From Bacteroidia bacterium (GTDB lineage Bacteria; Bacteroidota; Bacteroidia; AKYH767-A; OLB10), in the NCBI GenBank assembly GCA_016788165.1, contig JAEUTH010000028.1, positions 13,978 to 77,977 on the forward strand: a DNA stretch of 64,000 bases. Reading direction: 5' to 3'. The notes under the pieces are model-generated. The model did not search any database, was not told the DNA's origin, and worked only from the letters and a program-made list of their open reading frames with translations. Shown piece after piece: positions 1 to 64,000 of the stretch (its first letter is position 1; every line of letters starts with the position of its first letter). The translations under genes were made by a program, and so were the position numbers.

Positions 1-319
1 ATAATTCATCATCTAACTTTGCATCGGTTAGCAGCACTTCTGTAACTTTTAATTTATTAATCATATCAGCCATTTGGCTGCCTGCTTTACGCAAACTTTC
101 CATTAGTACATTTTTATCCTTCTTTTCGATTAGTTGAATAAAAACATGTTTGTTATATTGATTTACAACTATTAATTTTTTTTCGGCTGCTAGTTCAGCT
201 TTAACAAAACCTGCTTCAGCGGCACTTAATACAGTAGGTAATGTTTTTTTATCGGTAGTAAAATAAACTACAGCAGGGCAGTTAATAGTTTTTTGGACAA
301 GCTTAATTTGTGTGTACAT
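1..319 (-). CDS. Partial CDS running off the left edge; possibly the N-terminal domain of a leucyl aminopeptidase (M17)
   Basis: Not in ORF track. ATG at 319 opens MYTQIKLVQKTINCPAVVLF...MESLRKAGSQMADMINKLKV with no stop to position 1. The family guess rests only on the E-x-LRKAG segment; no catalytic motif is inside the window. Confidence 0.4.
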   Translation of the reverse strand, partial: MYTQIKLVQKTINCPAVVYFTTDKKTLPTVLSAAEAGFVKAELAAEKKLIVVNQYNKHVFIQLIEKKDKNVLMESLRKAGSQMADMINKLKVTEVLLTDAKLDDEL

Positions 320-439
320 GGCTGCGGATTTTCGAACCGTTTTATGTTTAACGGTTACTTTGTTTACTTTGCAAATGAAATCAAATTTGCATGCAAGCCA
401 TAGTGCAAATTATTTAATTCATTTTGTTTACCCATAACA

Positions 440-1564
440 ATGCAAGCCGATAAATTATTACAAAGCGCCTTACATTTCGAATTTTTAACAGCCGAGCAAG
501 GTCAGTATCTATTCGAAACAGTACCCACACCAACATTAGCATGGGTGGCAAACGAATTGCGCAAAAAACAAGTGCCACATAAAAAAGTTACCTGGATAAT
601 TGACCGGAATTTAAACACCACCAATGTGTGCATAGCGAATTGTAAGTTCTGCAATTTTTTTCGCATACCGGGCCATGCCGAGGGTTATACAACTACCTTG
701 GAGCAGTACAGAGATAAGATTGAAGAAACCATACGATACGGAGGCGAGCAATTACTTTTGCAAGGAGGCCATAACCCCGAGTTAGGATTGGCATATTATG
801 CACAGTTGTTTCGCGACCTGAAAAATATGTTTCCACAAATTAAATTACATTCATTAGGTCCGCCCGAAATTGCACATATAGCTAAATTAGGTAGCCATAC
901 CCATACCCATGTTTTAAAAACTTTAGTTGATGCCGGTTTAGACAGTTTGCCTGGCCCCGGTGCCGAAATTTTAAACGACAGGGTAAGGCGTATGATATCG
1001 AAAGGGAAATGTACCGGGCGCGAATGGTTAGATGTAATGCGTGCTGCCCATCAATTAAAAATTACCACATCGGCCACTATGATGTTTGGCCATATCGAAA
1101 CCATTTACGAACGTTTCGAACACCTGGTATGGTTACGGCAAGTACAAGCCGAAAAACCCGAAGACACACCGGGATTTATAGCATTTATACCCTGGCCATT
1201 TCAAGACCAAAATACAATACTGCGCAATGTAAAGGGTATTCGTAATGCAGTAACTGCTGATGAATATGTGCGCATGATTGCTTTAAGCCGCATCATGTTG
1301 CCCAATATTAAAAACATACAGGCAAGCTGGCTTACCGTAGGCAAGGCCACCGCTCAAATATGCCTGCATGCAGGCGCCAACGATTTTGGAAGCATTATGA
1401 TAGAAGAAAATGTAGTAAGTGCAGCCGGTGCGCCACATCGCTTTACAGCACAAGGTATTCAGGATGCTATTGCCGAAGCAGGTTTCGAACCGCAATTGCG
1501 CAATCAGCAATATCAGTTTCGTGCAATGCCGCAAAACATGGAGCAACAGGTTATTAATTATTAA
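440..1564 (+). CDS. mqnC: Cyclic dehypoxanthine futalosine synthase (radical SAM; futalosine menaquinone pathway)
   Basis: IDRNLNTTNVCIANCKFCNF CxxxCxxC motif, LLQGGHNPEL, ATMMFGHIE, GANDFGSIMIEENVVSAAG typical of MqnC. Confidence 0.85.
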   Translation: MQADKLLQSALHFEFLTAEQGQYLFETVPTPTLAWVANELRKKQVPHKKVTWIIDRNLNTTNVCIANCKFCNFFRIPGHAEGYTTTLEQYRDKIEETIRYGGEQLLLQGGHNPELGLAYYAQLFRDLKNMFPQIKLHSLGPPEIAHIAKLGSHTHTHVLKTLVDAGLDSLPGPGAEILNDRVRRMISKGKCTGREWLDVMRAAHQLKITTSATMMFGHIETIYERFEHLVWLRQVQAEKPEDTPGFIAFIPWPFQDQNTILRNVKGIRNAVTADEYVRMIALSRIMLPNIKNIQASWLTVGKATAQICLHAGANDFGSIMIEENVVSAAGAPHRFTAQGIQDAIAEAGFEPQLRNQQYQFRAMPQNMEQQVINY

Positions 1565-1771
1565 ATTAGGTACTGCTTGTAAGGTTTAGGTTTTATAAGT
1601 AGCAACTGATAGTAACTTACATCATAATCAAATTGCCATTTTTTACCATCTTGCCATCAATTGATTTGTAATGCAGGCAATAACCCATATTACTTTGCAA
1701 TATTGCTGCGTTATTAAATTAGTGCATATTAAAAATTAGCAAGCAAATGATTTAATACGTTTGCCTTATAC

Positions 1772-4369
1772 ATGAAAAAATTACTAATCATATTTTTTGG
1801 GTTTTATAGTCTGATTGCACAAGCAACACATAACCGTGCAGGCGAAATAACTTACAGGCAAATATCATTGTTTTATTACGAAGCCACTATTGTAACTTAT
1901 ACCAAAACCAGCAGCGCTATTGACAGGCCTGTACTTGAACTGCATTGGGGCGATAATACTTTTGATACAGTTTCGCGTGTAAATCAGGCATCGGTTGGAA
2001 CCGATATAACTAAAAACACATACATAGGATATCATAATTATGCAGCAGCAGGAATTTATAAACTTCACTGCGAGGATATGAACCGTAATGGCGGTGTTAT
2101 TAATATACCCAATAGTATAAACACCAGTTTTTATATTGAAACGCTTTTGCAGATTAATCCGTTTTTAGGATTTAATAACTCGCCCGTTTTGCTTAATCCA
2201 CCTATTGACCAGGGTTGCAGCAATCAAACCTTTATGCACAATGCAGGTGCGTTTGACCCCGATGGCGATAGTTTAAGTTATGAGTTATTTATATGCCGCG
2301 GCAATGGTGGTTTGCCCTGTCCGGGATATTCATTTCCAACGGCTACGGTATCGTTTAGCTTAGATAGCATAACCGGTGATTTGCGTTGGCAAAACCCCAA
2401 CAGCATTGCCTGTGGCGAATGGAATGTTGCCTTTTTAATAAAAGAATGGCGCAATGGTGTAAATATTGGCTACATAGAACGCGATATGCAGATTACCATT
2501 TATTGTAATTGCCCTAACAATACACCGCAACTTAATTTAGTAACAACCGATACTTGTGTAGAAGCCGGTACTTTTATAACCTTAGCAGCTACCGCTACCG
2601 ATCCTGATAACAATCCCATATCGCTAACAGCTTCGGGTGGGCCTTTTTTAATTACGCCCGACTCGGCATATCTTACCACCACACCACCACCACCTACCAC
2701 TAAAATTTTAAACTGGCAAACTACCTGTAACCATGTGCGCAAAGCACCATGGACGGTTTTGTTTAAAGCCGAAGACAGTTACCCCAATCCGGCACCACCA
2801 CCCACTAATTATAACTTGGTTGTGTTTCAGAATATGAATATCACCGTAGTAGCACCAGCGCCTAAAAACCCTGCTGCTGCACCTTTGGGAAATGCCATAC
2901 AGTTAAATTGGAACGCATCTGTTTGCGATTCGGTTAAGGGCTATGACATTTATCGCAGAAATGGGTTTTATGGATTTATACCTTCATCATGCGAAACCGG
3001 AGTGCCGGCTTATACAGGTTATGTAAAAGTTGGAAACACAACAGGCATTGCCAATACAACATACGTAGATAATAATAATGGTGCCGGCCTTATAAATGGT
3101 ATTGATTACTGTTATATGATAGTGGCCACCTTTGCCGATGGAGCCGAGAGTTATGCCTCTGTTGAAGTATGCACGCAGCTAAAGCGCGATTTGCCTGTAA
3201 TTACCAATGTTAGTATTAATACAACAAATGCTACGGCCGGCCAGGTATATGTAGCATGGAGTAAACCTACTGAGTTAGACACAACACAAACACCCGGGCC
3301 GTACAAATACGTAATTAGTGGCAGCAGCGATTTTACCGGAGGAGCCTTTGCATTAATTGATTCGTTTTTTGATTTAAACGACACCATACTTATTGATGAT
3401 TTTGTAAACACACAAACCTTACCACGCAGTTATAAAATTGAATTTTATAATATGACTCCGGGCAATACATTTAAAATAGGGCAATCGCAAATTGCTTCAT
3501 CCATATTTCTTAACTGTGTGCCCACTGACGAAGCCACAACACTTTCGTGGAATGAAACGGTGCCCTGGAGCAATACGCTTTATACCATCTATCGTCAAAA
3601 CACTTCCGGTATTTTTGATTCAATAGGTACAAGTGCTACTCAAAGTTATACGGATACCGGACTGGTAAACGGCAACACCTATTGTTACAAAATCAGAAGT
3701 ACCGGCAATTACAGTGCAACGGGCTTTGTTGATCCGATAATAAATTTTTCGCAAGAGCAATGTGCCATACCTGTTGATAACGTGGCGCCATGTACACCTG
3801 CGCTTATGGTTAATGCCAATTGTATTGGATTTAATAATGTTTTAAGCTGGCATTTTGATAGTGCTGCATGTTATCAGGATATTGCAGGCTACAACGTGTA
3901 TTATAAAAATGATTCGATAAACGATTTGGTGTTGCTTGTTACCTTAGGTTTAGATACCAACTTTTTACATGATAGTCTTTTTTCAATTGCAGGTTGTTAC
4001 CAGGTAACTGCCTTTGATAGCCTGGGAAATGAAAGTGCTTTAAGTAATAAGGTGTGTGTGGATAATTGCCCGGTATATGAATTGCCAAATATTTTTTCGC
4101 CCAACGATGATGGTAAAAATGATACGTTTCATCCGCTGCCATACAGCTATGTAAGCAATGTTAATATTACTATATATGATCGTTGGGGACTGGTAATGTT
4201 TAAAACCAACGATGCTGATATTAACTGGAATGGCAACCTCGACAATAAAGACAAACAATGCCCCGATGGTGTTTATTTTTACATCTGCACCGTTAACGAA
4301 ATTTATTTAAGTGGCATAAAACCGCGCTTGCTAAAAGGTTATGTACAATTACTGCGCAATGGCAAATAA
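1772..4369 (+). CDS. Secreted multi-domain protein with FnIII/Ig-like repeats and a T9SS type-B (gliding motility-associated) CTD
   Basis: Signal peptide ending AQA; C-terminus LPNIFSPNDDGKNDTF...IYDRWG...WNG...DGVYFY...GYVQLLR. Confidence 0.85.
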   Translation: MKKLLIIFFGFYSLIAQATHNRAGEITYRQISLFYYEATIVTYTKTSSAIDRPVLELHWGDNTFDTVSRVNQASVGTDITKNTYIGYHNYAAAGIYKLHCEDMNRNGGVINIPNSINTSFYIETLLQINPFLGFNNSPVLLNPPIDQGCSNQTFMHNAGAFDPDGDSLSYELFICRGNGGLPCPGYSFPTATVSFSLDSITGDLRWQNPNSIACGEWNVAFLIKEWRNGVNIGYIERDMQITIYCNCPNNTPQLNLVTTDTCVEAGTFITLAATATDPDNNPISLTASGGPFLITPDSAYLTTTPPPPTTKILNWQTTCNHVRKAPWTVLFKAEDSYPNPAPPPTNYNLVVFQNMNITVVAPAPKNPAAAPLGNAIQLNWNASVCDSVKGYDIYRRNGFYGFIPSSCETGVPAYTGYVKVGNTTGIANTTYVDNNNGAGLINGIDYCYMIVATFADGAESYASVEVCTQLKRDLPVITNVSINTTNATAGQVYVAWSKPTELDTTQTPGPYKYVISGSSDFTGGAFALIDSFFDLNDTILIDDFVNTQTLPRSYKIEFYNMTPGNTFKIGQSQIASSIFLNCVPTDEATTLSWNETVPWSNTLYTIYRQNTSGIFDSIGTSATQSYTDTGLVNGNTYCYKIRSTGNYSATGFVDPIINFSQEQCAIPVDNVAPCTPALMVNANCIGFNNVLSWHFDSAACYQDIAGYNVYYKNDSINDLVLLVTLGLDTNFLHDSLFSIAGCYQVTAFDSLGNESALSNKVCVDNCPVYELPNIFSPNDDGKNDTFHPLPYSYVSNVNITIYDRWGLVMFKTNDADINWNGNLDNKDKQCPDGVYFYICTVNEIYLSGIKPRLLKGYVQLLRNGK

Positions 4370-4397
4370 CTTTGGCCACAACAAAAAATGATGCATT

Positions 4398-4979
4398 ATG
4401 TTTACGGGAATTATTGAAACCACAGGATCATTATCAGAAATAAATAACGAAGCCGGTAATTTGCATCTTACCATTCAATCAAACATCAGCCAGGAGTTAA
4501 AAATTGACCAAAGCGTATCGCACAACGGTATTTGCCTTACCGTAGTAAAAGTAAACGGGCAAACACATACCGTAACCGCTATTGCCGAAACTATTGCCAG
4601 AACCGATATTGCTGCATGGCAAGTTGGGCATATTATTAATTTGGAACGCTGCATGCCGGCTAATGGCCGTTTTGATGGCCACATAGTGCAAGGCCATGTT
4701 GATACCGTTGCTTTATGTAAAACCATTGAAGAAACAAATGGGAGTTGGTTATTTACATTTACATATACAGGTAAGCATATTACAGTTGAAAAAGGTTCGA
4801 TTACCGTTAACGGTATTAGCCTTACCGTTGTTAATAGCCAGGCACAACAATTTAGTGTAGCTATAATACCTTACACTTTTGCTAACACCAACCTGCATGC
4901 ACTTAAAACAAACGGCATAGTAAATTTAGAGTTTGATATTGTGGGTAAATACATGCAACGCATCATGGAATTGCGCTAA
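4398..4979 (+). CDS. ribE: Riboflavin synthase (alpha chain)
   Basis: MFTGII N-terminus, SVSHNGICLTV, GHIVQGHVD, KGSITVNGISLTV, VNLEFD. Confidence 0.95.
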   Translation: MFTGIIETTGSLSEINNEAGNLHLTIQSNISQELKIDQSVSHNGICLTVVKVNGQTHTVTAIAETIARTDIAAWQVGHIINLERCMPANGRFDGHIVQGHVDTVALCKTIEETNGSWLFTFTYTGKHITVEKGSITVNGISLTVVNSQAQQFSVAIIPYTFANTNLHALKTNGIVNLEFDIVGKYMQRIMELR

Positions 4980-5016
4980 ACAATTTCGAAATTATTTTAG
5001 TAATCTATACAAAACA

Positions 5017-7521
5017 TTATTCGAAATAGTACACGCGTTTAACCCGTTGCGATATGCTGCAAAGCACTTCATAAACAATGGTCTGCAATTGTGCTGCTAT
5101 TTGCTGTATGGGATAATCAGCACCAAACACCAATACATCATCACCTTCTTTGCAATCAATACCGGTTACATCTAACATGCACATATCCATGCAAATGTTT
5201 CCAACTACAGGCACTAACTTACCATGTATCATCATCCGGCCCACGCCATTGCCTAACTTTCGTAAATAACCATCAGCATAACCAATGGCAACCGTTGCTA
5301 TGCGCATATCATTAAGTGCAATACCACTACGGTTATAACCTATAGTTTCACCGGCTGCAATGGTTTTAATTTGTGATATGGTTGTATGCAACGAAGCAAC
5401 GGGTTGCAATGCCAGCTCGGCATCGGTATTGCCAATGCCATGCAACCCTATGCCCAAACGTACCATGTTAAACTGCGCCTGCGGCCACCGCACCACACCT
5501 GCCGAATTTAAAATATGCAGCAGTGGTTGGTAACCCAAACCGGTAATAAGTTTATTGCTTATAGTCGAAAATAAATCAATTTGGTTTTGTGTAAAGGCAT
5601 CATGTTGTGGTGCATCGCTTGCTGCTAAATGCGAAAATATACTTGCCACTTTTATATGTGGCCAGTTTTTCAGATGGTTAACTAATGGTGTTATTTCTTT
5701 CATCTCAAAACCAAGCCTGTGCATGCCGGTATCTAACTTTATATGAACGCTAAAATGTTTCTTACGCGCTTTAATTGATTTACGTTGTGCCGCTTGATTA
5801 TAAGCTGCAAGCAAACGCATACTGTAAATTTCGGGCTCCAACTCAAAATCAACAATGCTGTCAAAACTCTGTTCATCCGGATTCATAACCATAATGGGTA
5901 ATTTAATACCCGCCTGCCGTAAAGCCACACCTTCATCGGCATAAGCAACTGCTAAATAATCGCTGTGATGGTGTTGCAATACATTGGCAATTTCGAAACT
6001 GCCGCTGCCATAAGCAAAAGCTTTTACCATGCACATGGTTTTAGTTGTGGGGTTTAATAAGCTTTTATAAAACTTGAAATTATTTAAAATGCCATTAAGG
6101 TTAATTTGTAATACGGTTTGATGCGCTTTTTGTTGTAGCAGTTTTACAATACGTTCAAATTCAAAAGTACGTGCACCTTTAATTAAAATGGTTTGATCGG
6201 TTAGTAGCTGCTTATTATGTTGCGATATAAAAGCATCGGTATTTTCATAAAAAAAACTATTACCGCTAAACCGTTTTTTTTGGCGTGTTAATGCGGCTCC
6301 TATTCCAATAAAGCAATGCAACTTTTTTTGCATAACCATGGTAGATACGGCCTCATATAAATCGTTTTCGCTTTGTCCGCTTTGCAGTATATCTGATAAG
6401 ATCAAAGTACGTTGGTTATGTTGCTGCTGTTGCATTAAAAAATCGAGTGCAATACCGAGCGAAGCCATATCGCTGTTGTAACTATCGTTAATGAGCGAAC
6501 AGTTGTTAATGCCGGCCTTTAACTCTAATCGCATGGCTACAGCAGGTAGCAGTCGCATGCCTGCTTTTATATTTTCATGCGGCACCTGCATATACAACAA
6601 TGTAGCCCAACAGGTAATAGCATTGTCAATAGAAGCCTCATCGGTAAATGGTATTACGATGCTAAAGTTTTTATTTTGATAGCTGGCTTGGATGGTTGTC
6701 GAGTCAGCTTGCTTACTGATGGCAGTAATTTCTAAATCAGCTTTTTGCTTTTTACTCCAACTAAAACCTGTAAGTGTTTGCTTGTTAGTTTTATTGATAA
6801 GCGGCAGTATATGCTGCATAACCATATCAGCATCTGAATTATAAATAAGAGCCCTGCTGTGTTTAAATAATAAAAGTTTTTCAACTGTTTTTACATTACG
6901 ACTGCTAAAGTTTTCATCGTGCGCACTGCTAATATTGGTAAGTATGCCTATAGTAGGACTAATTATATGTTCAAGCTTTTCCATTTCGTACGGTTGCGAA
7001 ATGCCTGCTTCAAACAAAGCTAATGTGTGGCTGTTTTTCATTTGCCACACGGATAGGGGTACACCAATTTGTGAGTTGTAACTTTTGGGGCTACGTACAA
7101 TATTGTAATGCTCTTTAAGCAAATGATACAGCCACTCTTTTACAATGGTTTTGCCGTTGCTGCCTGTAATACCAATTACCGGATATTGAAACTGATGCCT
7201 GTGAGAGGCTGCTAACATTTGCAGCGCAAGCAATGTATCGTCAACCAAAATATAATTGGCTGCCACCGGATGATTTTCAGTTGCCGTGTGGTTGATTATG
7301 GTTTTATCAGACACTACAAAATTGCGAATGCCTTTTTGTAATGCATCGGCAATAAATTTATGCCCATTATTACTGGATGTTACCAAAGCAAAAAACAAAC
7401 TGTTGCTACTGTTTTCAATTCGTCTGGTATCAATTATTAACGAAGTTATATAGGTTTCAATGTTCGAAAACTGAAACAAAGTGCCGTTAATAATAGTTGT
7501 TATTTGATTTATGGCGTACAT
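5017..7521 (-). CDS. alr: Bifunctional MurF-like ligase / alanine racemase
   Basis: ITGSNGKT P-loop, NDSYNSD, then alanine racemase MVKAFAYGSG (PLP Lys), KLDTGMHRLG, IGYADG, VGNICMD. Confidence 0.93.
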   Translation of the reverse strand: MYAINQITTIINGTLFQFSNIETYITSLIIDTRRIENSSNSLFFALVTSSNNGHKFIADALQKGIRNFVVSDKTIINHTATENHPVAANYILVDDTLLALQMLAASHRHQFQYPVIGITGSNGKTIVKEWLYHLLKEHYNIVRSPKSYNSQIGVPLSVWQMKNSHTLALFEAGISQPYEMEKLEHIISPTIGILTNISSAHDENFSSRNVKTVEKLLLFKHSRALIYNSDADMVMQHILPLINKTNKQTLTGFSWSKKQKADLEITAISKQADSTTIQASYQNKNFSIVIPFTDEASIDNAITCWATLLYMQVPHENIKAGMRLLPAVAMRLELKAGINNCSLINDSYNSDMASLGIALDFLMQQQQHNQRTLILSDILQSGQSENDLYEAVSTMVMQKKLHCFIGIGAALTRQKKRFSGNSFFYENTDAFISQHNKQLLTDQTILIKGARTFEFERIVKLLQQKAHQTVLQINLNGILNNFKFYKSLLNPTTKTMCMVKAFAYGSGSFEIANVLQHHHSDYLAVAYADEGVALRQAGIKLPIMVMNPDEQSFDSIVDFELEPEIYSMRLLAAYNQAAQRKSIKARKKHFSVHIKLDTGMHRLGFEMKEITPLVNHLKNWPHIKVASIFSHLAASDAPQHDAFTQNQIDLFSTISNKLITGLGYQPLLHILNSAGVVRWPQAQFNMVRLGIGLHGIGNTDAELALQPVASLHTTISQIKTIAAGETIGYNRSGIALNDMRIATVAIGYADGYLRKLGNGVGRMMIHGKLVPVVGNICMDMCMLDVTGIDCKEGDDVLVFGADYPIQQIAAQLQTIVYEVLCSISQRVKRVYYFE

Positions 7522-7548
7522 CGCTGTTATTGGTTTTAAGCACTTTTT

Positions 7549-8139
7549 TTAACCATTGTTTTTAGGCATGTACACAGTATTAAAACAACTGCGGCATAAA
7601 GGAACATAGCTTTCTTTTTCGCCCACTAAAATTTGTGCATTATCTGCGGCAAGCCTGTGCGAGTTATGTGCCAGTTCGCCACAATGCATACATATTGCAT
7701 GCACCTTGGTTATATACTCGGCAATGGATAATAGTTGTGGCATGGAGCCAAAAGGCTTGCCGGTAAAGTCCATATCCAAACCGGCCACCACTACACGTAC
7801 ACCGCTGTTAGCTAATTGTGTACAAACAGCAGGCAAGGCATCGTCAAAAAACTGTGCTTCGTCAATGCCTACTATTTCGCACGTACCTATGTGGCTAAGT
7901 ATTTCTGACGATGTGTGTACAGCCGTGCTTACAATGGCATTTGCATTATGCGATACAATTTGCGCCTCGCTGTAGCGGTTGTCAATTTTAGGTTTAAATA
8001 TTTCGACCTTAAGTTTGGCAATTTGCGCACGTTTTAGTCTGCGTATTAATTCTTCGGTTTTACCCGAAAACATACTGCCACATATTACTTCTATCCAGCC
8101 ACGTTTAGGCCACTGCTGATGCCTATGTTCCAAAAACAT
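7549..8139 (-). CDS. tdk: Thymidine kinase
   Basis: GSMFSGKTEELIRR, IDEAQFF, AGLDMDF, Zn-binding CMHC...CRSC. Confidence 0.96.
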   Translation of the reverse strand: MFLEHRHQQWPKRGWIEVICGSMFSGKTEELIRRLKRAQIAKLKVEIFKPKIDNRYSEAQIVSHNANAIVSTAVHTSSEILSHIGTCEIVGIDEAQFFDDALPAVCTQLANSGVRVVVAGLDMDFTGKPFGSMPQLLSIAEYITKVHAICMHCGELAHNSHRLAADNAQILVGEKESYVPLCRSCFNTVYMPKNNG

Positions 8140-8306
8140 AATTTACTAACGATTATTAAAAGTGTTAAATAATGAAATAGTGTATAACCATACCAAATGC
8201 AGTAGGGTAGCGTTTTTTAGTTGTTCAAACATTTCTGTCAAAATTAGGCATTAACCTTTCATTACTAATTAAATGCTTCATTATTTTGGCAAATAAATAA
8301 GATAGT

Positions 8307-9464
8307 ATGTCAAAAGAAATAATTAAAGATGAATTGGTGCATCTGCTCGATACCATAGTTGAACAAACCCAAACCGTTTGCAACTATCAAAACAAAGTGC
8401 CACAAATAGAAATTGATATTTTAATGATGAATGTGCGCAGTTTTTATGAGCAGCTGGTATATATGCAAAAGCAGTCGAACCAGGCTTTGCCGGCAGCAAA
8501 AGTTAATCCCGTGCCGGTTAGCTTATCAGCTTCGGCACAACTTAAGCCCAACGATTCTTTAAATGAGCAGTTACACCACATTGAAGCAGCCATACAGCCA
8601 CAAGTGCAAGTAGCAGAAAACGATTTCAAACCGAAGTCTATCGAAACGGCAACAACTAACACACAAACAACAGGCGATAAAGTTGTGGTGCAAACACCTG
8701 TTGCACCGGTAATTAATAAACCCGAAGTGCTTGCAAATAATGCGGCATTGCCAGTAGTTATTACACCTGAAACAAAACCCGCACAACCAGCCATCGCGGC
8801 CCAAGCTGTTAAACCAAATGTGCAATCGGATTTCCAGCCTTCGGTTGGTGAAAGAACTGTTTTACAAAAACCTGAATTAACAGATGTGATAGTTGCTGTA
8901 AAACCCGAAACCAAACCCGAATCATTATCACCTAAAATTGAAAACGAAAAAGTTAGTATAGCATTCGAAATACCGGCAGTTCAAAACGTTGCACCAATTG
9001 TAGCAAGTACTATACAATTTGACGAGAGAAAAAATGTAGCACAACCCATACAACCTCAAAAAAATGTTGAATCTGCCGAACTGAAAACTAAAAAAGCAGT
9101 AAAAACAACGGCCAGTTTGTTTGATGCACCACCTAATATTGCATCGGTATTTGATGATACAACAACGCTTGCAACTAAATTAGAAACGCAACAAACCACT
9201 ACCAGTATTGCCGATAAATTAAACAGCAGAAAAATTGCCGACCTTAAAAAAGCGATAGGTATCAACGAAAAGTTTTTATTTATAAACGAATTATTCGAAG
9301 GCAGTTTGGCATCATACAACGAACATATTGAAAAAATTAATGTGGCAGCTGATGTGCATCATGCACATGCTATTATTGATGCATTGATAAGTAAATATGC
9401 CTGGGATGGCTCGCTTTCAATTGTAAAACAATTTAAAGATTTGGTTGACCGCAGATTTTTATAA
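8307..9464 (+). CDS. Conserved hypothetical protein: helical N- and C-terminal domains joined by a long Pro/Ala/Thr/Gln-rich linker
   Basis: 385-aa ORF; C-terminus DLKKAIGINEKFLFINELFEG...FKDLVDRRF resembles a recurrent Bacteroidota hypothetical family. Confidence 0.7.
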   Translation: MSKEIIKDELVHLLDTIVEQTQTVCNYQNKVPQIEIDILMMNVRSFYEQLVYMQKQSNQALPAAKVNPVPVSLSASAQLKPNDSLNEQLHHIEAAIQPQVQVAENDFKPKSIETATTNTQTTGDKVVVQTPVAPVINKPEVLANNAALPVVITPETKPAQPAIAAQAVKPNVQSDFQPSVGERTVLQKPELTDVIVAVKPETKPESLSPKIENEKVSIAFEIPAVQNVAPIVASTIQFDERKNVAQPIQPQKNVESAELKTKKAVKTTASLFDAPPNIASVFDDTTTLATKLETQQTTTSIADKLNSRKIADLKKAIGINEKFLFINELFEGSLASYNEHIEKINVAADVHHAHAIIDALISKYAWDGSLSIVKQFKDLVDRRFL

Positions 9465-9467
9465 AAG

Positions 9468-10715
9468 ATGAACAGGCTTGTGTTGCAACTTTTCCGTATA
9501 ACTGCATTTTTACTTTTAGTAAATGTAATTAATGCCGGTGCTCAGGTAAGTAAAAAAGCGCATAAGCGAATTGCTAAACTTACATCCGAAAAATTTTTTG
9601 GCCGTGGTTATGTAAAAGGTGGCGATAGTATTGCTGCCGATTATTTGGCTAAACAGTTTAAACAAACAGGCTTACTGCCAATTGATGCCAATTATTTTCA
9701 AAAATTTACATTTAGTGTAAATACATTTCCAAACCAGATATTTGTAAATATTGCAGGCAAAGCATTAAAACCCGGATACGATTTTATAGTAGAAGCAGCA
9801 TCAGGGCGTGCTGATGTTACTTGCAAATTATTTAACGTTACCGATAGTGTTTTGCCTTTGCCACAATCGGAATGCGCTTACGTAATCAGTAAAAAATATT
9901 TTACAACGGCATCTAATAAAACTGCTTTAAAAAATTGGTTGCTTACGTTGCCCAATAACAGTGGTGTAGTATTGCTCGAACCCGAAAAACTAACCTGGAC
10001 GGTAGCAACACAACGCAATAGTTATTGGGGCATTACAGTTCTCGAAAAAGTTTGGCCTAAAGCCGATAGTATTACAGTAAATATTTCATCACATTTTAAA
10101 CCTGTACATGCAACGCAAAATGTAATTGGCTATTTGCCGGGTAATATTAGTGATACGTTTATGGTGGTAACAGCACACTACGATCATTTAGGTGGTATGG
10201 GCGATAAAGTTTTTTTTCCGGGTGCTAACGACAATGCAAGCGGTGTAAGTATGCTGCTTGATGTAGCACAACATTTTGCCCTTTTAAAAAACAGGAAGTA
10301 CAGCATGTTATTTATTGCATTTGCAGGCGAAGAAGCCGGATTAATTGGCTCTAAATATTATGTAGATAATCCTTTGAAGCCACTAAGCACCATTAAGTTT
10401 TTAATTAATCTTGATTTATTGGGTACGGGCGATGAAGGCCTCATGGTAGTGAATGCTGTTGATAATATGGAAGCTTTTAATAAACTTGATAGCATTAACG
10501 AAGCTGATAAACTATTACCAGTGATTAGCAAGAGAGGCAAAGCCGCCAATAGCGACCACTACTGGTTTGGCGAAAAAAAAGTACCTGCTGTGTTTTTATA
10601 TACTATGGGTGGCATAAAAGCTTATCACGATGTGTTTGATATAGCTAAAACTTTACCGCTTACCAAATACAATGAAGTTTTTAGTCTGCTGACAACATTT
10701 ATTAAAACGTTTTAA
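9468..10715 (+). CDS. M28 family aminopeptidase, secreted
   Basis: Signal peptide; TAHYDHLG, PGANDNASG, FAGEEAGLIGS, NLDL, SDH, YH Zn-ligand motifs. Confidence 0.9.
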   Translation: MNRLVLQLFRITAFLLLVNVINAGAQVSKKAHKRIAKLTSEKFFGRGYVKGGDSIAADYLAKQFKQTGLLPIDANYFQKFTFSVNTFPNQIFVNIAGKALKPGYDFIVEAASGRADVTCKLFNVTDSVLPLPQSECAYVISKKYFTTASNKTALKNWLLTLPNNSGVVLLEPEKLTWTVATQRNSYWGITVLEKVWPKADSITVNISSHFKPVHATQNVIGYLPGNISDTFMVVTAHYDHLGGMGDKVFFPGANDNASGVSMLLDVAQHFALLKNRKYSMLFIAFAGEEAGLIGSKYYVDNPLKPLSTIKFLINLDLLGTGDEGLMVVNAVDNMEAFNKLDSINEADKLLPVISKRGKAANSDHYWFGEKKVPAVFLYTMGGIKAYHDVFDIAKTLPLTKYNEVFSLLTTFIKTF

Positions 10716-10731
10716 AAAGTATCAGGTCTTA

Positions 10732-11325
10732 ATGAGCGATGTTCAACCTTGGCAATTTGTAGATGATGAGCAAGACAAGTGGCCCGATTACATTGACTCT
10801 ATTATTACATTTAGTTTTTTTACAGGTCTTATTTCGTTTTGGTGGTTTACAAATAAGATGCAGGTAAACTTTGGTACTTTTTGTAAAGTGAGCATTTTAA
10901 TATCATTAATAATTTTAATGAGTGTGCATATATACAAACGCTTTACATCAATTAAATGGGTACAAACCACCGATGTAATGCGTACACTATTAAGCGGCCC
11001 GCTTTTAAGCATTTTGGTTTTTTCTTTAAATTATTTAATAGTCGGTAAGCCTTATGAAGTAACATACACCATTGCAGATATTCGTGTTGTAGCAAAAAAT
11101 GAAATTACCGATGAGGCTGTGGTTTTTTTTGATGATAATGCCTTAAACGATTTTAAAACCCTCAGAACTTTTACGCTTAACGGCAGCACCTATCAATGGC
11201 ATAAAATTTCATACACATTCTGTAAAGGCATATTTGGTATAACCAATGTAACCAAAAGAGTTGTTGAGAAAGATGATGGAACCCGTTTACCGGTGGGAAT
11301 TGATTCAGCAAAAAATCATGAATAA
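10732..11325 (+). CDS. Hypothetical membrane protein (about 3 TM segments)
   Basis: 197-aa ORF with three hydrophobic stretches followed by a soluble C-terminal region. Confidence 0.6.
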   Translation: MSDVQPWQFVDDEQDKWPDYIDSIITFSFFTGLISFWWFTNKMQVNFGTFCKVSILISLIILMSVHIYKRFTSIKWVQTTDVMRTLLSGPLLSILVFSLNYLIVGKPYEVTYTIADIRVVAKNEITDEAVVFFDDNALNDFKTLRTFTLNGSTYQWHKISYTFCKGIFGITNVTKRVVEKDDGTRLPVGIDSAKNHE

Positions 11326-11341
11326 TTATTGATAATCCTCA

Positions 11342-11349
11342 TACTTTTG
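11342..11349 (+). promoter_or_regulatory. Bacteroidota -7 promoter element (TACTTTTG), 5 nt upstream of ATG
   Basis: Exact TAnnTTTG match followed by CGGCC-ATG. Confidence 0.65.
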
Positions 11350-11354
11350 CGGCC

Positions 11355-11741
11355 ATGTTCAAGCATAAAATATTTGCTGCAATAATGGCCGGTATTATGT
11401 TTATAACCTCAGTAGGGGTTATAAATAAAGTACACCGCTGTTTAATGGCAGCCAATACTGAAGTGTGCTGCGAAACCGATACCCCCGAATGTTGCCAGCC
11501 AGTTGCTGCGGCTGACACAAACCCTGAAAATGATTGCTGTAAGGACGAAATTAAATCAATTGCTTTAGACGAAACCTATGTTGCAAAGGATACCTTAATT
11601 TCCGACTGGTCGTCAATATGTACCAAAATCGTTGTATTTACTTTTCGAGGCCAACAGGGCGAAACTATAAGCAACCCTGTTTTTAAGTTGTTTTTACACA
11701 AAGTTGGTTTGTTAGATTGCATACAGATTTTGAGAATTTGA
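11355..11741 (+). CDS. Cys/His-rich HYC_CC_PP-like small protein, putative metal-responsive leader
   Basis: N-terminal hydrophobic segment, H-R-C, three CC pairs, C-terminus CIQILRI; lies directly upstream of a metal-type TonB receptor. Confidence 0.7.
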   Translation: MFKHKIFAAIMAGIMFITSVGVINKVHRCLMAANTEVCCETDTPECCQPVAAADTNPENDCCKDEIKSIALDETYVAKDTLISDWSSICTKIVVFTFRGQQGETISNPVFKLFLHKVGLLDCIQILRI

Positions 11742-11829
11742 TAGTTGGTGCCTAATTTTTTACCTACCTTATATAGCAGTCTGGCGGGTTGCATCCATTT
11801 AAATCAAAAACTTAATTTTCAGTAATTCA

Positions 11830-14043
11830 ATGAAGAAACTACACAGTTTGGTTTTGTTGTTTATATGTTTTAAAGCACAAGCACAAAACATTCCAATAAC
11901 CGTTTTACAAGGCAAAGCGCCCTACGAACCATTACCTATGGCGCAAGTTATGGTATTGCCGGCTAATACCTTTTTACAAACAGATGTTGCCGGCAATGTA
12001 TTGCTCGAAGTACCAACACTGCCTGTTACAATAGTAACTGCATACAGCGGTTTTGTATCTGACACAACGCTTGTTACTACGCATAAGCCCGTAGTTATAA
12101 AACTTAAAGCGTTGGTACAATTGCCCGAAGCTACAGTAAAAGCAGGCCGCGAAGCTTTAGGCTTATCAACCATGAAACCGCTTAATACCGAGGTAATAAC
12201 GCAAAAGGAGTTAATGAAAGCAGCCTGTTGCAACCTTAGCGAAAGTTTCGAAACCAATCCCACCGTTACCGTAAATTATACCGATGCCGTAAGTGGCGCA
12301 AAAGAAATTCAGATGTTGGGCTTATCAGGTATATACACGCAAATGCTTACCGAAAACATACCGGCCATGCGTGGGCTGGGGCAAACATTTGGGCTTAATT
12401 ATATACCGGGCTCGTGGATGGAATCTATACAAATAACAAAAGGTGTTGGGCCGGTAAGCAACGGATTTGAATCGCTAACCGGTGCCATAAACGTAGAGTT
12501 TAAAAAACCCGAAGAAAGTGGACGCGCACATTTTAATTTATATCAGGCTACTACCGGCAATACCGAGTTTAATGGCATTTACAACACCAAAGTGGGGCAA
12601 AATTGGGGTACCATGTTTATGGTACATGCCAACCGGATGCAAAATAAATTAGATCATAACGATGATGGCTTTTTAGATATGCCCTTAGTACAACAAATAA
12701 ATGCTTACAGCCGTTGGCGCTATAACAATAATAAAAACATGGAAGCGCAATTTGGCGTTAAAGCCATATTAGACGAAAGAAACGGAGGGCAATTAAAATT
12801 TAGCGATGACGATAAAGGTACTACACAAGCCTATGGCACACAGGTAAAAACACAAAGATTTGAAGCTTACTCAAAAACAGGGTATGTTTTTACCAACCGC
12901 GAGTTTACCAGTGTAGGCTGGCAAAACCATGTTACCTATCACAAAGCTGTTTCGTTTTTCGGATTAAAAAATTATGACGGACTTCAAAAAAGTTTGTATT
13001 CAAATTTGATGTTTCAATCTTATATCGGAACATCCGAACATCAGTATAAAGCCGGTGTTTCATTTATGCTTGATGATTTTGACGAAAAGTATAATGAGCC
13101 ACAAACCCAATATGAACGTAACCAAACTTATATGGTACCGGGAGCTTTTATCGAATATACATTTAACGACTGCGATAAATGGGCAGTAGTTGCAGGTGTG
13201 CGTGCCGATTATCATAATAAATATGGAGCCTTTTATACACCACGGGTAAATGCCAAATACAATTTTACCGAATCGCTAATTATGCGCATATCGGCCGGTA
13301 ATAGTTTTAGAGTGGCTAATATTTTAACTGATAATATTGGATATATGGCCAGCTCTAAAATTTTAATTGTAAAAGATGATTTAAAACCTGAGCGCGGTTG
13401 GAATGAAGGTGTTAACCTAACTTACAAGTTCGAAACATTTAAACGTGCTTCATCGCTGTCGGTAGATTATTATCAAACACAATTTGTAAATCAGGTAATA
13501 GCCGACCCGTTTAGCGATGCCAGCTATATTCAGTTTTATAATTTAAATGGAACTTCTAAATCCAAAAGCGCGCAAATTGCATACAACGTTGCATTGTTCG
13601 AGTTTTTAGATTTGCGTGTAGCATATAGGTTAGATGATGTTAATGTTACATATCAGAAGGTGGGCAACATTCAAAAACCTTTGGTATCGCGCCATAAGGG
13701 ATTAATAAACATTGCATACCACAGTTTAAACGAAAAATGGCGTTTTGATTTTACAGTTCAATATGATGGCCCCAAACGGTTAACTAACACGCATAGTCAT
13801 GATGAAAATGCAGTTAACCCTAATGCCAAATCGCCTGCTTACGTAATGGTGTTGGCACAATTTACCAAAGTGTTTAAGAAATTTGAAGTATATGCCGGTG
13901 GCGAAAATTTAACCAACTACACACAACACAATCCCATAATTTCGGCCAGCAATCCTTTCGATAGTTCATTTGACGCAACCGATATTTGGGGGCCTATAAT
14001 GGGTATTAGAGCCTATGCCGGTGTACGTATTGATATTAAGTAA
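11830..14043 (+). CDS. TonB-dependent receptor, probable heavy-metal (Cu) type
   Basis: Signal peptide; plug with KAACCNLSESFETN; ESIQITKG; barrel C-terminus WGPIMGIRAYAGVRIDIK. Confidence 0.88.
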   Translation: MKKLHSLVLLFICFKAQAQNIPITVLQGKAPYEPLPMAQVMVLPANTFLQTDVAGNVLLEVPTLPVTIVTAYSGFVSDTTLVTTHKPVVIKLKALVQLPEATVKAGREALGLSTMKPLNTEVITQKELMKAACCNLSESFETNPTVTVNYTDAVSGAKEIQMLGLSGIYTQMLTENIPAMRGLGQTFGLNYIPGSWMESIQITKGVGPVSNGFESLTGAINVEFKKPEESGRAHFNLYQATTGNTEFNGIYNTKVGQNWGTMFMVHANRMQNKLDHNDDGFLDMPLVQQINAYSRWRYNNNKNMEAQFGVKAILDERNGGQLKFSDDDKGTTQAYGTQVKTQRFEAYSKTGYVFTNREFTSVGWQNHVTYHKAVSFFGLKNYDGLQKSLYSNLMFQSYIGTSEHQYKAGVSFMLDDFDEKYNEPQTQYERNQTYMVPGAFIEYTFNDCDKWAVVAGVRADYHNKYGAFYTPRVNAKYNFTESLIMRISAGNSFRVANILTDNIGYMASSKILIVKDDLKPERGWNEGVNLTYKFETFKRASSLSVDYYQTQFVNQVIADPFSDASYIQFYNLNGTSKSKSAQIAYNVALFEFLDLRVAYRLDDVNVTYQKVGNIQKPLVSRHKGLINIAYHSLNEKWRFDFTVQYDGPKRLTNTHSHDENAVNPNAKSPAYVMVLAQFTKVFKKFEVYAGGENLTNYTQHNPIISASNPFDSSFDATDIWGPIMGIRAYAGVRIDIK

Positions 14044-14066
14044 TTATTTATAATGATATTTCAGCT

Positions 14067-14405
14067 ATGAAAAATATTAAAGCATTATTGATTTTTTGTT
14101 TGATATGTTTTATTTCAAGCAAGGCAGTTGCACAAAAAGATACACTAATAGTTAAGTCATCTGTAAACTGTGCTACCTGTAAAAAAACAATAGAAAGCGG
14201 CCTCCGATTCGAAAAAGGTGTGCAAAAAGCAACGGTAGATTATCACAAAAAAACCGTAACAATAATTTATCGGTCAGATAAAACCGATGCCGGCCAATTG
14301 CGTTTGGCCATTTCAAACTTAGGTTACAATGCCGATACCATTGCTGCAAAACCTGATGCATATAATAAGTTACCTGCATGTTGTAAAGCAGGTGGCCACG
14401 ATTAA
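14067..14405 (+). CDS. Exported heavy-metal-associated (HMA, MerP/CopZ-like) protein
   Basis: Signal peptide; NCATCKKTIE CxxC; C-terminal AYNKLPACC. Confidence 0.88.
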   Translation: MKNIKALLIFCLICFISSKAVAQKDTLIVKSSVNCATCKKTIESGLRFEKGVQKATVDYHKKTVTIIYRSDKTDAGQLRLAISNLGYNADTIAAKPDAYNKLPACCKAGGHD

Positions 14406-14456
14406 ACGTCAGGTTTCATTTAAACAAGTTGCATTAACTTTTGTAGTATTGCCGCC

Positions 14457-15209
14457 ATGCTTAAAAACTTTTTGCGGCAAATATTTGCCATTTATGCTTT
14501 AATAGCTTTTATACCTACACTGGTGTTAGCTTATTTGGCTTATGTATTGGTAATAAATCTTAGCAGTGGCGATAAGGTATTGCAACGCACACATTTTGTT
14601 TCGTCATGGTGGGCAAAAATTTACTATAGTCTTATTTTTATTCGCATACAAATTGCCAACCACAATATGCATGCAGGCAGCGGTGTGCATGTGTTTGTTT
14701 GTAATCACAGATCGTTATTAGATGTACCTGTTTGGGCTTATGCTTGTATGCAGCCGGTAAGATTTTTATCGAAAGCCGAACTTACAAAAGTGCCCGTTTT
14801 TGGCTATGTTTTAAAACGCGTTTATATAACCGTTGACAGAGCTGATAAAACCGACCGTTTAAAGAGCATCAACAAAATGAAAAAAACGTTAGACCAGGGT
14901 GTTTCAATTTTTTTAGCACCGGAAGGCACACGCAACCGTAGTAATAAAGTATTGCTCGATTTTAAAGAAGGAGCCTTTCGTTTAGCGGTAACCGCACAAG
15001 TACCTATTGGTATTTTAACGCTTTATAATACCGATAAACTTTTATCGCCTTCAAAACTATTTAGCATGCAGCCAGGTACAATTTATGGCGAGTGGACTGT
15101 ATCGGTGCCAACTAAAGGATTAACAGAAAACGACATACCTGAATTAAAACAGCGTTGCATGCAAATAATGGAAACCAATTATTTGCAGCTTAAAAACAAA
15201 TATCAATAA
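14457..15209 (+). CDS. plsC: 1-acyl-sn-glycerol-3-phosphate acyltransferase
   Basis: NHRSLLD (HX4D), PEGTR, FKEGAF. Confidence 0.88.
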
Positions 15210-15237
15210 TCATTTATTTAGTATAGATTTAATTGGC

Positions 15238-16797
15238 ATGAGCACCGATAAGGAAATTAAAACCGATAGTGACATAGTAGTTGAAAAATTGTATCAAACG
15301 CTTATAGCATTAAACGAAACACCGGGGCAGTTTCCCTACACACGTGGCGTGCAAACCGATATGTACCGTGGCAAACTTTGGACTATGCGCCAATATGCCG
15401 GGTTTAGTACTGCCGAAGAATCGAATAAACGATACAAATATTTACTTCAGCAAGGTACCACGGGCTTAAGTGTTGCCTTTGATTTGCCTACTCAAATTGG
15501 CTACGACAGTAGCCACGCATTGGCCGATGGCGAAGTTGGCAAAGCAGGTGTAGCTATTGATTCGTTAGGTGATATGGAAATTTTATTTGATGGCATTGCA
15601 TTGCAAAATGTAACTACCAGTATGACCATTAATGCTACTGCCAGTACATTATTGTGCATGTATATTGCTTTGGCAAAAAAGCAAGGTGCCGATTTGAAAT
15701 TAATTTCGGGCACGATACAAAACGATATTTTAAAAGAGTATGCAGCACGTGGTACTTATATATATCCGCCTAAACCAAGTATGCGTATCATAACCGATAT
15801 ATTTGAGTATTGCAGTAAAGAAGTACCTAAGTGGAATACGATTAGTGTATCGGGCTATCATATCAGAGAAGCCGGTGCTAATGCAGTGCAGGAACTGGCT
15901 TTTACTTTAGCCGATGGCAAAGCTTATTTACAAGCTGCCATAAACAAAGGTTTGGATATTGATGTGTTTGCACCACGCATTTCATTTTTTTTCAATGCAC
16001 ATAATAATTTGTTTGAAGAAGTTGCCAAGTTTAGGGCAGCACGCAGAATGTGGGCAAACATTACCAAACAATTGGGTGCGAAAAATCCCAAATCGCAAAT
16101 GTTGCGCTTTCATACACAAACAGGTGGCTCAACACTAACAGCACAACAACCACAAAACAATATAATCAGAGTTACCATACAGGCCTTAGCAGCAGTAATG
16201 GGCGGCACACAATCGTTACATACAAATGGTTTTGATGAAGCACTTTCATTACCAACTGAAGAGGCTGCACGCATTGCATTACGTACGCAGCAAATTATAG
16301 GTTACGAAAGCGGTGTTACGCAAACAGTTGATCCGTTAGGCGGGTCCTATTATGTAGAAGCATTAACCAATGCCATGGAAGCAAAGGCCTATGCGTATTT
16401 GCAAAAAATTGATGAAATGGGCGGTGCAGTTGCTGCCATTGAAGCCGGGTACATACAAAACGAAATTGCACAAAGTGCCTACAATTATCAAAAAGATATT
16501 GAGCATGACACGAAAATTATTGTCGGTCAGAATAAATTTGTAATTAATGAAGCACCCACTAAAGATTTATTTACCGTGGATGACAGTATCCGGCAGATAC
16601 AAATAGAAAAGCTGAATGCGATTAAGGCAAAACGTAATACATTAATTGTTGAAGCAGCCTTAGAAAAAATAAAAAACGCAGCAACGGATGGCAGCAACTT
16701 AATGCCACATATTTTATATGCTGTCGAAAACTATGCTACGCTTGGCGAAATTGCTGATGTAATGCGCAATGTATTTGGCGAGTACCAGGGCTCTTAA
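15238..16797 (+). CDS. Methylmalonyl-CoA mutase, substrate-binding large subunit (no B12-binding domain)
   Basis: [54 protein letters not shown]; no DXHXXG motif. Confidence 0.92.
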
Positions 16798-16883
16798 ACA
16801 GTTTTGCACAACGAGCTGCAAACTATTTTTTAAGAAAGTACAACTTACATGTTCGGTTATGGGTTGCTGCTAAAATTGAAGTC

Positions 16884-18284
16884 TTATTGCATGGCTTTAA
16901 AAACCATTACCGTTTCATCGTTTACAAATAATGTAAGCATGTTGCCTGATAGTGCATAAGCATTTACTTTATGAAATGCTTTTATAAAATCATCTTCTAA
17001 ATTGCCTGGGCATGCCATGCGTGTCATGGCTCCGGGCAAAAACGAAATTGTATTGTCTTTGTTTGTAAACTTCCCGTTAATATTGTTGCAACCGGTATGC
17101 CCACCATAAGTTAGTGTTTGTGTATTGAGTGTAAGCTGAGGTAACCCTTTTATTTGATTACCGGCAATAATTTCATGGCCGTTTAGTTCGATTAACTGCC
17201 ATGTTTTATTTAAAGCATTGCTTTTTTTCATTTCAAATTTATTGCGTTTGTATGTTAACGTTGTACCGTTTGGATTACTTAGTATCAAAGTATTGTCAAC
17301 TATTTTATACGTTGTTGTAGCCGTTAATGCTTTCATGCATCTGTTTTCAAATCCGCCATCAGCACATGCCATTTCGGTAGCACTTATTTCGGTGAAACGA
17401 AGTGTTTTCGATTCAACAAATAAACTCCCGCTAAAGCGATTACAACCGGCATGTCCGGTAAACGATTTTCCATTAATATCAATAATTAACTCGGGGTTCG
17501 ATTTTTGTAAAATACTATGATTTACAAATTCATTACCCACTTGCTCTAAAAACCAGTTTCCGTTTAAGTTTTCGTTTGCTAAGTATTTACCGCAACCTTT
17601 ATAAATTTGATTTTGGTTGTTTTTTTCTGTCAATGTAACAGTTACTATATAGTCAAACGTTTCGCCACTCATTACATCCTTGCAAGTACCTTTTTGCCAG
17701 GTAACAGCTAAAGTTGCACGCTCGGTTTTAACCAACATGCTTTTAACATTAGCATCCATAGCCTGTTGCACTTTGCCTGGAGGCATGTTTATAACAACAC
17801 CTTCCATGTTTTTAAATGTTATTTTGTTTTCAAAATCAATGTCAAGCATCCAGCCGGGCTCTTGTCCAAGTGCAAAAAAGTCTATACCATTTTTTATTTT
17901 CTGTTCATCACGTTTATCTAATGATGTATGCATACCTGTATCATTAGTTAAAACAGTTTGATTGTTTAAAGCCCTGCCTGTTTCATCACACCACTGCATG
18001 GTATTATCATTCAAACTAAAATATTTGTATGGTACATTGCCCGTTAATGCAACCACATTTTTGGTTCGTATGTAATTACCTGCATAAGCTTCGGGCATTT
18101 TAGGTGTATCGGCATACTGTACAATTAAACGGTAGTACTTATCCGAACCTAAAGTTAAGCGCAGGTTTTGTTTATTATCTGAAAGGCTGATTGTTTGTGT
18201 ATATGTGTTTTCAGATTGTGCCGTAGTACAATTAAACTGAAAACTTAACGCAAAAATAAGTATGATGAATCGGTGTATTTTCAT
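16884..18284 (-). CDS. Exported protein with two META (HslJ-like) domains
   Basis: GQEPGWML domain, then two W-x-L...G-x-x-GCN...T-x-MAC repeats. Confidence 0.85.
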   Translation of the reverse strand: MKIHRFIILIFALSFQFNCTTAQSENTYTQTISLSDNKQNLRLTLGSDKYYRLIVQYADTPKMPEAYAGNYIRTKNVVALTGNVPYKYFSLNDNTMQWCDETGRALNNQTVLTNDTGMHTSLDKRDEQKIKNGIDFFALGQEPGWMLDIDFENKITFKNMEGVVINMPPGKVQQAMDANVKSMLVKTERATLAVTWQKGTCKDVMSGETFDYIVTVTLTEKNNQNQIYKGCGKYLANENLNGNWFLEQVGNEFVNHSILQKSNPELIIDINGKSFTGHAGCNRFSGSLFVESKTLRFTEISATEMACADGGFENRCMKALTATTTYKIVDNTLILSNPNGTTLTYKRNKFEMKKSNALNKTWQLIELNGHEIIAGNQIKGLPQLTLNTQTLTYGGHTGCNNINGKFTNKDNTISFLPGAMTRMACPGNLEDDFIKAFHKVNAYALSGNMLTLFVNDETVMVFKAMQ

Positions 18285-18371
18285 GGCTTACATTTTAAAA
18301 TATGGATGCAAGTTTTTAATAAATGCATAAGCCATCAAAATAATTAATAAAACATTAAAGGTAAATGCTGC

Positions 18372-21188
18372 TTAATTTTCTTTGCCTGCATTTTTAAAGT
18401 ACTTAATGTTATAAGTAAAATTTATCATGAAGTACTGTGTAAGCACATTGGTAGTTACATCTTCAAAATAGGTTTCAGTTGTGTTACGATTGAAACTGTT
18501 GTTTTGATTTAAAATATCAAACACGGTTAATCGTAACTCAGCCGCATCATTTTTCAAAAACTTATAACCTATACCGGCATTCCATAATATAAAATCCTGA
18601 TTTAAATTATCGGCCAAACCTGCATAGTGTTGGTTGGTTACATCTGATTGAAGTACCAAGCCTTTCCAGATTGTAAACTGCATACGTAAACGAGTATTCA
18701 GATTTAAATATTCGTTGTTGGCTTGCGATTGTTGGGTATTAGTTATGTTGTTATATGAAAAGTAACTGCCTACAGAAAAATCAATCTTGGGGCTGATGTT
18801 GCTGTTTATGGAGAAACCGGTTCCAACACTTGTTGTATATGCATAATTGTTTACAAAATTTATTTGACCGGGTGTGCGGTTCAGGTTGGCATTGGCATTT
18901 ATGTTTAGGTTTGATTTAATAGCTTTAAAAGGAAAACCGTAATTACTAAACATACGCACATTGTAATATCCGTTTAAGTTTTGCGGCACAGTTAACTGCG
19001 AACCTGCCGGCATATTTACACCGGCAACTTGTGTATCGGTTAAAGCAAAGTAGGTGGTATTGGCAATGTAGTCTTCGGTTTTAGTAAGATTTAAAACTGC
19101 AAATAAATTGGTGCTTTTTAGCGTGTTAACGGACGAGTATCGTATGTTAACGTTGTTTTGCCAGTCTTGACTTAAATTGGGATTACCGGCTGTAAGTTGC
19201 AGCGGGTTACTGTTGTTAACCACATTTTGCAATTGTGTAACCGATGGTGCATTATTACTGCTTCTATAATTTACGCGCATATTTTTTGAAGTAGTAAACT
19301 TATACTGAAACTGCGCATTAGGCAACAAGCTGTAAAATGTTTTATTTAAATTGTCGGATTGTGGAAACGTTTGTTCGTTTTTAAGTGTGGCAACCTGATA
19401 CGACAAACCCGCTGTAGCATTCCATTTGGTTTGTGTGTACATGTAACTGATGCCGCCATTGTTTGCCATATAACGGCTTTCGAAAACATTACTTAAAGTG
19501 GCATCTAAATCTGTATATGAATCGGATACTGTTTGGTAATTGTATGTTTTTTTATCGCTGTTGTTTAAATTGTAATTGTTGTTGTAGGTAAAAAGTAATT
19601 GACCTTTTTTGCCAACAGGCTCGGTGTAGGTAACATTACCACTAAATACTTTGCCTTGCGCATCGCTGTTGGTTAACTGATTTATACTATCGGTACTTAA
19701 CGAGTCGAGTGCATATACGTTGTATGAGTATAAATTGCTATTGCCTTTATTTGAGTTGAAGCCCGGTGTAAGGTTAAAAGATATGGTGCGGCCTTTTTTA
19801 TCGAATGCATGTTTGTACAATACCGGCATGGTAAAGTTGCTTGCATCAACCGATGCCGAAGTTTTATTGTTTGTGTTGCTTATTAGTATGTTGCCACTTT
19901 CGTTTTTCCCAACGGTAACAGCATCCTGATCGTTTAATTGAAATGTAATACGTGGTTGTACGGTAATGCTGTTGGCACTGTCTATTTTATACTCTATTTT
20001 TAAGTTTGCCCTGTGGTTGCTGTTTATAATGTTTTTGTTGCTTACTTCGTTATACAGCAATGGGTTATTCTCATTGGTAAAGTAGGTGCGTTGCGTATTG
20101 CTTTTAACCACATTGTCGGCATAGTTAAAAAAGTAACTGCCCGAAATTTCAACCTTGCCAAAGGTGTTGCTATAATTTAAGCCAATTGAATGTGTTTGGG
20201 TTAGTCCTTTTTTCTGATCTACAAAAAAGCTCGATGCGTCTTGACCCATAGTACCCGTTGGGCGGCCACCACCCATACCCATTGGCGGGCGCATGCCACC
20301 ACCCATACGTGGGCCACCACCACCGCTTCCACTCATAACACCGGCCAAATCTTCGGACGAAAAATTTTGCTCATTAATATTATTGCTGCTCATTAAAATG
20401 GTAAAGCGTCTTTTTTCTTTAAAGAAGTTAAGTGCCAAACCTCCTTTGTATCTGTCGTCTGTGCCATAGCTGCCATAAACACGTCCGAAAATCCCATTTC
20501 TGAATTGTTGTTTGGTAATAATGTTCATGGTCTTGGTATTGTTGCCATCATCAAAACCTGTAAACTGTGCCTGATCGCTTTTTTGATCAAACATTTGAAT
20601 TTTATCTATCATTTCGGCAGGGATGTTTTTTAATACAGCATTGGGGTCGTCACCAAAAAACGGTTTGCCGTCAACTATTACTCTTTTCAATTCTTCGCCT
20701 TGCGTTTTTACCTTTCCATCCTCAATGGTTACACCGGGCATTTTTGTAACCAAATCTTCGGCATTTGCATCTTTATTTACTTTATATGCATCGGCATTAA
20801 ATTGCATGGTATCGCCAATAAGTTTGGCAGGCAAAACATCACCCACCACTTGCGCATCTTTAAGCAAAGCTGCTTTATCGCTTAGTGTAATGTTTCCTAA
20901 ATTTAAATCAGCATTTATAAATTGCTTTTTATAAAAGTCGCCAAAGCCTAAATAGGAAACTTTAATCAGATAAAGTTGGCTCTTTATTTTTTCGATTTTA
21001 AAGTCGCCATCTAAGTTGGTAACTGTTCCGGTGGTAACCGAACTGTCGTTTGGGTTTAGTAATGCAATTGCAGCACCGGGTAGCGGTTCGTTTTTTGTAT
21101 CCGTTATTTTACCCGAAATGGTGTATTGCCCTAATGCAAAAAAAGGTGTGCCGGCAATTATTAAAGCAATTATTTTTTTTAATATCAT
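18372..21188 (-). CDS. Outer-membrane beta-barrel / TonB-receptor-like protein with carboxypeptidase-regulatory-like N-domain
   Basis: Start set at MILKKII (21188) to give a signal peptide; ISGKITD...PLPGA, DLVTKMPGV, VDGKPFFGDD, C-terminal YFMINFTYNI. Confidence 0.85.
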   Translation of the reverse strand: MILKKIIALIIAGTPFFALGQYTISGKITDTKNEPLPGAAIALLNPNDSSVTTGTVTNLDGDFKIEKIKSQLYLIKVSYLGFGDFYKKQFINADLNLGNITLSDKAALLKDAQVVGDVLPAKLIGDTMQFNADAYKVNKDANAEDLVTKMPGVTIEDGKVKTQGEELKRVIVDGKPFFGDDPNAVLKNIPAEMIDKIQMFDQKSDQAQFTGFDDGNNTKTMNIITKQQFRNGIFGRVYGSYGTDDRYKGGLALNFFKEKRRFTILMSSNNINEQNFSSEDLAGVMSGSGGGGPRMGGGMRPPMGMGGGRPTGTMGQDASSFFVDQKKGLTQTHSIGLNYSNTFGKVEISGSYFFNYADNVVKSNTQRTYFTNENNPLLYNEVSNKNIINSNHRANLKIEYKIDSANSITVQPRITFQLNDQDAVTVGKNESGNILISNTNNKTSASVDASNFTMPVLYKHAFDKKGRTISFNLTPGFNSNKGNSNLYSYNVYALDSLSTDSINQLTNSDAQGKVFSGNVTYTEPVGKKGQLLFTYNNNYNLNNSDKKTYNYQTVSDSYTDLDATLSNVFESRYMANNGGISYMYTQTKWNATAGLSYQVATLKNEQTFPQSDNLNKTFYSLLPNAQFQYKFTTSKNMRVNYRSSNNAPSVTQLQNVVNNSNPLQLTAGNPNLSQDWQNNVNIRYSSVNTLKSTNLFAVLNLTKTEDYIANTTYFALTDTQVAGVNMPAGSQLTVPQNLNGYYNVRMFSNYGFPFKAIKSNLNINANANLNRTPGQINFVNNYAYTTSVGTGFSINSNISPKIDFSVGSYFSYNNITNTQQSQANNEYLNLNTRLRMQFTIWKGLVLQSDVTNQHYAGLADNLNQDFILWNAGIGYKFLKNDAAELRLTVFDILNQNNSFNRNTTETYFEDVTTNVLTQYFMINFTYNIKYFKNAGKEN

Positions 21189-21399
21189 ATATTGAAACAG
21201 CTTAAGCCAATTAGAGTTGAAACCAAGCTGCAAGTTTAATGTTATGTAATGGATTTACACAGAAACAAAAAGTCTTTGCAGCCCTTTGTTTTAACGGCTT
21301 TACCGATTTTGAAACTTATTAACGGCTGTTAATGTTTGTTTAATTTAAAACTTGAGTAAACAAACTTACAAATCAGGATATAAAACTTGGTTGTAATGC

Positions 21400-22209
21400 T
21401 TAGGCTTTGCCATCAACATACAAACACAAAACCGGTATGTGGTGTTTGTTGGTAATTATTTCTTCGATGGGCTTATTTACCAAATGGCCATGCCTGCAAC
21501 AAACTAATAATGAGGCGTCAATACTTGAAGCATAATTTAAAAAATGTGTGTGCTTATCGGCAATTTCATTAATGTGATATACGGTGTAAGGTAATTGATG
21601 CTGTTGCATACTTTGGTTAATAATATCTACATGCGCATTAACTCCGGGGCCTACAGCATCTTCTGAAAATACAAAGTGTATATGTGTTTGAAACGATTTA
21701 GCAATGGCAATTATCCAGCCTTCGATTGGGTTTTGCTGGCTGTGGTCAATCCAAATAGCTATACTTTTTAGGGCACATGGTTTCGATTCTTTTTGTACCA
21801 CTAAAATAGGTAATGCCGAACCATTAATAACTTTGGCAATAAAACTACCTATAATATGTTGTACACCGCGTATGCCATGTGTGCCAATAAACATAATGTC
21901 GGAATGGGTTTCGGAAGCCGCTTCACCTAACAGCACAAATAAGTCGCCTTCTTTCGACATGTAGTTAGCTTGCAAACCATGTTTACTTTCAATGTCGTTT
22001 ACGGTGCCTTGAATTTGCTTTTTTATTTCACGGTTTAAAAAATTAGCCGACATCAGTTTGTTGCTGTTGGCATCAACATTGGCAACTTCGAATATGTGTA
22101 GCAAAAGCAGCGATGCATTAAATCGTTTGCCAAACTCAATAGCATAGTCAGTAGCTTTTGATGCGGCATCACTTAAATCGGTAGCAATTAAAAAACGTGG
22201 GTTTTCCAT
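21400..22209 (-). CDS. Universal stress protein
   Basis: LIATDLSDAA, LLLLHI, IGTHG...GS...PILVV. Confidence 0.85.
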   Translation of the reverse strand: MENPRFLIATDLSDAASKATDYAIEFGKRFNASLLLLHIFEVANVDANSNKLMSANFLNREIKKQIQGTVNDIESKHGLQANYMSKEGDLFVLLGEAASETHSDIMFIGTHGIRGVQHIIGSFIAKVINGSALPILVVQKESKPCALKSIAIWIDHSQQNPIEGWIIAIAKSFQTHIHFVFSEDAVGPGVNAHVDIINQSMQQHQLPYTVYHINEIADKHTHFLNYASSIDASLLVCCRHGHLVNKPIEEIITNKHHIPVLCLYVDGKA

Positions 22210-22263
22210 GTGGTTGGCTTTGGTAGCAATGATAAATAAAATCTTTTTGTATTACTAAGTGTA

Positions 22264-23166
22264 CTATAGTTGTTGTTGCCAAATAATTATTGACTTATCG
22301 TCACTTACCGAAATAATTTTGTTTAAACCGGTATGCCAGTATATTTTATTTACTGAGTTTTTATGCCCCTCGGTTTTATCCAAGCTTAGTTTATGCAACA
22401 CATGCCAGGTTTGTGTGTCCCAAATTTTAATTGATTTATCGCGGCTTGCAGTGGCCATTAAGCTTTTATCGGCATTAAAAACCATATCGTAAATAGCATA
22501 ATTATGCGCAGCAATTGATTTTTGTATTTGCATACTTTGTACATCTGTGATGTGCAGCATGGCATCGCGCCCACCAGTAATTATTTGGTTATCATTTATA
22601 AAAGCAATGGTGTTGCAACTCCAGTTGGTACGATGAATGGGTAAATCGGCTATTACTTGCAAGTGCTGCAAATCAAAACTTACCAGGTGTCCATTGCCAC
22701 AACCAATATATGCAACATCTTGTGCAGGATGTATGGCTATGTACCTGAGTTTATGCGGGGCTATTTTTACTTGCTTAATTAATTGACCTTCGATATTACA
22801 AACAGAAAGTAAACCATCGCCACCGGCTATTAGCATTAACTGCAATGGTTGATACGCAACAACATCATAAACTCCATTCTGATGATATCGCAATAACTTA
22901 ACCTCTTTGTTTTGCGCATAGTTTATTATATGTAAATCGCCTGTGGCGGTACCCATTAAAATGTAAGGCAGTGCGTCAATAACTTTAATACAATAAATAG
23001 TACCGGCTGCTTTGGCTATAACTTTGCCTGCCGCTGCAGTTTCAGTATGCCATTGCACTAATACCTGATCGGCACCACCTGTAAGTATGGTGTTATCCAA
23101 ATATCCTTTACCAATTGCATAAATAGCTCCACTGTGACCAAGCAATTGATGTTGTTTAACCCACAT
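22264..23166 (-). CDS. WD40-repeat beta-propeller protein
   Basis: GHSGAIY, TGGAD, TGGRD, ATASRDKSIKIWD, GHKNSVN, SVSDDKSIIIW. Confidence 0.9.
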   Translation of the reverse strand: MWVKQHQLLGHSGAIYAIGKGYLDNTILTGGADQVLVQWHTETAAAGKVIAKAAGTIYCIKVIDALPYILMGTATGDLHIINYAQNKEVKLLRYHQNGVYDVVAYQPLQLMLIAGGDGLLSVCNIEGQLIKQVKIAPHKLRYIAIHPAQDVAYIGCGNGHLVSFDLQHLQVIADLPIHRTNWSCNTIAFINDNQIITGGRDAMLHITDVQSMQIQKSIAAHNYAIYDMVFNADKSLMATASRDKSIKIWDTQTWHVLHKLSLDKTEGHKNSVNKIYWHTGLNKIISVSDDKSIIIWQQQL

Positions 23167-23318
23167 AAAGAAAATAGTTGAGTTTAATTTGAAGCAATAT
23201 TACAATCATTGTAATTACGGTACTAATACATTTATACGAATATGCAGTTAGTGCATTGATGTTAAAATTTATTACGTTTAAGCACGTCAAAAAAAATATG
23301 TTTTCGGCCGTAAGTTAA

Positions 23319-23966
23319 ATGATAAAGAAAACTTTGTTTAGTTTTTTAGTGCCCATTCTCTTGTTAGCCATCATGTGGTTTATTAAGTTATATGAAATTT
23401 CGATGGGTATTGACCTGGGTGTGCATGGCGTTTTACCACGCACATTAAGTGGTTTGCAGGGCATTTTGTTTTCGCCATTCTTACACGGCAGCATCAATCA
23501 TTTATTAAGTAATACGTTGCCGTTTTTGTTACTGATGGCAGCGCTCATTTATTTTTACGAAGACATTTGGCTTCAATCGTTTATTGCTATGTTTTTGCTT
23601 TCGGGCATTGGTTTATGGTGCGGTGGCCGCGATAGTTATCATATTGGTGCCAGCGGCATTATATATGCCCTTACCGGTTTTTTATTTACCGAAGGTATTT
23701 TAAGGCGCGAAGTAAAATACATGGCCATAAGTTTGTTGGTAGTATTTATGTATGGCGGCACAATATGGGCCATGATGCCCATGTTTAAAACCATATCGTG
23801 GGAAGCGCATTTATTTGGTTTTATGGCAGGTGTATTAATGGCCATTGTGTATAAAAATCAAGGCCCCAAAAAAACATTATACCAGTGGGAAAAAGATGAA
23901 GTGGACGAAATGCTGGGCGATAAAACTGAAATCAATTACACATTTATTCCCAATTCCGAAAAATAA
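23319..23966 (+). CDS. Rhomboid intramembrane serine protease
   Basis: PFLHGSINHLLSN, HIGASG (catalytic Ser), SWEAHLFG (catalytic His). Confidence 0.92.
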   Translation: MIKKTLFSFLVPILLLAIMWFIKLYEISMGIDLGVHGVLPRTLSGLQGILFSPFLHGSINHLLSNTLPFLLLMAALIYFYEDIWLQSFIAMFLLSGIGLWCGGRDSYHIGASGIIYALTGFLFTEGILRREVKYMAISLLVVFMYGGTIWAMMPMFKTISWEAHLFGFMAGVLMAIVYKNQGPKKTLYQWEKDEVDEMLGDKTEINYTFIPNSEK

Positions 23967-23999
23967 ACAAACAACGTATATAGCATTGGTTACACAAGT

Positions 24000-24410
24000 A
24001 TGGATAACTTAAAAAAAATTGAACACATTGGCATAGCCGTTAAGAACCTTGAAAACAGTAATGCCCTGTTTGGCAAAATTTTTAACGCAGCTCCGTATAA
24101 AACCGAAACCGTTGAAAGCGAATTAGTAAACACATCGTTTTTTAAGATAGGTTCTAATAAAATCGAATTGTTAGCAGCAACAAATCCGCAAAGCGCCATT
24201 GCTTCATTTATTGAAAAGAGAGGCGAGGGTATTCATCACATTGCTTTTGATGTAGCAGATATACATGCTGAAATGCAACGCTTAAAAGCCGAAGGTTTTA
24301 TATTGCTTAACGAAACCCCCAAACGTGGGGCCGATAATAAATGGGTTTGCTTTTTACACCCCAAATCTACCAATGGTGTACTTATTGAATTGTGCCAGCA
24401 AATAGACTAA
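24000..24410 (+). CDS. mce: Methylmalonyl-CoA epimerase
   Basis: IEHIGIAV, KIELL, GEGIHHIAF, FLHPKSTNGVLIELCQ. Confidence 0.93.
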   Translation: MDNLKKIEHIGIAVKNLENSNALFGKIFNAAPYKTETVESELVNTSFFKIGSNKIELLAATNPQSAIASFIEKRGEGIHHIAFDVADIHAEMQRLKAEGFILLNETPKRGADNKWVCFLHPKSTNGVLIELCQQID

Positions 24411-24416
24411 ACAGGT

Positions 24417-25739
24417 ATGGCAAAAGATACCAATGTTGTAAGCTATAAACCTAAAGTGGTTCGGTCGTGGATTATGTACGATTGGGCAAACTCCGTATAT
24501 AACCTGGTTATAACCACAGCCATTTTTCCGATTTACTATACAAGTGTAACCAAAGCCTCGGCCAATGGTTTGGTAAATTTCTATGGTTTCGAAATTAAAA
24601 ATACAGTGCTGTATGCTTATGCACTGTCAGCGTCCTTTTTAGTAATTGCATTTATATCGCCATTACTTAGTGGTATAGCAGATAACCGTGGCAGTAAAAA
24701 GTTTTTTATGAAAGTGTTTTGCTTCATAGGTGCTTTGTCATGCATGGCTTTATTTTTTTTTAATTCGGTTCAAACGGTAAGCATAGGTATAACAGCTTTT
24801 ATGTTGGCAACTATGGGATATGCAGGCAGCATCGTTTTTTACAATGCTTTTCTGCCCGAAATTGCCCCACAAAACATGCACGATAAAATAAGTGCACAGG
24901 GTTATGCAATGGGTTACATTGGTTCATCGCTTTTGCTTATTATAAACTTAGTTATGATACAAAAACCGCAGTGGTTTGGTATTACCGATGCGGGTTTGGC
25001 ATCGCGCATTGCATTTGTAACGGTTGGTGTATGGTGGATTGGTTTTGCATTAATTACTTTTAAAGGTTTGCACGAAACGCCCAAAAACCGTAACACAAAT
25101 AATTACATACAACAAGGCTATGTGGCATTGTACCATGTTTGGCAGCAACTAAAAACCGAGCCCATATTACGCAGGTTTTTATCGGCATTTTTCTTTTATA
25201 ATATGGGTGTGCAAACGGTAATGTATGTAGCATCGCTTTTTGGTGCCAACGAAATTAAAATGACTGAATCGTTGTTAATAGCAACCTTGTTAGTTATACA
25301 ATTTGTTGCGGTAATAGGCGCATTGCTGTTTGCATGGTTTAGTAAACTTTTAGGCAATATAAATGCATTGTGCCTGGCAACGTTTGTATGGATTGCTATT
25401 TGCGTGTCGGCTTATTTTATTTATAATGCCACACCGTTTATTATTTTGGCAGGTGTAGTTGGTTTGGTAATGGGTGGCATACAAGCATTATCGCGTGCCA
25501 CTTATGCAAAACTTATAAAATCAAAGCCCGAACATGCATCGTATTTTAGTTTTTATGATATATGCGATAAAGCCGGAATGGTTTTGGGCACGCTAAGTTT
25601 TGGTTTGATAGAAGCCATAAGCGGCAGCATGCGCAATTCCATTTTTGCATTGGCTGCTTTTTTTATAATCGGAATTATACTTTTGCGCCCTTTACAAAAG
25701 CTTAAAACGAAATCAATTTTTAAAACCAATGGTGTATAG
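24417..25739 (+). CDS. MFS transporter (UMF1/Atg22-like)
   Basis: SWIMYDWANS, FYNAFLPEIA, GYAMGYIG, GGIQALSR; about 12 TM segments. Confidence 0.9.
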   Translation: MAKDTNVVSYKPKVVRSWIMYDWANSVYNLVITTAIFPIYYTSVTKASANGLVNFYGFEIKNTVLYAYALSASFLVIAFISPLLSGIADNRGSKKFFMKVFCFIGALSCMALFFFNSVQTVSIGITAFMLATMGYAGSIVFYNAFLPEIAPQNMHDKISAQGYAMGYIGSSLLLIINLVMIQKPQWFGITDAGLASRIAFVTVGVWWIGFALITFKGLHETPKNRNTNNYIQQGYVALYHVWQQLKTEPILRRFLSAFFFYNMGVQTVMYVASLFGANEIKMTESLLIATLLVIQFVAVIGALLFAWFSKLLGNINALCLATFVWIAICVSAYFIYNATPFIILAGVVGLVMGGIQALSRATYAKLIKSKPEHASYFSFYDICDKAGMVLGTLSFGLIEAISGSMRNSIFALAAFFIIGIILLRPLQKLKTKSIFKTNGV

Positions 25740-25765
25740 CCTATGGCTGTTATCCTGTTTCAGTT

Positions 25766-26485
25766 ATGATAGTTGAAATTTTTATCCCTTGTTTTTTAGA
25801 CCAGTTTTATCCGCAAACGGCAATGAACATGGTAAAAATTTTAGAAAAAGTAGGTTGTGGTGTAAACTATAATCCCAATCAAACATGCTGTGGCAAACCG
25901 GCACTGCTTGCCGGCTATACCGATTACTGTAAAGAAGTTGGCGCAAAGTTTATTCGCGAATTTGAAAACGACAGGCCTATTGTTACCCCTGATGCATCGT
26001 GCGTCTCCATGATTAAAAATCAATATCCCGAAATGTTTCATAATTCAGTGGTGCACAATGAATACAAAAGCATACAAAAAAACATTTTTGAACTAAGCGA
26101 TTTTTTGGTAAACGTAATGCATGTTACCGATGTTAATGCTCAATTAAACGGTATCGCAACCTATCAGGATCCATGTACTGCATTACGCGGTTTAGGTATT
26201 AAAAAAGAACCGCGTGTATTGTTATCAAAAGTAAAGGGCCTGACATTAGTGGAGATGGAAGAAAGTGAAGTGTGTTGTGGTTTTGGCGGTGCATTGCCGG
26301 TTAACATGCCGCTTATAGCCAATCATATTGCAACACAAAAAACAACTTGCATAGCCAACACCCAAGCCGATTATTTAATATCAACCGATATGGGCTGCCT
26401 GCAACACCTGCAAACAGCAATTAAAAATGCCGGCCTAAAAACAGAAGTAATGCATTTGGCCGATGTATTGGCAAAAGGGTGGTAA
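25766..26485 (+). CDS. CCG-domain Fe-S protein (LutA/YkgE-like)
   Basis: FIPCFLDQ, QTCCG, SC, DPC, VCCGFGG, DMGCLQH. Confidence 0.85.
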   Translation: MIVEIFIPCFLDQFYPQTAMNMVKILEKVGCGVNYNPNQTCCGKPALLAGYTDYCKEVGAKFIREFENDRPIVTPDASCVSMIKNQYPEMFHNSVVHNEYKSIQKNIFELSDFLVNVMHVTDVNAQLNGIATYQDPCTALRGLGIKKEPRVLLSKVKGLTLVEMEESEVCCGFGGALPVNMPLIANHIATQKTTCIANTQADYLISTDMGCLQHLQTAIKNAGLKTEVMHLADVLAKGW

Positions 26486-26702
26486 GTTTTTTTAACCCTT
26501 GTTGCAAAGTTTTATGGTTAATGCATAGCGCATGTAGCCACTGTTTATAAATTAATTTTTAGTACCGTATTTGGGTAAAGTTGGACAAGTCGAGCGTCTA
26601 TAAAGCTATAACAGTAATTATTATCTGCCGCACAAATTTTGTTTAGCTCAAACATTGTTGCAGCTTATAAGCTTAAAATTTGTATGGTCTATAGTCAATT
26701 AA

Positions 26703-27575
26703 CTATTTTAAAAGCTTATAGTTTTTGTATTCGCCCGGGCGCCAGTTAAAGTGTTTTTCGAAAAAACCGGACACCTTGTTTTTAAGCGTTTGTTTTTTTT
26801 GTGTAGGGTCAAAATCAAATTCCCAATTTATTCTTTCAATTCGTTGCTGCATAACCTTAGGGTGTGTGCCGGTAAATTTTGCCAATGAATCAATTTGTGT
26901 GTAATCAAACTGCGCTATGTCGGCAAATTTTTTTTCAACGTGGGCATCATCGTGCCATAACTTATTAAAGTCGCGTTGTTTTTTTTGCTGATAGTCGGGT
27001 GGGCGCACCCAACCGTAATGATATATATATGCCTCAACCGGCTTTACATTTAAAGGGCGGTTTTTAATCTGAAAACCTTGTGCATCTTTATAGGAAGTGA
27101 GTGCTTCATTAGGTCTAACAATACGCACTTCGTTTCTATACCAACGCCTGCTGTCGCCTACATAATCATACGAGCCGTAAAAATGCATATACTTAAATAA
27201 CAAGCCTTCTACCTTTTGGTTATGCGCATGCTGTTGCATGGCAGCTTTTATATTATCTAAATATTTTTCATGTACGGCCTCGTCACCCTGTATATAAAAA
27301 GCCCAAGTTGCTTTTTTATTAATGGCAGCTAAAGCTTTATTGGTTTCAACGGCTAAAACATGGCCGCCTTGCCGTAAGTTGTCGTCCCAAACGGTTTCTA
27401 TTATTTTAATTTTTGGCGAGTTTATAGACTCAATTAAAGCAAGCGTATTATCATCACTATTACCAACAGCTATAATTAACTCATCACAAATTGGTAGGAT
27501 AGATGTTATCGCTTCTATTATTGGGTAATCATACGTTATGGCATTGCGTATAAAAGTGAAACCGGATACAAACAT
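26703..27575 (-). CDS. Glycosyltransferase family 2
   Basis: SGFTFIRNA, YIQGDE, HYGWVR. Confidence 0.85.
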   Translation of the reverse strand: MFVSGFTFIRNAITYDYPIIEAITSILPICDELIIAVGNSDDNTLALIESINSPKIKIIETVWDDNLRQGGHVLAVETNKALAAINKKATWAFYIQGDEAVHEKYLDNIKAAMQQHAHNQKVEGLLFKYMHFYGSYDYVGDSRRWYRNEVRIVRPNEALTSYKDAQGFQIKNRPLNVKPVEAYIYHYGWVRPPDYQQKKQRDFNKLWHDDAHVEKKFADIAQFDYTQIDSLAKFTGTHPKVMQQRIERINWEFDFDPTQKKQTLKNKVSGFFEKHFNWRPGEYKNYKLLK

Positions 27576-27597
27576 GATTTATTAGATAATACTATAC

Positions 27598-28950
27598 TTA
27601 AAAATTTTTATTAATGCCCGTATAGTTATGTGGGTTTATAGCTTTTAGCTCAACTTTTATATCTGCGTTAATATCTAAACTATCAATAAATGAGGCAATT
27701 GTTTTTGAAGTAATTGCTTGCCCGGTACGCGTAAGTTCTTTTAAAGCTTCGTATGGGTTAGGGTAGTTTTCTCTGCGCAAAATAGTTTGAATAGCCTCGG
27801 CAACAACGGCCCAGTTTTCATCTAAATCAGCTTTCAAAACAGCATCATTCAGTTTTAATTTTTGCAGGCCCCGCATTAATGATGATAGTGCAATGGTGGT
27901 ATGCGCCAAAGGCACGCCTATGTTGCGTAGCACGGTCGAGTCGGTTAAGTCGCGTTGTAAACGTGATATAGGAAGCTTGGAAGCAAAAAACTCAAACAAG
28001 GCATTTGCTATTCCTAAATTACCCTCAGCATTTTCAAAATCAATGGGGTTAACTTTATGCGGCATTGCCGATGAGCCTACTTCGCCTGCTTTAATTTGTT
28101 GTCCAAAATAATTCATCGAAATATAAGTCCAAAAATCGCGACAGGCATCCATTAAAATTGTGTTGATGCGTTTCAATACATCCATTAATGCCGCTAAATT
28201 ATCATAGTGCTCAATTTGAGTAGTAGTTTGCGATCGTTGCAACCCCAACGTTGCAACAAAGTTGTTTCCAAAATCAATCCAATCAATTTTCGGATAAGCA
28301 ATAACATGAGCATTAAAATTACCGGTAGCACCACCAAACTTAGCCGAGTTTGGTATTTGTAACAGTTGATTTCTTTGCACCGTTAACCGTTCAACAAAAA
28401 CATAAAGCTCCTTGCCCAATGTAGTTGGCGATGCCGGCTGGCCATGGGTACGTGCAAGCATAGCAATTGGTTGCCATTGCTTTGCTAAGCCATGCAGTTT
28501 TTCTATCAATGTGTTTAGCTGTGGTAAATAACCATCGGCAATAAATTCTTTTATTGATAAGGGTATGGCTGTATTGTTTATATCCTGCGAGGTAAGTCCG
28601 AAATGAATAAACTCCTTAAATGCATCTAAACCCAAAGCTTCGAACCTTTGTTTCATAAAGTATTCAATAGCCTTAACGTCATGATTGGTAACCAACTCTA
28701 TTTGTTTAATAGCCAATGCATCCGTATCATTAAAAAGCAAATACATGTTGCGCAAACTATCGAAACTGATTACCGGTACTTTTTCTAATTGTGGTAAAGG
28801 CAGTTTACACAATGCAATAAAATACTCAACTTCAATGCGCAAGCGGTATTTCATTAATGCAAACTCGCTAAAGTAGTTGGTTAATGAGTCGCATTTGGTT
28901 TGGTAACGTCCATCAATCGGTGAAACCGCATGCAATACTGTGGTGTTCAT
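27598..28950 (-). CDS. purB: Adenylosuccinate lyase
   Basis: SPIDGRY, TNHDVKA, HFGLTSQDIN, RTHGQPA, GSSAMPHKVNPIDFEN. Confidence 0.97.
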   Translation of the reverse strand: MNTTVLHAVSPIDGRYQTKCDSLTNYFSEFALMKYRLRIEVEYFIALCKLPLPQLEKVPVISFDSLRNMYLLFNDTDALAIKQIELVTNHDVKAIEYFMKQRFEALGLDAFKEFIHFGLTSQDINNTAIPLSIKEFIADGYLPQLNTLIEKLHGLAKQWQPIAMLARTHGQPASPTTLGKELYVFVERLTVQRNQLLQIPNSAKFGGATGNFNAHVIAYPKIDWIDFGNNFVATLGLQRSQTTTQIEHYDNLAALMDVLKRINTILMDACRDFWTYISMNYFGQQIKAGEVGSSAMPHKVNPIDFENAEGNLGIANALFEFFASKLPISRLQRDLTDSTVLRNIGVPLAHTTIALSSLMRGLQKLKLNDAVLKADLDENWAVVAEAIQTILRRENYPNPYEALKELTRTGQAITSKTIASFIDSLDINADIKVELKAINPHNYTGINKNF

Positions 28951-28975
28951 TGTTTTTTGATTTTAAAAAAGAGCG

Positions 28976-28983
28976 CAAATGTA
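28976..28983 (-). promoter_or_regulatory. -7 promoter element of purB
   Basis: TACATTTG on the minus strand, 25 nt upstream of the ATG. Confidence 0.6.
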
Positions 28984-29125
28984 GCCAAATGACCTTAGCA
29001 CACTAATGCATGTTTTTAACTGACCGGCATCGGTTTTTAAATTAAAAACAGCTATTTCATACATACTTAATTTTGATTGCAGGCTAAGCTTTATTATTGG
29101 CCTATTAATTTTATTAAGTAACAAA

Positions 29126-29878
29126 ATGAAATATATTTTAAGTGTGTTAACGCTTATAGGATTAACGCATGCAAGCCTGGCACAAAAGCCATCAACGGTA
29201 GGCCCCACTACAAAAGCTAAGTCGCAGGTATATCCATTAGATACCATACGCACTCAGGTAAAAGAAATACCCGGAGGCGAAATGTGGACTATGCGCGGCT
29301 TCAGAGGCGAAATTTCGGGCAAGGGTTTAATGGTTAATGGTAAGAAGGAAGGTGTTTGGCGCAGGTATCACAGCAATAAGTGCTTAGCCAAATTGGAAAA
29401 CTATAAAAACGGTGAACTAAACGGAACGTGTATTAGTATAGGCCAAAACGGCAATATCGAAACCGAGGAAAATTATAATAATGGTAAATACGATGGCTTA
29501 GTAACTTTTTATTCGTTTAGTGGCAACATTAAAAAAGAAGAAAATTACAGCGATGGAAAATTGCATGGTAAACGTTGTCTATATTATGATAATGAAAAAC
29601 TACAGGAAGAAACGGAGTACATTTTGGGCATAAAGTCGGGGTTAGCAAGATGGTATAATCAGGAGGGGGTTTGTGTAATTGAATACACTTACAAAAATGG
29701 ATCGCTGCAAGGCCCGGCAAAAGAGTTTTTTGCCGGAGGACAATTATTTAAAAGTGGCAATTATAACAACGATGTTGAAATTGGCGATTGGCTCGAATAC
29801 AAGGAAAATGGGGAGCTGGTAAAAACGATTACTTTTAAAAATGGAGAAGTTCTTAAAGAAACACCCGCTAAAAAATAA
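29126..29878 (+). CDS. Exported MORN-variant repeat (YwqK-like) protein
   Basis: Signal peptide; repeated Y-x-x-G...E.NY.NG...G units. Confidence 0.85.
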   Translation: MKYILSVLTLIGLTHASLAQKPSTVGPTTKAKSQVYPLDTIRTQVKEIPGGEMWTMRGFRGEISGKGLMVNGKKEGVWRRYHSNKCLAKLENYKNGELNGTCISIGQNGNIETEENYNNGKYDGLVTFYSFSGNIKKEENYSDGKLHGKRCLYYDNEKLQEETEYILGIKSGLARWYNQEGVCVIEYTYKNGSLQGPAKEFFAGGQLFKSGNYNNDVEIGDWLEYKENGELVKTITFKNGEVLKETPAKK

Positions 29879-29963
29879 ACGTGCAATTCGGTATGTAAAT
29901 TGGGATCAACCAACATATTTTAAAACAAAAGTGTTTTAGATGTTGTATAAACCGAATAAATTT

Positions 29964-29971
29964 TACTTTTG
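29964..29971 (+). promoter_or_regulatory. -7 promoter element of tRNA-Gln
   Basis: TACTTTTG, 18 nt upstream of the tRNA. Confidence 0.65.
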
Positions 29972-29989
29972 CGCCTCCGAAAAAAGTAT

Positions 29990-30060
29990 TGTCCGATGGT
30001 GTAATGGTAACACTCCAGATTTTGATTCTGTCATTCAAGGTTCGAGTCCTTGTCGGACAA
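29990..30060 (+). tRNA. tRNA-Gln(TTG)
   Basis: Acceptor TGTCCGA/TCGGACA, D arm GTGT/ACAC, anticodon loop TT-TTG-AT, T arm CAAGG-TTCGAGT-CCTTG; CCA not encoded. Confidence 0.96.
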
Positions 30061-30064
30061 CTCT

Positions 30065-30103
30065 AAAAAAAATCCCTTCGAGCAATGCACGGAGGGATTT
30101 TTT
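30065..30103 (+). terminator. Intrinsic terminator after tRNA-Gln
   Basis: AAAAAATCCCT...AGGGATTTTTT inverted repeat with U-tract. Confidence 0.8.
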
Positions 30104-30301
30104 GTTTTTTCGGCAACAGGCATTTGAAAGGTGGAGGGTAATAAAGGTTTTCAACATTTTAAACCTAACAACTTATATTTCAGGAGAGAGTAAATCGTCC
30201 TAAAGGCTCAATAAAAACTACCTTTACAGCATGTTGCAAACAACATGTACAATTCAGTGAAATAAAAAACGTTTAATTATAAACTATACAAAATTTAAAA
30301 G

Positions 30302-31939
30302 ATGATAAAAAACATTAAAGCCCTTGTGTTTGGAAGTTTCTGCCTGTTTCAGGTGGCAGTAGCTCAAACCACGGCTCCTTTAGTGCCACCAATTACATTC
30401 GATCCTATAGTTGCTACATTGGATAGCCTTACCACCATTCATAATGTAGTTAAGTATCAAGCACAAAATACATTTAATACCCAACCGGGTGTTAACGTAC
30501 CGCAGTTTAGCGATGCGGTTTATGCCGACAGGATTTCAAAGATTAACACCACCATACCGCTAACTTTTAATAGCCAGGTTAAGGGATACATTGATTTATA
30601 TGGTGTCAGGAAACGTGATTTAACACAACGTGTAATGGGCTTATCAAGCCTATACTTTCCGATGTATGAGGAAGTGCTCGAGCGCGAAGGCTTGCCACTC
30701 GAATTTAAATACCTGTCAATTGTCGAGTCGGCTCTAAATCCATTAGCGGTGTCACATTGTGGGGCAACGGGCTTATGGCAGTTTATGTACAACACCGGTA
30801 TTATGTATAATTTATCCGTTACTTCACAAACGGATGATAGAAAAGACCCATACAAATCAACCGTTGCAGCATGCGAGTATTTTAAAGCCATGTATAAAAT
30901 TTACAACGACTGGTTGTTAGTTATAGCCAGCTACAATTGTGGCCCGGGTAATGTAAACAAGGCAATAATACGTTCAGGTGGCAAATCAGATTTTTGGTCG
31001 ATAAGCCCCTACTTACCTGCCGAAACCAGGGGGTATGTGCCAGCATTTATAGCAGTAACTTACCTACTAAATCACACAGCCGAACATGAGTTAGCTGCAA
31101 TAAGCCCATCCATCACCTACTTCGAAACCGATACCGTTAATGTTTTTAACCGTATTAGCTTCAACGCTTTGTCAAATACATTACAAATACCGGTTGATGT
31201 AATCGCTTTTCTGAATCCAACTTATAAAAAAGGGTATGTACCTGCATCAATAAATGGTAAGGCCAACACCTTACGTTTGCCCAGCAATAAAGTAGCAGGG
31301 TTTATTCAAAATCAATCGGTAATGTTTGAAGCCGAAAGTAAATTGCTGGCGCAACGCCCTGAGTTTAAACACCTCAATAAGAAACTAAAGTACAATACTG
31401 ATGAAAATGATTGGGTAACCCGTGAAGTAAAAAAATCACATATCGTTAAACGTGGCGAAACCCTAAACTCCATAGCAAACAGGTACAATGCAAGCACAGC
31501 TGAAATTAAAAAGCTAAATAAATTACGTTCGAATAGCGTGCGCCAGGGGCAACGTTTATATGTTATGGCCGAACAACAAGTTGCAGTTAAAAAGCCCAAA
31601 GCCGACACGTCAAATACCACATTAGCTAATAATGACACTTCAGTAAAAGATAGCGCCAAACATTTGATAGACTTTATCAAAGGAAATGTAAAGGCAAATA
31701 ATGCAACAGTAGCAACTACAGTAATGCACCCCAATGCAACCGATTTGCCCGAAGGCTATTTAAACAGAACTATTAGAAAAGATGATGTGGTTTACCATTT
31801 GGTACAAAAAGGCGATACGCTTTATGGCATTGCACGTGAGCAAGGGATTTCAGTTCAGGAGTTAATGCGTTATAATGGCTTTTCGCCCAATAAAAAACTT
31901 AAAGCCGGAGAAAAAATCAAAGTAAAAATTAACGGCTAA
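30302..31939 (+). CDS. mltD: Lytic murein transglycosylase D-like protein with LysM domains
   Basis: IVESALNP, GATGLWQFM, ASYNCGPG, LPAETRGYVP; LysM repeats HIVKRGETL and HLVQKGDTL. Confidence 0.92.
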   Translation: MIKNIKALVFGSFCLFQVAVAQTTAPLVPPITFDPIVATLDSLTTIHNVVKYQAQNTFNTQPGVNVPQFSDAVYADRISKINTTIPLTFNSQVKGYIDLYGVRKRDLTQRVMGLSSLYFPMYEEVLEREGLPLEFKYLSIVESALNPLAVSHCGATGLWQFMYNTGIMYNLSVTSQTDDRKDPYKSTVAACEYFKAMYKIYNDWLLVIASYNCGPGNVNKAIIRSGGKSDFWSISPYLPAETRGYVPAFIAVTYLLNHTAEHELAAISPSITYFETDTVNVFNRISFNALSNTLQIPVDVIAFLNPTYKKGYVPASINGKANTLRLPSNKVAGFIQNQSVMFEAESKLLAQRPEFKHLNKKLKYNTDENDWVTREVKKSHIVKRGETLNSIANRYNASTAEIKKLNKLRSNSVRQGQRLYVMAEQQVAVKKPKADTSNTTLANNDTSVKDSAKHLIDFIKGNVKANNATVATTVMHPNATDLPEGYLNRTIRKDDVVYHLVQKGDTLYGIAREQGISVQELMRYNGFSPNKKLKAGEKIKVKING

Positions 31940-31964
31940 TACTTCGATGTTTAATAAATAGCAG

Positions 31965-31989
31965 AGGCTGTCTTCGGATAGCCTTTTTT
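31965..31989 (+). terminator. Intrinsic terminator after mltD
   Basis: AGGCTGTC-TTCG-GATAGCCT followed by a T run (UUCG tetraloop). Confidence 0.85.
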
Positions 31990-32062
31990 GCTTTTTGTAC
32001 AAAGCAGTAAACATTTACATAGCTTTTGTTTTCTTTGTCGGCCTTAAATAAATACACAATTC

Positions 32063-33202
32063 ATGCATTTTGATACCAAAGCCATTCATGCAGGCCAACA
32101 CCCCGACCCAACCACAGGTGCAGTAATGACACCTATTTATCAGACCTCTACTTATTGGCAAGAAAGTCCGGGTAAGCATAAAGGATATGCTTATGCACGC
32201 GGCAAAAACCCTACACGTACCGCTTTAGAAAACTGCCTGGCAGCACTTGAAGATTCCAAACATGCACTTTGTTTTTCAAGCGGTATGGGCGCCATTGATG
32301 CCATTGTAAAACTATTAAAGCCAGGCGATGAAGTAATTGCCGGTAACGATTTATATGGTGGCACATACCGAATGTTTACCAAGGTTTTTGCTCAATATCA
32401 AATTGTTTTTCATTTTATTGATTTAAGCGATGAGCAAACCATTGCTAAGTGCATAAACAGTAATACCAAATTGCTTTGGGTGGAAACACCTACCAACCCT
32501 ACCATGCAAATAGTTGATTTGGAAATGTGCAGCCGTATTGCACAAAAGCATGGGTTAATTTTTGCTGTTGACAATACTTTTGCATCGCCATACCTTCAAA
32601 ACCCATTAAAATGGGGTGCACACATAGTAATGCACAGTGTTACTAAATATCTGGGAGGCCATAGCGATGTAATAATGGGCGCATTGTGTTTAAATGATGA
32701 TGACTTATACCAAAAATTAGCATTCATTCATAATTCTTGTGGTGCAACCCCAGGCCCAATGGATAGCTTTTTAGTTTTACGCGGCTTAAAAACTTTACAC
32801 CTTCGTATGGAAAGGCATTGTACTAACGGCCGCAAAGTGGCCGAGTTTCTTAAAAGTCACCCGCGTATCGAAAAAGTTTATTGGCCGGGTTTCGAATCGC
32901 ATCCCAATCATCACATTGCTCAAAAACAAATGCGCGACTTTGGTGGTATGATTTCATTTGTTTTAAAAAATGCCAGCTTAGAACAAACATTTAAAATAGC
33001 CTCCTCATTCAATGTTTGGACTTTGGCCGAATCGTTGGGTGGTGTTGAGTCGCTTGTAAATCATCCGGCTACTATGACGCATGCCTCTATACCCAAGGCC
33101 GAACGCGAACAAGCAGGCGTTGTAGATAATTTGTTGCGTTTAAGCACCGGAGTTGAACACATTGATGATTTGATTGAAGATTTGAAACAAGCACTCGCAT
33201 AA
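32063..33202 (+). CDS. Cystathionine gamma-synthase/gamma-lyase (PLP transsulfuration enzyme)
   Basis: PIYQTSTY, YARGKNPTR, ETPTNP, VDNTFASP, HSVTKYLGGHSD, AESLGGVESL. Confidence 0.93.
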   Translation: MHFDTKAIHAGQHPDPTTGAVMTPIYQTSTYWQESPGKHKGYAYARGKNPTRTALENCLAALEDSKHALCFSSGMGAIDAIVKLLKPGDEVIAGNDLYGGTYRMFTKVFAQYQIVFHFIDLSDEQTIAKCINSNTKLLWVETPTNPTMQIVDLEMCSRIAQKHGLIFAVDNTFASPYLQNPLKWGAHIVMHSVTKYLGGHSDVIMGALCLNDDDLYQKLAFIHNSCGATPGPMDSFLVLRGLKTLHLRMERHCTNGRKVAEFLKSHPRIEKVYWPGFESHPNHHIAQKQMRDFGGMISFVLKNASLEQTFKIASSFNVWTLAESLGGVESLVNHPATMTHASIPKAEREQAGVVDNLLRLSTGVEHIDDLIEDLKQALA

Positions 33203-33298
33203 TTGTCTCAACCTTGTAAAAGCCTTCATTATAAGGCTTTTAACTACATTTTTATATAGATTTGTTAGAAATAAAAAGAAAGAAAAACGTATTGTCTC

Positions 33299-35410
33299 AT
33301 GAAAAAAATATATGCTGCATTGTTAATAGCATGCTTTACGCAAGCCTCAGCCCAAAACAATCAAAATATCCCTTGCATAACCACTGAAGTGATGCAGGAA
33401 TTAAAAGATGCTGACCCACAAATTCAAAAGAATTTAAATGATTTAGAGTTTTTTACCGAAAAATATATCAAAGAAAAACATGTTAAAAATGCCGATGGTA
33501 CCTATCAAAAAGTGCAAGGGGTAGTAAGAGTTATACCTGTGGTTTTTCACATTATACATGAAGGGGGCAACGAAAACATTTCAATAGCGCAATGCCAAAG
33601 TCAAATTGATGTATTAAATGCTGATTTCAGACGACTTAATGCTGATACTACCGATACACCAGGCCCATTTCAAGCTATTGGTGGCGATGCCGAAATTGAA
33701 TTTAGAATGGCACAATTAGATCCTAATGGAAATTGTACTGATGGTGTGGTACGCTTGTTTTCTACACTTACAAACAATGCACGCAATAATGTAAAATCGT
33801 TAAGCTATTGGCCTAGCAATAAATATTTAAATGTTTGGGTTGTAAAAAGCATACGCGGTGCACAACCACCCTTGCAAGTTGCCGGGTTTGCACAATTTCC
33901 GGGTGGTGCAGCGGCCACAGATGGTATAGTAATTTGCCATCAGTTTTTAGGTACCATAGGTACTTCAACAGGCAGTGGTGAAGGCCGCACAACTACACAT
34001 GAAGTTGGCCACTGGCTTAACTTAATACATATTTGGGGTGATGATGCTGGCGCATGTTCAGGCTCTGATTTTGTAAGCGATACGCCCAATCAAGCAAACC
34101 TAAACCAAAGTAATTGTCCTACATTTCCACATACCGATGCATGTACGCCTGCAGGCAATGGTGTATTATATAGCGATTACATGGACTACACCAATGGTAA
34201 TTGCCAAAATATTTTTACAGTTGGCCAATGTGCACGTATGAATGCAGCCTTATCTTCTGGTACCAGTCAACGCAACAACCTATGGTCGTCAACCAATTTA
34301 GTAGCTACCGGCACCAATGGAACACCGGCAGTACCATGCGCACCTATACCTTCTGTTGTTTTTGGTGTACGAAATATTTGTGCAGGTGGTAACTTAACTT
34401 TTAATGAGTATGTATATAATGGTATTCCTACATCGCGCGATTGGGTTTTTACCGGTGGCAACCCTGCAACCAGCACCAATGCCAGCGAAGTGGTAACTTA
34501 CAACACACCCGGCACCTATAATGTTACTTATACAGCAACAAATGCAGTAGGCTCTAACACTACTACTTATGCAGGCATTGTAAATGTGTTGCCAACTATC
34601 GGTGTTAAAAGTGTGCCATATACTGACGGATTTGAAGGCAGTTTCCCCGGTTTTGATTACGATGTTATTAATGGCGAAGGCAATTTTACATGGGAGCAAA
34701 CCAGCTTAGCTGCCGCAACAGGCACCAAATCAATACGGATAAATAACTTTGCCGGTAATGCAATTTTTGATGATTTTTATACACCAACCTTTAATTGTAC
34801 AAATGTTACCAATGTGCAACTTCAATATAAAGTTGCCTTTGCTGTAAGAAATACCGCCAGTATTGATAATTTGAAGGTTTTTGTGAGTACGGATTGTGGT
34901 AAGTCCTGGACATTACGGCAAACCAAGTCGGGGCTAAACTTAGCAACCGTTTCAACGGCTGTATCATCGGCATTTGTCCCTTCTGCTACACAATGGCGTC
35001 AGGAAACAGTTAATATGAACTTAAATGCAAGCAATGAACCCAATGTAAGATTTAGGTTTCAGTTTACCTATGGCACCAATGGCCTATATGCCAATAACAT
35101 TTATATTGACGACATAAACATCTCTGGCCTAACAAATATTAACGATGCTTTTGCCAAAGACTCAGAATTAAGCCTTAAGCCAAACCCTACAAAAGGTATA
35201 GCTACATTAACATTTAATGTAACCCAAGCAGGTTCCTATCAAATTCAAGTTTTGGATGTGGTTGGAAAAGTTTGTCAAGCTCAGGTGTTTAACGACTTAT
35301 CTTTAGGAATAAATAAAACCGAAGTTGGCAATCAGCTTAAGCCGGGATTGTATTTCGTTCAAGTAATACATAACCATAAAATGGCTGTATTAAAGCTGGT
35401 AATTGAATAG
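33299..35410 (+). CDS. M43 (pappalysin/ulilysin-like) metalloprotease with PKD and beta-sandwich domains and a T9SS type-A CTD
   Basis: IPVVFHII, HEVGHWLNLIH, Met-turn YMDY, PKD-like WVFTGG...YNTPGTY, CTD PNP...PGLYFV...KLVIE. Confidence 0.92.
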   Translation: MKKIYAALLIACFTQASAQNNQNIPCITTEVMQELKDADPQIQKNLNDLEFFTEKYIKEKHVKNADGTYQKVQGVVRVIPVVFHIIHEGGNENISIAQCQSQIDVLNADFRRLNADTTDTPGPFQAIGGDAEIEFRMAQLDPNGNCTDGVVRLFSTLTNNARNNVKSLSYWPSNKYLNVWVVKSIRGAQPPLQVAGFAQFPGGAAATDGIVICHQFLGTIGTSTGSGEGRTTTHEVGHWLNLIHIWGDDAGACSGSDFVSDTPNQANLNQSNCPTFPHTDACTPAGNGVLYSDYMDYTNGNCQNIFTVGQCARMNAALSSGTSQRNNLWSSTNLVATGTNGTPAVPCAPIPSVVFGVRNICAGGNLTFNEYVYNGIPTSRDWVFTGGNPATSTNASEVVTYNTPGTYNVTYTATNAVGSNTTTYAGIVNVLPTIGVKSVPYTDGFEGSFPGFDYDVINGEGNFTWEQTSLAAATGTKSIRINNFAGNAIFDDFYTPTFNCTNVTNVQLQYKVAFAVRNTASIDNLKVFVSTDCGKSWTLRQTKSGLNLATVSTAVSSAFVPSATQWRQETVNMNLNASNEPNVRFRFQFTYGTNGLYANNIYIDDINISGLTNINDAFAKDSELSLKPNPTKGIATLTFNVTQAGSYQIQVLDVVGKVCQAQVFNDLSLGINKTEVGNQLKPGLYFVQVIHNHKMAVLKLVIE

Positions 35411-35458
35411 TGTGATTAATATAAAGCATTCACTATTGCTAAGTTAAGCCTATATTAC

Positions 35459-35466
35459 TACATTTG
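35459..35466 (+). promoter_or_regulatory. -7 promoter element of yceD-rpmF
   Basis: TACATTTG upstream of the GTG start. Confidence 0.6.
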
Positions 35467-35494
35467 CCGTCCTTTTTTAAAAAGGGAAATTGAA

Positions 35495-36034
35495 GTGGTT
35501 GATAAATTAAAATATTTTGACGTACCGTTTGCCGGTTTATCACTTGGAAACCACACGTATAAATACACCATTGACCAATCGTTCTTTACATATTTTAATC
35601 AGCAAATGCCTCAATGTAAGTTTGAGGTAAGCGTTGTTTTAAACAAGCAACCGCAAATATTAAATATTTCGTTTAATACAGTAGGCGAAATGCAGGCAAT
35701 TTGTGGACGCTGTACCGATGAATTTATAATGCCCATCGTAGCCCAAAATCAGTTATTGATTAAATTTGGTTTGCAGGCAGCCGAAGAGGATGTAGATGTA
35801 ATGGTAATACCAAACACCGAAACACATATAAATTTGGCACAATACATTTATGAATATGTAATGGTAGCCATACCCATGCATCAGGTACATCCTACAGATA
35901 ATGCAGGCAGAAGCCAATGCAACCAGACGTTTTTAAAACAAATAGAAAAAAGGAAAGACGAAAGCGCCCAACTAAAACAACAAACCAGCGATCCGCGTTG
36001 GGATATTTTAAAACAATTAAACAATAACAATTAA
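35495..36034 (+). CDS. yceD: DUF177/YceD family protein
   Basis: CGRC motif, INLAQYIYE, DPRWDILKQL; directly upstream of rpmF. Confidence 0.9.
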   Translation: MVDKLKYFDVPFAGLSLGNHTYKYTIDQSFFTYFNQQMPQCKFEVSVVLNKQPQILNISFNTVGEMQAICGRCTDEFIMPIVAQNQLLIKFGLQAAEEDVDVMVIPNTETHINLAQYIYEYVMVAIPMHQVHPTDNAGRSQCNQTFLKQIEKRKDESAQLKQQTSDPRWDILKQLNNNN

Positions 36035-36070
36035 CAGGTTTGTAGAAGCGAACCAAATAAAATTAGTACC

Positions 36071-36253
36071 ATGCCAAATCCAAAGCACAAACACTCGAAA
36101 TCAAGACGTGATAAGCGCAGAACACATTACAAAGCAACAGCCCCAACCGTTATGGTTGATAAAACAACTGGCGAGTCGCATTTAATGCACCGTGCCTACT
36201 GGTTAGAAAACAAGCTCTACTATAAGGGCAAAGTAGTTATGGAACGCGCTTAA
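36071..36253 (+). CDS. rpmF: 50S ribosomal protein bL32 (Cys-free form)
   Basis: [21 protein letters not shown]...HR...YYKG. Confidence 0.96.
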
Positions 36254-36260
36254 ATTCAAT

Positions 36261-36307
36261 AAAACCTGTACGATGATTTTTTTTGGGTACAGGTTTTTTC
36301 CTTTTTT
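36261..36307 (+). terminator. Terminator-like hairpin between rpmF and plsX
   Basis: AAAACCTGTAC...GTACAGGTTTT followed by T runs. Confidence 0.7.
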
Positions 36308-36341
36308 TATAATTTCAAAGTTCTAAGCTTAGTATTTAAGT

Positions 36342-37301
36342 ATGCGTATAGGATTGGACATCATGGGTGGCGATTATGCACCGTTAGAAATAACTTTAGG
36401 TGCACTTTTAGCACAACCGCTTTTAACCGAAGTCCGTTTGGTATTAATCGGAAGTGAATCGGCAGCCCGTAAAATAATTACGGAAAACCAAGGCAATCCG
36501 GCTAACTTCGACTTTGTTAACAGTATCGATGTAATTGAAATGCACGAACATCCGGCCAAAGCATTTCAACAAAAACCAAACTCAAGCATTAGTATCGGAT
36601 TTCACTTACTTAAAGAAGGTAAAATTGATGCCTTTTGCAGTGCCGGAAATACCGGAGCCATGTTAGTGGGCAGTATGTTTTCAGTAAAAACAATACAAGG
36701 CATTATGCGACCCGCTATAAGTACACTGGTTCCAAAAGAAAAGGGCGGGTATGGTTTGCTTTTAGATGTAGGCGTAAATGCCGACTGCAAACCCGAAAAC
36801 CTGCAACAATTTGCTATGTTAGGCTCACTTTATGCCGAACATGTTTGCCATATACCTAACCCAAAGGTAGCTTTAATGAGTATTGGCGAGGAAGACGAAA
36901 AAGGCAATGTGCTTACACAAGCAGCAAACCAATTATTAAAAAATACTTCAGGAATTAATTTTGTTGGAAACGTAGAAGGTCGCGACCTGTTTAATGATAA
37001 GGCCGATGTTATTGTTTGCGATGGTTTTACAGGCAATATCATGCTAAAATTAGCCGAATCATTTTATTCGCTTACTACGAAACGCAAACTTAAAGACGAG
37101 TATTTTGATAAGTTTAATTTCGAAAGCTACGGAGGAACACCCATTTTAGGCGTAAATGGAACCGTAATGATAGCACATGGTATATCAAATGCCACAGCTG
37201 TTAAAGCCATGCTTGTGTTAACGCATGAAGTTGTAGCAGCGCAACTTCCACAAAAAATCGCCTCAGCAATTGCCTCGCAAGTGCCACAAGCCAACCAATA
37301 A
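36342..37301 (+). CDS. plsX: Phosphate acyltransferase PlsX
   Basis: DIMGGDYAP, SAGNTGA, RPAI, LLDVGVNAD, IGEEDEKG, DGFTGNIMLK, AHG. Confidence 0.96.
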   Translation: MRIGLDIMGGDYAPLEITLGALLAQPLLTEVRLVLIGSESAARKIITENQGNPANFDFVNSIDVIEMHEHPAKAFQQKPNSSISIGFHLLKEGKIDAFCSAGNTGAMLVGSMFSVKTIQGIMRPAISTLVPKEKGGYGLLLDVGVNADCKPENLQQFAMLGSLYAEHVCHIPNPKVALMSIGEEDEKGNVLTQAANQLLKNTSGINFVGNVEGRDLFNDKADVIVCDGFTGNIMLKLAESFYSLTTKRKLKDEYFDKFNFESYGGTPILGVNGTVMIAHGISNATAVKAMLVLTHEVVAAQLPQKIASAIASQVPQANQ

Positions 37302-37391
37302 CTTGCCGGTACAGTTTTTTTAAATTTTTTTTATAACCCAGGCGTCTTTTCATTAAATAATTACGTCTTAAGGTTAATTCAAACATTTGTA

Positions 37392-37919
37392 ATGGATGAG
37401 CAACAACTCGTAACCAACTGTTTAAAAGGAGACAAAACAGCTCAAAAGCAGTTTTACGAAATGTTTGCCCGCAAAATGATGGGAGTTTGTTTACGCTACT
37501 CCAACGATTTGGCAACAGCCGAAGATTATTTGCAGGAATCATTTATTAAAGTGTTTGGAAAGTTAAGTCAATATCAGTTTAAAGGTTCTTTAGAAGGCTG
37601 GGTAAAACGAATAGTAGTAAATGTTGTTTTAGATGAACTCCGTAAAAACCGGATTTTGTTCGATAGTAATGCCGAAGTAACGGACGTACTGCAAACAACA
37701 GATGATGTAGTTTCGAACATGGAGGCAAAACAATTATTGCAGATAATACAAAGGTTGCCCACCGGTTACAGAACCGTATTTAACTTATATGCTATCGAAG
37801 GTTACCAGCATAACGAAATTGCCAACATGTTACAAATTAGCGAGAGCACATCAAAATCACAATACCAAAAAGCAAAAATCCAGATTCAGAAAACACTAAA
37901 AGCACAAACTATTATTTAA
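37392..37919 (+). CDS. ECF-type RNA polymerase sigma factor
   Basis: Region 2 AEDYLQESFIKVF...EGWVKRI; region 4 LPTGYRTVFNLYAIEGYQHNEIANML...TSKSQ. Confidence 0.95.
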   Translation: MDEQQLVTNCLKGDKTAQKQFYEMFARKMMGVCLRYSNDLATAEDYLQESFIKVFGKLSQYQFKGSLEGWVKRIVVNVVLDELRKNRILFDSNAEVTDVLQTTDDVVSNMEAKQLLQIIQRLPTGYRTVFNLYAIEGYQHNEIANMLQISESTSKSQYQKAKIQIQKTLKAQTII

Positions 37920-38788
37920 TGCAACCCACCTCGTTTGAAAATATGTTTAAAGATGCATTCGAAAATTTCGAAGCAGAGGTTAATCCACAAATTTGGGTGC
38001 AAGTGCAACAGCAAATTCCAACCACTGCAGTTACACCACAAGCAAGTGTTACTTTTTCAGGGGTTAAAACATTATTAATTGCAGGTGTAACAGCCATTGC
38101 TGCAATTACAGCAGCGGTTGTTTACAAATCCGAGCCAAAGTTAAATACCCTGGTTGAAAGCAAAGATAATCCCGTTGATAATAAGGTTGAAAAGACTGTA
38201 GCGCCTGTACAAAGTATTGAAAAGGTATTACCGGAGCTTATAAAAGAAAACGAAACCCAAAAAGTACAACCCGCGCCAGCTCCTGCTTCAACAACCGTTT
38301 TAAAATTGCCCGAAACAACAAATGAAAGTTCGGCAAACAATGATAACCAAGCTTCCGAACCATTAAACACCGTAACCAATCAAACTAAAATAAAAGAGTC
38401 AGAACCGGTAGTCGAAGTTATAAATCAGGATGATAAGCATGAAAACAACCTATCATCAATTCAAAACACAGAAGCTGAGAAAACAAAAGAAACTGAAGAA
38501 ATTAAAGACTTTAATTGGGGCAGAATAAGCAATACTTTTACACCCAATGCCGATGGAAAAAATGACGTTTTTAAAATACATTTACCCGATGCCAATTATT
38601 TTAAAGCAACCATTTTAAACATAAACGGAAAAATTTTGCATGAATGGGAAGGCGAAAACGGCTTTTGGGATGGAAAAGATGCTGGGGGTTATGATTTACC
38701 AAAGGGAATGTATGTGTATTACATTATTGCAACTGATACAAACGGAAATACACATAAAACAAAAGGAAGCATTAGCATATTAAAATAA
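37919..38788 (+). CDS. Putative membrane-anchored anti-sigma factor with a C-terminal T9SS type-B CTD
   Basis: TAATG overlap with the sigma gene; N-terminus FENMFKDAFENFEAEVNPQIW; one TM; low-complexity linker; SNTFTPNADGKNDVF...WDG...GMYVYYI...GSISILK. Confidence 0.75.
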   Translation: MQPTSFENMFKDAFENFEAEVNPQIWVQVQQQIPTTAVTPQASVTFSGVKTLLIAGVTAIAAITAAVVYKSEPKLNTLVESKDNPVDNKVEKTVAPVQSIEKVLPELIKENETQKVQPAPAPASTTVLKLPETTNESSANNDNQASEPLNTVTNQTKIKESEPVVEVINQDDKHENNLSSIQNTEAEKTKETEEIKDFNWGRISNTFTPNADGKNDVFKIHLPDANYFKATILNINGKILHEWEGENGFWDGKDAGGYDLPKGMYVYYIIATDTNGNTHKTKGSISILK

Positions 38789-38815
38789 ATATTAAACAAT
38801 TATAATTATATCACC

Positions 38816-41800
38816 ATGAAAAAATTATTTACATTATTAATTGCAATCACAGCCTTTGTAGTGTTGGGTTTGCAAAGTGCCGAAGCATCACATGCACAAG
38901 GTGCCGACATTACCTATACTTATACCGGTACGCCCAATGAGTATATTATAACTTTGCGTTTTTACCGCGATTGTGCCGGTATTGACGCACCACCATCTGT
39001 AGATATTTGTTACTCATCGGCATCTTCAGGTTTTAGTAGTACCATTATTATGTTTCCTATTGCAGGTACAGGTAATCCCATTCCAAGCTCATCATGCGTA
39101 ACTACGCCTACCAATTGTACAGGCTTTGGTGGTTTTGGTACTGAAGAATGGATTTACCAGGAAGTTTTAACCTTGCCTAATGCGGCAAACGACTGGATTT
39201 TCAGCTACAATGTTTGTTGCCGTAATACGCAAATTACGACCTTAGCCAATGCGGGCGGACAGGATATTTATGTAAGTGCCACCTTAAATAATTTAGATTT
39301 CCCAACCAACAGTTCACCTTATTTTGACTCCGTACCGGTTACTACCTTTTGTGTAAATAACCAATTCTATTATTACCAGGGAGCTTTTGATGTTGATGGC
39401 GATTCATTAAATTACAGTTTAGTACCTGCAGAAGGTAACTTTAGTTGTCCTGCAGCGCCAACTAACTTAGCATATAATGCACCATTTTCGGCTACAAACC
39501 CATTACAAACTTTAAATGGAACAACCATTGACCCATTAACCGGAGTAATTTCATTTTTACCCAATGCCATTCAGGTAGGGGTAATTTGTGTTTTAGTTGA
39601 AGAGTATGATACTACGCAGTTTCCGGCAGTTAAAAAGGGGCAGGTTAAACGTGATTTGCAGATATTAGTAATTAGCAATTGCATCGTTATTCAGCCAGCC
39701 CCAAGTGGCTTAGGTTCTGGTGGCGGTTATACCAATGCACTTTTTGCAAGTTGTGCCGATACATCCGTAATTGTTACTTTATCAGATGACGTACAATGTG
39801 GTTCTATTGCTGCCGATGGTTCTGATTTCCGTGCTATTGGGCCTAAAGGGCAGCCCAATCCCATATTTAAAGCCGAAGGTGTAAATTGTGTTAACGGTCA
39901 AACCGATAGCGTTCGGGTGTTCTTTTACTACCCATTAACAAAAACGCGCACTGCACTTTACATTAAAAAAGGAAATGATGGAAACACCATGCTTAGTGAA
40001 TGTGGAAACACAATTTATGAAACAAATGAATTAGATTCATTAGTTGTTAACGACACCATAAATATTATTATTCAGGATACTTCAATTATTGACTTAAATG
40101 TACCCAATGTAGCGCCTTGTGTCTTTAAAGAACTTACAGTTAATATGCTCGATCAGTTTATTTGTTCAACTATCAGAGCTAATGGTAGCGATTTTAAATT
40201 GGTAGATGCTACCGGAACACAATTCCCTTTAATACAAGCTTATGGAGCATGCTCAGGTCCAACACCATTAAGCCCCGGTTCCTATACATCAACAATAACT
40301 GTTGTTGCCGCTCAAACAGTTGTTGGTACCAGTCCGTATTATTTAATTGCATTAACAGGTACCGATAATAACACCATAGCCAATTTATGCGAAACCTATG
40401 TAAATGTAGGCGACACCTTAGCAGTTATTGATGCCTCAGCTCCACTTCAGGTGTCTTTAGGTGCTGATATTTCGCAATGTGCCAATTTAGGCAACCCGGT
40501 ATTAAACACACAATTAGTTGGTGTAACAACATCTTGGTTATATAATGGCAATAATTTACCTGATACAGCCAGTTTTATTAGTGCCACCCAAACCGGCCAA
40601 TACATTGTAAATGTTTCGGCAAGCCCTACTTGTAATGGTTCTGATACAGTAAATGTAAATCTGATAGCAGCGCCTACAGCCACCATTTTAGCAAATGGTA
40701 TTTCAACCGATCAGGTTACCATTTGTGTGGGTACACCTTTCCCAACATTAGATGGAACGGTAGCAGGAGCAGTAGAATATGTGTGGACATTAAATGGTAC
40801 CGTAGTTAGCAATGCAGCAACCTTTGTACCTACCCAAGATGGTAGCTATACTTTACAAACAAGCTCACTACCTAATGGCGGCTGCGCCACTACCGATTTA
40901 ATAACCATCACTACTGTTCAATCAATAGTAGTAAATTTAGGTAACAATATTACACAATGCGCCAACGTAGCGCCACCGGTTTTAGATGCAGGTGTTTTCC
41001 CGGGTGCTAATTATTTATGGAGCAATGGCGAAACTACCCAAACCGTAACTGCAACTGTAGCTGGTACCTATATAGTAACAGTTACTTATGGCGTTAACTG
41101 TAGTGCAAGCGATACGATTGATGTAATTTTTGATGCCGTGCCTGCAATACCGGCATTGGCCGATCAAAATATTTGTTATAACATAGCAATAAGCCCACTA
41201 AATGCCAATCCGTTTGGTACACAACCACCTACAGCAACTTATACCTGGACTGATGCAGGTGGCGCAGTAGTTGGCAATGCCGCATTGTTTAATCCGTTGG
41301 TAGCAGGTACATATACAGTTTCAATTTCAAACAATGGATGTTCTGTTACCGATGATGCTACCGTAACTGTAGAAGCTCAAATTCCATTAAACTTGGGAGC
41401 TCCACAAACTATATGTGGTGCACCTATTTTAATTGATGCAGGCTTTGCCGGTCAGGTAACTGCATATAACTGGACAAAAGATGGAAGCCCATTTGGCAAC
41501 ACACAGACTATAAATGCAAATGGCCCCGGTACTTACACTGTAACCACGACTACAGCATTGGGATGTACATCTGTTGCATCTGTTCAAATTAATGCAGGTA
41601 CTTTTGCAACAACAATTACTGGCGACAATGTAATTTGCGAAAACAGTAGCGCAACCTTAGATGCCGGTTATACAGGAACAGCAGTTGCTAATTTTGCCTG
41701 GACATTAAACGGAACAGCTACAGGCAGCAATGCAAATACCATAACAGCCAATGCAGCAGGTAACTATGTTGTTGTAATTACAGACGAATTTGGATGTGTG

Positions 41801-42349
41801 GCTACTGATACAGCATCTTTAGCTATTGAAAATATTTTAGTTGCACCTATACCCGTTTGTACTGCAGCACCAGTTGGCGGCACGTTTGCTTACATCTACA
41901 CCTGGAATGCCATTGCAGGTTCAACAGGTTATGAAATAAGCTTAGATGGTGGCCTAACCTGGATACAACCCAATACGCCTTCGAGCCCAACATCGCACGG
42001 TGTTGCACAACCTGCTCAAGAATTTTTAGTACGCGCCTTAGGTACATTCTGCCCAACAGGCCGTACCTCTGAGCCTGCTCCTTGCCAAGTAGTAATACCA
42101 AACGTTGTTACTCCTAATGGCGATGGTAAAAACGATACATTTGAAATGCTGAATCTTGGTCAATACAAGGGAGCTAAAATGTCAATCTACAACCGCTGGG
42201 GTAATGTAATTTACACAAGCGATGACTATGGTTTAGCAAACAACTATGATTTTAAGGACGAACCAGACGGTACTTATTTCTATAGTTTAAGCATACCGGG
42301 TCAGGAAGCAAAATCGGGTACTATTACCGTATTCCGTAAGCAGAAATAA
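38816..42349 (+). CDS. Large secreted adhesin-like protein with Ig-like repeats and a T9SS type-B CTD
   Basis: Signal peptide; two Cys-containing DGSDF/NGSDF repeats; several LG.....C Ig-like repeats; IPNVVTPNGDGKNDTF...IYNRWG...DGTYFY. Confidence 0.88.
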   Translation: MKKLFTLLIAITAFVVLGLQSAEASHAQGADITYTYTGTPNEYIITLRFYRDCAGIDAPPSVDICYSSASSGFSSTIIMFPIAGTGNPIPSSSCVTTPTNCTGFGGFGTEEWIYQEVLTLPNAANDWIFSYNVCCRNTQITTLANAGGQDIYVSATLNNLDFPTNSSPYFDSVPVTTFCVNNQFYYYQGAFDVDGDSLNYSLVPAEGNFSCPAAPTNLAYNAPFSATNPLQTLNGTTIDPLTGVISFLPNAIQVGVICVLVEEYDTTQFPAVKKGQVKRDLQILVISNCIVIQPAPSGLGSGGGYTNALFASCADTSVIVTLSDDVQCGSIAADGSDFRAIGPKGQPNPIFKAEGVNCVNGQTDSVRVFFYYPLTKTRTALYIKKGNDGNTMLSECGNTIYETNELDSLVVNDTINIIIQDTSIIDLNVPNVAPCVFKELTVNMLDQFICSTIRANGSDFKLVDATGTQFPLIQAYGACSGPTPLSPGSYTSTITVVAAQTVVGTSPYYLIALTGTDNNTIANLCETYVNVGDTLAVIDASAPLQVSLGADISQCANLGNPVLNTQLVGVTTSWLYNGNNLPDTASFISATQTGQYIVNVSASPTCNGSDTVNVNLIAAPTATILANGISTDQVTICVGTPFPTLDGTVAGAVEYVWTLNGTVVSNAATFVPTQDGSYTLQTSSLPNGGCATTDLITITTVQSIVVNLGNNITQCANVAPPVLDAGVFPGANYLWSNGETTQTVTATVAGTYIVTVTYGVNCSASDTIDVIFDAVPAIPALADQNICYNIAISPLNANPFGTQPPTATYTWTDAGGAVVGNAALFNPLVAGTYTVSISNNGCSVTDDATVTVEAQIPLNLGAPQTICGAPILIDAGFAGQVTAYNWTKDGSPFGNTQTINANGPGTYTVTTTTALGCTSVASVQINAGTFATTITGDNVICENSSATLDAGYTGTAVANFAWTLNGTATGSNANTITANAAGNYVVVITDEFGCVATDTASLAIENILVAPIPVCTAAPVGGTFAYIYTWNAIAGSTGYEISLDGGLTWIQPNTPSSPTSHGVAQPAQEFLVRALGTFCPTGRTSEPAPCQVVIPNVVTPNGDGKNDTFEMLNLGQYKGAKMSIYNRWGNVIYTSDDYGLANNYDFKDEPDGTYFYSLSIPGQEAKSGTITVFRKQK

Positions 42350-42366
42350 TAACACGTTAAACCCGT

Positions 42367-42403
42367 AAGCGCCTTGTAAGTTAAATTGCAAGGCGCTTTT
42401 TTT
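42367..42403 (+). terminator. Intrinsic terminator closing the ECF-cargo unit
   Basis: AAGCGCCTTGTAA...TTGCAAGGCGCTT followed by a T run. Confidence 0.85.
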
Positions 42404-42490
42404 ATTTATACAGCTTATAGTTTGATAGCTAAGGCTTTGTAGCTTATTTATACTTTAGCCAACCAATTTTAAGTTTATAATGCGTGATTT

Positions 42491-43444
42491 ATGAAAGTAA
42501 TTGATCATCTGGCAAAATCCAAAACCACTCTTTTTTCAATTGAAATTTTACCTCCGCTAAAGGGTCAAAGCATTCAGTCTATTTTTAATTCCATTGATCC
42601 TTTAATGGAATTTAAGCCGCAGTTTATAGATGTTACGTATCATCGCGAAGAGTATATTTATAAAAAAAGGGAAGGCGGTTTTTTAGAAAAAATTTCAATC
42701 CGTAAGAGGCCAGGTACCGTTGGCATTTGTGCAGCTATCGTGAACAAGTACAAAGTTGATGCAGTGCCACATCTGATATGTGGCGGTTTTAGTAAAGAGG
42801 AAACTGAAAATGCATTGATAGAATTAAATTTTTTAGGCATTGATAATGTTTTGATACTGCGAGGCGATGCCATTAAAACTGAAAATAATTTTATACCACA
42901 TTCGAATGGCCACCACTATGCTTTAGACTTGGTAAAGCAAACAGTTAATTTAAACAAAGGCGTGTATTTAGACGAAGATTTACAAGATAACGAAAACACT
43001 AATTTTTGCATTGGTGTTGCCGGATATCCCGAAAAACATTTCGAAGCACCTAACTTACAAACCGACCTCAAATACCTGCAACTAAAAATTGAAGCCGGTG
43101 CTGATTATGTAGTAACACAAATGTTTTATGATAACAACAAGTACTACAACTTTGTAAATCACTGCAAAGAATCAGGTATTCAAGTACCCATTATACCGGG
43201 CATAAAAGTGCTTACATCTAAAAAACAAATTACCAACTTACCTAAGGTATTTCATATTGATTTGCCGCAAGAATTAATAGAAGAAGTAGTAAAATGTAAA
43301 ACCGATGCAGATGTAAAAAATGTAGGTATTGAATGGGCTATTCAACAATCGAAAGACTTAATAAAATTTGGCGTGCCGTGTTTGCATTATTACACCATGG
43401 GTAATCCTGATATAATTAAACGTGTAGCATCGCAAGTTTTTTAG
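42491..43444 (+). CDS. metF: Methylenetetrahydrofolate reductase
   Basis: FSIEILPP, DVTY, VPHLICG, LRGD, VAGYPEKH, TQMFYD, HYYTM. Confidence 0.95.
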   Translation: MKVIDHLAKSKTTLFSIEILPPLKGQSIQSIFNSIDPLMEFKPQFIDVTYHREEYIYKKREGGFLEKISIRKRPGTVGICAAIVNKYKVDAVPHLICGGFSKEETENALIELNFLGIDNVLILRGDAIKTENNFIPHSNGHHYALDLVKQTVNLNKGVYLDEDLQDNENTNFCIGVAGYPEKHFEAPNLQTDLKYLQLKIEAGADYVVTQMFYDNNKYYNFVNHCKESGIQVPIIPGIKVLTSKKQITNLPKVFHIDLPQELIEEVVKCKTDADVKNVGIEWAIQQSKDLIKFGVPCLHYYTMGNPDIIKRVASQVF

Positions 43445-43502
43445 ACAAAAATAAAATCGGCTTTATCTATTGTTTATATTGCAGTAATAACATATACCAA
43501 AT

Positions 43503-44186
43503 ATGTGGGCTGACTTTGTAAATTTAATTTTCCCTGATCGTTGTCGCGCCTGTCAAAATAATTTAAATCCGAAGGACAACATGATTTGTATGCGTTGCAG
43601 GTTAACCTTGCCGCGAACCAACTACCATTTAGATGTAAATAATCCGGTAAGCAAACATTTTTGGGGCAAAACACATTTAAGCTATGCTACGGCATTTTTG
43701 TTTTTTCAGAAAGGCGATAGGGTACAACATCTAATACATCAGTTAAAATATAAGGGCGATAAAGAGATAGGGGTAGTTATAGGCAGCTTGTTTGGCAATG
43801 CATTAAATGCAACCGATACTTTTAGTAAAGCAACCATACTGATACCGGTACCGCTGCATAGCAGCCGAAAACATGCACGCGGCTATAATCAAAGCGAAAT
43901 GTTGGCCAAGGGTTTGGCACAAAAAATGAACATCCCTGTAAATACAAAGCTCCTGGTAAGGAGCCAAAAAACGGAAACCCAAACCAATAAACGCAGATAC
44001 AATCGCTACGAAAATATGCGCGATGTTTTTGAAGTAATAAGTCCACACTTATATACAAACCAACATTTTTTATTAGTTGATGATGTTATCACTACCGGAT
44101 CAACGCTGGTTGCTTGTGCCGATAAATTATTAACTATTGAAGGCGCAAGCGTAAGTGTTGCTGCTATGGCTTTTGCACAGCACTAA
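43503..44186 (+). CDS. comF: ComF family phosphoribosyltransferase-like protein
   Basis: CRAC...CMRC, PVPLH, RGYNQ, LLVDDVITTGST. Confidence 0.92.
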   Translation: MWADFVNLIFPDRCRACQNNLNPKDNMICMRCRLTLPRTNYHLDVNNPVSKHFWGKTHLSYATAFLFFQKGDRVQHLIHQLKYKGDKEIGVVIGSLFGNALNATDTFSKATILIPVPLHSSRKHARGYNQSEMLAKGLAQKMNIPVNTKLLVRSQKTETQTNKRRYNRYENMRDVFEVISPHLYTNQHFLLVDDVITTGSTLVACADKLLTIEGASVSVAAMAFAQH

Positions 44187-44221
44187 TTCGAATAAAGTAA
44201 TTGAATGGGTTTAATCAGCTT

Positions 44222-45208
44222 TTATGACAAAGCATTAAGAGTTTGCTTAAGCCTGTCAATAACCTTTACCTCAGTTGGGTCTATGTTTTTTAACTCGCTT
44301 AAATATACACTAACCCAATCGCCAAATAAAACCAGATAATACACACGGGCTAACATGGTTTCGCCTTTACTCCAAACATCAAATACATGTGGTGTACATT
44401 GTAGTGCTACTTCCTTTAAAAAGTCCATACGTTTTTGTGTACGATAATAATCATCGGCATTGCGCATAAAAACTACAGAAACATTCGGACATTTTTCTAC
44501 CCAACCTACAATTTCATTGTGGTTCATTTCGGGTAATGCCGCATGCCAACACAACATTTTACTATTCTCATTTATTTGTTGCCTAAATCTAACACATACA
44601 CCTTCATAAGATGCCGTACTGTAAATGGCTGGTATGGTACCCAAAAGTTTATTTGCCAATTGGTTGGCTTCGGCTTTAATGGCTTCAACTTCTGCGCTTA
44701 GCAATTGAACAGTGGCTGCTAATTCGGCTTTAAATGCATCATCAATTAAGCCCATACCATGCAATACATAGAATAATTGTGTAAACGAATAAGCAAAGCA
44801 AGCACGTGGTGGCATGCCACCCGGTATGATAATATGATCAAGCTGATGTTGTTTGGCTATTTCAATTACTTTACCTCCGGCACTTACACATACTATTTTC
44901 GGATTTACGGCTAATGCCGTTTTTAAAACCTGCACGGTTTCCTCTGTGTTGCCCGAATAGGAAGAAATAATTAATAATGTTTGGTCGTTTACAAAGGCCG
45001 GTAAAAAATAATCCTTACAAACAATAACCGGTATTTTAATTTTTTGTTCAAGCACTTGTGCTATTACCGTACCGCCAATACCCGAACCACCAAGGCCGGC
45101 AATAACTACATTGGTAAACGCTGTTTGCGGCTTATGTAATTGTGCTTGCTGCCCTATTGCAATACCTGCTTCGAGTTTGCTAATAAATGATGCTACTTCT
45201 GATTTCAT
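44222..45208 (-). CDS. Bifunctional phosphoglucose/phosphomannose isomerase (SIS domains)
   Basis: GLGGSGIGG, SSYSGNTEET, PPR, QINENSK, PEMNHNE; start set at MKSEV (45208). Confidence 0.9.
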   Translation of the reverse strand: MKSEVASFISKLEAGIAIGQQAQLHKPQTAFTNVVIAGLGGSGIGGTVIAQVLEQKIKIPVIVCKDYFLPAFVNDQTLLIISSYSGNTEETVQVLKTALAVNPKIVCVSAGGKVIEIAKQHQLDHIIIPGGMPPRACFAYSFTQLFYVLHGMGLIDDAFKAELAATVQLLSAEVEAIKAEANQLANKLLGTIPAIYSTASYEGVCVRFRQQINENSKMLCWHAALPEMNHNEIVGWVEKCPNVSVVFMRNADDYYRTQKRMDFLKEVALQCTPHVFDVWSKGETMLARVYYLVLFGDWVSVYLSELKNIDPTEVKVIDRLKQTLNALS

Positions 45209-45298
45209 ATACCTGTTATGTAAAATGTTTAATGTTTGAATGTAAAACAAGGATGAACTAATACCACGACTTTCAACTACAGCAAATATAAAGGATAG

Positions 45299-46372
45299 TT
45301 ATGCAGCCTGCCCCACATATTTCATATACCTGAAATGCGAAATAATAGCAGCTCGCATAGTAGGATACGCATTATACGTGACACCAAATTTTTTACAGTT
45401 TTCAATTACAATTTTATTAATGGCCGGATAATGCACATGACTAATACGTGGAAACAAGTGATGCTCTACCTGAAAGTTTAAGCCGCCCAAACACCAGGTA
45501 ACAATTTTGTTTTTAGTAGCAAAGTTACTGGTAGTGGCCACTTGATGTTCGGCCCAACCGGTTTCTAATTTTTGATGTTTATCATCATTGGCATCTAAAA
45601 ATTGGGTGTTTTCTACAGCATGTGCTAATTGAAAAACAATACCAATGGTTATCCCCATTACAGCATGCATTACGCTAAAGCCAATTAAAAACTTTACAAA
45701 ACCAACTAAATAAATGGGCACCGCTATGTAAAACAATACATACAACACCTTACTCGCCCAAAAAATAAGGTGCTCTTTTGTGTTGAAAGTATTAATAGGC
45801 GTTGATGCAATTTTCTGATTAAAATATTTTAAAAAGTCGGTAAACAATACCCAACTTAACGAAGCTAAGCTGTAGGCAAAAAGCGCATACCAATGTTGGT
45901 ACTTATGCATTTTTAAACGTTTTTGTGATTCGCACAAACGTATTACTGGTAATTTGGCTATATCATCATCAACACCATCAATATTGGTGTAAGTATGGTG
46001 TATGATGTTATGTTTTATTTTCCATATAAAGGCATTGCTGCCAATTGCATTCATAGATAAACCAACTGTGTAGTTAACCCATTTTTTAGTTGAGTAACTA
46101 CCATGGCATGCATCATGCATCACATTAAAACCAATAAAAGCGATATCTAATCCCAATAATGCACACAGCAAAATTGCCAACCACCCCGACATGGGTACAA
46201 ACAGTACCAAAGCATAAAGCGCAATGGCTGCGGGTATAAGAACCAACGTTTTTAAATACAACTTAAAATTGCCCGTTTTTTTAAGTCGGTTTTGTTTAAA
46301 ATACGCGTCAACGCTTTGCTTAAGTGCAGTAAAAAACTGGGCATTTGTATTGTCAAAAGTTACTTTTGTCAT
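45299..46372 (-). CDS. Acyl-CoA / fatty acid desaturase
   Basis: His boxes HDACH, HNIIHH, QVEHHLFP; start set at MTKVTF (46372). Confidence 0.93.
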   Translation of the reverse strand: MTKVTFDNTNAQFFTALKQSVDAYFKQNRLKKTGNFKLYLKTLVLIPAAIALYALVLFVPMSGWLAILLCALLGLDIAFIGFNVMHDACHGSYSTKKWVNYTVGLSMNAIGSNAFIWKIKHNIIHHTYTNIDGVDDDIAKLPVIRLCESQKRLKMHKYQHWYALFAYSLASLSWVLFTDFLKYFNQKIASTPINTFNTKEHLIFWASKVLYVLFYIAVPIYLVGFVKFLIGFSVMHAVMGITIGIVFQLAHAVENTQFLDANDDKHQKLETGWAEHQVATTSNFATKNKIVTWCLGGLNFQVEHHLFPRISHVHYPAINKIVIENCKKFGVTYNAYPTMRAAIISHFRYMKYVGQAA

Positions 46373-46563
46373 GAGTACGTTTTTTAGGGGGGCGCAAGGT
46401 AACCATTTATTTAGCGCCAAAATTGATAAAGAACCAAACGACAGGTTAAATTATTTAGTGTGATGCGGTTATTAACACCGATGCCCGCTTTAAACACAAG
46501 TATTAGCTGTAAAAACAAGCAAACATTTTTTAAAATAATGCTTTTTTGAGTTGATATAAATTT

Positions 46564-46571
46564 TACATTTG
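46564..46571 (+). promoter_or_regulatory. -7 promoter element of the bS22 gene
   Basis: TACATTTG followed by CAGCCCC. Confidence 0.65.
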
Positions 46572-46645
46572 CAGCCCCGATTTTAAAAGGTTTACATCTT
46601 TTAAATAAGGTTATCACCGTAAACATCACATAAAAATTTAGCATC

Positions 46646-46735
46646 ATGCCAAGCGGAAAAAAAAGGAAAAGACATAAAATGGCAACCCATAAGCGCAAAA
46701 AGCGTCTTCGGAAAAACCGTCATAAAAAGAAATAA
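46646..46735 (+). CDS. 30S ribosomal protein bS22 (mS38/AURKAIP1/COX24-like), 29 aa
   Basis: Below the ORF-track cutoff. MPSGKKRKRHKMATHKRKKRLRKNRHKKK, with its own promoter and terminator, upstream of rne/rng. Confidence 0.9.
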   Translation: MPSGKKRKRHKMATHKRKKRLRKNRHKKK

Positions 46736-46792
46736 TATAGTGCATAATCCTTAAATAATAAGGCGTTGTACTTCATATAATATTAAAACTTT

Positions 46793-46827
46793 ATACAGAG
46801 GCTGTGTTACACAACCTCTGTATTTTT
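46793..46827 (+). terminator. Intrinsic terminator after bS22
   Basis: ATACAGAGG...CCTCTGTAT followed by T runs. Confidence 0.75.
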
Positions 46828-46939
46828 ATTTTTAACAAATGCTTATAAATCAGCAACATGCTTTTAAAATATAGCGCTAAACTGCTTTTTCAGTTTTAAC
46901 AGTTATGGCTGATTGCGTATTTATACAACAAAACACTGC

Positions 46940-48493
46940 GTGACAAGCGATTTAGTTATAGACGCCAATGATAATGAAGTCACCATTGCGCTATTAGAAG
47001 ACAAAAAACTGGTTGAACTTAATAGCGAAAAAAAGGATCAAAATTTTGCCGTTGGCGATGTGTATTTAGGTAGGGTAAAAAAATTACTACCCGGCATGAA
47101 TGCTGCTTTTATTGATATTGGTTATGAAAAAGAGGGTTTTTTGCACTACCTCGATTTAGGACCGCAATTCGAATCGCTGAATAAGTTTTTAAAAAGTACG
47201 GTTGCGGGTAAAACTACGGATGCACTGCTAACGCATTTCGAAAACGAATCAGATATTAGCAAGTCCGGTAAAATTAATTCCGTACTTACCGTAGGTCAAA
47301 GTGTGCTGGTTCAAATTGCCAAAGAACCTATTTCTACCAAAGGGCACAGGCTTTCTACCGAAATTTCGCTGGCAGGCAGGTATGTGGTAATGATGCCTTT
47401 TAGTGAAGGCGTTACCATATCGGCAAAAATAAAAAATGCCGAAGAACGGAACCGGCTCAAACGATTGGCGCAAAGCATTAAGCCCAAAAACTTCAGCCTG
47501 ATAGTACGCACCGTTGCCGAAGGTAAAATGGTAGCCGAATTAGATAAGGATATTCAGGATTTATTATCGAAATGGAAACAATGCCATGCCCTGTTACAAC
47601 AAGCGCAACCACCATTAAAGGTGCTGGGCGAAATGGATCGCACTTCAACCATTTTACGCGATTTGCTAAACGCTAATTTTAATAACGTACATGTTAACGA
47701 TGCCGGCCTTGCCCAGGAAATCAGAGAATATGTAAAAACAATTGCACCCGAACATCAGGAGTTGGTAAAGCTGCACAAAAACAAAACGCCCATTTTCGAG
47801 CAGTTTGGTATTGACAAACAAATTATAACCGTATTTGGTAAAACTGTTAACCTGCCGGGCGGTGCCTATCTGGTAATTGAACATACTGAGGCAATGCATG
47901 TAATTGATGTAAATAGCGGCACACGTACCAAGGTTGATAATGATGGCCAGGAGGCGCACAACTTACAGGTTAATTTAAATGCAGCACGCGAAATTGCACG
48001 TCAGTTGCGCTTACGCGATATGGGTGGTATTATTGTGGTTGATTTTATTGACCTGCGTAATGCCGACAATAAAAAACTTTTGTTTGAGTGCTTGCGCGAT
48101 GAAATGAAACGCGACCGCGCAAGGCATACCATTTTACCGCCCAGTAAATTTGGTTTAATTCAAATAACACGCGAAAGGGTTAGGCAGGTTACCGAAATAA
48201 CTACTACGCAAAAATGCCCAACTTGTTCCGGTACCGGTGAAGTAAAATCAACAACATTACTCATTGATGATATCGAAAATAACATCCGTTATTTCATGCA
48301 GGAGCAAAACGAAAAGTCGTTAACCTTACATGTACATCCTTATGTGGAGGCTTATTTAAAGCGTGGTATTTTTAGTATTAACCGTAAGTGGTTACTTAAG
48401 TATAAAAAACCCATTAAAGTTATTGCCGATAAAAACTATCACATGCTTCAATATCACTTTTTTAATAAAGCAGGCGAAGAAATTAAAATATAA
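46940..48493 (+). CDS. rng: Ribonuclease E/G family
   Basis: S1 domain GDVYLGRV...AAFIDIG, VIDVNSG, LRLRDMGGIIVVDFID, CPTCSGTG; GTG start at 46940 preferred. Confidence 0.93.
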   Translation: MTSDLVIDANDNEVTIALLEDKKLVELNSEKKDQNFAVGDVYLGRVKKLLPGMNAAFIDIGYEKEGFLHYLDLGPQFESLNKFLKSTVAGKTTDALLTHFENESDISKSGKINSVLTVGQSVLVQIAKEPISTKGHRLSTEISLAGRYVVMMPFSEGVTISAKIKNAEERNRLKRLAQSIKPKNFSLIVRTVAEGKMVAELDKDIQDLLSKWKQCHALLQQAQPPLKVLGEMDRTSTILRDLLNANFNNVHVNDAGLAQEIREYVKTIAPEHQELVKLHKNKTPIFEQFGIDKQIITVFGKTVNLPGGAYLVIEHTEAMHVIDVNSGTRTKVDNDGQEAHNLQVNLNAAREIARQLRLRDMGGIIVVDFIDLRNADNKKLLFECLRDEMKRDRARHTILPPSKFGLIQITRERVRQVTEITTTQKCPTCSGTGEVKSTTLLIDDIENNIRYFMQEQNEKSLTLHVHPYVEAYLKRGIFSINRKWLLKYKKPIKVIADKNYHMLQYHFFNKAGEEIKI

Positions 48494-48598
48494 CAGCTTA
48501 TAGCTACCGTTTGCAGCCTCACATTTTTTTATAAAATCTGACTATACTTGCCCGCCATTTACAAGGCCTGCCTTAAACTACTTTGCACATAAAACAAT

Positions 48599-49327
48599 AT
48601 GGTTTCATTTAATACACTTTCAATTGTAATACCTTGTTATAACGAAGAGCGCACCGTACATTTAATTTTAGATAAAGTATTAAAAGTGCAATTGCTAAAT
48701 GATATTAAAAAGGAAATTATTATTGTAAACGATTGCTCAAAAGACGATACCATTGGTGCCATTAACCGGTATTTTGAACAGCACCCAAATGTTGCTTATA
48801 AATTGTTTAACCAAGAAGTTAATAAAGGCAAAGGCGCAGCTTTACATTTAGGCATACAAAAATCTACAGGCGATTACATTATTATACAGGATGCTGATTT
48901 GGAATACGACCCGGCCGAATACAACGATTTAATTAAACCTATAATTGATGGTTTTGCTGACGTAGTTTACGGTTCCAGGTTTATAGGTGGCAAACCACAT
49001 CGTATTTTGTTTTTTTGGCATTCGATAGGGAATAAAATGCTTACTTTTTTAAGCAATATGGGCAGCAACCTAAATTTAACCGATATGGAAACCTGCTACA
49101 AGCTTTTTAAACGCGAGTATGTACAAAGCCTTAATTTGGTTGAAAAAAGATTTGGATTCGAACCCGAAGTTACCGCTAAAATTGCACGCATACCACAGGT
49201 GCGCATTTACGAAGTGGCCATTTCCTACTACGGACGTACCTATGCCGAAGGAAAAAAAATAAATTGGAAAGACGGCTTTAGGGCAATTTATTGTATTATT
49301 AAATACAACTATTTTGCTAAACGCTAA
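48599..49327 (+). CDS. GT2 glycosyltransferase, polyprenol-phosphate glycosyltransferase (DPM1-like)
   Basis: [46 protein letters not shown]. Confidence 0.88.
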
Positions 49328-49399
49328 GCCGAAAGCTTGTTGCAGGCTTTAATGTACCTATAACTACCTTATGCATTTAAGCTTATGTTGGTTAACTAT

Positions 49400-49445
49400 A
49401 AAACTAAACGCTGCTCAACTAATTGGAGCAGCGTTTTTAGTTTTA
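49400..49445. terminator. Bidirectional intrinsic terminator
   Basis: AAACGCTGCTC...GAGCAGCGTTT with A/T tracts on both sides, between convergent units. Confidence 0.8.
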
Positions 49446-49460
49446 TATTGATACAAAATG

Positions 49461-49592
49461 CTACTGTTTTACAAACTTTTTTACGGTGTGGTTTGTTGCT
49501 GTGGTTAAGCTTAGGTGATACATACCCGGCATTAGCGTAGCAGTAGGTACAGTAATAACATCATAAGCATGTGGCAGGTATTGTTGCCATTT
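49461..49592 (-). pseudogene. Orphan 3' remnant of a gene ending in a T9SS type-A CTD
   Basis: KWQQYLPHAYDVITVPTATLMPGMYHLSLTTATNHTVKKFVKQ-stop, with an in-frame TGA immediately upstream and no N-terminal part. Confidence 0.7.
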
Positions 49593-49654
49593 TCAAGTTG
49601 ATTTTGTTTTTAACTCCAAACAATCATCTTTAAACAACGAGTCTAAACATACTA

Positions 49655-50626
49655 TTACTGCCAAATTAGGTCAAGCTTTACTGTTATCCCATTCTGTGTT
49701 TTAGTAACTGTTGTTGGATAAGGGTTACTTCCGCTTGTATAATGACTCATTTGAAAACCAACATATCCAATATAGTCGTCAGGGTCTGGTGTGTCATAAT
49801 CCCAAACATCAATGTATCGTCCAGCATTAAAGTCATTAATTTCAAATGCAGTGGTATAAGTCCAAGCTAAAGGTAACGCTGCCGAAGTAACATCGTTTAT
49901 TTTTGACGATAAGCTGCTACTTAAAATGTTACTAGCTTGATCTGTAATATTAAAAAACACATCCGGACCATTTACAAAATCCCAACTGGCACCACTGCTG
50001 TTTACAAAGGGCATGTTAGTAATTGTAACTTTCGTAATTTTAGCTTTTGTTGGCGAGGATGCAATATTTACGATTTTAGTTATCTGATTGGTTCCTGCGG
50101 CATTAGTAGCTGTGAGTATTACAGAAAAAGAACCGCCTGTTGAATAGATCTTTGATGGGCTTAAAGATGTTGAAGATGTGCCATCACCAAAATCCCACGT
50201 ATAAGTAGTAGCATTGGCTGAAGTGTTGGTAAAATTTACATTGCAAGGAGCCATACACCCCCCTCCGGTAAATGTAAAGTTAGCTGTAGGCAGTTGTGAT
50301 TGTGTTGAGTTTTGAATTAATATTTGCTTTGACACTGAGGCAGATCCTCCTTCTCCTGTTGCTGTTAGTGAAACCGTGTAAGTACCACCAGCATTATAAG
50401 TTTTTGTTGGGTTAGATGCGGTAGAAGTTGTTCCGTCACCAAAATCCCATAAGAAAGTTGCTGCATCTTTCGATTTGTTTTCAAACAGCACTGCGCAGGG
50501 AGCCGTGCAACCACCACCAGTATAAATAAAATCCACTGTTGGTTTTGATGCGCTTTCTTCTTTTTTACAAGAGTTAATGGTTGAACATCCTATTGTGGCT
50601 AATAAGAGTACTATTATTTTTTTCAT
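49655..50626 (-). CDS. Surface lipoprotein with two PKD domains and a C2-like C-terminal domain
   Basis: Lipobox INS-C followed by KKEE; WDFGDG twice; C-terminal WD..GPDV...VWDYDTPDPDDYIG. Confidence 0.85.
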   Translation of the reverse strand: MKKIIVLLLATIGCSTINSCKKEESASKPTVDFIYTGGGCTAPCAVLFENKSKDAATFLWDFGDGTTSTASNPTKTYNAGGTYTVSLTATGEGGSASVSKQILIQNSTQSQLPTANFTFTGGGCMAPCNVNFTNTSANATTYTWDFGDGTSSTSLSPSKIYSTGGSFSVILTATNAAGTNQITKIVNIASSPTKAKITKVTITNMPFVNSSGASWDFVNGPDVFFNITDQASNILSSSLSSKINDVTSAALPLAWTYTTAFEINDFNAGRYIDVWDYDTPDPDDYIGYVGFQMSHYTSGSNPYPTTVTKTQNGITVKLDLIWQ

Positions 50627-50748
50627 TTTATTATGGATTATAAGTTAAAGATTAAAGGATAAATTATCGTTTAACTTACATCGCCATAACGAAGTTTACA
50701 TTAGTAATGGGCTTGGTAATAGGCTGCTGCTCTTAGGCACAGCGCAAG

Positions 50749-50778
50749 GCGTGTAGCGTGTAGCGTGTAGCGTGTAGC
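50749..50778. repeat. Tandem heptamer (GCGTGTA)x4
   Basis: gcgtgta gcgtgta gcgtgta gcgtgta gc read directly. Confidence 0.95.
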
Positions 50779-50854
50779 ATAGGTTAAAATGTAGAAGCTA
50801 CGAATATAAAAAAGAATACAATGTTTAACTGCTGAAAATTATCTGAGTCAAACA

Positions 50855-51613
50855 TCAATCTTTTGCAATTTGTAATCGTGCAATGGTTGCCGCAGTTACG
50901 GCATAAGCCGGTGCAATTACCCATCCAACATATGGTACTATAAGCAACAAATAAAAAATGGCTCCATTACCAAAGGCTACACCTTTTTGTAAACGTGTAA
51001 ATGCAATGCTGCGCGCAATGGTATATTTCCTACGTTCATTACTGTAGTCGAGCATGCTAAAGCCATAATAATAGCTGGATATATAGAACGCTAAAACCGG
51101 ACTGAATAATTGAAGCAGCGGTATAAAACTGCAAATAAATAAAAGCGCCAACAGCAACATTTCAATACAAAAGTTGCGCAACGCCAATAAGATACCGCGT
51201 AATACATCGGCAATAAATTGCTGAAAATTAAAGTCAGTTGTATGGCCTGTTATTATAAACTCAACACGCTCGCTTAGTAATGCCAGCAAGGGTGCCATTA
51301 GCACTAAAATCAAATACTTATAAACCGACAGATAAAAGATGATAAAACCTACTTTGATTAAAAAAGCAATAAGCCAGGCCAGCAATCCGGTATGCAGCCA
51401 TGTAGCCCAGGGAGCCAGATTTTTAATATACAAAGTAAAAATAGCAGCCCAGTCGGTAGCCATGCTGCTAAACCAGCTAAACCCCAATATGAACAAAAGG
51501 CAATTAATAATACCCGGGGCAATAATGTACCACCATAACCGGTGCTTAACTATAAGTTTATGAGCCAGCACATAAGTATGTACACCAATAATTACTTGCT
51601 TTATAAATTCCAT
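50855..51613 (-). CDS. EI24/CysZ-like membrane protein
   Basis: APLLALLSERVE, YGFSMLDY..ERR, IVPYVGW. Confidence 0.82.
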   Translation of the reverse strand: MEFIKQVIIGVHTYVLAHKLIVKHRLWWYIIAPGIINCLLFILGFSWFSSMATDWAAIFTLYIKNLAPWATWLHTGLLAWLIAFLIKVGFIIFYLSVYKYLILVLMAPLLALLSERVEFIITGHTTDFNFQQFIADVLRGILLALRNFCIEMLLLALLFICSFIPLLQLFSPVLAFYISSYYYGFSMLDYSNERRKYTIARSIAFTRLQKGVAFGNGAIFYLLLIVPYVGWVIAPAYAVTAATIARLQIAKD

Positions 51614-51678
51614 AAGGGCAAATAAATTAAATTAAGTTGTGCTGTTTTTTACATTGGCACATTGTAATTAAAAGTAAA

Positions 51679-53595
51679 ATGGTTTCTAAAAATTTACTGA
51701 GTATTGTTTTGGTGCTCGTTGTTGCTGTTTTTTATGGCAATACATTACGCAACGAATTTGCATTGGATGATTTAATTGTGCTTACAGGCAATAAGTTTAC
51801 CCAGCAAGGTTTTGCAGGCATACCCGACTTATTAACCCACGATGCATTTGTAGGCGCTTATGGTGAAGCGTTAAATTTAAGTGGAGGTAGGTACCGTCCG
51901 TTTAGTATGGTAATGTTTGCCATCGAAAAAGAAATTTTTGGATACACACCTGTGGTATTTCATTTTTTTAATGTGTTTAGTTTTGCCTGCACGGTAGTGC
52001 TAATTTTTTGGGTGCTTATCAGGCTGTTACCACAAAGCCATATTTTATTGCCATTTACGGCCGCCTGGTTGTTTGGCATACATCCCATTCATACCGAAGT
52101 GGTAGCCAATATTAAAAGTCGCGATGAAATTTATGCACTCCTGTTTTCATTATGGGTACTTTACTTATTGATACCAGTAGCTAATCAAAGTAAAAGCAAA
52201 ACAAAAATTACGAATGAAAAGAAGGGTGTAAAAAATGTAACCATGCCTGTGCAGTCAACAAAACCACAACAAACCACATGCGTTTTGAAAGTGTATTTAT
52301 ATGCACCCATTTTATTTTTTTTGGCATTACTTTCAAAAGAAGTAGCCATTGTTTTTTTAGCATTAATACCTATAGCATTGTGGTTGTTTGCTAATAAAAA
52401 TGTAAAAACTATTGCAAAGCAAACAGCACCTTTAGTAATAATAACGATAGGCTACCTTGCTTTACGCAGTTATTATGCCGGTACCGTAGGCGATCGTGTT
52501 ACTACCGATATCATGGACGACTCCTATCTCTATGCAACCCTTATGCAAAAATGGGCAACCATTACACAAGTTCAATTGCGTTATTTGGGTTTACTTATTT
52601 TCCCATATCCATTAAGCTTCGATTATTCATTCAATCAAATACCCTTAGTAAATTGGAGTAACGTATGGGTTATAATTAGTGTAATCATACACATAGCACT
52701 CCTGTTATTTGCCATACTATTTATTAAAAGACAAAAGCTGTTGAGCTTTGGCATACTTGTATATTTTGCAGGCTTTGTATTGGTAAGCAACCTGTTTTTT
52801 AATATTGGTACCAGTATGGCCGAGCGTTTTGCATACATGCCATCTTTAGGTTTTTGTTTAGCACTGGCATTTTTAATTTTCAAAGTTTTGAAGTTAGGTG
52901 AAATGCCCTCCAATAAATTTTCAACATCGTATATTGCTATAGTTATTGTGATAAGCTTGATAGCTGGCGCGCAAACCATTGCGCGTAATGCCGATTGGAA
53001 AAACAATTTTTCACTTTACACGGCCGATATAAATAAGGTGCCTAACAGTGCACGGGCACAATTATACTACGGTATCGAAAACATTGGGCCCTACCAGCAA
53101 ACAGGCGATGTAACCTACATCAACAATGCCATTACAGCAATTACCAGGGCTACGTTAATTAATCCGCAATTTCATTATGCCTGGCATAACTTAGGTGTTG
53201 CTTATCAAACAATCAATAAATGGCCTGAGTCTGTTACCTGTTATCAAAAAGTACTGCAACTGCAACCGGGTAACGAACAAGCTTACTATGGTTTAGGTTT
53301 AGCCTATGGCAAGGGACTGAATCAACCAAACAAAGCCATTCCTTATTTCAGCACATTGGTTGACAGCCTGAAACTTACGCGCCCCGATTATTTTGAAGGC
53401 CTTGGATTATGTTATGCTACGCAAGGACAATGGCAACAAGCATTACAAAGTTTTAAACGTGGTATTTCATTCAATCCGGCTTCGGGTAAATTGTATTACG
53501 ATGTAGCTATTACTTATGCCAATGCAGGATATGCTGATAGCAGTAAAATTTATTTTGATCAGGCATTTATGTTAGACCCTTCACTAAAGCGGTAA
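51679..53595 (+). CDS. TMTC-like (DUF1736) GT-C membrane glycosyltransferase with TPR repeats
   Basis: FALDD, YRP, HPIHTEVVANI..RDE, LLSKE, PYPLSFDYS, AERFAYMPSLG, RNADW, C-terminal TPRs; start set at 51679. Confidence 0.85.
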   Translation: MVSKNLLSIVLVLVVAVFYGNTLRNEFALDDLIVLTGNKFTQQGFAGIPDLLTHDAFVGAYGEALNLSGGRYRPFSMVMFAIEKEIFGYTPVVFHFFNVFSFACTVVLIFWVLIRLLPQSHILLPFTAAWLFGIHPIHTEVVANIKSRDEIYALLFSLWVLYLLIPVANQSKSKTKITNEKKGVKNVTMPVQSTKPQQTTCVLKVYLYAPILFFLALLSKEVAIVFLALIPIALWLFANKNVKTIAKQTAPLVIITIGYLALRSYYAGTVGDRVTTDIMDDSYLYATLMQKWATITQVQLRYLGLLIFPYPLSFDYSFNQIPLVNWSNVWVIISVIIHIALLLFAILFIKRQKLLSFGILVYFAGFVLVSNLFFNIGTSMAERFAYMPSLGFCLALAFLIFKVLKLGEMPSNKFSTSYIAIVIVISLIAGAQTIARNADWKNNFSLYTADINKVPNSARAQLYYGIENIGPYQQTGDVTYINNAITAITRATLINPQFHYAWHNLGVAYQTINKWPESVTCYQKVLQLQPGNEQAYYGLGLAYGKGLNQPNKAIPYFSTLVDSLKLTRPDYFEGLGLCYATQGQWQQALQSFKRGISFNPASGKLYYDVAITYANAGYADSSKIYFDQAFMLDPSLKR

Positions 53596-53679
53596 TTACT
53601 TGTTACAGTTTAGTTTAATTTAATTTGGGCTTTTACTTTTTTAAAATTACTAGGCAGCTATCATTAAATTTGCAAGCTT

Positions 53680-55011
53680 ATGAATAACGAGCAAGGCTTT
53701 ACGCAGTTTAAACTAAACAAGCAAATTTTTAATGCAATTGCCGAAACCGGTTTTACTGAGCCTACAGCTATTCAGCGAAAGGCCATAACGCCCATACTTG
53801 CTGGGCAAGAAGTTATTGGTATTGCACAAACCGGTACCGGTAAAACAGCTGCTTATTTATTACCACTAATTAAAATGTTGGGTTATGCACAAGGTGTGCA
53901 TCCGCGTGCATTAATTGTTATACCCACACGCGAACTTGCACAACAGGTAGCAAACAATTTTACCTTGTTTGCCAAATACACTGACTTGCGTTGCACCGTT
54001 GCAATAGGCGCCACCGGTAGTAAGAAACAAATTGAAGCCATTGAAGCCGGCATTGATATTTTGATTGCAACGCCAGGGCGTTTGTTAGAGTTGTATAGCG
54101 AAGGACATCTTATTCTAAAAAAAATTGAATACTTTGTTTTAGATGAAGCCGAGCGGTTGATGGACATAAGTTTTATGCGGCAGCTATATGCTTTGTTAGA
54201 GGTGTTGCCCCGCAAGCGTAAGCATTACTTATTTAGCGCTACCATGAGCGATTTGGTTAAAAAAATTGCAGCCGATTTTGTGGCATTTCCAACTGTAATA
54301 GAAATTGAACCCGAACAAAAAACAGCTAAAACCATTACGCAACTTGCTTATGCATTGCCTAATTTAAAAACCAAACTTAATCTGTTAACCTATCTGTTAA
54401 AGCAAACAACTGAGGTTGGTGTAATTATAAAAAAGCTCATTGTTTTTTGCCGTAGTAAAGAAACAGCTAACAACTTGTATAAATATTTTACACGTATTAA
54501 TGGGGCTGACTATGCCACAGTGGTGCATGGTAATAAAGCACAGCAAAGTCGCCTGAATGCCGTAAATAATTTTACACATCAAGCCATTACCATGCTTATT
54601 GCTACCGATGTAGCGGCCCGTGGTATTGATGTTGCTGATGTTACACATGTTATAAATTTTGATTTGCCGTTGATTATTGAAGATTACATACATCGTATCG
54701 GACGTACCGGTCGTGCCTTTAACGAAGGTTGTGCAATTTCGTTTGTTACCGAAGCTGATATGTTTTACTGGCATCAAATAGAAAAACGCATTGGGCAGAA
54801 AATTAGCTTTACCAACCTACCGCAAGAAGTAACTGTTGAGGCCACAACATTTGACGAACATCAGCATATGCAACGTGAAATTGACCGTCAAAGACGTAAA
54901 ACCGATCCTGATTTTAAAGGCGCATTTCACCAAAAAAAGCGTAACAAACCCGAGCAAACAGCAACAAGGAAAAAAGTGCGTTTCGATAAACCCCGTAAGC
55001 TGAAAGGATAA
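53680..55011 (+). CDS. DEAD-box RNA helicase (motif II reads DEAE)
   Basis: Q motif PTAIQ, AQTGTGKT, PTRELA, TPGRL, DEAE, SAT, ARGID, HRIGRTGR. Confidence 0.93.
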   Translation: MNNEQGFTQFKLNKQIFNAIAETGFTEPTAIQRKAITPILAGQEVIGIAQTGTGKTAAYLLPLIKMLGYAQGVHPRALIVIPTRELAQQVANNFTLFAKYTDLRCTVAIGATGSKKQIEAIEAGIDILIATPGRLLELYSEGHLILKKIEYFVLDEAERLMDISFMRQLYALLEVLPRKRKHYLFSATMSDLVKKIAADFVAFPTVIEIEPEQKTAKTITQLAYALPNLKTKLNLLTYLLKQTTEVGVIIKKLIVFCRSKETANNLYKYFTRINGADYATVVHGNKAQQSRLNAVNNFTHQAITMLIATDVAARGIDVADVTHVINFDLPLIIEDYIHRIGRTGRAFNEGCAISFVTEADMFYWHQIEKRIGQKISFTNLPQEVTVEATTFDEHQHMQREIDRQRRKTDPDFKGAFHQKKRNKPEQTATRKKVRFDKPRKLKG

Positions 55012-55898
55012 TGCAAAAGGTTTCTCAAAGTAAAGGTCAAACAATGGCTTGGTTGCTTATTGCTGCACTGGCAGTAATTTGGGGTAGTTCATTTATTTTA
55101 ATGAAACGGGGCCTGGTGTCATTAACTTTTGATCAGGTGGCAGCATTACGCATGTTTACAGCCTTTTTAGCCGTATTTCCTTTTGCTGTTAGTGGTGTAA
55201 AACAAGTGCTACCACATCAATGGAAGTTTATTGCCCTATCAGGTTTGCTTGGTAATTTAATACCTGCTTTTTTATTTCCATTTGCACAAACCATGATTGC
55301 CAGTAACATGGCCGGTATGCTTAATGCCCTTACACCCGTATTTGTGTTGTTGGTGGGCAAATGGATGTTTGGTATTAAGTCGTCAAGACATGCCATAGCC
55401 GGTGTTTTTATTGGCCTGGCTGGCGCTATCGGTTTAATACTTACGCGCTCGCAAGGTGCCATTGGCAGCAATTCGGCTTATGGCTTATATATTATTTTGG
55501 CTTGCTTATGTTATGGTACCAGTGTAAATATTTTGCGAAGTAAACTGCATGAGTTAAATCCCATAATTATTACCGGTTTTGCATTAATGTTTGCAGGTGT
55601 GCCAAGTGGTATATATTTATTTAATACCGATTTTTTGGAGTGTGCTTTATTACCACAATCGCAAAAAAGTTTGATAGCCATTTGTATTTTAGGTGTAGTA
55701 GGGTCGGGGTTAAGTACCGTGTTGTTTAATAAACTAATTAAAAACACATCGGCATTAGCTGCTTCATCGGTAACGTATTTAATACCGGTAGTTGCATTAA
55801 TTTGGGGCTTATACGACCATGAAACCATGGGTGTAATGCACATTATAAGTATGCTGGTTATTTTATCGGGTGTGTATCTGATCAATAAAAAAACGTAG
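55011..55898 (+). CDS. DMT/EamA family transporter
   Basis: IWGSSFILMK, about 10 TM segments in two EamA repeats; TAATG overlap with the helicase gene. Confidence 0.9.
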   Translation: MQKVSQSKGQTMAWLLIAALAVIWGSSFILMKRGLVSLTFDQVAALRMFTAFLAVFPFAVSGVKQVLPHQWKFIALSGLLGNLIPAFLFPFAQTMIASNMAGMLNALTPVFVLLVGKWMFGIKSSRHAIAGVFIGLAGAIGLILTRSQGAIGSNSAYGLYIILACLCYGTSVNILRSKLHELNPIIITGFALMFAGVPSGIYLFNTDFLECALLPQSQKSLIAICILGVVGSGLSTVLFNKLIKNTSALAASSVTYLIPVVALIWGLYDHETMGVMHIISMLVILSGVYLINKKT

Positions 55899-55940
55899 GT
55901 TTTTTTAAAACCGCACTTCTGTTTTTTGAAAAAAAAAAAT

Positions 55941-56663
55941 TTAGCGCAGAATAAAATTTTGTCCCAGATAAAGTCTGCGTACTTCAGGGTCGTCAGCTAA
56001 CTCGGGTGCTGTACCTGCTTTTAGTATTTTGCCTTCATACAACAAGTAAGCTCTGTCGGTAATGCTTAATGTTTCATGCACATTATGATCGGTAATAAGT
56101 ATGCCAATGTTTTTGGTTTTAAGTTTAGCCACAATGTGTTGTATATCTTCAACAGCAATGGGGTCAACACCGGCAAAGGGCTCATCCAATAAAATAAATT
56201 TTGGGTTTACGGCTAAGGCACGTGCAATTTCAGTTCTGCGTCTTTCACCACCACTTAGTACATTGCCAATGTACTTACGTTTATGGGTCAGGTTAAATTC
56301 TTCAAGTAACGAGTCGCATTTTTCGCGCTGTTCTTTAGGGGAAAGGTTGGTAAATTCTAATACCGATAAAATATTATCCTCAATGCTTAATGATCTGAAA
56401 ACGCTTGCCTCTTGTGCAAGGTAACCAATACCTAAACGTGCCCTGCGATACATAGGCTCGGCAGTAATATCTTTTTGATCTAAAAATATACGGCCTTCAT
56501 TGGGCCTTATTAACCCAACGGTCATATAAAAGGTTGTGGTTTTACCGGCACCATTTGGGCCCAGTAATCCCACAATTTCGCCTTGTTCAACCTGTATGCT
56601 TACATCGTTTACAACCGTACGACTTTTGTAGCGTTTAATTAAATTTTCGGCTCGTAACAGCAT
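55941..56663 (-). CDS. lptB: LPS export ABC transporter ATPase
   Basis: [38 protein letters not shown]. Confidence 0.96.
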
Positions 56664-56692
56664 GTAATTTTTGTTGGCAGGCGTAAGATTGA

Positions 56693-58531
56693 TTAAGCAC
56701 TTACTTCTACAATTTTATTTAATATTTCAGTGGCACTAAACGGATTACCTTTTATTTTATTTAAGCCTATAGCAGGTATCATAAACTCATTGCGTATGAT
56801 GCCTAATAATTGTCCGGTATTCATTTCCGGTATTAATACTTTATCAAAGCCTGCAACTAAACTGCCTAAATTTTTCGGAAAAGGTTTCATATAGCGTACA
56901 TGTGCATGCGATACATCTAAACCCTGTGCGCGTGCAGCTATTACAGCGCTTTTAATGGCCCCGTAAGTACTGCCCCATCCTAAAACCAATAGTTTGCCAC
57001 TTTCATTGCCGTTATCAATGTTTTGCAAAGGAATAGAGTCGGCAACCTTGTTTACTTTGGCTTCGCGCATGCGAACCATAAACTCATGGTTATCGCTTTC
57101 GTAACTAATGTTGCCGGTTTCATGTTGTTTCTCTAAGCCTCCAATACGATGCTCTAAGCCGGGTGTACCGGGTATTGCCCAAGGGCGCGATAATTTATCA
57201 TCACGTTTGTAAGGCAAATATTTTTCGCCTCCGTTTTTGTCTTTTGCAAAATCAACTTTAATCTTTGGCAAATCGGCTTGCGTTGGAAAACGCCAAGGCT
57301 CGGCACCGTTGGCAATGTAACCGTCACTTAAAAACATAACGGGAGTCATATACTCAATTGCAATGCGGCAGGCTTCCAGCACCATGGTAAAGCAATCGCT
57401 GGGTGTACAGGCGGCCACTATGGGCATGGGTGCTTCGCCATTACGGCCATGTAAGGCCTGCAATAAATCACTTTGTTCGGTTTTGGTTGGCAAGCCTGTT
57501 GACGGGCCCCCGCGTTGTACGTTTATAATTACCAAAGGCATTTCTAACATAACACCTAATCCCATTGCTTCGCCTTTTAACGCAATACCGGGACCCGATG
57601 AAGCCGTAACTGCAAGTGCACCACCAAATGCCGCGCCTATGGTAGCACAAATGGCCGCTATTTCATCTTCGGCCTGGAAGGTGCGCACATTCATGTTTTT
57701 GTACTTGGCCAATTCATGTAAAATATCAGAAGCAGGCGTTATGGGGTAGGTGCCGTAAAACATGGGCAAACCCGATTGCTGTGTAGCCGCTATCAAGCCT
57801 AAGGCTGTTGCCTGATTACCCATAATGCTGCGGTATGTACCGGGTTTCATGGGTGCAGCACCAATATGATAACGGGTTATGATGGTTTCTGTTGTATCGC
57901 CATAAGCATATCCGGCTTTTAATATGCGGATGTTGGCATCTAATATTTCGGGCTTTTTCGAAAATTTTTCGGTAAGGAATTTTATCGAAGCGTCTAACGA
58001 CCTGCTGTACATCCAGTACAAAAAGCCTAACACAAACATGTTTTTGCTTCGGTCAATTTCTTTAGTTCCCATGCCGCTTTCGCTTAAGGCAGCACGTGTT
58101 AGTTTGGTAACATCAATTTTTATTAAGCGGAAACCATCCAAACTATTATCGTCAAGCGGATTTACAGCAACATTAGCCAGACGCAAGTTTTTAGGATCAA
58201 ACCCATCAATATTGGCAATGATGGTACCGCCTTTTTTAAGGCCTTTAATATTGGCTTTTAAAGCGGCTGCATTCATGGCCACCAACACATCGCAGGTGTC
58301 GCCCGGTGTATAAATGTTTACACTGCCAAAATGTAACTGGTACCCACTAACGCCTGCCAGTGTACCTATTGGGGCGCGTATCTCGGCAGGGAAATCAGGA
58401 AACGTACTTAAATCATTACCCAATAAGGCTGCAGTTGTTGTAAATTGTGTACCGGTTAACTGCATACCATCGCCCGAGTCGCCAGCAAATTTTATAATTA
58501 CCTGTTCTAAAACTTCTGTAGTATTTTCCAT
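56693..58531 (-). CDS. korA: 2-oxoacid:ferredoxin oxidoreductase alpha subunit
   Basis: [48 protein letters not shown]; start set at 58531. Confidence 0.93.
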
Positions 58532-58803
58532 GATGCTAATTTTTATTGAATAATTAAAGTTTGCAAAAATAAGAGGTTGCCATTGGTTTGCAAGTAAGCT
58601 AAATTTGAAACAAAGCAAAACCTTTATTAAATCCTTGTTTTATTTTGAACAAATGTTTTTTAAGCAATTAAACATTTACAGCAAAACTGAAACCAGCTTG
58701 CATTTGCATCTTATAAAAATGTTTGCGTATTAACCCAATTGAGCATACACGATTTATCCATGGTAAGAAAAGGCGTTTTATACATTTGCACACTAATTTA
58801 TAC

Positions 58804-59679
58804 ATGATGCATAAAGCCGGATTTGTAAACATTATAGGTAAGCCTAACGTAGGCAAAAGCACTTTGCTTAATGTATTGCTGGGCGAAAATCTGGCAATTG
58901 TAAACCCCAAAGCACAAACTACCCGTCACAGAATTAAAGGCGTTTTAAACGGTACCGATTATCAGATTGTTTTTTCGGATACGCCCGGTATAATGAAACC
59001 GGCATACAAACTACACCATAAAATGTTAGATGCCGTAAACGAAACTTTTACCGATGCTGATGTTATGATTTACGTTGCCGAAATTGGCGAAACAGAAATG
59101 GATGATGGTTTGAAGGAAAAATTAAAAACCTTAAAAGTGCCTGTGTTTTTGGTGCTCAACAAAATGGATACCATCAATCAGGAACAGTTAGAGAATGCAT
59201 TGCAGCATTGGAAATCGGTTTTCGATTTTACAACCATTATTCCAATATCGGCATTGCATAAATTTAATACGGCATTTATAATCGAAAATATTATAAAACA
59301 TTTGCCCTTTGCCGATGCTTATTATGATAAAGAAACACTAACCGACAGAAATGAACGCTTCTTTGTAACTGAGATATTACGCGAAAAAATTTTAAGCCTG
59401 TATCAAAAAGAAATACCCTACAGTACCGAAGTTGCCATTGTTTATTTTAAAGATGAACCTAATATCAGTAAAATAGGAACGGTAATATATGTGGAGCGCG
59501 AGTCGCAAAAAGCAATAGTGTTAGGACATCAGGGAAAAGCCATAAAACGGTTAGGAACGGAGGCTCGCAAAAGCATGGAAACTTTTTTAGGTCGGAAAGT
59601 TTTTTTAGAAATTACTGTAAAAGTTCAAGATGGATGGCGCGATAATGATGCTGCCCTTAAAAAATTTGGCTACGAGTAA
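58804..59679 (+). CDS. era: GTPase Era
   Basis: GKPNVGKST, QTTR, DTPG, NKMD, KH domain; TACATTTG promoter at 58781-58788 supports the start at 58804/58807. Confidence 0.96.
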   Translation: MMHKAGFVNIIGKPNVGKSTLLNVLLGENLAIVNPKAQTTRHRIKGVLNGTDYQIVFSDTPGIMKPAYKLHHKMLDAVNETFTDADVMIYVAEIGETEMDDGLKEKLKTLKVPVFLVLNKMDTINQEQLENALQHWKSVFDFTTIIPISALHKFNTAFIIENIIKHLPFADAYYDKETLTDRNERFFVTEILREKILSLYQKEIPYSTEVAIVYFKDEPNISKIGTVIYVERESQKAIVLGHQGKAIKRLGTEARKSMETFLGRKVFLEITVKVQDGWRDNDAALKKFGYE

Positions 59680-59864
59680 ACAGTCTAGGCTTAGCACTTT
59701 TAGGTAAATCAGATAACACCATTTAGTACTTTACTGCGATAAGTATAAAACTGATATTCAATTTGATTTATGTTTGCTGATTAAGTGATAACCGCATTAA
59801 ATAATGCTAACCGTTAGCAACATCATATACATTGATAAATTATAGCTTAATTAAATTATAAAAA

Positions 59865-59872
59865 TACATTTG
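59865..59872 (+). promoter_or_regulatory. -7 promoter element upstream of the TPP riboswitch
   Basis: TACATTTG, 6 nt before the aptamer. Confidence 0.7.
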
Positions 59873-59878
59873 CAGCCA

Positions 59879-59955
59879 GTTAAAGGGGTGCCCCAGGTTT
59901 GGGCTGAGATTATACCCTGTAACCTGAACAAGTTAGTACTTGCGTAGGGATTAAC
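59879..59955 (+). ncRNA. TPP riboswitch
   Basis: P1 GTTAA/TTAAC; GGGGTGCC...GGGCTGAGA-TTATACCC...AACCTGA...CAAGT/ACTTG-CGTAGGGA. Confidence 0.92.
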
Positions 59956-60016
59956 AGAAGCTGTACTTTAAAACAGCAGCATGTGGCACCTTTAAACTGC
60001 TTAAAATTTAATTCAC

Positions 60017-62467
60017 ATGCTTTTAAAAAAAATCAACTTCGCACTACTATTAATGTTTTGTGTTTTTGCTTGCACTGCGCAACATGCATTGCTGAGTGGC
60101 AGCGTTGCCGATGCCGACAATGGCAAACCTTTAATAGCGGCAACTATTCAGGTTAACAATACCTATATAGCAACAGTAACAAATGCTTCGGGCAAATTTA
60201 CAATCAACCAAAAGATAAATTTTCCGGCAACATTTACAGTAAGTTATATTGGTTACGAACAACAGGTAATACATATTTTACGTGCAGATAGTGTTTTACA
60301 TGTAAAACTAAAAAGGCAGGCTTACTTAAATGCCGAAGTAGCTGTAAGCGCCACCAAAGCTCAGGCTGATATGGCAATGGCCTATACCAACTTAAATAAA
60401 GATGAAATTGCTACAAACAATTTTAGTCAGGATATGCCCTATATTTTGCAACTGCAACCCAGTACGGTTGCTACCAGCGATGCAGGTACCGGTATCGGAT
60501 ATACAGGCATAAGAATAAGAGGTACCGATGCATCGCGTATAAATGTGATGATAAATGGCATACCATTAAACGACCCCGAGTCGCAACAACTTTACTGGGT
60601 TAACGTACCCGATATTGCCAGCAGTGCCGATCAAATACAAGTGCAACGTGGCGTAGGTACTTCTACCAATGGCGGCAATGCCTTTGGTGCAAGTATTAAT
60701 ATTACTTCGGGCAAACCACAGTTAACACCATACGCACAAGCGGGTTTGGGCATAGGCTCGTTTAATACGTTGCAACGGAACTTAAAATTGAGCACCGGTT
60801 TATTAGCCGATCATTTTGTAGTGGAGGGCAGGTTTTCGCATATAACTTCAAACGGGTATGTGGATAGAGCAGAAGCCGACTTGCTTTCATTTTTAATAAG
60901 TGGTACTTACCTGGGTGCTAAAAGTTCGTTGCGTTTTAATTTGATGACAGGAATTGAAAAAACCTATCAGGCATGGAACGGTGTACCACAATCACGCATT
61001 GAAAACGATGTACCGGGTATGCTGGCTTTTATTGACAGAAATTACTTAGACTCGGCACAGGCGCAAAATCTGCTGCAATCGGGCCGCACGTATAACTACT
61101 TTACATACGATAACCAAACCGATAATTACAAACAAAAACATTTGCAATTATTTTACTCAACACAATTAAGCCACGCCCTCGATTTGCACGTTGCCTTACA
61201 TTATACTTTGGGCAAAGGTTATTACGAAGAGTATAAAACGCAACAGGCATTAACGCAGTATCAGATGGAGTTGCCTGTTGTTGGAAACGACACAGTAAAT
61301 TATAGCGATTTAATCAGGCGTAAGTGGTTGGACAATGATTTTTATGGGGGTAACTTTTCGATGAATTATAATGCCGGTGCTTTTAAATTAATTTGGGGTG
61401 GTGCCTTAAACCAATATAGTGGCAAACATTTTGGCCGTGTTATGTGGGCACAATTTGCCGGTAATAATCCCATTGACTATGAATATTATTTTAACGATGC
61501 CCTTAAAACCGATGCAAGTATTTATACGAAAGCAACTTACACATTTGGCGATAAGTTAATAGCATTTGGCGATTTGCAATACCGGCATGTAGCATATCGC
61601 TTTCAAGGCATTGACGCCAATTTGCAAAGTGTACCGCAAACAGAAAAGCGCAACTTTTTTAATCCGAAAATGGGTATTACCTATCACATATCGCAACAGC
61701 AAAATGCTTATGCATCATTTAGCGTTGCCAATCACGAACCGTCACGCGATGATTATATAAATTCAAGCACGGCATCGCGACCTAAGCATGAAACCTTGTA
61801 TGATTTAGAAGCCGGTTACCGTTATACTGCACGTAATTTTAATGCAGGTATTAATTATTATTTGATGTTATATAAAAATCAGTTGGTGCTTTCGGGCAAA
61901 ATAAATGATGTAGGCGAATACACACGCACCAATATGGATAACAGTTTTAGAGAAGGTATAGAAATGGATGCAGCCGTAAGGTTTTGTAAATGGTTGGAAT
62001 TAAAAGGTAATCTAACCTTAAGCCGTGCTATTATCAAACAATTTACAGCCTATATTGATAATTATGACACCGGTTTACAAACAGCACATACTTTCGAAAA
62101 TGTTGACATTGCATTTTCGCCCAATGTTGTAAGTAATTTAATTGCAGAGTTTTATGTGATAAAAAATTTGTCGGCACAAGTTATCGGCCAATACATTGGC
62201 AAACAGTTTCTGGATAACACAGCCAACAGTAACAAAGCTTTGGCAGCATACGGCTTAATAAACCTGCGCGCTTTTTATAAAATAGATGCCTTAAAAAAAA
62301 TACCGGCTTTAGACTTAGGTTTACAGGTAAACAATTTGCTTAACCACTCCTACAGTGCCAATGGTTACACCTACTCATACATAAGTGGCGGCACAGCGGT
62401 TGCCGAAAATTTTTATTTTCCTCAAGCCGGTACCCAATGGATGCTGCAATTAAAAGTATTGTTTTAA
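60017..62467 (+). CDS. TonB-dependent receptor, probable thiamine uptake
   Basis: Signal peptide, plug SDAGTGIGYT.IRIRG...NGIPLND, QRGVGTS, terminal Phe; preceded by a TPP riboswitch. Confidence 0.9.
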   Translation: MLLKKINFALLLMFCVFACTAQHALLSGSVADADNGKPLIAATIQVNNTYIATVTNASGKFTINQKINFPATFTVSYIGYEQQVIHILRADSVLHVKLKRQAYLNAEVAVSATKAQADMAMAYTNLNKDEIATNNFSQDMPYILQLQPSTVATSDAGTGIGYTGIRIRGTDASRINVMINGIPLNDPESQQLYWVNVPDIASSADQIQVQRGVGTSTNGGNAFGASINITSGKPQLTPYAQAGLGIGSFNTLQRNLKLSTGLLADHFVVEGRFSHITSNGYVDRAEADLLSFLISGTYLGAKSSLRFNLMTGIEKTYQAWNGVPQSRIENDVPGMLAFIDRNYLDSAQAQNLLQSGRTYNYFTYDNQTDNYKQKHLQLFYSTQLSHALDLHVALHYTLGKGYYEEYKTQQALTQYQMELPVVGNDTVNYSDLIRRKWLDNDFYGGNFSMNYNAGAFKLIWGGALNQYSGKHFGRVMWAQFAGNNPIDYEYYFNDALKTDASIYTKATYTFGDKLIAFGDLQYRHVAYRFQGIDANLQSVPQTEKRNFFNPKMGITYHISQQQNAYASFSVANHEPSRDDYINSSTASRPKHETLYDLEAGYRYTARNFNAGINYYLMLYKNQLVLSGKINDVGEYTRTNMDNSFREGIEMDAAVRFCKWLELKGNLTLSRAIIKQFTAYIDNYDTGLQTAHTFENVDIAFSPNVVSNLIAEFYVIKNLSAQVIGQYIGKQFLDNTANSNKALAAYGLINLRAFYKIDALKKIPALDLGLQVNNLLNHSYSANGYTYSYISGGTAVAENFYFPQAGTQWMLQLKVLF

Positions 62468-62567
62468 ACGGTTGGGTTTTTAAAACAGTTTTGTTTATAT
62501 CATCATGCAAGCCCTTAGCAGTATGCATAAAAAGCGTTTACATTTATCGGCCTAAAGTGTTTACATT

Positions 62568-64000
62568 ATGGCATTAAGCAGGGTTTGGTCTTACCTTATT
62601 TTATTTTCGATAGTGGTGGCATGCTATCAATATTTTAAGGGCGATAAAAATATTTTTAACGATGTAGTTATCGAACGTAAATTGAAGGATAATGAAACCT
62701 TTGGTAAAGTTCAATATTCGGTAATTGATAATGCAGCCATAACCGTTAGTGCCAACAAACTCGCAAAAGCCAATTGGCATGTATCTGAAAATGTAAGTAC
62801 AAGCGATTTTATTGTTTGTAACAATGCCTATAACAAACATGCCGCCTTGCAATTAAAGTTAGAAACCATACCGATTGTAACAACTACTAACATACAACCT
62901 GCTAAATTTGGTAAGTGGGCATTGTTAGATGTGGATAGTGCAAGTGTTGATACAATAATTACACAAGTTGCACTTACAAATATTTATAGTGCCGATGCAA
63001 TAATTTGTAATCACAGTAACACAGACTCTATACGTAATGCTTTAATTGCAAAACTTAATCAGCAAAAAATTATTACTGCGCATGAAGTAGCATTGTACTT
63101 ACCAAAAAACATTGACGGCATTTTCGAAACGGCAAAGTTTGCCATAACCGTTGTAATAGGGTTAATAGGCATACTTGCCTTGTTTATGGGTTTGTTAAAC
63201 ATTGCCGAACAAGCAGGCGGCATACATGTAATCAGCAGGTTTATGAGTCCGTTTTTGCACAAACTGTTTCCAACAATACCGGCAGGCCATGCATCATACG
63301 GCCACATGGTTATGAACTTTAGCGCCAATATTTTAGGTTTAGATAATGCTGCAACACCTTTTGGTTTAAAGGCCATGCAATCGTTACAGGAAATAAATCC
63401 GGCAAAAGAAAAAGCAAGCGATGCGCAAATAATGTTCCTGGCATTGCATGCATCGGGACTTACTTTAATTCCGGTTTCAATAATTGCCGTACGCGCTGCA
63501 AACGGATCGCATAACCCCAACGAAGTTTTTATTCCGCTCATACTAAGCACCTTTGTTTGTACCATCACAGCATTAGTTGTTACCTCAATAAAACAACGCA
63601 TCAATTTATTCCAAGCAAAATTGTTTTTGCCATTAGCTGCCATATTTAGTTTGCTTGCCATTTTTGTTTGGTATTTAAAAACATTACCACCACATGCACT
63701 TAGTGAGTTTAGCGATGCATTTAGCAATGGTGCAATATTGGCCGTAATAGCATTAATAGTTTTTGGAGGATTGTATAAACGCATTAATTTATTTGATGCA
63801 TTTGTTGATGGCGCCAAAGGCGGTTTCGACACTGCAGTGCGCATCATACCTTATATGGTTGGTATGTTGGTAGCTGTTAGCATGTTGCGTACCAGTGGTG
63901 CATTTGATTTAATTATTATACCCATTAAAAATGCTATTGCCGCATCGGGCATGGATACGCAATGGGCCGAGGGTTTGCCTGTTGCACTGTTGCGGCCTTT
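62568..64000 (+). CDS. Partial SpmA/SpmB-like fused nucleoside-recognition (Gate) membrane protein
   Basis: Missed by the ORF track because it runs off the right edge. MALSRVWSYLIL... is in frame with NFSANILGLDNAATPFGLKAMQSLQEIN and FVDGAKGGF. Confidence 0.88.
   Translation, partial: MALSRVWSYLILFSIVVACYQYFKGDKNIFNDVVIERKLKDNETFGKVQYSVIDNAAITVSANKLAKANWHVSENVSTSDFIVCNNAYNKHAALQLKLETIPIVTTTNIQPAKFGKWALLDVDSASVDTIITQVALTNIYSADAIICNHSNTDSIRNALIAKLNQQKIITAHEVALYLPKNIDGIFETAKFAITVVIGLIGILALFMGLLNIAEQAGGIHVISRFMSPFLHKLFPTIPAGHASYGHMVMNFSANILGLDNAATPFGLKAMQSLQEINPAKEKASDAQIMFLALHASGLTLIPVSIIAVRAANGSHNPNEVFIPLILSTFVCTITALVVTSIKQRINLFQAKLFLPLAAIFSLLAIFVWYLKTLPPHALSEFSDAFSNGAILAVIALIVFGGLYKRINLFDAFVDGAKGGFDTAVRIIPYMVGMLVAVSMLRTSGAFDLIIIPIKNAIAASGMDTQWAEGLPVALLRP

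Follow-up and report, generated by a model that had tools for sequence, protein, structure and literature searches.

An ECF sigma factor operon conserved in uncultured Bacteroidia encodes a putative Dma-type anti-sigma factor with a T9SS type-B sorting domain in place of the outer membrane barrel

In the FlgM/sigma-28 checkpoint and in FecR-type signalling, sigma factor activity depends on how an export or outer membrane machine is doing its work. FlgM is itself exported and not membrane-tethered, and FecR contacts its TonB-dependent receptor by a different domain; the likeness of these systems to the one described here is conceptual, and we know of no sequence relation between either of them and the putative anti-sigma factor of this study. 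A closer relative in build is the published "dual membrane-spanning anti-sigma" architecture of Dma1 and Reo, in which the N-terminal 40 aa of Dma1 bind the sigma factor and are followed by a TM helix, a disordered stretch, and a barrel in the outer membrane; the cognate sigma factors of this architecture are assigned to group ECF21, and the main text of the Dma1 paper makes no mention of the T9SS (PMC10927553). According to published descriptions, T9SS substrates are exported by Sec and have a signal peptide that is cleaved, and type-B motifs are needed for secretion (PMC12618676). Type-B cargo is reported to use PorP/SprF-type shuttles, as in the SprB/SprF pair, with orphan C-terminal domains (CTDs) served by Fjoh_1677 (PMC12618676, PMC9143113). 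A regulatory role for a sorting domain has been published for PorA, whose CTD activates PorXY-SigP through periplasmic binding to PorY; inner-membrane-tethered PorA, which is not surface-exposed, still complements (PMC12152298).

Here, we analyzed a 64,000-nt stretch of contig JAEUTH010000028.1 from a Bacteroidia bacterium (GCA_016788165.1), hereafter the window, and focused on an ECF sigma gene, the gene that follows it (encoding the partner), and a gene for a T9SS type-B cargo protein. The features of this unit are as follows:

37333..37369, + strand: promoter-motif region, atypical in the window copy compared with its relatives
37392..37919, + strand: ECF sigma gene, 175 aa, regions 2 and 4 only
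37919..38788, + strand: partner gene (289 aa), ORF overlapping the sigma gene
37919..38023, + strand: partner residues 1-35, N-terminal anti-sigma-like module (conservation, modelled helices, complex model)
38063..38125, + strand: partner residues 49-69, single hydrophobic helix, read as an inner membrane anchor
38126..38506, + strand: partner residues 70-196, predicted disordered low-complexity periplasmic tether (pLDDT below 50, composition)
38525..38785, + strand: partner residues 203-289, T9SS type-B sorting domain, Ig-like beta-sandwich (CHU_C/TIGR04131)
38816..42349, + strand: T9SS type-B cargo gene, 1177 aa (ORF, CHU_C, TIGR04131)
42367..42408, + strand: intrinsic-terminator-like hairpin and T run, closing the sigma-partner-cargo unit

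The sigma stop codon TAA (37917-37919) and the partner start codon ATG (37919-37921) have one A in common (TAATG), and the cargo ORF, which matches both CHU_C and TIGR04131, begins 27 nt past the partner gene. The unit ends in a hairpin at 42367-42398 with a 13-bp stem (6 GC pairs), followed by TTTTTATTTA. This hairpin and its T run form the sole strong terminator-like site that the terminator scan found between 37000 and 42700; the scan total was at chance level (5 found versus 5.8 expected), so the terminator assignment depends on this single long stem. An earlier sequence-only reading had described the overlapping start and stop codons, the spacing and length of the cargo gene, and one closing terminator, and the ORF coordinates, the domain matches, and the 13-bp stem bear it out on each of these points. 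Contigs from RNA libraries of three studies match the sigma gene, the sigma/partner junction, and the cargo gene, covering parts of the unit only and with DNA carry-over possible.

The first gene encodes an ECF (group 4) sigma-70 factor, which at 175 aa comprises regions sigma-2 and sigma-4 only (Pfam Sigma70_r2, E 1.5e-13, and Sigma70_r4_2, E 7.1e-13; TIGR02937, 83.2 bits against a cut-off of 42.9). In all 20 related loci, a sigma homologue 42-54% identical to the window sigma is present and is preceded, just 5' of the gene, by the ECF-type promoter motif TGCAACY-N15/16-MRTCT. The window copy reads ATAACC, a 25-nt spacer, and CGTCTT, with GCGTCT at the expected -35 position, and no match to the motif at canonical spacing occurs upstream of the window sigma. 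A regulon scan of the window's genome with this motif gave 4 matches versus 4 in the reversed control, i.e., chance level with no enrichment. Since the window copy lacks the motif at canonical spacing and the genome shows no enrichment of it, it is from the relatives of the window locus that we infer autoregulation of the sigma operon.

The sigma-partner-cargo unit is conserved in uncultured Bacteroidia. Specifically, a sigma gene lies directly 5' of the partner homologue in 20/20 related loci (gaps of -8 to +48 nt), and a cargo orthologue lies directly 3' of it in 18/18 of those that extend far enough (gaps of -4 to 112 nt). When the search started from the cargo side, sigma and partner were present in 41 of 46 loci (cargo identity of at least 40%; loci with at least 1700 nt upstream, including locus L115, which was added on inspection) and in 0 of 18 for cargo paralogues below 40% identity. 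The sigma/partner/cargo order described in the sequence-only reading is conserved in searches from either side. A homologue search with the whole partner gave 3 matches among 997 candidates, and whole-genome searches proved more useful; a locus search based on the full partner alignment yielded CTDs of unrelated cargo almost exclusively and was uninformative for synteny. Searches for cultured carriers of a CHU_C-type partner gave MAG records only. In public records, the relatives of the partner are named only [quoted passage not shown] or "hypothetical protein."

The N-terminal module of the partner has the consensus IExLFKxxFxNFExxVxPxxWxxI, with V21 and W26 invariant among 23 homologues, and is modelled as two short helices (residues 5-15 and 23-31); altogether, ~48 conserved residues precede the hydrophobic segment. 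Residues 1-75 match no Pfam family even at E <= 10, a PDB search with the N-terminal profile gave no chain below E 0.36, and neither database yielded a sequence match between the partner N-terminus and known anti-sigma domains (e.g., the zf-HC2 and RskA types), though the two may still be alike in structure. In a complex model of the sigma factor with partner residues 1-48, ipSAE reached 0.77/0.78/0.77, compared with 0.00 for the best of 3 controls. Partner residues 6-35 sit between sigma regions 2 and 4, where they contact sigma residues 13-56 and 111-166, with at least 97% of the contacts shared among runs and a partner pLDDT of at least 71. The same ipSAE mark was attained by 58 of 80 solved complexes and by 2 of 110 mismatched pairs, counts that are approximate since alignments were made separately for this analysis, and part of this result may be due to resemblance to sigma/anti-sigma complexes of known structure. 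On this model, the partner N-terminus is predicted to bind the sigma factor and may sequester it. Together with the translational coupling implied by TAATG and the sigma adjacency in 20/20 related loci and 20/20 cases of a phylum-wide sample (see below), it makes the partner look like an anti-sigma factor, the role that had been proposed for it from the sequence.

The remainder of the partner consists of a helix, a linker, and a sorting domain, as also anticipated. There is one hydrophobic segment (best 19-residue window, 51-69), and all 21 homologues likewise have a single above-threshold segment, starting at residues 46-63. The helix is predicted to be an inner membrane anchor with a cytoplasmic N-terminus: summed over 21 proteins, the net charge is ~+32 in the flank before the helix and -9 in the flank after it. 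Among the CHU_C-type partners, K/R residues show no positive-inside bias (36 on the N side versus 39 on the C side), while acidic residues number 4 versus 48, so the N-in call comes from the acidic residues and not from the K/R counts. The partner probably lacks a cleavable Sec signal peptide, to judge by where its helix lies, by the charge on either side of it, and by the conserved N-terminal module with its sigma adjacency. The tether that follows (127 aa; E 15%, K 12%, N 11%, T 10%; net charge of -9) is modelled with a pLDDT below 50 at residues 71-192; its sequence is not conserved among 21 homologues, and its length ranges from 123 to 208 aa (median, 146) and is never below 123 aa.

The sole Pfam match of the partner is CHU_C at residues 203-287 (53.2 bits; cut-off, 27). 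TIGR04131 is also matched above its cut-off (38.5 bits versus 35), as it is by 23/23 partner homologues, and the CTD is modelled at a pLDDT of at least 90. A Foldseek search with the CTD returned the PorZ CTD (5m11) and the NucA CTD in the T9SS complex (8glk_D; TM of 0.59 normalised by target) among its matches; the best matches were streptococcal peptidase domains, CopC, and FlgD, i.e., a generic Ig-like sandwich. Partner CTDs cluster separately from those of their cognate cargo (3 label changes versus a shuffled mean of 31). As to the claim that the partner has no passenger domain, it holds for the window copy but not for the whole family, with a PKD domain preceding the CTD in 5/21 local homologues and in 39 of the best 149 representatives carrying the N-terminal module.

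At a threshold of E <= 1e-5, the N-terminal module was found in 20 of 400 other sampled genomes of the phylum, and an ECF sigma gene lies directly upstream in 20/20 of these cases. The C-termini of these 20 proteins include OMP_b-brl in 9, CHU_C in 3, and TonB_C in 1, which agrees with the earlier suggestion that similar ECF partners end in an outer membrane barrel. The sigma factors of the barrel-type partners and the window sigma group in one clade (SH-aLRT of 96). In hhalign, the partner N-terminus aligned in register with the genome's own barrel-type paralogue, a match that is weak (E of 0.0014; probability of 18%). The N-terminal profile retrieves 1961 representative proteins at E <= 0.001, with CHU_C at the C-terminus in 115 of the best 149; the family is not a one-off.

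Because the module occurs next to sigma genes across Bacteroidia and mostly ends in a barrel, we read the partner as a Dma-type anti-sigma factor, apparently with a T9SS type-B sorting domain in place of the barrel; Dma1 is compared here by its published description. As in Dma1/Reo, the partner gene adjoins an ECF sigma gene, a short N-terminal segment serves as the sigma binder (in the partner, by prediction), and a single inner membrane helix is followed by a long disordered periplasmic region (PMC10927553). In addition, an HMM of the N-terminal module finds sigma-adjacent OMP_b-brl proteins whose sigma factors belong to the same clade. Unlike in Dma1/Reo, a ~90-aa type-B sorting domain replaces the eight-stranded OMP_b-brl_2 barrel (PMC10927553), and the window operon includes a T9SS cargo.

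The window's genome has a complete T9SS, encoding SprA, GldM, GldN, and 5 PorP/SprF proteins. All five PorP/SprF matches lie on contigs other than that of the window, so we cannot assign a cognate shuttle; in having no adjoining shuttle gene, the partner resembles orphan type-B substrates (PMC12618676, PMC9143113). It also resembles type-B cargo in having a TIGR04131/CHU_C C-terminus and in being encoded by a T9SS-bearing genome that has five PorP/SprF paralogues. In contrast to such cargo, it probably has no cleavable signal peptide, lacks a passenger domain (in the window copy), and would be expected to remain anchored in the inner membrane. The cargo encoded downstream carries CHU_C at residues 1093-1171 (42092-42328; 66.6 bits), scores 42.9 bits with TIGR04131, and has an N-terminus that, judged by eye, is signal-peptide-like. 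It comprises a conserved Cys-rich N-terminal region, repeats, and a cadherin-like domain at approximately residues 161-290 (39296-39685), for which the cadherin EC-like matches are middling (VIA-align; Z of 6-7.2 and rmsd of 1.9 A over ~91 residues). A Foldseek search with the cargo N-terminus gave no match at E <= 0.001.

PorA-PorXY-SigP of Porphyromonas gingivalis, in which a T9SS CTD is likewise tied to an ECF sigma factor (PMC7712824, PMC12152298), is a partial precedent for the window unit. PorA is a real surface cargo whose signal peptide is cleaved and whose CTD is of type A, whereas the partner CTD is of type B (PMC7712824, PMC12152298). Moreover, PorA signals via the two-component kinase PorY, while the partner CTD is fused directly to the anti-sigma module (PMC12152298), and the output of the PorA pathway is T9SS component genes, as opposed to one cargo operon here (PMC7712824, PMC12152298). 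The sequence-only reading had stated that it knew of no characterised example of such a system, which goes too far in two respects: apart from the CTD, the architecture is that of the published Dma1/Reo family (PMC10927553), and the PorA CTD has been published as a periplasmic signal to an ECF sigma cascade (PMC12152298). Our literature search, with most subscription journals outside its coverage, found no paper describing an anti-sigma factor with a T9SS sorting domain at its C-terminus.

The reading that we prefer, and to which we would give an even chance of being right, is that of an ECF operon with an anti-sigma factor of the Dma/Reo build whose type-B CTD docks to the T9SS and which releases the sigma factor when this coupling is altered. 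The sigma factor would drive its own operon, including the T9SS-secreted cadherin-like/Ig-repeat surface protein. The anti-sigma factor would consist of a ~40-aa cytoplasmic sigma binder, an inner membrane helix, and a long disordered tether spanning the periplasm, with the CTD as a docking module near the outer membrane, at the place of the Dma barrel. Recognition of the CTD by the T9SS, via the SprA translocon and/or a PorP/SprF-type shuttle, would physically couple the sigma factor held at the inner membrane to the secretion apparatus, and a change in this coupling would expose the tether to proteolysis and free the sigma factor. Within this scheme, sigma binding and membrane topology are predicted, and we infer T9SS engagement of the CTD, the direction of the signal, and the proteolytic release. 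The arrangement suggests that expression of the adhesin-like cargo is wired to the secretion machine. The "decoy" substrate of the sequence-only reading is one of several ways to see the partner, and the homology agrees at least equally well with a CTD that docks to the outer membrane where Dma proteins have their barrel. Somewhat doubtful, though possible, is that the partner acts as an inner-membrane-tethered T9SS substrate that reports mechanically: its CTD would be gripped by the translocon or by a PorP/SprF shuttle, perhaps one linked to the gliding track, and the pull on the 123-208-aa tether would strain or expose it, leading to cleavage and sigma release. If so, the adhesin would be made only while the secretion or motility machine runs, and the partners would be natural translocation-intermediate traps for studies of T9SS substrate recognition.

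As with PorA, the tethered CTD might bind a periplasmic or inner membrane protein or compete with free cargo CTDs for a shuttle or chaperone, never entering the translocon, such that sigma release when unsecreted cargo accumulates or runs out would provide secretion-load feedback. The activation of PorY by the PorA CTD and the complementation by inner-membrane-tethered PorA (PMC12152298) speak for this, as do the co-transcription of partner and cargo and the type-B CTD on both. We nevertheless consider it unlikely. A tether of always at least 123 aa and homologous proteins with outer membrane barrels at the C-terminus suggest that it is important to reach the outer membrane; the PorA CTD is of type A, and PorA exerts its effect via a histidine kinase; and the separate clusters of partner and cargo CTDs do not favor simple competition for one site.

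It seems quite improbable that the partner is an ordinary single-pass anti-sigma factor whose CHU_C-like sandwich acts as a periplasmic sensor independently of the T9SS. Such a role would suit a common Ig-like fold, an N-terminal module that is also joined to other C-termini (TonB_C, or none recognised), and the lack of an adjoining PorP/SprF gene, but the type-B sorting model is matched by every one of the 23 homologues, 115 of the best 149 representatives that share the N-terminal module have CHU_C, type-B cargo is in the operon at 18/18 loci extending far enough, and a disordered spacer of 123-208 aa is unusual for a simple periplasmic sensor. The partner might also be no anti-sigma factor at all and instead be a membrane-anchored or secreted accessory of the cargo (an anchor or a chaperone), with its position next to the sigma gene reflecting co-expression, as the public names of its relatives, which mention only the C-terminal domain or none, and the lack of a known anti-sigma domain by Pfam or PDB would allow. 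We regard this as highly improbable given that sigma genes adjoin in 20/20 plus 20/20 loci, including those of relatives without a CTD and without such cargo, that the complex model passes its controls, and that the sigma stop and partner start overlap or nearly do so.

Under the preferred reading of a Dma-type anti-sigma factor docked to the T9SS, two lines would meet in one polypeptide, namely, the Dma-type link between cytoplasm and outer membrane and the PorA-style use of a sorting domain as a regulatory signal. If the T9SS engages the CTD, the unit would be a direct sigma-level checkpoint on secretion, the partner would be an inner-membrane-anchored protein with a T9SS signal and so belong to a substrate class that has not been described, and sigma output would offer a genetic handle on the recognition of type-B signals in living cells. 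Even without such engagement, the family shows that Dma-type anti-sigma factors can exchange their distal module (barrel, CTD, or TonB_C), which constrains how these proteins sense their signal. The genome's other short CHU_C protein, C28 (258 aa), was considered as a second system and rejected, since its gene has no adjoining sigma gene and lies beside one for an alpha-amylase with a type-A tail.

The sequence-only reading had described an ECF sigma gene overlapping a partner gene at TAATG, a type-B cargo gene 27 nt further on and a single terminator, and the layout is as described, the sigma stop codon having one base in common with the start codon of the partner. The unit consists of the following features:

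37392-37919, + strand: ECF sigma factor, 175 aa (Pfam/NCBIfam: Sigma70_r2, Sigma70_r4_2)
37919-38788, + strand: partner, a putative anti-sigma factor of 289 aa (CHU_C/TIGR04131 only, residues 203-287)
38816-42349, + strand: cargo, 1177 aa (CHU_C/TIGR04131, residues 1093-1171)
42367-42398, + strand: terminator-like hairpin (13-bp stem, then a T run)

The type-B sorting domain (CTD) of the partner scores 53.2 bits against CHU_C and 38.5 bits against TIGR04131, each over its cut-off. The hairpin is the only strong terminator-like site within 37000-42700, in a scan that was overall at chance (5 found vs 5.8 expected) and of which only one long stem counts. On either side lie ORFs that we take, by eye, to be plsX (36342-37301) and metF (42491-43444). 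RNA-library contigs from three studies match, at 99-100%, the sigma gene (37724-37883), the sigma/partner junction (37865-38035, spanning 37917-37921) and four places in the cargo gene; such contigs say nothing of the strand, start or level of transcription, and they may stem from DNA carry-over. All sampled words of the 2 kb from 37250 to 39250 occur in runs of at least five studies, perhaps including the source sample.

An alignment of 23 partner homologues has four parts: an N-terminal module, one hydrophobic segment, an unalignable spacer and a well-conserved CTD. Invariant positions are V21 and W26 in the module, whose consensus is IExLFKxxFxNFExxVxPxxWxxI, and P209, D212, W250, G252 and Y265 in the CTD. 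The hydrophobic segment is single in all 21 partners analyzed by hydropathy, starting at residues 46-63. The window's partner has a spacer of 127 aa (E 15%, K 12%, N 11%, T 10%), and the length is 123-208 aa (median 146) among 21 homologues, five of which carry a PKD-like insert ahead of the CTD. AlphaFold2, run with the alignment, placed short helices at residues 5-15 and 23-31, then a partly helical anchor, a stretch with pLDDT <50 (71-192) and a beta-sandwich with pLDDT of at least 90 (~200-289). Hydropathy, AlphaFold2 and Pfam/NCBIfam searches between them bear out the single TM-like helix, linker of ~130 aa and type-B CTD that had been read from the sequence. Within 15 residues either side of the helix, summed over the CHU_C-type partners, K/R number 36 on the N side vs 39 on the C side, and D/E 4 vs 48. 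With a net positive charge before the helix and a net negative one after it, the flanks favor a predicted N-in, C-out orientation; the wider family shows a plain K/R bias (90 on the N side vs 33 on the C side).

The sigma/partner/cargo order, which was to be sought across Bacteroidota, is kept in relatives. Full-length partner matches occur in many of the 60 related genomes searched, and a sigma homologue lies directly upstream in 11/11 of the first loci. In 20 longer loci fetched afterwards, which overlap those 11 places, a sigma (42-54% identity) directly precedes a 290-378-aa partner in every case, and a cargo homologue of 902-1255 aa is present in all 18 whose contig reaches downstream. 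In 17 loci, cargo identity is 35-55% across the N-terminal ~800-1000 residues, whereas L027 has only 24%. Gene gaps range from -8 to +48 nt (sigma-partner) and from -4 to 112 nt (partner-cargo) in the 20 related loci, and a metF-labelled ORF comes next after the cargo in 14 of the 18, being absent in three and cut off by the contig end in one. A search from the cargo side, using its N-terminus with the pattern QxAxDxDGDS, returned 80 loci from species-representative genomes, all of them MAGs, with several contigs the same as in the partner-based set. Among the 46 with at least 40% identity and at least 1700 nt upstream, sigma and partner lie directly upstream in 41 (the script counted 40; L115 was added, having been missed through an over-long ORF call). 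These 41 include L130, with the partner split in two ORFs, and L148, whose partner ORF is without the N-terminal motif; L113, L124, L165, L168 and L174 make up the other five. None of 18 cargo paralogues below 40% identity has sigma and partner upstream. Kin loci do not count as independent, and some loci belong to both collections; the nameable carriers of the cassette are all MAGs, and the unpublished genome G035 underlies no claim. At L124 (7031-7958), a sigma-partner pair lies downstream of the cargo homologue and may be part of a tandem cassette.

In 20/20 related loci, TGCAACY and MRTCT occur 15-16 nt apart, no more than 56 nt ahead of the sigma start as called or slightly inside ORF calls that are clearly over-long. 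An AAC at -35 with a CGTC-like -10 is typical of ECF promoters. This ECF-type motif, together with the short gene gaps, argues for an autoregulated sigma-partner-cargo transcript in the relatives. The motif pattern was unmatched upstream of the window's sigma, and in the whole of the window's own genome it gave 4 matches vs 4 in the control, i.e., chance level. In the window copy (37333-37369), ATAACC is followed after 25 nt by CGTCTT, and GCGTCT stands where the -35 element is expected; the spacer from AACC to CGTCTT is 9 nt too long and holds a second CGTCT, as if CAGGCGTCT had been inserted. Autoregulation of the window copy would be read across from the relatives. L031 carries a second copy of the motif (5376-5403) between the cargo gene and the nearby contig end.

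We modelled the sigma with partner residues 1-48 and obtained ipSAE values of 0.77, 0.78 and 0.77, against a maximum of 0.00 among three controls. The same mark was reached by 58/80 solved complexes and 2/110 mismatched pairs, a rough calibration since own alignments were used. At least 97% of contacts agree between runs (partner pLDDT of at least 71), joining partner residues 6-35 to both region 2 (residues 13-56) and region 4 (residues 111-166) of the sigma. Clamping between regions 2 and 4 is a known anti-sigma arrangement. The model supports a predicted binding of the sigma by the partner N-terminus, with a score that may be partly owed to solved sigma/anti-sigma complexes; the N-terminal module has no sequence relative in Pfam or PDB.

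The published Dma family offers the closest comparison. In Bacteroides thetaiotaomicron, the N-terminal 40 residues of Dma1 are reported to pull down the ECF21 sigma Das1, and are followed by a TM helix, a long disordered stretch and an outer-membrane barrel of eight strands; the orthologue named for B. fragilis is Reo/EcfO, and the authors propose outer-membrane sensing followed by proteolysis, the T9SS going unmentioned in the main text (PMC10927553). The window's partner shares each testable feature except the barrel, in whose place stands the type-B CTD. For this reason we leave it outside the Dma family proper and regard it as an anti-sigma of Dma type whose distal module has been exchanged. 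Within the part of the literature searched, we found no description of an anti-sigma ending in a T9SS sorting domain; the combination is of clear interest for T9SS and ECF specialists.

A profile of the partner's N-terminal 75 residues matched 1961 representative proteins at E <=0.001 (418 at E <=1e-10). Of the best 149 of these 1961, 115 carry CHU_C and 39 PKD, the remainder being mostly short fragments, going by listed lengths; public names are only [quoted passage not shown] or "hypothetical protein". Five relatives (P0004, P0005, P0006, P0010 and P0017) have two to four tandem ~35-aa modules before the helix, with four in P0004 (597 aa). Of 400 other genomes sampled evenly from the phylum, 20, all of the same class, encode the module (E <=1e-5), each with an ECF sigma directly upstream; their C-termini are an outer-membrane beta-barrel in nine, CHU_C in three, TonB_C in one and unassigned in the rest. 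All these pairs have sigmas that group in a single clade (SH-aLRT 96; 42 rows), which includes a second sigma of the window's own genome (contig C46), next to a 452-aa protein with a weak barrel match (OMP_b-brl). At this locus (L214, G000:C46:84658-86581), the neighbor has a similar N-terminus, a basic stretch and a helix, and aligns with the partner N-terminus in register, if weakly (hhalign E 0.0014, probability 18%). The C46 sigma and its neighbor are probably the organism's barrel-type (Dma-like) pair.

Overall, the features read from the sequence are confirmed, and the interpretation put on them is supported in part. What the CTD might sense is less certain. It would reach the T9SS at the outer membrane and be bound there, and we give about an even chance to this docking being the coupling that is sensed. 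In favor, the type-B sorting model TIGR04131 still recognizes each of the 23 partner CTDs; the tether is never shorter than 123 residues (contour ~40 nm or more by our own estimate, at ~0.35 nm per residue); homologous proteins end in the outer membrane; and the genome encodes SprA, GldM, GldN and five PorP/SprF paralogues. Partner CTDs also cluster apart from cargo CTDs, with partly parallel branching, which indicates long-term maintenance and no recent copy. The sole partner CTD grouping with its own cargo CTD (SH-aLRT 94) is that of L027 (genome G056, a more distant family), where independent domain capture or gene conversion may be responsible. Against docking, the unit has no PorP/SprF gene beside it, T9SS substrates anchored in the inner membrane are not described as a class, and the CTD fold is generic. 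Type-B CTDs are reported to have five conserved motifs required for secretion, and one PorP/SprF-type shuttle can serve several orphan substrates (PMC12618676).

A second precedent, in which a T9SS CTD acts as a signal toward an ECF sigma, is PorA of Porphyromonas gingivalis, whose CTD is described as binding PorY in the periplasm and activating PorXY-SigP (PMC12152298, PMC7712824), and which still complements when tethered to the inner membrane (PMC12152298). A PorA-like sensor of a periplasmic ligand or of load is an unlikely reading of the partner. We consider a T9SS-independent sensor domain rather improbable. That the partner is no anti-sigma factor at all seems very improbable. The Foldseek matches of the CTD are generic Ig-like sandwiches; the PorZ CTD (5m11) and a NucA CTD from a T9SS complex (8glk_D) are among them, as are streptococcal peptidase domains, CopC and FlgD.

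The conserved N-terminal 330 residues of the cargo were modelled with a mean pLDDT of 77.7, and Foldseek returned nothing for this model at E <=0.001. VIA-align placed residues ~161-290 onto cadherin EC domains and cadherin-like modules of the SraP adhesin with middling values (Z 6-7.2, rmsd 1.9-2.5 A, ~90 residues). Within this cadherin-like domain, at residues 188-197, lies the conserved acidic motif QxAxDxDGDS, which we take to resemble a calcium-binding motif. Given the middling matches and the motif inside the domain, "adhesin-like" is plausible yet weakly supported.

The window's own genome holds 10 cargo-type N-termini, 12 ECF-like sigmas and 22 CHU_C matches (18 above the cut-off), and just one protein with the partner N-terminal module. 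Window positions 1772-4369 (G000:C17:15749-18346) encode an 865-aa protein with a cargo-type N-terminus and CHU_C tail but without a sigma/partner pair. Many related genomes (e.g., G022:C76, G015:C19, G013:C50) contain frames of only ~145-170 aa ending in CHU_C, which look like CTD-only small proteins. Finally, an upstream ORF of 703 aa (33299-35410) shows, by eye, a metalloprotease motif of HExxH type and ends in a tail that looks like a T9SS type-A sorting domain.
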